DNA of 64,000 nt, taken from the NCBI GenBank assembly GCA_002104945.1, contig MCFH01000064.1, positions 124,001 through 188,000 on the forward strand. Direction: 5' to 3'. The notes under the pieces were generated by a model, which worked only from the letters and a program-made list of their open reading frames with translations, was not told the origin of the DNA and did not search any database. Shown piece after piece: positions 1-64,000 of this stretch. This DNA is from Piromyces finnis finn. Lineage: Eukaryota; Fungi; Neocallimastigomycota. Numbering within the stretch: position 1 is the stretch's first letter; every line of letters begins with the position of its first letter. A program made the translations under genes and the position numbers.

Positions 1-582
1 ATAATCAGAATATAATGGCTTAATATTATAAATTAAATAAAGTAGTTTTAGGTAAAAAAAAGATCTTTAATTATTACGTTTTGAATTTTTGTTAAAGTCA
101 AAGGAAAAGCTCTTTATAAATAATTACTTTTTACTTACCAATGATATTAGTTCGTTCTCTGGTGTTGTACAAGTGTCAATGGATGAGGGTATAAAGGAGT
201 CAATTATTTTTTTTGATATAAAAGGTTTTAAATCTACAAAATAATCAGAAAACCTTCCACTATAAATAACATCATATGCAACTAAATCAAGATTTTCATC
301 ATTATCATTTTTTTTTACTGAATATTTTAAGTAGGAATCTAATTTATTTGCTATTTCATCTGAAGTTAAACTTGTATTAGCATTATTTAATATATTTAAC
401 TCTAAAGAAATATCTAAAGATTGTTGAATAGAATACTCATTAAATCTTTTTACTAATTCAGTGTAATAGTTATCCGTATCTGAATATGTGAATGCGTATA
501 ATACAAGATTTGTATTATTAGCTATAATTAAATTAATCAGAGTAAATATAATTAATAAATAAATGTATTTATCATTTTTCAT
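1..582 (-). CDS. Secreted solute-binding protein (periplasmic-binding-protein type II / SBP_bac-like), 5' part only; gene runs off the left edge
   Basis: Exon 1 (582..139) encodes a hydrophobic signal peptide (MKNDKYIYLLIIFTLINLIIA) then 'FNEYS..LDISLEL..LDLVAYDVIYSGRFSDYFVDLKPF..LISL'. A GTAAGT donor at 138 splices to an AG acceptor at 19, and exon 2 (18..<1) reads PLYSDY. This completes the typical SBP 'L-P-x-x-x-D-(F/Y)-G' segment, also seen in the 4675 gene. Confidence 0.75.
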
Positions 583-3500
583 TTTGTCCTATATTTATTT
601 TCTTTTTAATCAGGGCCTGAGTAAAATATACAATGATTTCTTTATACTTTTTTGAATTTTATAATTTAAAAAAAAAAAAAAAAGTTAGATTAAATTAAAA
701 TTTAAAAATTAATGCTTAATTACTCATAATTAAAAAGTAAAATAAAAAATAGATATTCGCTTTATTTTAATTCTTCAAAATATCAGAAAAAAATTGTTAA
801 GGAAGAAGTTCTTTAACATGTATATAATTAATATTTTACTAATAATTATATTGATTCCTAGTTTTATAAAGATTTTTAGTAAAATATTCTAAGAAAATAA
901 TTAGAAATTAATTTTAATATTAATATTTTGTTTTCATTAAAATTATAATATGGTCAATTTTTTTTATAATTTAACATTTTGATAATTTTTACTAATTAAA
1001 ATAATTGTTAAAAAGATGTAAAATAACGTTAATATTAATCCTTTAATCTTTTAATTATTAATAAGAATTTTAATGAAACTATTTTAATACTATTATATTA
1101 TTAGTGTATTTATCTTCTAATAAATAATCCATCATCAAATTATTAAATCAATTATGAATTTAATTTGATATTAATTAATTTTGAGTAACATATTACTACA
1201 TAAATTAAAGTTTATTAAGTAATAAATGTTTTAACATTCATAAAAAATAAACATAATTATGATAAATTAAATGAATTATACTAATTTTTATTTTTATTTT
1301 TTAAACTTTACAATATCATAGAGCAATTATGAATAAAATATTTTTTTTTTTTTGAATTTCCTATTATATGAATTTATAATTTATAAAAAAAATATTAATA
1401 TTCAACTTTTAAAACTTAATACTTATGAAGCATTATTCATTTAAAATTTATAAATGAATAAACTGTTCAATTAGAAAATAATAAATACATAATTTTAATT
1501 TTTCATTAATAAATCAAATCTTTAAATTTTTAAATAATAAATATTTTTATATTTTCATTTTTATAAGAAAATGATTCATTATTTAATTTATATATAAAAC
1601 ATAAATGATAATAGGAATAATATAGGTTGAATCACTACCACCCTCAATTCTTTAAAGTTAAAATTTGAATTATATATATAAATAATTCAATTATATTATT
1701 ATTATTATTTGTAGTAGTCAAGTAATGTTTAAACTAATTAAGAATTTTTAATAATACTTGTTCCAATCCAATTTACATTAATATATATCTTTGTTACTCA
1801 AATTATGAATAATATATTTAGTATATTCCGTTTGCTAACTTTTTATTTATTTATTGTATTTAACGAATGAATTGAGTTTTATTATTAAAATTCAATTTTA
1901 GAATTAAAATAAATGAGAAATGTGTACTATAAATTATATTCTATTTATAGAAATTAAAAGATATTTGTTTATAAAATAATTATAAAATGCTATAGAATAA
2001 AGAGTAAAGAAAGATAAATACATTTTATCTTTATAGCAACATTTTTAAATAATTATTCCAATTATTTGAAATAATGGGATATCTTAGAAAATATAATTAT
2101 TACTAAATATAAATGACATATTTGCTTTTTTTTTATTTGTTTAAACATCTTTAACTAATAGTAATATCTATATTTTTGGAACATTAATATATTGAAAAAC
2201 CAATAAAATGAATTATATTATATAAAAAATAATAAACTAAATGTTTGAAAAAAAAAAAGAAAAATATAAAACATTTATGATAAAATATAGGAAAAGATTT
2301 TAATATATGTCAAATAAATATATATTTATAATTTAAAAATTTTAGAATTTTGGTTTAGATTATTTTTGAGTATTAATAGTCCAGTATTACTATTAATAAT
2401 TGAAGTAGTAAAACAATTTATATTAGAATTAAAACTTTATATGAATAATTTATTTTCATTGATTAAAAAACAAAAAAAAAAAAATAAAATATTTACTCAT
2501 AATTTAATATCATATACTATATTAAATAAAATTCTTTAATTAAGATTTTAAACATTAAATTCTATAGAAAATAAAAATAATCTTTTTTTTTTCTTTCTTC
2601 CTTTAGCATTATATTTACTCCTTAAAAAATATTCTAAAATCATACATAATTTAAAATCTTTTTATGTTTCATTTCTTTACATGAAATTGAAAATGAAACA
2701 AATTTATACTAATTATATCAAAAAAATTTTAAAAAAAAAAGTAACTATAAAAGTATAACAAAAAGTTTTTTTAAATAAACAAAATGAAAATAATTATTTT
2801 TTGTATAATAAAGAAAAGTTAAACTTTTTTAAAATTACTAATAATTATTTATTCATTAATTATATTTTCCAAAAAAATTTATTGGTAATAATACTTAATT
2901 TATTTTAATTAAAAAAAGTATTTTTCTAATTAAGGTTATTAGAATTCGACCTTGTGTAATAATATATTATAGAATTGGTTGAAACATATTGATGAAAGTC
3001 AATTATATATAGAAATTTAATTTATTTAAATGAAAAATTTATTAAAGATAATAAGAAATGTTTTACTAATAATTTAGGTTTAAATTCAAAAAAGATTTTG
3101 TTTTAAATCCATCATCTACAATTTAAGTTTAAAGTTCAATATATAATTATTAATTTGTTAACAAAAATATTAATATTATAAAAAATTATAAATGATAAAA
3201 ATAAATAATACATTATCATTGAAAAGATGTAAATATGCAAATCTTTTTTTTAATTTTAAGTATTTTTATATTTATGAGGTATAATAAATTGTATAATATT
3301 TAAATAATAAAGGAAAATAAAATATTTCCTATAGTAATTATTAAAATTGTATTGAAATTTTTTGTATTTACAGTTTTATGCTTGTCCTACTTTTATGTTT
3401 TTAATTTTATTTAGTTTTTTTTAATAAAAGATTTTTAATGTATCATTATACATAAAATAATAATTATTTAATAAAACTTTCTAAATAATATTTCTTTTAT

Positions 3501-4674
3501 TTTTTCTATTTAATAAAGTTTATATCAATTAAGCTTTAATAATAATATTATTATTATTAAACTTTTATATTACATAATAAATAATGTGTAATATAATGAA
3601 TTTAAGATGAATTAATTGAATTGGATTGTAATATATTAATTCTAATGGTTGTCTTTTTTTTTAAATATAAAAATTATTTAATTATGTAAATTAGTTTTAC
3701 TTATTAAAATAAATAATTAAACCTATGATATTCTATAAATTTTATTAATGTTATATAAAATATAAAATTTATCGTGACAAATATATTGAATAATGCTAAA
3801 ATAATCATTTTTAAATTGATTAAATTCTTTAATATATTTTCATTATTTAAAATTTTATATAATGTTATATCCAATAGTGTAAATAGAATATCAATTATTA
3901 TACTATATATAATTAATATAATTGTTATATGATCATCATTAAAATTATAATAATTGGAGTTTGGAATATTAAAACTTTAAACCTTTTTTATATTAATTTC
4001 ATTTATTTTTTTTTTAATTTTATTGTGTTATATTTTAATATTTGTTTAATTTTTTAATATTTATACTAATATTTAATCAGATAAACAAAAATTATATATA
4101 TAATTAAATTTCTTTCTTGGTTAAATACTTTAAATATTTTTTATTTTGTAGTTTTAGAAAGAATATATTTTATCTTTTATTCTAGTTTTGTTAAAACAAT
4201 TCAATATAAAAGAATAATAAAAATTAATTCGAATAAGTAAAAAATTATAAATAAAAAAGCTAAAATATAAAAATAATATAAAGTATATATAATTCAAAAT
4301 ATGAAATATCATTTTAATGATAGGTATTATTAAGAGAAATTAAAAAAAAGAGTCATTAAAAATTAACACTGGAAATATAACAAATATATTGTTATACATA
4401 AATAACAAATTTTAAAAAATATAACTCAAATATTCCATTTTATAAAATAGGCAATATTTGAATATATTTTAGTATCCCTTATAAAATTGTTAAAATAAAA
4501 AACAAATTCAATAAAAAAAAAAAAAAATAAAATACAACAACAAAAAAGAATACTGTTAATAATTTTAAATCAATTATTATAATGATGAAATTCTTCATAT
4601 TTATAGTAATTTTAATACTTTGTAAGAATAGAATAAATAATATATCAATAATAGTAGCATATAAATTGATATTA

Positions 4675-7353
4675 ATGATTATTTATATTTTTTTTATTTT
4701 AATTATAGTTAATACTATAAATGCACAGAAGAACATAAAATTATGTGCATGGAATATTTTTGAAAGTTTTACTACTGCTATTAAAAGTACATATGATAGT
4801 GGCTTTAATATACCTGGTATAAATCTTTCTGTTGAACCAAATGAGTTTTGGGAAAATGGTGTTGTGTCATTAACAACATATAATTGTGATATAATAATGA
4901 TAGATCCAATATGGATATTATCTCCAGATTTAAATAAAAATATGCACAATTTAACACCATATGTTAAAGATGAGATTGATAAAAGAATTGCATCTGATCC
5001 TTCTGGTATATATGGGGATATAATGGAAGATAATAAACTTGTAATAAATAAAGAAACAGAAAAAGAAATATATGGTGTAGTAAGTATAAAATAAAATATA
5101 AATTTTTAGGAATAAAGTTACAAAATCATTAATTTATCAATTTTCGATAACTAGCCTTTCATACTTGATTTTGGAGTACTTTATTATAATTTAAATGAAT
5201 TAGGAAGTAATTCACCAGCAAAAACATGGCAAGAATTAGAACAATGGGCCGAAACAGCATCAATATCAGTAAATAATGATTTATTTAATAGAAAGGCTAA
5301 ATATGGTGCTCAATTTACAGGTAAAATTAATTATTACATACAATTTATTATTACATAAATTTAAAAATTATTAATTAAAATCTTCTTTATTAATAAATTT
5401 TGAATATTAGAATATAAAGAATACTATTATAACTTTGTAGAAGCTGCAGCTAATTATGGTGATAATGACCAATTTACTTTATTTGAAAGTGAAGCAAAAG
5501 GTGCTGTTGATACTTTTACTAATTTATTTGATAATGATATTCTTAATGGTTGGTGAAAAATTTTTTTTAATAATTATTTTATTAATTAAATTCGATGATG
5601 ATAATTTACTAATCTCTTTTTTTAAATAATCAAAAAAATAGAAAAAGCATGGAATCAAAATACACAATTAATGGAAAGCACATTTTGTAATGGGGATGTT
5701 ATAAATATGAGAAATTGGTCAGTTTTTTACCAATATATGAAAAATAAATGTCAATCAATTAATTTTGGAATAACAAAAGTTCCAAAACATGAAGGAAGAA
5801 AAGGTGAAACAAAAACATTAGTAAGAAGTATTTCAATAGCAATGACCAAGTTAGTAAATGAAGAAAGTATACAGGACGTTGCAAAATTAATAGAAGTTAT
5901 TACATCAGAAGATTTTATGAGGAAATTAATGATTGATATGAATTTCAAGGAAATACCTCCATATACTAATTTAATAACTAATAATCAAGATTATTGTAAA
6001 AAAGTTGATTGTAATTTCTACAACGATCTTATGTCAAGCCTATTAACAAAACCGATTGGTCGTTTCAATAAAGATATTCATTTCAATGATATTATTAAAG
6101 AAAGTTATGCTAGCATAAAAGAACATTACAAGAATAAAAAAAGTGATAGTGAGATTATAAATAAATTATATTCATTTTTTGATGATAGATATATAAGATG
6201 GTCTGATATGACAGCTATTGTGATTGGAAGTATATCCGCTATTGGCATAGTTGTTACAATTGTTATATTTATTATTATTCTTAAAAATAAAAATGCACTT
6301 GTTATTCGTAGATCTTCACCACTTTTCTTATACATAATGTTAATTGGTATATTAATTTCCTTTGGATCTGTTCTCACTTATATTGGAAAACCATCGGATC
6401 TCATTTGTACTATTCGACCAATAATACTTGTATTAGCTTTTGGTTTATCATTTTTAGCATTGTTTATTAAGACCTTCAGAATTAAGGTTATTTTTGATAA
6501 ATCGGATATTAAAGTTCAAGATAAATATTTATTAATTTATAGTGGAACTATTCTCCTTATTGAACTTATTGTGGTAGGATTATGGACGTACTTAGATAAA
6601 ATGCAACCAGATGTTGTATATGTTAAAACAAATATGCATTATTATACTTGTAGAAATAATGGAAAACTTGGTCCTTACTTCCAATTGGCTTTAATTGTTA
6701 TTAATGCTATTATACTTTTGTATGGATGTTATTTAGCAATTAAAGTTAAAGATGTATATTCCGATTACAATGAATCTAAGGTTATTGGTTTATCAATTTA
6801 TGGTATTATGATCTGTATGATTGTACAATTGATTATTTCTTATAATAATAGTCTAGGTCATACTGTTATATTTATTATACAATCTTTAATGATAATATTA
6901 TCAGCAGTAATTTTACTAATGTTTATGTTTATTCCGAAGTTTTGGAAGTTACATATGACTGGTTCTTCTGCAAATCAATCATCTGGTAATAAAAACTCAT
7001 CTAACAGATTACCAAATAGTAATAATAACCAAAATGGTTCTTATTCAACAAAATCAGAAAAGAATGGATATATTAATATGCAAAATGTGGAAAGTGATTA
7101 TTATAATAACTTGGCTCAAATCAATCAAATGGGAAATCCAATGGGAAATTCAATGGGAAATTCAATGGGAAATTCAATGGGAAATTCAATGGGAAATTCA
7201 ATGGGAAATTCAATGATGGGTCAAAGAAATAATTATTATAATAATATGAATAGTTCATCAGAATCCCTTGGAAATTATTACAATAATGGTTCTAATTCAT
7301 ATAACTATAGAAGTAATTCAAAACCAGATATGTACTCTCAATATGGTTATTAG
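4675..7353 (+). CDS. Class C (7tm_3, GABA-B-like) GPCR with N-terminal type II solute-binding domain; 4 exons
   Basis: Exons 4675..5079, 5155..5320, 5411..5548 and 5642..7353 splice in frame (GT-AG). An alternative in-frame start exists at 4582. The SBP part has 'YGV|PFILDFGVLYYN..PAKTWQELEQ' and 'FCNGDVINMRNWS'. The 7TM part has class C hallmarks: 'IRRSSPLF', 'KTFRI', the ECL2 Cys in 'YYTC', 'YNESK' and 'FIPK'. Confidence 0.85.
7129..7212 (+). repeat. Coding 12-bp tandem repeat (ATGGGAAATTCA) x6 plus one variant, encoding MGNP(MGNS)6
   Basis: Read directly in the GPCR C-terminal tail. Confidence 0.95.
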
Positions 7354-7719
7354 AAAATTGAAACTCAAAAAATGCATATCTAAAAATTAAAAAAAAAATG
7401 TAAAATATACTGTATGTTAAAGATTTATAAATAGAAAAAAAAAAATAGAAATTTAAAAAAAATATAAAAAAATAAATTTACAATAATTTTATTTTGAAAA
7501 TATTTATTCTTAAAAAAAATTAAAGATATAAACTTATTTATTTATTATAATATAGATATATAAAATAAAAAAATTAATAAAATTATATAATATATAAAAC
7601 ATATAAAACATGAATAAAATAGATATATAATAATAGTTAATAAATCTACTATTTGTTTTTTTTTTTTTTTTTATAAATATAAATTTGTCAATTGAATCTT
7701 TATTAATAAATGATTTAGT

Positions 7720-7935
7720 AAAGATTCTTCCCTTTAATTAGACAAAAATTTTTAAGTCAGACTTAAACCAGACTTATTAAAAAGTTCTAGATAAAAAAAT
7801 GGGTGAGAGATCTTATCTGTAATCATTAATTAGAAAAGATCCAGTCAGTGAAAAATCTAAGTAAGTCCAGTTATACGAGATCTAGTACAATTTCCCTTTT
7901 TTCAGAGGGGCCAAATCTTCCCCTCAAAAAATGAG
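7720..7935. other. GC-elevated, palindrome-rich non-coding island; possible transposon end or relic
   Basis: Contains a 17-bp palindrome TTTAAGTC-A-GACTTAAA (7751-7767), repeated AAGTCNG/CAGACTT words, and a GAGGGG/CCCCTC hairpin (7905-7925). It lies between the GPCR 3' end and the PHD gene start and has no ORF. Confidence 0.35.
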
Positions 7936-8840
7936 AAAGTTTAATACATTCAAATAAATTACCACAAAATGCTTTATATAAACCATAACAATATTATAGT
8001 CAAATTTTCTAATAATGAAGATGATTAGTTATTAATTTAATTCTATATATTTTTTTCTTAGCTTTATTATTTGTTAAAATAGTTATTAAAAAATAACTAC
8101 ATTATTATTTTAATTTTATGTTTAAAAAATATTTAACATTAAAATCAGTATCTTTATAATTAAGAATATAAAGTTTTTAAAAGTTAAACCTAATAAATTA
8201 TCTATAAAATTTCTATTTAATATATAAACATCCAATTATTATTTACACATAAAATGAGAAAATTTCTATAATTTCAATATAAAAGAAAAATGAAGTTAAT
8301 TTTTTTAGAGATTTTTTTTTTTTTTAATTATAAAATATTAAATTATTTTTTATAATATTTTAATATAAATGGATGTTAACATTTATATTCTCATATGTAT
8401 ATTTTATATCCATATACCTAATAAGTTAAATTAGAATTATTTTAAGGCTTAATAAGATTATATTTGAAAATAATAGAAGGAATTATACATTTTTAATATT
8501 ATATATATATTATAAAGTGTAATAAAAAAATATATTTCGATATAATATTTAATAATCAATTATAAATTCTAATGAAAAAAAATTTAAATATAATAATTTA
8601 TTAAAATAAAAAAAAATTTTACAAAAAGAATTTAAAAAATTTTTTCTTAAAAAAATTTTTAAAATATAAAATATATATACTTTCTTTTAGAAGAAAGGAT
8701 ATATTAATAATTAATAATCAATTGTGAACATTCTAAAATATATAAATTTGATATAAAAGAATAAAAGTATAAATTTTGAATAACTAAATCAATAGAAAAA
8801 CTTCTTTTTTTTATTATAATTAAATTTCTAATAATTATAA

Positions 8841-9011
8841 ATGTCAAAAGAAATAGACACTTCTACAAAAAAGGTAATTTAATAATTGAATATATACTTT
8901 AAAATCTAATTAATTAAAAGTTCCCATTGTTAATAATAAGATTATATGAATTAAAATAATATACTAAAATATTAAAGGATATTTGCGTAGAATGTGGAGG
9001 TATTTTTTTTC

Positions 9012-9078
<67 letters not shown>

Positions 9079-11411
9079 AAAATAATAAATTCAATTATAA
9101 AAATATTAAATTTATATAAATATTTTATTTGTTTAGAATCATATTCTGTAAATGAAAACCTTCAGGATAAAGAAGTCCAGAATTTATGTCAAAAGTAATA
9201 TATATATTCATATCTAAAATATTTAATTATGTTAAATTAAATTTAACAAGTATGATTTTCTTATTATAATATATTTTTCACTAATAATAAAAAGATGTAC
9301 AGAATTGAGTAAAATGGTAATAAGAAAATTTATATTATGTAAATTATAAATCAGTATATAAAATATTTTTTTAATTTTTTAAATAATTTATAAAATAAAA
9401 TTCAATTGTTTAATGTCATTGTTATTATGTATCAAAATAATTAATAATAATTAATAATATTTAATTAATCAACATTAAAATCATACAATACAATATGAAA
9501 TAATTTAAAGAAATGTATATGTTGCCCTTTAATAAATAAGCCATGTAGAAAAACAGATACTGGTGATTTTATACATGTTTTATGCGCAAAAATAAATCCT
9601 TTTACTAAAAAAATAACGAAAGATGTAATATATATGAAACCAAACAGATGGCCAAAAAATAAAGTTAAATGTTATGTTTGTAATAAATTAACAGGATATA
9701 TAATTAAATGTAGTCATTTAGAAAAATCAAATAAATGTAACAGGTAAATATCTAATTTAAATAATATAAAAAGACGAAATAAAATAATATAAATTTATAT
9801 TAATTAAATACATTGCTCAACATGCCAATTTATAAAAAAAAAAAAAAGATATTTTCATGTTCCTTGTTTAATTGAAAGTGGTGTTATTTTTGAAAGTGAA
9901 GATTATTCTATTGATACGAAATTTTTTTGTAAATTTCATTCATCTGCAAAAAAAGATGTAAGAACAAAAAGGAAAAGAAATAGAATTATAGATGAAGATG
10001 AATCATACACCGAAGAGGATGAGGAATCAATGGAGGAGGAGGAGGAAGAAGAAAATGAAGAAAATGATAAAAGTTGGGTTGAAAGTATTAAAGATGATGA
10101 AACAGAAGATACTGAAGGTTCAGACATTGGTTTAGGATCCCTTGTAGAAAGAAGAGAAAGAAAGAAAAAGAGTAACATATTAAATAAAAGACAGAAGATT
10201 AAAACTGAAAAGGTTTATATTTTTTTTAATAGTAATATATAATATAATGAAAAAATGAAAAAAAAAAAATATTTATATAAATATTTTAAATATATCATTT
10301 TATATTTATTACTAAACTAAAAGGATAAAGAAGATTATATAGAGTAATAAGAGGCTTAAATAATAAGAATATAATAATTAAAATAATATCAAATTATGAA
10401 TAGATATTAATAATGATTATATACTGAATTTTATACATTTTAGGAAAAAAGAACAGGAAAAATCATTGAATAATTATTTAAATGATTATGTCATGGAGCA
10501 AAAACAATTTATAAATGATTTGGAAAATTTTTTACAACGTATTACAAATAATATAAATGAAATATAAATAAATATTGATTAATTATAAAATTATTAACTT
10601 TTTAATAATTCTTTAACAATAAATAGCATATATAAAATCAAAAAAGCCAATAGTAACAGAACAAAAAAGTTTAAATAATGAAAACATTTCAGAGATAGTT
10701 AAATTAGAAAAAAAACTTAAAGATTGCGAATTATTAATTGAAAAAACGAGGATTGATTATCAGATGGAATCTAAATCAAATAGTCAATATCATCAAATTA
10801 TAGATATTTTAAATAAAGAAATTAAGCAATTTAATAATAGTTACATTAGAATAAAAGAAGCTTGGTTTGAAATATTAAATTCATTTGAACTTATACCATT
10901 TTGTGGCTTGAAACCTGGACAAGCATTTGATATAGACTATGCCGAAGATGTATTGTATTTTATCAAAAATAAATTATCACAAGATAAAAATCAATCACAA
11001 TTTTGCAGAAATGTAATTAATAATACTTTAAATAATGGGAATAACAATTCTAATAATGGAATTAATAATAATAACAATCGCAATTATAATATCAACAATA
11101 ATAACAATAATAATTACAAAAATAGAAATAATATTAATATTAATAGAAATAAGAATAGTAAAATATACAATTTTAATAGCAATACCAACTCTGTTAATTT
11201 CAATAACAATAAAAATAATGATAACAATAAATTGAATAAAAATAATTCAATAATGATAAGTAATAGACCAAATAACAAAATGAATATAGCAACTAATAAA
11301 AATGAAAAAGGAAATGAATTCAACAATATTAATAATAATAATAATACCAATACTAATAACAATAATAATAGCAATACCATTACCACTACTACTAATAATA
11401 CTACTAATACT

Positions 11412-11478
<67 letters not shown>

Positions 11479-14400
11479 GTGATAATAATAATAGTGATGC
11501 AATAGCAATAGAAGAAAAAAAAGATAATAACATTAAGAATAATTCTGAAAAAAAGTTTGATTCAAATAATGTATTTAGCGAAACCACTAAGCAAATTATA
11601 CCTAAAAATAATAATTTAGAAAATGATGTAAAGGATATAAATGATAAAAAAAAAGGAGTAACAGTAAATAATGAAGAATTGAAATTAAACAAAAACAATG
11701 AAAATGAAACAGATAATTCAAAAATAACTAATAAAAAAGAAGGTATGTTAAAAAATGTTATAATAAAGTTTTATATTGTTTATCTTGAATATATAAATTT
11801 ATTCCATATAAAATATGTAAATAATAAAATATATGTTATATTTTAATAAAAAATTTCAGGAATGGAAATAATAAATGAAGCAAGTGGATATAAAAGGAAA
11901 AACATTGAAGATATTAATGTTAATGAAAATAAAAAATTAAAGTCTTTTGAATCATCAAAATTTAATAATTTAAATAAAAACACTTTACAAACCAATTTCA
12001 ATAATAATGATAGTAATAATATCTTTCCAATAAGTAATAATAACAATAGTAATATAAATTTTAGCATTAATAATACCAATACAAATACAAATGCAAATAC
12101 AGATACAGGAGTCGATACTAATAATAATACTAATGCTAATATAAATACTAATGTTAATATTAATTCTAATACCAATATCAATAATATTAGTAGTAATGCA
12201 AATACAGATATAGATATTAATACTAATACTAATAAGATAAATCAATCAAATAATAATAATAATCTATTTGATAGTAATGAAAATAATGAAAATAATGAAA
12301 ATAATGAAAATAATAATAATAATAATAATAATAATCTATTTGATAGTAATGAAAATAATATCAATAATAATAATAATAATGGCATTTTCCCAATAAAAGT
12401 ATCAAATACAATACAAAGTAATGTTAATTATAATGAATCATCGTTGAGAAATTCAAATGTGAATCAAAATAGTTATAATTCACTCATTACGAGATCTCAA
12501 GGACCAAATTATAAAACTCAAGGCAATATAGGAATAAATGAAGAAATTATTATCAATAATAGTTCAATATCTAAAAACATAAATCAATCAAATAATAATA
12601 ATAATAATAATAATAGTAATAATAATGGTGATGATGATGATGATGATGATGATGACAATAACAGCAAAAGCAATAATAGCAATATAAGTAATATAAGTAA
12701 TAATGATATTGATAGTGTTAATAGTAATGTTAATAATGATCTCAATAATAATAATAATATGGTTTCAAATAATAGTAATAAAAATAGAGATATTATAAAT
12801 TATAATAATATAAGCAAGTATTCAGGAAATGAAAATAGTTTAATTACGTCAAAATTCCAAAATGAGGATAATAGAACAATGACACAAAATATGAATAATA
12901 ATTATAATTATGAAATTAATAGTTCTACCGGTAATAATAATAACAACGATAATAATAGAAATAATAAACCTGGAAATAATCCGTTAAATTTACAAAATAA
13001 GTTAAATACAAAACAAAGTAGAATGAATAATATGAATAATTACAATTCAAATTCAAATAGTAATATGATTAATGGTGGTAGCAACTTTAGTTTAAATCAT
13101 AATTTTAGTAATTCAAATATGGATAATCACGTAAGAAGAGGATCATATAACAGTGCATTAATCAAAGAATCAAGAATAAACGAACAAAATAAATATGAAA
13201 GCCATTCTGATTATGGATCACCTGCTCCCAGTTATACCAAAATGAATTATGAAAGTATGTAAATTTAATAAAAATTTTGAAAATAATGATTTAATAACTT
13301 TTTTTTTTAGTTATTTTGAGAAATACAAATTATAAATAATATATTAAATTATTTTAATTTTTATAATATTATTATAATAAAGAATTTGATAAAAATAATA
13401 ATTTAATTAATAACACAAAATTTAATCAATTTAATGACTATGATAAAATTATGATGGTAATAATATAATATTATTTATTATAAGTAAAAGTAAAAGTAAT
13501 ATTGAACTAAGTTGTAATAATTTATATTAATCATTATTAATATAATATCATATATTAAATAAACTATTATATAATATTCAATAATAAAGCATTCACGTTC
13601 AATGTCATCAAGAAGTATATCAGAGCAAAATGATTATTCCAATAATAATAGTAGCAGTAGTTACCAAATGAATTCATTAAGCATTCAAAATAGATCTTCA
13701 ATAATTAATAATCATAGTCAAAATTATTATTCATCAAACATAAAACAAAGTGAGCAAATAAAATCAAAAAGTAAGAAACTTATAATTAATAACACTTTTT
13801 TCAATATATTTTATTTTATTTTAATATATAATTAATAATTAAAAATACTAGGTAATAATTCAGGAATTAATTATGAAGAAAATGTTATTATTGATAGAGA
13901 TGAATCTTTAAAACATGCCCATATGTATACATTAACAATGAAAAGTGATCAACAAAGATCTCAAAATCATAATAACAATTTTGAAAAAAACCAAAATGTT
14001 TTATCATCCTACAATAATATAAATATGAATAATAATAATAATAATTTCAGTAATAATAATTTTAATAATAATAATATGAGCATGAATAATAACAATAATA
14101 TGAACATGAACATGAATATGAATAATAATATGAATATGAATATAAATAATATTAGAAATAATAATAGTATGAGAAATAACAATAATAATATGAGCAGTAA
14201 TAATAATATGAATAATAATATGAGAAATAACAATAATATGAGCAACAATAATAATATGAACAATAATATGAGAAATAACAATAACATGAGCAACAATAAT
14301 AATATGAACAATAATATGAGAAATAGTAATAATGTGAGAAATAATAATAATGATAATAATAATATGAATATGAATATGAGTAATAATAATAATAATACAA

Positions 14401-14886
14401 ACAATATAAATATAAATAAGAGTCCTTTCAGAAGCAATTATGATAGTTTTGGTCGTGATGACATAATATCAAGAAATAATAGAATATCGTCACCATTGCA
14501 TAACTCAAATAATATGAATTATTCATTTAATAACTCTTCAAATGATAATTCAAATAATTTCATTAATAACAGCAATAAAAATAACAACAATAACAATAAT
14601 AATAGACGTAATAGTTTCTTTGATAGAAACTATAATTCAAATAATGATAAAAGAAATAATGAAATGGATTTTATGGAGAAAAATTTTACTACCGATAATA
14701 AATTTATATACAATGCATCAAAATATAGAGGATTAAATGATATAAATAATAATAACAATAATATGACCATGGACAATAACCGAAATAACAATAATACTAA
14801 AAATAGTTTCTATGAATCAAATCAAGTTAATATAAATTATAATAATAATAATAATAATAATATGAGTATGAATATGAATATGAATA

Positions 14887-14931
<45 letters not shown>

Positions 14932-15346
14932 TGAATAATAATAATATGAATAATAATAATGATAATAATAATAATAATAATAATAATAATATGAATATGA
15001 ATATGAATATGAATATGAATAGAGATTTTAATAACCCAAATGCAATATTTAAAAATGTTGGATATCAAAAGTCAAATTCATTATCACAAAATGGTTTTAA
15101 TTCATGTAATAATTCAAATAAAAGTATTGAATCAATAGAAAACGATAATATGAATATTTCATCACATATGAATCAAGATTCAAATAAAAATATGAATTAT
15201 AGAAACGAAGATTCAAATAAATCAAATAATTATTATACTAATTATGAATCTTTTAATAGCAACAACAACAACAATTATAATAATAATAATAATAATTATA
15301 ATTATAATAATAATAATTATAATAGACATTCTAACATTAATTATGA

Positions 15347-15404
<58 letters not shown>

Positions 15405-15710
15405 GAAAATAATAATTTTGATAATAATTATAATAATCCTTATAGTAATAATAATAATAATTATAATAATTATAATCATAGCTATAATAATAACAGTTCA
15501 AATAATAACAATTATAATAACAACTATAATGGTTTCAATAGTAATAATAATAATAATAATAATAGTGATACAGGTAATTATAATAATAGAATGAATTCTA
15601 ATAATGATAATAGTTTTAACAATTTCAATAATAGCAACAATAATAATTCTATGATACAAAAACCTGGAAATAGAAAAAATGATATCAATATTAATAGTTT
15701 AATAAATTAA
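8841..15710 (+). CDS. Extended-PHD (zf-HC5HC2H-like) chromatin protein with a very long Asn-rich low-complexity region; 13 exons, ~1,820 aa
   Basis: Exons 8841-8873, 8978-8999, 9137-9194, 9295-9316, 9511-9743, 9849-10212, 10324-10343, 10444-10538, 10627-11742, 11860-13254, 13383-13456, 13590-13770 and 13852-15710 sum to 5472 nt, in frame. Zinc ligands: 'CICCP..FIHVLCA..CYVC..IKCSH..CNRYFHVPC..FFCKFH', preceded by 'CVECG..LCQKC'. Then an acidic/basic patch, a coiled segment and N-rich tracts. Confidence 0.75.
14190..14333 (+). repeat. Coding 48-bp tandem repeat x3 (MS[SN]NNNMNNNMRN[NS]NN)
   Basis: Units start at 14190, 14238 and 14286. Confidence 0.85.
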
Positions 15711-16200
15711 ATTAATATATAATTTTAATTAGAATTATTATTAGTAATAAAATTATTATTAGTTATAAATATATTTTAAGTAAAATGTAAAGTTTTTGTT
15801 ATTTTTTTTTTCAATAACATTTTATTAATTATTATTATTTATTATTATCATTATTGTATTAAAATATAATAATATTATAATATTATATAAACATTTTTAT
15901 TTTAAATTATTATTTTATTCTATTATTATTTTTAATTTATTTTTTTATTCTTTATTGTTAATTATATGCAATTAAAATAAAATTATATATATACAATTTT
16001 ACTTTTCTATTAAAATAGATAATAAATATTTCTGATAGTATAAATAATAATTAATACATATTTATATATATTCTATTGATATATTGATGTATTTATATTT
16101 TATTTTATTTTATTTAATTATATATATATATATATATTTAGACTGGGAAGATAATACACTTCTTGTATTAATTATATTTTATTTTATATTCTATTTTATT

Positions 16201-26994
<10,794 letters not shown>

Positions 26995-27297
26995 TTTTTT
27001 TTTTTCTTTTAAAAAATAATAATGAATTTTAATGAAATGAAAAAATCCTCTCTTTTTTAAAAAATTTTTATTATGTATCCAATAAATAAATAAGTTTTAA
27101 TGATACACAAACAATATCATATATAATCTTATTTAAAATAAACATTTTAAAATTTTACAATATATAATTTATTTCCATTACTATAAGATATATATTAATA
27201 TTAATCTTAAAAGGAATTATAAAAATTGTTTAAAAATTAAAATATATTTTAACAAAAAAAAAAAAAAGGGTATTATTATATTAGCATATGTCTTATA

Positions 27298-30520
<3,223 letters not shown>

Positions 30521-30550
30521 TAATAAACTAGTTATAAACTACTTAATGGA

Positions 30551-30915
<365 letters not shown>

Positions 30916-31002
30916 ACTTTTTAATTGTTATTTATTAATTTAAAAACATTTATGTATATAATTAAATTTATAATTAAAAAAATTAATTATAACAAATTGA
31001 TT

Positions 31003-34000
31003 TTATTTATTTTCCCATGAAGTCGTTAATATATTTTTCATATCATCAAATATGCTATCCTTAGTAGTCTATAATAAATAATAATTCAATTGTTATCAGT
31101 AATGCAAATAAAAAAATTATATATTATCATTAAAATACTAACCTCAAAATCAAGTTTTAAATAGTTACATTCTTTCGGACAGTTTATTTCATTTGTTTCA
31201 ATTAAGGTTTTATTACTATCAACAATCTATATTTAATTTAATAATTAATTTAATTATATCACCACTTTTATTATTATATTTTAATTTATTAGTTTATTAT
31301 GCTATAAAAGATTTATATACCTCACTATCTATATAATTAATTTTTGTAATATCATTTGCATGAGACTTTTTCGTATAATGAAAAAATAAAAGGGTGTTAT
31401 TTATATGTGAAATTAATATTAACTACATTTCAAAAATTATTAATTAGCTTACAATATCAGAATCTGAAACATATCTCTTTGGATATAATTCATTATTATA
31501 AGTCTTAACAGATTCATAATAATGAGAATCACCATAAATTTCTAAATCACTGTTAATTGGTGTTGTGTTATAAAAAACATCTAAAATTTATATTGATAAA
31601 ATTTTATTACATTCAATAAAAATTAATTATAATAATATATTATATTATATATATAATACTAACCTTCAATATAATTATTATTGTCTTCGTTAATAAAAAC
31701 ATTTTTCTTTTCAATTGACCGCTTTGAACGCTTAGAATTTTCTCTTTCAAGATCGGTATTTGTTTTTATTTCATTATTATTGATATTTTCTTCAAATTCA
31801 TCTATTTTTAAAAATTTATAATGTTATTATTATTTAGTATAATAAAATATATTATATTTTATTACCTGGAATTTCTTTTACGGTTTTTAATATTGAATGC
31901 ATTGGAATCATTTTTTCATTAATTATTTCTGTATTTGTTATCTCTTTAATAGTTATTTTTTTCCCTGAAATTTCATTATCTGCCATTTCTTCATTATCTA
32001 TTATATCTTTTGTTATTTCCTCTTTGATTATATTTTTTCTTTCATCGATTATTTCTATAATATTATGAATATTGAATTTTAAAGTTAGAATTTAATATAA
32101 TTAATTATTTTTATATCATGTAAATCAAACCTTCATCTTCAAGTTTCATTATGTCACCGCTCATTATTACCTCCGAATATTTGATTAATTCTTGAAAAAC
32201 ATTATTTTGAATATTTGGATTTAAAAAAGGGGAACGTTCTTTTGGAATATTATTAGTTTTGCCTAATAAATATCCAAAAAGATTTCTATTATATTTTTCA
32301 TCTTGATGAAACAAGCATGGGCATAATTCTTTTGAAATTTTATCTAAATCAAATTTATTAATACTCTCGTTTTCAGTTATTTTTTCACTAAGTTGGATTA
32401 TTTTTCTAAGAATTGCCATTTTATCATCAGGGATAGTTAATATTACACTTAACCTCTCTTTATGGTTTTTACTCTCCTGCAATAATTCTAAAAATGTATT
32501 AATATTCAATATTATTAATTCTATATAAATTATAATTGAAAAAATATATTATTAAACGTTCTTTGTAATAAATTTTATGAAAATTTACTTATTCTACTCT
32601 GCGATATTATTTCAGCCTCATATATAAGCGATTTAAATATCAACCATAATTGTGAAAAATTGACATTCTTTTCATTTATTGATTTTCCAGCTAAAGAAAG
32701 TTATATTTTAAATTAATATTAATATTATAAAATGCCTAATTGTTATTAATTGATTAATACATTTATATTTACAATATATTTTCTTTACTAATGATTCCAT
32801 TTCTCTTTGTTTTATATCATTCTCATTTATTTCGACATCAATAATCTCATTACACTTCTTTTCAATTATTGAAATTATTGAAGTAAACGTATTCAAAAAT
32901 ACAACTAAAAGTATTTATTTTATATTAATATTATTTAAATATATATTGTTTAGTTTTTAAATGTAATTACTTTTTATTTGATATAAAATAATTGATTTAA
33001 CTCAGTTGAAAAATAAGAATACAACTTTTAAAATTGAATATAAATTTGATTGAAATGAATACCTTCTGATGCTATAGATGGTTTATTAGTAAATGTAATA
33101 TTTCTTCTTAATGTAGCACCCCAACTTGATATTCCTCTCAACTTACTTGAATTTAACGTATTAACTATTAATATAGAAGTAAATAATTATTTAATTAACC
33201 ATAAATGTATAAATGTTATTTACAAAAATAAAAACCTTCAAAGTATGAATTTCCAGATGAAAGATATTTATTGCAAGTAGCTGATTTTTCCTTTAATAGT
33301 GAACCAGTAACTTTTTAATTTTAAAAACATATATCATTATTATATGATAATTATTATATTTTTTAAATTTAAAGTTGTAAAATATTTACTCGACTTTCTC
33401 CTTGATGTAACAGAATATGTCATTGAATATCCTGTAATTGAGTCAATCACTGAATCTGGTCTTCCCATTTTTTTATTTTTCATTTTAAAACTAAATATAC
33501 TTTCTTGGAATATACTTCTTGGCTTTTCCATAACTAATAATCTACATAATTTCTGCATATAAAATATGTTATTAATTTGTTGAATTTCTTGATATGCTTT
33601 TGAATTTCTTAACTTCATTTCTAATGATAAAACTTCATTTATATATGATTAAAATCATTCCTTTTTATTTTAAATATTAAATTATATGTCAAATTTCTTA
33701 CTAATGGAATATATTGTATTTAATTCAGATGGATTATCTACAGTAGATATAATATCTATTAAATTAACATTCAAATTGTCAATAGAGCCATTATTACTAA
33801 TGATACTATCCTGGTCACAGTCAATATTATACTCTTCATTCTTATAAAATGACCATATAAAATGACCATCCTTTGTCGGTTTGATTAAACCAATAATAGC
33901 TATATTTATAATATAATTAATGGATAAATTATTTATTAATATTAAATTCATCAAATATAGTTTACATATATGTAATTTCCATACCTTTATTTCTAAAGAA

Positions 34001-37000
34001 AATTTTTAACTCATTTATACTAAATTGTTCTGTATCATCAAAAATTAAACCAATTTTTGACTAATATATATATTAGAAATAAATTGATACGAACTATAAC
34101 AAGTTAAATAATAGTATTATATACCTGTATATTATTTGAATTCATGTTTTCTCCCTTTAATGGTACTAATCTGAAATATATATTCGTATTATTTAATCCC
34201 AAATGGTATAATTTTTTTTCTTTATTTTTTATATCACCAATGTCATGTGAAGTTTTTGGTTTAGAAATAGAATCTATATTATTTTTATTAACATTTTATA
34301 AGTAATTATAAATGTTAAAATGTTGTCTTTTTTAATACTATTGAAATTAAATAGTATTATTATTTACTTTTTCTTGTTTCTTGTTCAAAACCAGAAAATG
34401 ATAGTCTACTCTTTTCAATTACAAGTAAATGATTCAAAAATTGAACAATTGGTGTTTGTTTCCATCTTTCTTCAAATTTATATTTAAGCATTGAATAATT
34501 TATATTTTCCACTTCTTCTTCTTCATTATCATATAAATGACTATTTCCTTTTATAATAAATTTAATTGCTGTTTTACAAATTTAAAAATACATAATTTTA
34601 GTTTTGATATTTAATTTCAATAAAATAATAATTACAATTTGATATGTATAATAATTACAATTTTCTCTTTCTTGAATATATTCAATATCTTTTATATTAA
34701 TATAATATAGAAACTTTAATTTTTTTTCTTTAAATGTCTTCTTTTTATTCTTTTTTTGATCTGATGTTACTTCAGGCAATGTAACCATGATATATTCAGA
34801 AAAAAAATGCATAACAATTTCTTGAGAATTATTAAGTTTAATATCAATATTATTAAATTTTTTTGCATCATTAATATCAAAAGATTCAATACAATTAATA
34901 GAACCATAATAAATTACAGAAGGCCTATTGAGTGTTGGCTATTAATTATTAATATTATTGATTATAAAATATCAATAATTAAAATTAATTATATTCATTT
35001 AAAATGTATTATATAAATATTATTTTACTGGATGATTAGCTATTTTTAAAAAGAATCTCAATGTCTTTTCTTCTTGTGGCTCTGTATTGATATTTAATTC
35101 CATTCTTGTAACTAGTTCATATATTGAATGTAATGTTTGAGTTAAGATTTGAATATCTGGATCATTTTTAGTACTATTTTTTATTAACTCTCTCCATAAT
35201 AAATCATATCTTGTCAATCTCTGTAGTGGTTCAGCTAAAAGTTCTACTAATCCAATTGGATTTGTCTTTGCAAATGGACTTGATAGATCATATTTTTTCT
35301 CCTGTTGTTATATAATTATTAATTTTATGATTATATGCATATTTTATAAATTCAATATATATACATTACTTCCAAAAAATCTTTAAATTTTTCATTTCTT
35401 GCTGCCATAATTTTCGCATTTTGAATAAAGCTTTCATAACCCTTGGTATATGATTCATAAACATAAAAGTTTTTAATCTAATAAAAATTATAAATGATAT
35501 TGAAATTTGTGTGAATTAATTTCTTTACTTGTCCTTTTGATTTTATTATTATTGTTATTTTAATATATATGATTATTTACATGATCCAACATCACCTGAC
35601 AGGTATCTTTTATAGATTTGTTATTTATTGCGACTTTTAAATCATTTAAAAATTCACTATTAACTTCTAAAATTTTTAAAATACTCTCAGATAAAAATAA
35701 CTTTACGACATATAATTTTAACCCAGCTTGTGATGGATCTTTATGTAGTTCATCATAATATCCCTTTATTTCACAACATCAGAATAAAAAAAAATAATTA
35801 TTACAATATATATTATATAACAATATCTTGTATAAATACATTATTTATACCTCTTTAAGCCATTTTAATTTCATAACATAATTTTCCTCGGTTGTTAATA
35901 TTTCATCTAAGCATGCATTTCTTTCAATCTCCTTTAATTTTGATCCCTAATTATTATATTAATATCATCTTAATATACATTGAAATATATATTGATTTAT
36001 TAAATAATGTATATATAATTTACATAAACAATTTCTCTTAGTTTATAATCCTTTTTTTCTAGTTTTTTATATATAAATATTATTATAGAAATTAAAATTA
36101 TAAAATGAAATTTATTAGAAATTATATACTAATATATAATACATATTCTATAAATAATAATACCTTCAAAAGGCCATTTTAAGTCAGAAATTGGTTCCCC
36201 AAGATATTTTTTTAATGAAATTAAGGATGGTGAAGGAACTAAGCAAAATATATATAATATCAAATAATTAATAAAAATTTAAGTATATACATATATAATA
36301 GTAAAAATACCTGAATAACCGTTAATATATCTATTCTTTGTTAAAACATCAACAATCAAAGGAGGAAAATATAACTATCGAATATAAATAGTATTAAAAT
36401 ATTAGTTAACAGCTATTTTGATTTTATTACCATTTATTTTAATACTATATTTCATATTAATTATACTAACTCTTTTATTTTCTATTTTTTTAATTGTTCT
36501 CAATATATCCATATTTCTATTATGATTCTTTTGTGAAATATTTACTAATTGATTTATTATTAAATAAACTTCGTTAACAATTGATTTTTCATAAAAGAGT
36601 TTTGCTGGTATATGTAAATTGGTTACTGTTTTTGAAAGAGGAAAATAATCATTTTCTAAAAATTGATATAATGAGGAAAATAAATATACTACTTTTTTAT
36701 CATTTAAATATTTTTTTTCTATGAAACTAGTATATTGTTGACATTTTTCATAGCTAACAGTAAAATTTTTTGATATCTATTGGAATATTAACAATATTAT
36801 TATTAATAAAATATTTGTTTATTTTATAATTTAGATTTGTACTTTACCAGTGTAGTTTTTATATTGCATAAACAATATTGATTATTATCGAAATACTTTA
36901 ATGTTGCAATAACTGGACCATATCCTGATATAATACCACTATATATTGTTTCATCTAATTGTATATTTTATGATTTAATTTAAAGATGTAACAGTATAAT

Positions 37001-37453
37001 ATATTATATATATATATATGATTTTGTTATTTACTATTAAAAAAAATATTATTGTCTTCAATTTAATAATAACTATATTAATTTTTTTAAACATTTACCC
37101 TCATGTTCAGAATTAATGGTTTCAAAATCAATTAAAGAATCATTAATTTGACTTTCTTGACTTTTTCTCATTGAAACAGAAAATGTTGAATACAAAGAAG
37201 GCTTATGATATGGTTCCGAAATATCTATTGTAATGTATTTTCTATTAACTGGTTTATATGAATTTTGTGATATATAACTCTCTAAATCCTAAGGATTAAT
37301 TATTAATAAAAAATTATTAAAAACCCAATTTTATATATAAATATAATACATAGGGAAGATGAAAATTTTTTCATTTCCTCATACATTTGAACCTTTGCTT
37401 TCAATATTTTCTCCTAAAATCATATTTTTCGACATATCTTTTTCAGTTTCCAT
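31003..37453 (-). CDS. Rho guanine-nucleotide exchange factor (DH-PH) with a C-terminal degenerate RhoGAP-like domain; many exons
   Basis: Starts METEKDMSKNMILGENIESKGSN (37453-37385, GTATGA donor). DH: 'CLDEILTTEENYVMKLKWLKE' and 'LVELLAEPLQRLTRYDLLWRELIK..RMELNINTEPQEE'. PH-like: 'EIVMHFFSEYIMVT'. GAP-like: 'LWLIFKSLIYE..ILTIPDDKMAILRKIIQLSEKITENESINKFDLDKISKELCPCLF'. The last exon ends 'TTSWENK*' at 31003. Confidence 0.8.
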
Positions 37454-39120
37454 ATTTCCTTTTTTTTTTTTTAATAAACGATAGTATTATTTATGATATC
37501 GATAGTAATAAGATTATTATATTTAAACTGTTTTGATATAACATATCAATTAAAAGTTTGCATATTTTAATTTAATATAATAAATTAAAATAAAATATAT
37601 TAAAAAGATATTTTTCTATGTAATATTATATTTCAATAGATTGATTGTTTAAAATTTTAATATTTTTTGAAAGTATTAAAAATAAAATGAAAAGAAAAGA
37701 AAAAGAATTAATAATATAAATATATTTTATTATTTATAAAAAATAGTACCAAATAAATTTATTTAGGTAGAATAATCAAAATAGTTGTATATATATTATA
37801 CTAATTAGTAGATATTTTACTTCAAAGGTATAAAAAACAAATACATTTGTACTATTAATAACTTAAATTAATGATGATACATTATAGTATATTTTATATT
37901 AAAATTAATTATAGAACTTAAAATTAATATAAAATTACATAATAAAAATTAAAATAAATATTAAAAAGATTTATTTTAATAATGTTAAATGTATCCATGA
38001 ATTTATATAAATATTTACATTTATGTTAAAATATTTTAAATATACTTTATTAAAATTAAATTATTTAAAAAAAAATAACAATAAAAATTCGAAAAAACTT
38101 TAAAAAATGTAGTTTAAATTTTAAATTAATAAAAAAGAATTTTGTCTTAAATGAAACTTGAATATTATTGGGTGAAATGCTAATTTCACTAAGAATCAAA
38201 AGTTACGAGATAATAAGTAAAATATAAATTATAAATTTTAATGTTTTTATTATCTGACTTGGTAAAAATGAATAAACAAACAATATTTATCAATTTAAAA
38301 GAAAATCTATATAATAAATATTTACTTTAATCTAAAATAAAAATAAAAAAAAAGAATAAAAACTAATTAGTTTTTTAATTCTTATAGCTAAAAAAAAAAA
38401 ATCAAATTTTTCAAAAAAAAAAAAAAAAAAGGGTATAATCATATTTTCATCTTATAATGTATATTTTTTATTATATAATTATTAAATATATATATTATTT
38501 TTAATGAATTGCTATATAAAAATAAATAAAATAACTATTTTAATTATGTTTTTTTAAAGAATACATACAAACATAAAAGAAATAATACTTTTATTTAATA
38601 TTTAATATGTATAAAAAAAATCTTCATATATCACACTCTAAAAAAAATAATAATTAAATATCATTCAAATATACAATTTAAAAATATTACCCAATATTAA
38701 ATTTTTTTTAAATTAAACTTTAAAAAGTTTATATTATATTATTTATAAAAAAATACTTTATAAATCAAACACTAAAAACTACAACTCATATTATAAATAT
38801 ATTATAAATTGCATATTCTGGATATAAAGATAGAAGTTACATATAAAATAAACTTTATTTTTCCAAACTTTTAATTAACTATAACATTTGTTTAAATGTT
38901 AGTAAGAACCTATAGATTAATGACAAGCATATAATTGTTTATATAATCACTAATAAATAATTATTTAATCTTTTAATCTTAAGCAACTACTTTATGAACA
39001 AACAATATTAGCCTTTATCATTTTAACCATTATAATAAAAATAATATTATATTATATAAGTAATACAATTATCTTTTTTTTTTTAAAAAAAATGCTTATT
39101 TTGTTATTATAATTATTATT

Positions 39121-39330
<210 letters not shown>

Positions 39331-39620
39331 GTATTTGTATTGAATTTTAAATCATATTAATTATTTTAATTAAATTTTTAAAATTAAAAACTATATATTT
39401 AATTATTTTTTGTAATATAATAATAATAATTAAACTCTTTTATATAAATATTAAAAATTATATAAATACAACATAAAGACATTTAATTTATAACAATTTT
39501 TCATTCATTTTTATTTTTTATTTTTTACTATTAATAATAAAACAAAACATATAGTATAAAAAATAAAGTTTAATATCTAAAACATAACATTAAAGTGTAT
39601 TAATTAATAATATACATAAA

Positions 39621-40097
39621 ATGATACACATTTCAAAATTTATAGTATTATTAGTTTTTTCAATATTATTTGTTAATGCGGATTCATTAACAGAGTATTT
39701 ATCAAAAGCAAAGATATTAACTACACAAGGAAAATATGGTGATGCATTAATTGCTTATAATAAGGCTATAGGTATAGAGAATATTGTTTTCTTTGAATAA
39801 TTACTATTTTCATTTTAATAACAATACAATTTACATAAACAATTTTATCTCTTTTTATTATAGAACTTGACCCAAATAATTATGTAATATATATTAAAAG
39901 AGCCTTTACTTTAATGAATTTAAATAAAAACAGTGATGCTGTTGAGGATTTCACAAAAGTTATTAACCTTAAGCCTGATTTCTATCAAGTAAATGTTATT
40001 ATGTATATCATTATTTAAATATATTATTTAAATATGTTATGAATTTTATTTATATTTATTATATTTAATTAACATATTTTATTATTATTAATATTAA

Positions 40098-40143
<46 letters not shown>

Positions 40144-41718
40144 AATAATAATAATAATTCAAGGCATATGTTCACAGAGCAAAAGCTCATTTAAAAAGCT
40201 GTAATTTAAATGACGCTGAAACTGATTTAATGTATGTTATATCAAAAAAAAGTGATAAAGAATACAGCGAATTAGTAAGTTTTTATTATTTTTTTTAAAA
40301 TATATTTAGCATTATTTAAAATATAGTTTCTTTTATTAATTTATCTATATATAATATAGTTAGATCATATTAAAAATGCAAAAAAATCATTAAAGTCATT
40401 AAAAAAGGAGAAAAATAAGGAGGAAATCATTAATCAATTAAATATAATACTAAATGTATGCCCAAGAAATTTAGAATTTCGTATGAAGAGGGCTGATATC
40501 TTCATTGAAATAGGAAAAACTGAACAAGCTATGGGTGATTTATTAAAGTTAACTAAGCTTCAACCAGAAAATATCGAAGTTTTATTAAAACTTAGTAAAT
40601 TGCACTTAAGTTTTGGTGATGTTGATAATTCATTAAAAGATGTAAAAGAATGTCTTCATAGAGATCCAGAAAATAAACCATGCAAAAATGTTTTTAAGCA
40701 ATTAAAAAAAATAACTAGAAAAAAGAATTCAATAGAAGAAGATAGAAGAAATAGAAATTGGAGATCCATTATTGAAAAAATTGATGGTGAAAACGGTTTA
40801 CTTAAAGAAGCAGATAAATTAGGTGCCTTAAATATCCAACAATTTTCAAGAAACGTGTTGTGTGAAGCTTATGTAAAAGAAAAGAAATCGGAATTAGCTT
40901 TAAAATGGTGTAATAAAGCTATTGAATTAGATGATAAAAATATAAATAATTACCTTAATCGTGGAGAAACTTTCATGATAAAGGAAGATTATGAACAAGG
41001 TAGAAAAAAATAAATAAATAAAATTATTAAATATAAAAAAATTAATTATTTATATTTAATATATATATAGCCATTCGTGATTTTAATAAAGCTAGAGAGC
41101 TTAATCCACAAAATCCACAAATTATGGAAAAACTTCAAAGAGCTCAAAAATTAATGAAACTATCTAAACAAAAGAATTACTACAAGATTTTAAATGTACC
41201 AAAAACAGCCACTAAAAGAGAAATCAAAAAGGCATACAGAAAATTAGGTAACTTTACTGTAATTAATGGAAATATATCTAATAAAATTAAAATTCATTAT
41301 ATTAATGTTTTTATTATAAATTTTGCAATAAACTTGATAATAACATTAACAAATAGCACAACAATATCACCCAGATAAATATGAAGGAGATATGACTGAA
41401 AAACAAGTACAAGATAAAATGAGTGAAATTAATCAAGCTTATGAGGTTCTTAGTGATGATGGTAACCATTCATTATAAATAGTATAAAGAATTATATTAA
41501 TAAATCATTAATAATATAATTAAAAAAAAAAATTAATTATAGAATTAAGACAAAGATATGATAATGGTGAAGATCCAAATGACCCAACTGGTGGTCAACA
41601 AGGAAATCCATTCCAAGGTTTCCAAGGTTTCCAAGGCTTCCAAGGCTTCCAATTTCCTAATGGATTCCCATTTGGAGATGGAAATGGAAATTTCCAATTT
41701 CGTTTCAAATTTAATTAG
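39621..41718 (+). CDS. DNAJC3: ER co-chaperone P58IPK/ERj6: signal peptide, TPR repeats and J domain
   Basis: Signal peptide MIHISKFIVLLVFSILFVNA, then TPRs, 'CLHRDPENKPCK', and a J domain 'NYYKILNVPKTATKREIKKAYRKL|AQQYHPDK'. C-terminus 'YDNGEDPNDP..GFQGFQ..FQFRFKFN*' (TAG 41716-41718). Confidence 0.9.
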
Positions 41719-42624
41719 AAATTCTATTAGTATCTAAAATATAAAAATATATAATCTATTTTTTATTCAATCATATAATATATCTAATTTTTCATTTTAT
41801 ACCAATTCAATAATATCATTAAATCATCATTGATATATGAATTTCCATATATATAATGTTTGTTGTAAATAAACCAAATATTTAATAATACTATTATTAA
41901 AAAAAATAATAAAAATAAATACTTCATTATAAATATTCAAATGGTTATTTTTATTTATTTTTTTTTTTTTTTTTTTTTTATTTATTTTACTATTTTTTGT
42001 TCTTTCTTTTCATTTTGTTTTGTTATATTTTTAAAATGTTAGTTCATAACAATAACAATAAAAAATTCAATAAAATCATTAATAACAATAATACTTTTAT
42101 TATTATTATTATTATTATTTGTAATTGTTATTATTATTATTGTTGTTGTTATTGTTATTGTTATTATTATTATTATTTGTAATTGTTATTTTTTTATTTT
42201 TTATATATTATTACTATATTTTTAATATAATAATAACTACATAAATGTTAAAATTACTTTGATTCTCAATAATAAATATATTACTGTTAATACAATAATT
42301 CGTTTTTTTTTTTTTTTTTTTTTTGTTTGTTTGTTTGTTTGTTTGTTTGTTTTGTTTTGTTTTGTTTTTAGGAAGAATAGATGCTTTTAATAATAAAATT
42401 AATACTAATCTTTGTTGTAGTTCTTTTTCATTAACACCTCATTTTTGGATTTGTTAATTATTTTTATGGCACATAACTAAATATTGATATAAAATAAATA
42501 TCAATGAAATAAAAAAAAGGAATATATATAAAATATAATAGTATTTTATATTATAGATATATTTAAAAAATAGAAAAAAAAATAGGTATAATTATATTTC
42601 AATAATGAAATACTATTCATTAAC

Positions 42625-45009
42625 TTATTTTCTCTTTAACATTTCAAATCCTAATCAAATATCAAATATAATATAATAATATTATTAATATATTGATAAA
42701 TTACTTTTATAAATTATAATAAATTTTATAATTACTTTTTTCTAATTCTTCATAACTGACTGTATTTACTGTAGAATTATGTTCAATACTGTCATCAGTA
42801 TTGTCACCAATTCTATTGTTTGGAATATCCGGGAAATTTAATATTTGCTATTTAAAAGTATAAATAAATAAATAAATAATGTTATCAAAATAATTATATT
42901 AATTCTAAAATAAATTAAATTAAAAAAAAATTACATCGTCATTATTGTTATTATTATTATTATTCATATTTTCGTTAATATTTGGAAGTGAAGTATAAGA
43001 AGGTGGTGGTGAATCTAACTTTGAGAGTAGGTTAAAATTAGGATCTTGGTTTTGAGTTTGCTTTTGAGTTCTTCTTTGAAATTCTGCCATAGAACTTACT
43101 CCAAAATAACTTTCCTCTGAATTAAATGCCTTGTTGTTGTTGTTGTTGTTGTCATTGTTCATGATATTATTTTTATTGTAATTCATATTGTGATTGTTTA
43201 TATTGTTTTTGGTATTATTATTACCATCCAAATTATCGATTTGTTCATTCAGATATTGATCTGACATTAACTCCTGCTTATATTGCTCGATTTCATCAAG
43301 TAATGAATCCTTTCTTGATAACTTTTTAAATTCGCTTTTATTTATATTCATATTATTATTCATATTATTATAATTGCTATTATCATAATTTTGATTGTTT
43401 CCATTATTGTAATCATTATTACTGTTGTAATTGTTATTTCTCATATTATTATAATCATTATTATAATTATTATTCATATTGTTGTCGTTATAGTTATTAT
43501 TATAATTATTATTCATATTATTTTGGTTATAATTATTACCATTGTTATTGTAATCATTATTTCCATTTATATTATCATAATAGCTATTACCATTGTTATT
43601 ATAATTATTGTTTCCATTCATATTATCATTATAATTATTGTTGTTATTATAATTATTATTTCCATTCATATTACCATTATAATTATTGTTATTATAATTA
43701 TTATTTCCATTCATGTTATCATAATAACTATTGTTATTATTATTGTTATTATTATTGTTGTTATTGTTGTTGTTGTTATTATAATTATTCATATTATTCA
43801 TGTTAAAGTTTGTCATATTATTTATATTATCATATTCATTCATACTATTGTTATAATTATAGTTGGTATCATAATTATCAATGTAACGATTATTTCCATA
43901 AGCATTGTTATTATAATTGTTTCCATTATTACAATAATTATTATTGTTATTGTTATTATAATTATAATTATTATTCATATTTGGATCACTATAATTTGGT
44001 AAGCAATTAAAGTCGCTTTCCATTGTAGCCTCATCTGCATCTAATCCGTTAGTATTTTTCTTTGGATGGACAGCTACAAAACTATTAAGTTCACCATCAA
44101 GCTCACTACCACCAATAATCTTATTTTATTTAATTAAAATATATAATATATTAATATTAATAATTAGAGTCGAACATATGAAAATAAATTAAAATATATT
44201 TACTTCATCTCTATTTTTTTCTTCTTCCTCAGGAGGGCATTCCCATTTAACGTTATAAATATTAGCAATCTCTGTTAAATATTTATTAACCAAAGTTTTA
44301 CTTGGAGTTTCATTTTTAAAGAAATTGTAAATTTTTGGATGAATTTCATTTCCATAATTATCATACTGAACATTATTAATTTCAATTCCAAATTTGTACA
44401 CTAATGCTTTATGAATCTTTAAAAAAAAAAACAATAAATAAATAAATATTATTAATTTTTTATTTTTATATAATATAAATTTTTATATTTACATCAACAA
44501 GCTCTTTAATATCATATCTTGGAGCAGCATAAGCAATTGACTTGACAGCTTCAGAAATTGAATTATCTAAATCACTTTAGAATTAAAGTACATGGCAAAT
44601 AAATTAAAAAATATATAAAATAAAAATATAAATTATTAATTATAAATCTATACTTTGATTGTATTAAAAGCCCATATCTTGATATTAATAATTCGCAAAG
44701 TAATTCGAGAACCTCTAAAACTTCAATATTATAATCTTCCTTAATAATCTGCTCGACCTAATATTTCATTAAGAATTGAAAATATGATATTAATAAATTA
44801 TATATAAATCATAATTATTTATAGATAAATACTCTTATTCTTGCACTGGTTTCTTTTCCATTTTCTAAAAGAATTGAAATTTCCTTTTTTGCTGTGTTAT
44901 TAATTGAATTCTTTTTTGATTGTAAAAGTTTTAATCTTGCAATAGCTAATCTTAATGAGACTTTGGTTTTGTTAGGGTCAAATTTAGATTTTACTAACTT
45001 CTTCTTCAT
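42625..45009 (-). CDS. IST1: ESCRT-III-like factor IST1 with an Asn/Tyr-rich linker and C-terminal MIM
   Basis: Core 'KFDPNKTKVSLRLAIARLKLLQSKK..KKEISILLENGKETSARIR|VEQIIKED..ELLISR..SISEAVKSIAYAAPR..LVNKYLTEIANIYNVKW'. Terminal exons splice to 'FPDIP..SYEELEK|RFEMLKRK*', a MIM1-like motif. Confidence 0.9.
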
Positions 45010-47656
45010 TTTTGTAATTCTATTATTTATTATTGTTGTTGATATCACCATTATTATTATATTTATAAATATTTAAACATTTATTTAATATTTCTATTTA
45101 AATTAATTAAATTAATATTGTATATATATATGTTATTTAATCTATTACCTTTAGCCTTGTTTAGGAATGACAAAAAAAAAATATGGTTATATATATAAAT
45201 AGTTTATATATTTATTATTTATTATTATAATGATAGCTTTTAATTATGAATATATTAAAAATAAACTTTTTAGATTTTCACTTATTATTATTTAAATATT
45301 TACTTTATTATTATTATTATTATTATTATTTAAATATATGTTTAAATTTACTTTTTGTATTTGTTTTTTGTTTCTTTTTATGTTTTTAATATTTTTAAAT
45401 TTTAATTATAAATGTCTTTTTTATATTCTAAACTACAATTTTTTCATTAATTTTTCAATTCTAAATAAATATATAAATATATATAAATATATCAAAACAT
45501 ATAAATTCCAATATAGTAAAATATATTACTTATTTATCAATTGTTTTAAGTTTTTAATTCTTAAATAATAACTATAAAATTACATAAAATAGCAATTACA
45601 AAAAAAAAATTGTAAATGAAAATTATTTCACATTGTTATTTTTTATATTTTATATTTATAATATATATAAATATTTTATATTCCAATTTCTTATGCAAAG
45701 ATATATAAAAGACTAAAGATTACAGTTAATATTTTTATCAATTTAATAGACTTAATTATATAATATTATAATTATATATATAAATTTTCTTTATATTATT
45801 ATATAAATTGAATTTTATAATTTTTATATAATTTAGTGAAGAGTTTTTATAAAAAGAAGTTTTTTTATAAAATGAATAGACTTCTTTTTATTTTTTAAAT
45901 TATGTAAATATATATATATATTTAATTGTTAAGTACATTTCTTATATTTATTATAATAATCTTAAAAGTAGTTTTTAAAAGAAAATTTGAATGGCTCCTA
46001 CTACTAGTTGGTCTTGAATTTAATAGTTTTACTGTTCATAATTATTCATTACATTATAAATTTAATTTAAATAAAAAGTTAAAGATTAGAATTAGAATAA
46101 TATGTATTATACACAAATTCTAATCTTTAATCTCATCAATTAAATTTTAAATTAAATCTTAATATTCATTATTAAAGAAATATTTAATATATTTAATTAA
46201 AACTTTAATTATATTTAATTAAAGTAATTTTATTACAAATAAATATATTATTCATGTAATACATATATATAATTTTATTAAAATATATGTATGAAATTTA
46301 TTACCTATATTTTCAAATAAAACATAATACTGATAGTATTATTAAGATTAAATAATTAAAAATTAATACTTTATATTTTTTATATGATAAAGATTATTTG
46401 AATTATATATAAAATTGCATTTTTCTTTTCGTATTGTAAAATCAAATTCTATAATTTAAATCAATAAAAATATTTTAAGATTTAGAAGAAAAAATTGTAT
46501 TTATTCATTTATAATTAATGTAAAATATCAATAAACAAATATATATTATTTTACTATAAATCATATTATTAATTAATATAACTCCGATTTTAATTATATA
46601 TATATATATATATACTTATTCATCTCCTTTTTTATATAAATATTTTTTAAATTTTATTTAATAAAAATTATATCTAAAAGATTTAAAAAAAAAATACTTT
46701 ATTTAATTCATCTCTTATATTTTTATATACAAAATTCGAATAGAATACTATTTAAAAAAAAAGAAGCTATTGAATTTATTGGAGCTATTAAACTTTGAAA
46801 GAAAAGCGTTAAGGAAATCAACTGAAGCATTAAATTTTAAGAATTTAACTGGTATCTATATCATTAAAAATTTAAAGTAAATATTAATAATAATTAAAGT
46901 TTGATATATAATTAAATTTTCAAAAAGAAGTATTAAACCAGAAATTTAATATATATAGCAAAATATATCACTGATATTTAATAGTTATGATTAATATTTT
47001 AAATATAATATTAATTACTTAATAATATGATTTAATATATTCTAGTACAAAAATCATTATTCTTTTATTATTAAAGCTTTTTAGTTTTGTTATATTCTAT
47101 TAATAAGTTCTTTCTATTTTACAAATATCTATTAAAAATATAATTTATAATTTACTTTAATTAGTTGTAATTAATAAAATTTAAATTATTATAAAGTATT
47201 AGTATAAATAAAGTATAAATAAGAGAAATCACGTATATATAAAATATTAATCAAAATAATTAAAATATTAAATAATACTTTTATTAATTTACAATAATTA
47301 GTAAATTGATATTAGCATTTTAAATTTGTTACTGAATAAAACTAAAACATTAGTATAAAAAAGGATAATAAGAATTAAACTAAATATATATAATATAAAT
47401 TATTTAGTTAAATTATTATTATTTTTTTTTTCAGTTACTTTTTCCTTTTTTTTTTTTATTATTATTTTATTTTTTAAAAAAAAAAAAACATTTAAAAAAA
47501 TAATACAAATAATAAAAATAATAAATTAGAACTAATAAGAAATAACAAAATAGTTATAATAAAAATAAAAAATAAAACAAAAAATTAAAAAATAAATAAT
47601 AAAAATTAATAATTTTAATAATATAATAAAATAATCTAATAAAATTAATTTATAAA

Positions 47657-50600
47657 ATGACTTTATTTAGAAAAATTAAGCTTTCACCAAAAAGTGGAAG
47701 AAGAAAGAGTCGTCATATTAGTAAAAGTAAAAGTAATGATCAGTCTTTTACAAGTTTAAACGAGTCTGTACCATCTGTTGTTGAGAGCATTGAAAATAAT
47801 TCATCTTCAAACTTTTCAGAGAAAGAAGGTAGTTCTCTCCATCAAAAAATAAATCAAAATTTATCTTTGAGTATTGCAATTAATGATATTGAAATTCCCA
47901 AAGATATAATTACATATAATTGCTTTGAAGATATTAATACAACTAATATTGATAATAATAAAAATACTAATACTGATAATAAAATTAATTTAATTTCAAA
48001 TCCAGAAACAACGACTGACATTTTATCTGAATCAAAAGTAATTGAAAAATCAGAATCAGAAGAATTAATTAAAAAATCAATTAAGAAAGAAACACCTATT
48101 AAAGAATCAATAAAAGAAGAGGCTGATAAAGTAATAACAGAAGAAATAGTGATAAAAAATCCAATACAAAAAAATACTGATAGTTCAGAATTAGAAGAAA
48201 AAAATAAGGAAAATTCAACTACAGAAAAAAACTTTATTAAAGATATAAAATCGAAAGAGGATAATATTGAAAATCAAATTAAAGAAAAATTAGTTGAAAA
48301 TTCTGAATTAAAAGAGGAAAATATTGAAACACAAAAAATAGAAAAAGTTACTAAAAATATAGAATTAAAAAAAGTTAACATTGAAACATCAATTTCAGAG
48401 AATATTTCTGAAGTTAAAAAATCAAAGGAAAATATTGTTAAAAACCTTGACACCATTGAAAATACAGAAAAACAAAATACAGATTCTTATTTAAAGATTA
48501 ATAATAGTTTAGTAGCTAAACAAAACGAGATAGAAGTAGAACGAAAAACTAGTAATATTGAAAAAGATAACTCATTTGAAATAAAAAGTAAATTAAGTTC
48601 AGAAAATTTAAATAAACTTATTAAGGAAAATAAATCAGAGTTACTTGATAATAATAGTAATATTGAAACTCTCGAAGAAAATATAATTCAATCTAAAAAT
48701 ATTTTAATTCCAAATACTGAAAAAGAAAAGGAAGATTATTTAAATAGTTCTATTGAAAATATTAAAATAAATATTGAAACAGAAACATCAGAAAAAACTA
48801 AGCAACAAAACAGTCTATCTAATAATAAAAATTCATTATTAAAGTCAAATATTAAAGAAGAAAATAACAATCCTATTAAATTAATAAATTCGACTGAAAA
48901 ATATTTATTAAAACCAAAAATGCAAAACTCAGAAGAAAAACCTGATAATTCTGATATTATTTCTTTAAAATCTTTAAAATCATTAGGTACAAGTTAAAAA
49001 TTATTATTAATAATAAAAATATTGTAATGATTTATTTATTAATACTTATTTTTTTTATATAACTTATTGTTATAAATTAAATAGATACAAAGGTTTGTTT
49101 AATTATATATAAAACATATAAATAAATCAATTAATGATGTAATGAAAATTTAATATAAAAAAATATAGGATATCCCAATAGTAAACAATAATATTGAAAA
49201 TGTCACTCATTATACATTGGTAACCAATAACAAACAATTATATAAATCAACAATTAAATTTTATATTACTTTAGGTTTTCATATTGACAATTTGAAAAGT
49301 AAGTACAATTTAAAACGTGAATTTGAAGCTACTACATGGGAAGATCAACATTATACTAAGACATTGGTTGAATATAATGAAGAAGAACATACATTATTTG
49401 ATGAAGAAACATGGCTTTTTTTAGCAAATGAAAACGGAAGAATAGCTTTACGTATTGTAGAAAATTTGCAAAAAGATTTTGCTGTTGCCGATTTTTCTCA
49501 AGCATCTGATGAAAAGCTACATCAACTTTTAGTAGAATGTGCTTCTGTAGAGAATGCATACATGACGTTTAACGCAGAATTAGATGTAAATTTAATATTA
49601 AGACTTTATGATATTAACAATATATATTAATCCATAATAATATATAAACTTTAGGAAATTGAGAAAAAATTTAAAGAAATGGAACGTCCATATAAGTTAA
49701 TTAAATCACCAATTTTAGGAACTGATGAAGTATATAAGCAAATTTATACTTATGATCCATTATTAAATTTATTAGAATTTCATGATAAGACTGCATATGA
49801 TAAATTAATGAATGTAACAGAATTTTCTGAACAATCAAAAAAGAAAAATTTGACAAATCAAAAACCAGAAAAAAAAATGGCTATTATGACTAGTGGAAAG
49901 GAAACATCTGGTATGAATGCAGCTATTCGTGCACTTGTTAGATGTGGTTTAACAGAAAGAATAACACCATACATTATTTTTAATGGTTTTAAAGGTAATA
50001 TATATATTTAATTATTAATTAAAAAAATAAATTTACGGAGTATATTAATATTATAATTAAAGGCCTTGTAAAGGGTGATAATTCTATTAAAAAAGCTGGA
50101 TGGGAAGACGTTCGTGGTCTTTTACCATTGGTAAGAATAGAAATTAATAAAACTAAAAAAAAAAAAAAAAAAAAAATAAATTATTTATAATTATTTAAAT
50201 AATACTTAGGGAGGTACTGTTTTGGATAGTTCTGATTGTAGTTATATTGCAACTCATGAAAGTAGATTAAAAGCAGCAAAAAATCTATATAAACTAGGAA
50301 TCAAATATTTAGTTATTATTGGTGATAATGAAAGTTTTTCATATGCTGAGATTCTTCAAAATGAATGGAATGATTTAATTAATGAATTAATTAACAGTAA
50401 TTCTATTGAAATCCCTGAAAACAATAGTAATAGTAAATACACATTATCTATACTTGCTTTACCTGCAACTATTGATAATGATATTGCCATGACAGGTATA
50501 TTTATTAATAGCTTTAAGAATATAAGTATATATATATTCAAAAATACTATTATTTAATATGAAAATTTAAATATTTTATTATAATTTAAATAGATCTAAC

Positions 50601-52979
50601 TCTTGGTACTTGTACTTCATTAGAAAGAATTTGTGAAGCTCTTGATTCTTTAGAATCAACAGCTCAATCACACCAAAGATGCTTTATTATTAAGGTTGTT
50701 GGTAAGCGTTGTGGTTGGCTTGCATTAATGGCGGCCATTGCTGTAGGTGCCGATTGCACATTTATTCCAGAACGTCCACCACCATTCCAACAAGATGTAA
50801 ATATCACTTGGGAAGAAGAAATGTGCAATATTATTAAAACTGTATGTATAGTTTATTAAATATATCTATTTTTTTTATGTATAATAAAATTCTCAATAAT
50901 TCACTAATTCATATATTATCATTAAAAGAAACGTGAAAAGGGTAATAGAAAAAGCATTATCGTTGTTAGTGAAGGTGCGACAGATAAAAACTTAAATCCA
51001 ATTACAGCAACTTACATTAAAGAAATCGTGGAAAAGAATTTAAATATTGATACAAGAATTACAACTTTGGGTCATATTCAAAGAGAAGGTATCCCATGTG
51101 CCTATGATAGATTCCTTGTAAGTAAAGACTTTACCAATGATATAAAAATATAATTTAAAGTTTATATATTTATTTTAATTCTTTTTTAAATACTAACAAA
51201 TATTTACATGAAGGCTACTGTTCAAGCTTCAGAAATTGTTACAGAAATATTAAATTCAAAAGAAGATGAACAATTATCAACTTTAATTGGTGTTTGTAAT
51301 AATACTATCACTAAAACCCCATTAAAACAATCTGTTCAATTGGTAATTTTACAACGATAATTATTATATTTTAAATGAAATGTGTAAAATTTTCAGTTTT
51401 TAAATAAATTAATAAATATTTTTAAAAATTAGACAACTTCTATTAGTGAAGCTCTTTCAAACAAAATGTTTGACACAGTTATGAACCTTAGAGATCCTGA
51501 TTTTAAAGCTTCATATAATGCTTATATTGAAAGTACTTTATTCTCAAGCAATTCAAAGAAATTGGAAGAAGAAAATGTAAGTAATTATAAAATTTGATGA
51601 AATGCTTAAATATATTCATATTTAAAATATTAATTTTATTATTATTAATTAAAAAAGTGTTTAAGAATTGGTATTATTCATGTTGGTTCACCTGCAGGAG
51701 GTATGAATGCTGCTACGAGAGCTGCTGTTCGTCTTTGTCTTAATAGAGGTCATACTCCAGTTGGTATATTTAATAGTTTTTCAGGTTTAGTTAATGGAGA
51801 AGTTAGACCATTAACTTGGCAAGAAGTTGGTGGATGGACTACTATTGGTGGCTCAAAGTTAGGTATTAATCGTAGTCAACCAACACCAGTTCTTAAATCT
51901 AAAAAGTTATACAAAAAGTATAACGTCGATCCAAACGAGTTAATTGATATTGGTTTAATTGCATATCATTTACAAGAACAAAACATTCAAGGTTTGTTAA
52001 TCATTGGTGGTTATGAAGCTTATTGTAGTTTATATACTTTATATGAAGCAAAGTCAATTTATCCATCTTTGTGTATTCCAATGGTTCAAATTGCAGCTAC
52101 TGTATCAAATAATATTCCTGGTACTGATCATTCTATTGGATCTGATACAGCATTAAATACAATTGTTCAAGCTTGTGATCATATTAAGCTTTCTGCTAGT
52201 GCATCTCAAAGACGTGTATTTATTGTTGAAGTTCAAGGTGGTAATTGTGGGTACGTATCCTCAATAACATTAATAATAGTTGATATAATTGATATAAAAA
52301 TAATAAAATATTCTAATATATTTATAGTTATCTTTCAACTATGGGTGGTCTTGCTTGTGGTGTAACATGTACTTATGGACCTGAAAATGGTATTTCATTA
52401 AATAAATTAAAGAATGATAAAAGACATTTAACAAGAAGATATAAAGAAGCCGAATTAAAGGGTATTAAGAATGAAGGAAGAATTATCATTAGAAATGAAT
52501 TTACTAATTCTAGTACTTATTCTACTAAGGTTATTGCTTCTATCTTAAATGAAGAAGGTCATGGTTTATTTGATTGTAGAACTGCTGTTTTAGGACATCT
52601 TCAACAAGGGGGTTTGCCATCACCATTAGATAGAATTAGAGCAGTAAGACAAGCTGTAGAATGTATTAATTGGCTTGAAATGAAAACAAAAGAAAATAAA
52701 AAGATATCTACTTATAAAAAATACCATAAAGTTAATGCTAAAAAGGATGAATTTAGAAATGTTGATAAAGAAGCTTATGTTATTGGTATTCGTGGTGACA
52801 AATTAGTATTTACACCAGTTAATGAATTAATTAAGGAAACTGACATAGATTTAAGAAAGGGTAGTCGTAATTGGTGGATGAAATATTATCCATTAATAAA
52901 AATTTTATCAAAATATTATTACTTTGACGTAAATGATGAAACCGACATAGATTATTTGACGAATGAAAAGAATATATAA
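47657..52979 (+). CDS. PFK: Fungal-type ATP-dependent 6-phosphofructokinase homolog: long N-terminal extension, Pfk_N glyoxalase-like domain, degenerate catalytic half and intact regulatory half
   Basis: Exon 47657-48986 joins an 8-nt exon (49085-49092) and then 49169 onward. Pfk_N-like 'VTHYTLVTNNKQLYKSTIKFYITLGF'; N-half 'GMNAAIRALVR..TIDNDIAMT|DLTLG..LGHIQREG'; C-half 'GSPAGGMNAATRA..ATVSNNIPGT..RRVFIVEVQGGNCG..LGHLQQGG'. Confidence 0.9.
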
Positions 52980-54406
52980 ATTAATGAGTATTTTCTAAAA
53001 ATTAATACTTTAAAATTTTATTCTTTTTTTATACTTTAATATAACAATGAAAATTTCAATTTAAACTGATAATAAAATAATAAGAATTAAATCGAAACAA
53101 AAAAACAGAAGAAAAAAAACTTTTTTTTTTTTAGTAATACTGAAATATAACTAATCTTTTTATGGATTTATCTATTAAGAATTTATACAATTTTTTATAT
53201 TATTTATTCATATAAATTATCTGTAATTACAATAATTTAATAGTAAATATATATAATTAAGATAATAAACAAAATGTATAATAAATAAATAAATAAATTA
53301 TTATTTTTATGAAATTATATTATTCTTTTCAAACACTAAAAATTAACAAAAGTTCTTTCAAATAATTATTTTTCCATTCCATTTAAATTTTATATTGATG
53401 TCTTATATTCAAAATATATTTTATTACTTTCTCATTAAAGATTTTTTAGCTTTTGAATTTACTTTTCTTTTTTTAGTATTTAAATAATTATATATAATCC
53501 ATTTCTACAATATTTTCATCATGTATTTCTAAAACAAAATATATAGATAATTCAATAATGCAATTCTTATTTTATTATAAATTATAATAACAAAAAAATA
53601 TAAAATAAATGAAGAAATGTTATAAATTTGTTCAAAATTATCATATACTATCTTTGTAATATTTAAGTTATTTAGCTTTACTCTATTCCATATTTAATAT
53701 TATGTAATATTGTATTAAGTTTTAATAAAATTTAGTATTTTTATTATATAATGCTTTTTTATTTCACTGATAATTCCACATATTTTATTTTTTCAACATT
53801 TTATGTGGTTTTCTCCAATAAGTATATATTTATATATATATATACTTATTATTTTCATTTCCCCTTAACAAATTATTTCTACAAATAAAATTAAAAGTTA
53901 AAACAATAATTGAAAATATTTTCACTTCATTTTAAGATTTAATAATTTTAATTATTAATAAATAAAAAAAAATAAAAATATATATTATATTATATATTAA
54001 TATATATTAATTTTTTACGAAATTGTTATAAAAAAATAAAAATAAATTAAATTTAAAAATAAAAAAAATTATAATAATAAAACTACTTCTAAGCCAATTA
54101 AATACATGGTTAAAAAAATAAAATTTATATAAATCAATTTAAATACTTTAAATAGATTGGATAATAATATATAATCAATAATATTGTTATTATATAATAT
54201 AAATGAAATAGAAAAAAAATATATATAAATTTAAAAAAAAAAAAAAAAAATTTTTTTTCTTCACACAATTTTTTATATTAATAAAGGTAATTATTAAAAT
54301 TAATAATAGAAAGTAAATGAAGTGATTAAAAATATTTTAGATTATAATTGCTTAATTAAATTTAATAAATCTATTGAATAATTGTTTTAAATAGTAAATA
54401 GTAAAA

Positions 54407-55654
<1,248 letters not shown>

Positions 55655-56617
55655 ACTATTCAACACTATTTAAAATCTATATTTATTTATAGTATTCATT
55701 ATTTTAGATGCATTAATTAAAAGTAAAAACTTAAAACGAAAAAAAAAATAAGATAAAAAAAATAACAAATTAAATATTTATTAATAAAAAAGAACAAAAT
55801 AATTAATAAACATAAAAATATTAAATTACTATTTTTGAACAATTCTATTTAAATGTATTTTATGAAAGATCTAATAATTTCAAAATTAGTTATTTAAATT
55901 AATAAAAATATTGACATTAAAAGAGTTAATAATTTTTGAAAAAATATAAATATAAATAGTTTATTTTATTTTTTTATTATTATTCATTGTTAGAAAAATA
56001 TTTTATAAAATATTATTAAAGCAAGTCTATTAATATATGATAATAGAATGAAAATGATAATAATTTAGTTTAGTATAAAAATACAGGGGGATTAATGTGA
56101 GAAAAATATATATATTCTTTATTGAGAAGTTTTAACAATTAGATTCTAGATTGACAAATTAAAACAAGAACTTATGAGTATTATGAGTAATATCTATTTT
56201 TGATGGTTAAATAAGAACTTCTAATCATAATAATGGACAATGTTCGAAAGGTTAATAATAACACCCAAAAAATTATTATTTTTTTTATTTATTTTTTTAT
56301 TACTTGCAAATGTTATTTTCAACACTATTAAATTAGATTTAATATAAAATAAATATATATTTTAAAGTAAAATAAAAACTAAGTATTAAATACAAAAGTA
56401 ACATTATTGCTTTTGTTATTTTACATTTATGGTTAATTATTTAAATATTATTATTCTAAACTATTATTATTAATGAAAGATATAAAAAAAAAAAAAAAAA
56501 AAAAAAAAATTTTTTTCTTAGACAATATTATTTTTTATTATTTTTAGTTTCTTGAAGTTTGATTGTAATCTAAAGAATTTTTAGTATTAGAGTGTATTTT
56601 TTTTTTTTTTTTTATTT

Positions 56618-59302
56618 TTATTTCTCCTTTTCATCTTCTTGTTTATTAATTAAAGTAGTTTCAGTAGAGGCTTCAGAAATTTCTGATTGTATTTCTGATT
56701 TATCAGTAACTGGATCAATATCGATATTTGTAGAAGTGGCATCAGTAGCAACTTCATTAATATCAATGACTTTTTCATCTTCTTTATTTTTTTTAACCTG
56801 TAATGGATCACCATCGGCTTGTTGCTGAGCCTTCCACATTTTTGCATATTTTCCATTTTTATATAAAAGATCCCAATGATTACCTCTTTCAACAATTGTA
56901 CCATTTTCAAGAACAAAAATCTCATCACAATTAACAACAGTACTTAAACGATGAACAACAAATATAGTGGTATGATGATGCAAACTAACTTTTTGATCTT
57001 TTTTATTTTCTTTTAATAATTCATCAATATTATTCATAATAGCTCTTTCAGTTGTGGTGTCTAACGCACTTGTAGCTTCGTCGAAAAGTAAAATTCTTGG
57101 ATTTTTTAAGATAGCTCTGGCAAGAGCAACTCTTTGTTTTTCACCACCACTAATCATAGTACCTCTTTGACCAACCTTGGTTTCATATCCTTCTGGGAAT
57201 TGATTAACAATAACATCATGAATGTTAGCTTTTTTAGCAGCTTCATAAATTTCTTCCGGTTTTGCATCTGGTTTAGCATATGCAATATTATAATAAATAG
57301 ATTGATTAAAAAGTGGTGTATCCTGTGGAACAATACCAAAAGAATTTCTTAAACTTCTAATCTTAACTTTAGAAATATCTTGATCATCGATATAAATATG
57401 ACCTTCCTGAGGGTCATAAAAACGTTGCAATAATCTTAAAATAGTAGATTTACCACTTCCGCTTGATCCTACAAAAGCAACTCTAGAGCCTGCTGGGATT
57501 GTAAAAGAAATATTGTTTAAAATTGGTTGTCGTTCCTTATTATAACCAAATGTAATGTTTTCAAATTTAATTTCACCACCTTTACGATCTAAATCAATTG
57601 GTTGGGCATCTTCAATTTCAGGAACAGAAGTACTAATTTGTTTTAAACGAAACATTAAGTCCATATCCAATAAACTTTGAGTTGTTTCACGGTAGACAGA
57701 ACCAAGGAAATGAAGTGGAACAGATAATTGGAATATTAAACTGTTGATCATAACAATATCACCAACAGAAAAAACGCCTCCAAGAACACCATTAGCAGCC
57801 ATAAGCATCATAGTTGATAAAGCTATACTGAAAATGGCATTTTGACCAGAATTTAAAAAGGCTAAACTAGCCATAGATTGTGTAGCAGCTTTTTCGTATT
57901 TAGCTAAAGATTTATCATAAATTTTAGTTTCAAAACCTTCATTACAGAAAGATTTTACTACTTCAAAATTAATTAGTGAATCTGTAGCATGAGCTGAAGC
58001 TTGATTATCAGCCATATTCATACGTCTTCTAATTTTAGTTCTCCAAGTAGTAGTAGTTAAAGTAAAAGCAGTATAAGTAGCAATTGTTGCTAATGCAACT
58101 AACGCATAAGCAACACCAAATCTTTTTATTAAAATACAACAAACCATACCAATTTCAAGAAGAGTTGGACCAATGTGGAAAAGAAGAGCATGTAAAACTT
58201 GATTAATACCCTTTGTACCTCTGTCAATTGCACGAGTTAATGCACCAGTTTGACGTGTCAAATGGAAATTACAATCTAAACTATGAAGATGATAGAAAAT
58301 AGATTTTGAGGCTTTACGAATTGCTTTTTGAGCAACTGAAGAAAAAACAGCATTTCTACTTTCTTGGGTAACATTTGCACCTAATCTTGAAACACCATAA
58401 CCAATTAAAGATGCATAAATATAGGTTAATAGTTTACTACCAGGTATAGGTTTAGCATTTAATTGATCAATAGCATATTTAAAGAAGTATGGAACTGTAA
58501 CATTTAAGATTTTTGATAAAACCAAAAGGAAAAGAGCAAAAACAACTCTAATTTTTATAGCTTTTTCATTTTTTGGCCAAATATATTCGAAAAAAATCTT
58601 TAAAACTTCTTTTCTTGTTTTCCAAGTCATTTTTTTTTCTGGAAGACCCAGTGCTTTTGGTGAAAGAATTACTTTTGAAGCCGATTTTTTATCTAAAGTT
58701 ACAATAGCACTAGTTTTATTTAAATCATTGGATAACTTTGTTATATTACCTTTAAGTAAAGGTGTAATAGTCTTTGCTTTTGGTATGCTTTTATTTATTT
58801 CATGAATGGAAGCTTTTTGGGTTATATTTTTTGAATTTTTGGTTACTGACATAAATCTATGGGTATACCATTGAAATTTTAATTTATCAAATACTTCATT
58901 GGTATTGGTATTTGTTAATGATTTCTTTGAAATAAATATATATAATAGATAATTTTATATTAAATACATATGCATTTAATATTTATAAAAAATATTAACA
59001 TTTAATTATTATTATTATTATTATTATATTGTTAATTAAATAAAAAGGTTATTTTAATAATTAAGAAATAATATAATTTAAGAAAAAAATCTTACATTAA
59101 TATTTTGAGGATTTTGGAGGTTACAACGGTTGGAAGTTTGAATTTTAATTATGGAATATAATGATAAATTACAAAAGGCAGTTTTATTTATTTTATTTTT
59201 ACTTATTAATACATTGGATAATTTTTGTTGTGAAAGATTAAATAATAAATCAGTATGAACTGATAAATTATGAATAGTATATTTAAGACATGAACTATTC
59301 AT
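56618..59302 (-). CDS. ATM1: Mitochondrial-type Fe-S export half-ABC transporter (ABCB7/Atm1); 2 exons
   Basis: Exon 1 (59302-59096, GTAAGA donor) splices in phase 0 to exon 2 (58924-56618). TMD 'KILNVTVPYFFKYAID..RQTGALTRAIDRGTKGI..DSLINFEVVKSF'; Walker A GSSGSGKST, signature ISGGEKQR, Walker B LLFDEATSALD, H-loop VVHRLST. Confidence 0.95.
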
Positions 59303-61699
59303 TTTTAATATGTGTTTTTTATTATTATTATTATTATTATTGTTTTATTTTATTTTTATTTTTATTTTTATTTTATTTTATTGTCGAGATTGTATTAAAT
59401 AAGCAGATTACTTCCTTATGCTTTTATATATGATATAAATATATATATATTTATATTCTAACTTTATATTAATGAAATAAAATAAAAAAAATTTCCAGCA
59501 ATTTAAATTTTTATAATAAAAGAATAAATAAATGAGAATACTTAAATATATATAAATATAAAATATATGTGTTAGATTATATATTATTTAAATTTTAGAA
59601 TATCTTATAATACTTCAAATGTATAAAAATAAATTAATTATATTTAATGAATAAATTTTATTTAGATTATAGTATATAATTAAATTTGAAATTTGGTATT
59701 TGAAATAAAGAAATAAATAAAATAAAATAAATAAATAAAAAAAAAAACATATATATTGATAGTAATCCTACCAATTAATAAAATTTATTATAATGACATT
59801 AATATTTACAAAATACTTTACCTTTTTAAATTTTTCAATTAAAAAAAATATATATATAATATATATATACTTTTGAATAAATTATTTGTGTAAAAAAGGA
59901 TTAATTTTTTTTTTTTAGGGGTGAGGAAAGAGTGTGTTTAATACATTATAAATTTGATATTTGAATAAGTAATTATATAGATACTTTAAGTTTATTTACT
60001 TATTAACAATACTCTTCTTCTTCTTCAATAGGTTTTATAGAAGATTGAATTAATATTTGATATTATAATTTTGCATTATATACTTTAATATATAATGCAA
60101 AAAATTAAAACTTTATTTTTGTTTTTATTCTTTTATTTTTATAATATATTGTTTTTTCTTTATCCTAAAATATAATATATAATTTTCTATAGTATAATGT
60201 ATTTTTAACAAAAGAAAAGAAGTGTTATTTAAAAGAAATTTAACAAAAAAAAAAAAAAAAAAAAGGATAGAAATACAAAGTTAATAACGTTTATTTAATT
60301 TACTTTAAAATATTTAGGATTAATCAATTAATTAGTCTATATTATAATATATGTTACATTACATTCTTTTAAATATTAAAAATTCCATTCGGAACCAAAT
60401 ATTAATTATATTCTGTATATTTAATTAAGAGTTAAATTTTTATTGATACAATTAAAAAAAAGATACTGTTTTTAATAATACATAATCAATATATGTTATA
60501 AAACCAAAACAAAATATGTATTGATTTAAAGAGTTAAAATATCTTCATTATATGTATTAATAATTAATAATATAAAATAATTAAAAAAAAAAGAAAAGAA
60601 AACAGAAATGCTATTTTTAAAAATATCACTAGGTTTATTATAATAATTTATAGTTACATATTAATTAATAATAATTAATTAATAAATAAAATACATTAGA
60701 ATTATTAAAGTATTATTCATATCATAGAATTTTTATATTTTAAAAGTAATACAATTAAATAATAATTCTTTTATATGAAAATAAAAAAGTTTTTTTTTTT
60801 ATTTTAAATTTTACCCAAGTAGTGCTTATTTCTATTATTGGTTAATATCAAATTAAAAGAAGAAAACTATTCATTTTTTAACTATTGAATTATTGGAAAC
60901 TTATAATATTAAATTTTCAATTCCATACTTATTTTCATATAAAACTTTAAATAATAATAAAACTAAAAAATTCCTCATTGAATTTAACCACCATATTTTA
61001 ATTTAAATAAGATTAATTATCTAATGGTTTCATGGTATATAGCATATGAATAAACAATAACTTTTTCATGGAAAAGAAGTAGTTCATCTATTAATAAACA
61101 AATTTTATTTAATAAATTCTATGAGCTTAATTGCTATAACAAAGTAGTTTTTTTTTTTTCTTTTTTAAATATTAATGATACAGTAAATTAAATCATTCTT
61201 TAAAATTTATAGGCTTTTTTTTTTTTATTTTATTTTAGTATTTAATCGTTTTATTGTAAAATTATATAATCTTTTTTAGATTATTCTTTGTATTTCTTAT
61301 ATCTAATAGATATATTAAGGCTATAAACTCTACATATGTTATAATGTAATGATATTTAAAGCATAATTATTATCTCTAATTTTCTATATTACATTATTTT
61401 CTTTCTTCCTATGAAATATTACATTCCTTATATTTTATATTTAGTTTATAAAAATTGCTTTTCTAAAATCATTTTTTATATCCTACTTTATTAATATAAA
61501 AGTATTAAAATAGTTATAATATGGAAAAAAGTTTAAACTACCTTTCTTTATATACTTTATATTTGTAATATAATTTATAATTTTTTCTTTTTCAATGAAT
61601 GAATTTAAATAGATTTGACAAAATCTTAATTGGTTAATTAAATCATAATCTGATAATAGGTATTTCTTTTTCGATAATACAATAGAGTTTTATAATAAA

Positions 61700-62690
61700 G
61701 GCTTATAAAAATATTCCATTTTAAAACAGGTGTAATTTTTATATTGATTCTATTTTTTTTATTATTATTAACATTACAAGAACATAATCATCTATTGTGA
61801 TTTTTTCTAAATTAGGAATATTCAATAAATTGTTTGATACACCTTGTAATTTGTTATTATACAAAACTAATATTTTTAACATAATAAAACGAGAAATAAA
61901 AGGAAGTAATTCTGTTAATTGAATATTACCTACATTCATTTTGTTACATTTTCTATATTTAAATTAATCATATCATAATATCATAGGTGGTTTTGTTAGT
62001 TTTTATTTCATCAAATTGGTTTCCAAACTTTTATAACCAAAAAAAAAAAAAGGTCTATAGACAAAGGATAATTAGCATCTAACTGTTGTAAATTAATTAA
62101 ATTATCAACTTCTTTTGATAAAATAATTAATTTATTGTTTTAAGATTTAATTATACTAAATTCCTATTTCGATTATCATTAAGATACAATCTTTTCAATT
62201 TCGAAAGAGTTTCATTATTTCTAAATTCCTATTTCGATTATTATTAAGATATAATTTTTTCAATTTCGAAAGAGTTTCATTATTTCTAAGATATAAATCT
62301 TCCGAATTTTAAATATTTCTTATGGAAATTATTTAACATTATTATTATTAATTAGTTAATTAAATCTAATTTACTAAATTTGTAAGGTTTCCTATTCCTT
62401 TTGGTAAATTTATAATTTGAATTTCTTTAATACTTAAATACCACCAAATTTATTCAAATTTCCTATTTCTCTCTTGATAATTTGGTTATTCACTTTTTAT
62501 CAAATATCAATTTTTTTTTAAATTATTTAATTTTCCTATATTTTTTGGTAACTTCGTTAACTTAATTTTCATGCGATTTAAATTAATTAAATTGTCTATA
62601 CTTTCTGGTAACTAACTTTCTTAATATGTTACGTTTGAGTTTAAAAATTGATAAATTAATTAAATTGACTATATGCTCTGGTAATTCTTT
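61700..62690 (-). pseudogene. Decayed leucine-rich-repeat gene fragments
   Basis: Frameshifted or stop-interrupted LRR units: 'KELPEHIVNLINL', 'LPESIDNLINL', 'KLTKLPKNIGKLNNLKKIDI*', 'NLPKGIGNLTNLVNLDLIN*', 'TLSKLKKLYLNNN' and 'QLTELLPFISRFIMLKILVLYNNKLQGVSNNLLNIPNLEKITID'. Confidence 0.7.
62158..62287. repeat. Near-perfect 65-bp tandem duplication of one LRR unit
   Basis: Copies 62158-62222 and 62223-62287 differ at only a few positions; the unit length is not a multiple of 3. Confidence 0.9.
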
Positions 62691-62693
62691 TTA

Positions 62694-63560
62694 AAAGAAT
62701 TTGCATTAAAAAAGTATAAAATAGGTTATAAAATGTATAAATTATTAAAAAAAGAAATAGGAAATTTAAAAAAATTACTATTTTTAAATTTTGAAGATGC
62801 TTACTTTATTTCATCACTAAAAGAAATAAGATATCTAATTAATTAAACTAATTTAAATTTTGGAAATAATACACTAACTTCCCAAAAAAAAAGGAAACTT
62901 AACAAAATTAACTAATTTAAATATTAAAGAAAATGTATTATAGTTAAATTTTCAAAAGTAAAGATTATTTAACCATAAATATTTAAATTTTAATACTTTC
63001 AAACTTTTTGATTTCCACAGTATTTCTAATAAAATAAAAAAAAAAACTTCATTTATTTTTACAATTTCTGTCCCTTCTTTTTTAATTATTATTTTGCTTA
63101 AATTTAAAAATGAGAGTTTTTTTTTTTGCATGAATATCAGTAAAATGATAATCTATAGCAATCTTTCATTGTCATTGTTTCTTATGTTATCCAATGAAAA
63201 TATGGATTGCATTATTCTTCCTCTATTTTGTAATTTAATTTATTTACTTTATTTTAAAAAAAATATTATAATTTTATAAATATGAACTACTTAGCCGCCT
63301 CATATAAGTATTTGACAATTAATAAAGTTAAAAAATGAATAATTTATTCAAAATTTTTATGGTAATAAAATTTTTAATATTAAATTTTATTAATAAAATT
63401 ATCAAAATATTAAAAATGAAGAAGTCCTGAAATAGATTTCTAAATTAATAAATTTAAATATTGAGAACTACGAGTAAACTGAATGATAACAAATTATAAT
63501 AAATTTATCAAACTACCGATAAAAATAACAAATTTAACAAAAATACAATTGAAGATAACA
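62694..63560 (+). pseudogene. Decayed LRR fragments in the opposite orientation
   Basis: 'KKEIGNLKKLLFLNFEDAYFISSLKEIRYLIN*TNLNFGNNTLT', 'GNLTKLTNLNIKEN', 'ISKLINLNIEN' and 'KFIKLPIKITNLTKI', with stops and frameshifts. Confidence 0.55.
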
Positions 63561-64000
63561 ATGGATTACTAATGAGTTAATTAAAATACTAAAACGCCAA
63601 AAAATATAAGGTACTCAAGACAATAATGATTTAACTTAAATTTATCATCTCTGGATGTATTATTTCTCACTTTTACTTATATAAAAATTTATATTTGCTA
63701 ATTTTACAATTGTATCCAATGAACTAATTTAATTTTATTATTGAAAATTTTACAAATGTTAATAATATCCTTCTTTCCTGAAATTATAACTTAATTGGAT
63801 TACTAAAAAGATATAGTAATTCTCTAAAATAATGAAACGGTTAGTAAGAAAACTATTTGAAGATTTAACAAGTTTTTAAGTCGAAATTCCAACTCAATAA
63901 AGTAATTTTATTCTAAAATAAAATAATAAGTTATTTTGAAAAGATTTTATAATTTAAATAAATAGACAAAGAACTCAAATATTTAATATATAAATATTTA

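Follow-up and report, generated by a model that had tools for sequence, protein, structure and literature searches.

The anaerobic gut fungi (Neocallimastigomycota) probably possess a third, non-catalytic paralogue of phosphofructokinase (PFK), which has lost its ATP site and kept its sugar-phosphate site. By sequence similarity the gene, here named type C, is a paralogue of the fungal tandem PFK. It was found in a 64,000-nucleotide stretch of Piromyces finnis DNA (the window), where it spans positions 47657-52979 of the + strand in 12 exons and codes for a product of 1,467 aa (Table 1). Textbooks treat PFK as the control point of glycolysis, and in anaerobic gut fungi, which derive ATP from substrate-level phosphorylation, glycolysis is central; the source is such a fungus, in agreement with the fermentative host proposed in the initial annotation of this region.

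The start of the gene lies about 2.2 kb 5' of the interval 49880-51130 flagged in that annotation, which had taken the interval for an intact open reading frame. The interval instead contains parts of five exons and four stop-containing introns, and its frame is open only once spliced; the exon-intron layout, the true 5' end and the N-terminal extension of ~446 aa had all been missed. Every intron has GT-AG boundaries, and after splicing the model runs colinear with transcripts of relatives that lack introns (L009 and L010). The microexon restores the frame in the window gene (...SLKSL-DTK-DIPIV), and it recurs in relatives as GATCCAGAG in the L009 mRNA and as ATCCAAAG, flanked by cag and gttcgt, in the metagenomic locus L001. 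An intron located after EVQGGNCG in the C-half is common to chytrid homologues. The runs X1-X4 contain 0.70-0.73 of the 31-mers of the stretch, which is close to the exonic share and suggests that they may represent spliced transcripts. The spliced window model was used for translation, alignment, dN/dS and trees, and the intron-less orthologue L009 served as the query in full-length searches.

Table 1. Exons of the type-C PFK gene in the window, in transcript order
Feature	Position	Strand	Remarks
Exon 0: start codon and low-complexity (K/E/N/S/I-rich) extension, ~443 aa	47657..48986	+	
8-nt microexon ATACAAAG, linking exon 0 (phase 1) to the following exon	49085..49092	+	ag/gt flanks
Exon for the putative fungal PFK N-terminal (glyoxalase-I-like) domain	49169..49585	+	weak Pfk_N match, alignment to A/B
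Exon with N-domain end and start of PFK N-half, TSGKE (G11K, D12E) at 49889-49903	49655..49994	+	
Short exon LVKGDNSIKKAGWEDVRGLLPL	50063..50130	+	downstream intron common to type-A gene
Exon with degenerate ATP/Mg motifs DSSDCSYIA and GDNES, and kept ATIDND	50210..50495	+	
Exon with kept SHQR (R162) and altered KVVGK	50594..50841	+	
Exon with SEG (E222), DTR (R243) and GHIQREG at 51070-51090 (H249, R252 kept; G253E)	50929..51117	+	
Exon with N-half end and linker	51214..51342	+	
Exon for the inter-half linker	51433..51576	+	intron directly upstream includes 51396-51432 (intron 7)
Exon for first part of C-half (effector half); GSPAGGMNAA, GGSKLGINR, GGYEA, ATVSNN and EVQGG canonical	51658..52250	+	
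Last exon: remaining C-half (RNE, LGHLQQGG) and C-terminal tail	52328..52979	+	stop TAA 52977-52979

The affinity of type C with the eukaryotic PFKs is evident from both profile searches and structure prediction. The L009 orthologue is matched by PF00365 with 552.5 bits in two stretches, that is by tandem PFK domains, and by TIGR02478 (6PF1K_euk) with 873.6 bits against a cut-off of 708.4 (1071.7 for type A, one of two canonical paralogues, A and B, considered below). The match of Pfk_N (PF18468) to the window exon is weak (22.2 bits, below the cut-off of 26.8), and this exon aligns well with the N domains of both canonical paralogues. In an AF2 model (pLDDT 78.5, pTM 0.72, without ligands) the fold of both halves is kept, and the top Foldseek matches are yeast PFK 3o8o_A (TMt 0.93) and human PFKL 8w2g_A (TMt 0.94). 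Type C resembles the canonical fungal tandem ATP-PFKs (Pfk1/Pfk2 of S. cerevisiae, 3o8o; alpha/beta of K. pastoris, 3opy; types A and B) in its architecture of a putative glyoxalase-like N domain, an N-half and an effector C-half, in its fold and profile, and in two intron positions held in common with the type-A gene. It differs from them in the replacement of ATP/Mg and transition-state residues in the N-half, in the extra arm of ~446 aa and in a stem about four times as long.

Residue correspondences were established by aligning the protein with PFKs of known structure from yeast, Pichia, mammals and bacteria, with bacterial numbering. The MgATP and phosphoryl-transfer residues of the N-half are replaced (G11K, R72D, R77A, G102D, D103N, G104E, R171K and G253E), and the altered motifs lie where the initial annotation had placed them: TSGKE at 49889-49903; DSSDCSYIA at 50225-50251, containing R72D and R77A; GDNES at 50321-50335, continuing as FSY to 50344 and containing G102D, D103N and G104E; KVVGK at 50692-50706, with E to K, M169V and R171K; and QREG within 51070-51090. 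Likewise present are the motifs it had described as retained, namely ATIDND (50465-50482; T125, D127 and D129 kept, G124A), SHQR (50668-50679), SEG (50968-50976), DTR (51049-51057) and LGH.QR. The kept N-half residues T125, D127, D129, E222, R162, R243, H249 and R252 are invariant in all type-C orthologues, and none of the four contacts with the 6-phosphate of fructose 6-phosphate (F6P) is lost. The strict conservation of the three residues of the ATIDND motif, the catalytic base among them, speaks against a non-catalytic role, as binding alone does not obviously need them.

The positions G11, R72, D103, G104 and R171 are occupied by K, D/E, N, E and K in five of five type-C sequences (window, L001, L009, L010 and P0373), and are canonical in types A and B, in chytrids and in representatives of Glomeromycota and Mucoromycota. 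A further point against a non-catalytic role is that K11, K171 and the acidic residue at 104 could in principle serve another phosphoryl donor. Relative to a competent ATP-PFK, type C lacks the set of ATP/Mg and transition-state residues and possesses that of the F6P site and catalytic base (with Val for M169). Among columns conserved in canonical fungal PFKs (at least 26 of 27 identical), those changed in all type-C orthologues number 31/133 in the N-half versus 5/87 in the C-half (Fisher p = 6e-4); hence the changes are clustered in the N-half and are no chance scatter. The residue alignment accordingly bears out the original reading: the gene is a PFK paralogue in which the ATP site has been dismantled, the F6P site is kept and the regulatory C-half remains canonical. 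We infer that the type-C protein is unable to phosphorylate F6P with ATP, and its N-half is still a putative binder of F6P or a related sugar phosphate.

It appears quite unlikely that type C is still an enzyme, be it a weak ATP-PFK or one that uses another phosphoryl donor (e.g. PPi) or another sugar phosphate, with K11, D102, E104 and K171 replacing the ATP-site residues. Such an activity would fit the retention of all the invariant N-half residues listed above and the purifying selection on this half, which equals that on the catalytic paralogue; by analogy, the acidic residue at G104 might also recall the Gly-to-Asp switch of PPi-PFKs reportedly described by Chi and Kemp. However, D103, a Mg ligand conserved in ATP- and PPi-PFKs alike, is Asn in type C, R72 is replaced by Asp or Glu, Ala occupies position 124 as against the Lys of PPi-PFKs, and the GSAR loop is of low confidence in the AF2 model. 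Moreover, every NCBIfam PPi-PFK model that lists both proteins scores type C below canonical A (e.g. NF041103, 112.9 vs 143.4 bits), and two further PPi models list A only. The hallmarks of PPi-dependent PFKs (D103, Asp104, Lys124 and best scores with the corresponding models) are lacking in type C, and the PPi models stay far below their cut-offs; a switch to PPi dependence was rejected on the residues (N103, E104, A124) together with these scores.

Word searches conducted exon by exon recovered only one orthologous exon and chytrid fragments, and an exhaustive representative search with exon 9 found no close relative, the best match being a Chytriomyces PFK. In all, the orthologues comprise a single locus from a metagenome, two transcripts without introns, and proteins annotated in Neocallimastix californiae and N. 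lanati, and every one carries the same substitutions: TSGKE, D(S/T)S(D/E)C, GDNES, KVVGK and QREG are common to all of them, and A, B, chytrids and other fungi have the canonical forms. The Neocallimastix orthologue is ~83% identical to the window protein. Further, in the comparison suggested in the initial annotation, the substitutions shared by the orthologues persist under purifying selection: dN/dS of the type-C N-half is 0.09-0.16 (six pairs, dS 0.5-0.8), about equal to that of the catalytic N-half of type A (0.08-0.09), and values across both type-C PFK halves lie at 0.05-0.16. The type-C gene is expressed in relatives. The loss of essential residues, the purifying selection and the transcripts L009 and L010 of orthologues are together the marks of a predicted pseudoenzyme.

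These data leave very little room for a decaying duplicate or an assembly artefact, in which the substitutions would be neutral or private or the gene a pseudogene. The long type-C stem branch could be taken as a sign of decay, as could a frame break in the low-complexity exon 0 of L001 and a frameshift near the 3' end of L010. Nonetheless, the window, L001 and L009 all have an undamaged core, the full-length proteins P0372 and P0373 are likewise unbroken, the gene is represented among transcripts, NCBI proteins belonging to the 90% cluster of L010 do not show its frameshift, and neutral decay is ruled out by the dN/dS values.

The intact paralogues expected in the initial annotation do exist. 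A profile search, which listed canonical PFKs only, brought to light types A and B, both of which are present in Neocallimastix, Piromyces, Anaeromyces and Pecoramyces. All three types are encoded together in N. californiae (A, B and C: ORY17194.1, ORY32357.1 and ORY59356.1), as they are in N. lanati, and two ENA metagenome assemblies each contain genomic contigs of both A and C. An alignment of the exons with full-length proteins was made without exons 1 and 2. In the tree, the A, B and C clades are each supported at 100/100, as is the sister grouping of A and C; the stem length of C is 0.82 vs 0.21 for A. The sister relationship is what would be expected if C were simply the orthologue of type A in a divergent lineage of fungi, for which an intact partner would not be required; yet the probability of this is practically negligible, since the genomes of N. 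californiae and N. lanati both contain all three types, which rules out orthology in place of paralogy, and A and C contigs co-occur in the two metagenome assemblies. An origin of C as a retrocopy is ruled out by its having more introns than A. Probably the canonical subunit A was duplicated at the DNA level, giving rise to C, before divergence of the genera sampled, and residues for MgATP binding and for stabilization of phosphoryl transfer were then lost from the N-half of C during fast evolution on its stem.

The N-terminal arm, 370-446 aa long across type C, is absent from types A and B, and a Pfam search with it gave no match. Its first ~95 aa form a conserved head (MTLFRKI..KLSPK.GRRKS ... 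KINQNLSLSIAINDIEIPKDIITYNCFEDI) with basic/Ser motifs, which is also found in the transcripts L009 and L010 and in the NCBI proteins ORY59356.1 and KAG4091140.1, in one frame with the PFK part. Over residues 1-100 of the arm dN/dS is 0.24-0.38, rising to 0.5-1.2 in the remainder. An extension specific to type C with such a head might point to a role outside PFK biology, namely a moonlighting scaffold or targeting protein (e.g. an organelle, cytoskeleton or RNA tether) functioning mainly through the new arm, with the PFK body as an oligomerization platform. The GC3 of C, at 0.137 the lowest in comparison with 0.164 and 0.208 for A and B, would fit this as well, as it suggests lower expression than that of the glycolytic subunits. 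We nevertheless consider such a role unlikely: the sugar-phosphate contacts and the effector motifs of the C-half are conserved residue by residue, which a pure scaffold would not need, and most of the arm is near neutral.

Type C is thus most likely a non-catalytic regulatory or sensing subunit of PFK, a reading consistent with the residue patterns described above. In this scenario the sugar-phosphate pocket of the N-half (T125, D127, D129, E222, H249 and R252) was kept, along with R162 and R243, two arginines which in PFKs extend over the subunit interface to the F6P site of the neighbour; the effector C-half stayed canonical, and a long, putatively disordered N-terminal arm with a conserved head was gained. 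Type C could then co-assemble with A/B, altering how many active sites there are and how they are regulated, or it could act via its arm as a sugar-phosphate sensor or scaffold. A tentative version of the latter, which we regard as possible and rather less probable than the general proposal, is a sensor with two effector-type pockets per chain (the degenerate N-half and the canonical C-half), whose conserved head might recruit or regulate the A/B enzyme or another target; this would constitute a second, independent conversion of a catalytic to a regulatory site.

Among known systems, the two paralogous subunits of yeast PFK, invoked in the initial annotation, are a loose analogy: catalytic paralogues are indeed present beside type C in N. 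californiae and N. lanati, but both yeast subunits are catalytic. In plants, the alpha subunit of PPi-PFK (PFP) has no catalytic role; homologous to the catalytic beta subunit, it is regulatory and modulates activation by fructose 2,6-bisphosphate. It is comparable to type C as a degenerate PFK-family paralogue beside a catalytic one, but belongs to another PFK clade, is PPi-dependent and single-domain, and lacks an N-terminal arm; furthermore, the PFP hetero-oligomer has been demonstrated, whereas that of type C would be a predicted one. Within the eukaryotic tandem PFKs, the C-terminal half is a former active site that now serves as the effector site for fructose-2,6-bisphosphate (PMC12203962). 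It has lost ATP binding and kept a sugar-phosphate pocket, a conversion that the N-half of type C would repeat. The two differ in their substitutions (GDNES vs GGFEA, TIDND kept vs TVSNN, R72 lost vs kept), which suggests that the N-half of type C followed an independent route. The gamma subunit of K. pastoris PFK (3opy) tunes the regulation of a fungal PFK complex, of which it is a third member without catalytic function (PMC12203962); it is not a PFK homologue, whereas type C is PFK-derived. The AdoMetDC prozyme of T. brucei is a dead paralogue that activates its partner by a regulatory mechanism shown by structures (PMC5201418). Like type C as proposed here, it is a catalytically dead paralogue kept under selection beside an active enzyme, though of a different family, and for type C a comparable mechanism would be conjectural.

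Neither PFK in anaerobic fungi nor a dead fungal PFK was the subject of any paper retrieved in our literature search. If correct, a conserved dead PFK subunit would represent an extra layer of flux control in biotechnologically important lignocellulose degraders, and a natural replay of the step in eukaryotic PFK evolution by which a duplicated active site became an allosteric site. Databases already list type C as "6-phosphofructokinase" or "PFK-domain-containing protein", and as it passes the 6-phosphofructokinase "equivalog" model and bears that name in UniRef, it may be treated as an active isozyme in genome-scale metabolic models.

Type C, the degenerate tandem phosphofructokinase (PFK) of the window, is a third PFK paralogue, conserved and under selection, that is transcribed in relatives and, in Neocallimastix, present alongside two canonical ones, types A and B. 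The window is extremely AT-rich (GC 13-26% per 2 kb), and the segment 49880-51130, taken for one intact ORF in the initial annotation, proved to comprise parts of five exons and short, stop-filled introns. The exon model was assembled by eye and script with canonical GT-AG introns, and its translation aligns full-length with fungal tandem PFKs. A scan of JGI metagenome contigs with the C-type-specific peptides EWNDLIN and IDNDIAM retrieved two transcript contigs without introns, L009 and L010, both colinear in one frame with the spliced model (84-85% identity). This validates its splice junctions and demonstrates transcription of C orthologues; the 31-mers present in runs X1-X4 amount to roughly the exonic fraction, which only suggests spliced transcripts. 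Both contigs begin, with MTLFRK..., ~1.2 kb farther upstream than the first spliced model, in a seemingly "separate" 446-aa ORF (47657-48997). At the point corresponding to the microexon (see table) the L009 mRNA reads GATCCAGAG, matching the window, and the metagenomic genomic orthologue L001 conserves it with the same flanks (ATCCAAAG); automated gene callers may overlook an exon so short. A frameshift near the 3' end of L010 (4054-4097), absent from the NCBI proteins of its cluster, and a frame break at ~1273 within the low-complexity first exon of L001 probably reflect misassembly of A-rich runs.

Features of the window, parts of the type C protein, and dN/dS of types C and A
Feature	Position or extent	Strand	dN/dS	Remarks
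C gene model	47657-52979	+		12 exons; 1,467 aa
C microexon, 8 nt	49085-49092			ATACAAAG; ag/gt flanks; joins long first exon to PFK body
C part 1, arm	~446 aa			K/E/N/S/I-rich; first ~95 residues conserved
C arm head (residues 1-100)	window 47657-47950; L009 192-480; N. lanati C protein (P0373) 1-100		0.24-0.38	conserved
C remainder of arm			0.5-1.2	alignment uncertain
C part 2, N domain			0.09-0.24	fungal glyoxalase-like; weak Pfk_N match
C part 3, N-half			0.09-0.16	degenerate PFK half
C part 4, C-half			0.05-0.11	canonical PFK half
A catalytic N-half			0.08-0.09	between genera
A C-half			0.09-0.16	between genera
ABC half-transporter, 744 aa	56618-58852	-		intron-less; resembles mitochondrial ATM1/ABCB7 type
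Extremely Asn-rich protein, 367 aa	42920-44023	-

The window exons were compared singly with all solved PFK structures, using bacterial residue numbering. Every motif change that the initial annotation had listed was found where it had been reported: TSGGD to TSGKE (G11K, D12E), GSARCxxFR to DSSDCSYIA (R72D, R77A), GGDGS to GDNES (G102D, D103N, G104E), EVMGR to KVVGK (M169V, R171K) and QRGG to QREG (G253E). The motifs described there as retained in the N-half are likewise present, namely TIDND (T125, D127, D129), SHQR (R162), SEG (E222) and DTR (R243), and H249 and R252 are also kept. In an unbiased count of columns conserved in at least 26 of 27 sequences of A, B and other fungal PFKs, 31 of 133 in the N-half differ in every C orthologue, nearly always with one fixed replacement, versus 5 of 87 in the C-half, all conservative (Fisher p = 6e-4). 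The changed columns cluster in ATP-site motifs (model residues 667-668, 726-739, 760-771, 804-808, 850-854 and 952). The idea that this half is maintained was borne out by purifying selection among orthologues: Nei-Gojobori dN/dS for all six pairs of four C coding sequences (dS 0.45-0.88) indicates that the dismantled half is constrained about as tightly as the working catalytic half of A. In the Neocallimastix C proteins (P0373, L010) the effector motif of the C-half reads DSKTAILGPLQQGG (R to K, H to P); the window, L001 and L009 have both residues unchanged, so the change may reflect drift of the effector site in Neocallimastix.

In bacterial PFK, D103 coordinates Mg, the phosphate in transfer is stabilised by R72 and R171, G11 and G104 make backbone contacts to ATP, and R162 and R243 bind the 6-phosphate of F6P across the subunit interface. 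Judged from the alignment, residues needed to bind MgATP and transfer the phosphoryl group are missing from the C N-half, and the F6P pocket and effector half are kept. From these established residue roles we infer that C is catalytically incapable with ATP, yet still able to bind F6P or a similar sugar phosphate. That R162 and R243 are strictly kept fits a hypothetical subunit that would complete the F6P site of its neighbour in a hetero-oligomer with A or B. The catalytic base D127 is also strictly retained; this is the chief point left unexplained if C is a pure "binder", and it keeps alive the alternative that C has residual or altered activity. A switch of phosphoryl donor to PPi is not supported, given Ala at position 124, where Lys is typical of PPi enzymes, and Asn in place of D103; the PPi-PFK models listed for both C and A score lower for C throughout, and far below their cut-offs.

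The L009 orthologue of C has two PF00365 domains and passes the NCBIfam model TIGR02478 (6PF1K_euk), scoring 873.6 bits where the cut-off is 708.4 (type A, 1071.7). The AlphaFold2 model of its core (pLDDT 78.5, pTM 0.72) matches yeast PFK alpha (3o8o_A, TM 0.93) and human PFKL; canonical fungal PFK subunits, which count among the closest known cases, share the architecture and fold of C but have an intact active site. The DSSDCSY loop, formerly GSAR (residues 272-282 of model m053ed5c5c0ba), is of low confidence, which is rare within the confident N-half. The C-specific arm suggests, as a hypothesis, added regulation or targeting. Its head has the consensus MTLFRKI..KLSPK(S/T)GR(R/K)KS ... EKEG..KINQNLSLS(I/L)AIND.E..KDI(I/V)TYNCFEDI, is basic, rich in Ser and free of acidic residues over its first ~27 aa, contains RRKS and SP motifs, and has no match in Pfam; it may serve as a signal for phosphorylation or targeting.

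In a maximum-likelihood tree (31 sequences, 934 columns; ultrafast bootstrap and SH-aLRT) A, B and C each form a clade (100/100), A and C are sister groups (100/100), and all three lie inside a chytrid PFK clade. Stem length is 0.82 substitutions per site for C versus 0.21 for A. The duplication occurred before the sampled genera split, and C evolved rapidly thereafter. The type A gene (contigs L054, 2441-5827, and L055, 2423-5812) carries just two introns, located after residues 139 and 285, both at positions common to C, and a last exon of ~747 uninterrupted codons. C has at least seven further introns; in chytrid homologues an exon ends at the same place as in C, after EVQGGNCG. C as a retrocopy is therefore rejected, and the pattern suggests that the highly expressed A gene lost its 3' introns.

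Databases were queried with single window exons or the natural transcript L009. A word search using exon 4 turned up a single orthologous exon (P0001), located on ENA metagenome contigs; of these, L001 contains the entire core gene with intron positions identical to the window; the nearest representative in an exhaustive exon 9 search was a Chytriomyces PFK. A profile search recovered canonical fungal PFKs, including two groups of very AT-rich contigs of transcript size (GC3 0.16-0.21; UTRs 3-12% GC), which are types A and B and have all canonical motifs. Their 90%-identity clusters include NCBI proteins of Neocallimastix californiae, N. lanati, N. sp. 'constans', Piromyces sp. E2, P. finnis and Anaeromyces robustus, with Pecoramyces ruminantium an additional member for B. 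The L010 protein clusters at ≥90% with ORY59356.1 (N. californiae; "PFK-domain-containing protein", in UniRef "6-phosphofructokinase"), KAG4091140.1 (N. lanati) and KAL6598898.1. As these annotated proteins share the arm and degenerate motifs, A, B and C coexist in single Neocallimastix genomes, and the intact paralogue predicted to accompany the degenerate one exists; C in that genus is ~83% identical to the core protein of the window. Genomic contigs of A and C also occur together in ENA assemblies ERZ27248326 and ERZ27248377. Six JGI metatranscriptome 'PFK' proteins (P0241, P0246, P0247, P0251, P0254 and P0283) are A/B chimeras that swap at conserved stretches and hence assembly artefacts; they were excluded from the trees.

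Among the closest known cases to C are the alpha subunit of plant PPi-PFK, which is non-catalytic, and the Pichia PFK gamma subunit, although the latter is unrelated. Another is the trypanosome AdoMetDC prozyme, a dead-paralogue regulator (PMC5201418). The C-half of every eukaryotic PFK had its active site converted earlier to a fructose-2,6-bisphosphate effector site (PMC12203962), a conversion independent of, and prior to, that proposed for C. A PFK-superfamily review from 2025 uses none of the words inactive, pseudo, non-catalytic and fungi, and a literature search for anaerobic-fungus PFK found no paper. Within the window no link was seen between the PFK gene and either neighbour, the ABC half-transporter or the Asn-rich protein.

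Since the C gene is already in public annotations under generic names, what is new is its recognition as a conserved pseudo-PFK bearing an added arm, rather than the gene as such. The degenerate protein is named 6-phosphofructokinase in UniRef (A0A1Y2DJM5), and TIGR02478, which L009 passes, is a curated 'equivalog', so metabolic reconstructions may tally C as an active isozyme. At residues ~880-905 ORY59356.1 (P0372) reads PECPLHSKKILILLGKKKCKREKG, whereas the N. lanati protein and the transcript read PECPPPFQKDINITWEKEMCEIIKTKREKG; the public annotation probably mis-calls a splice site here.
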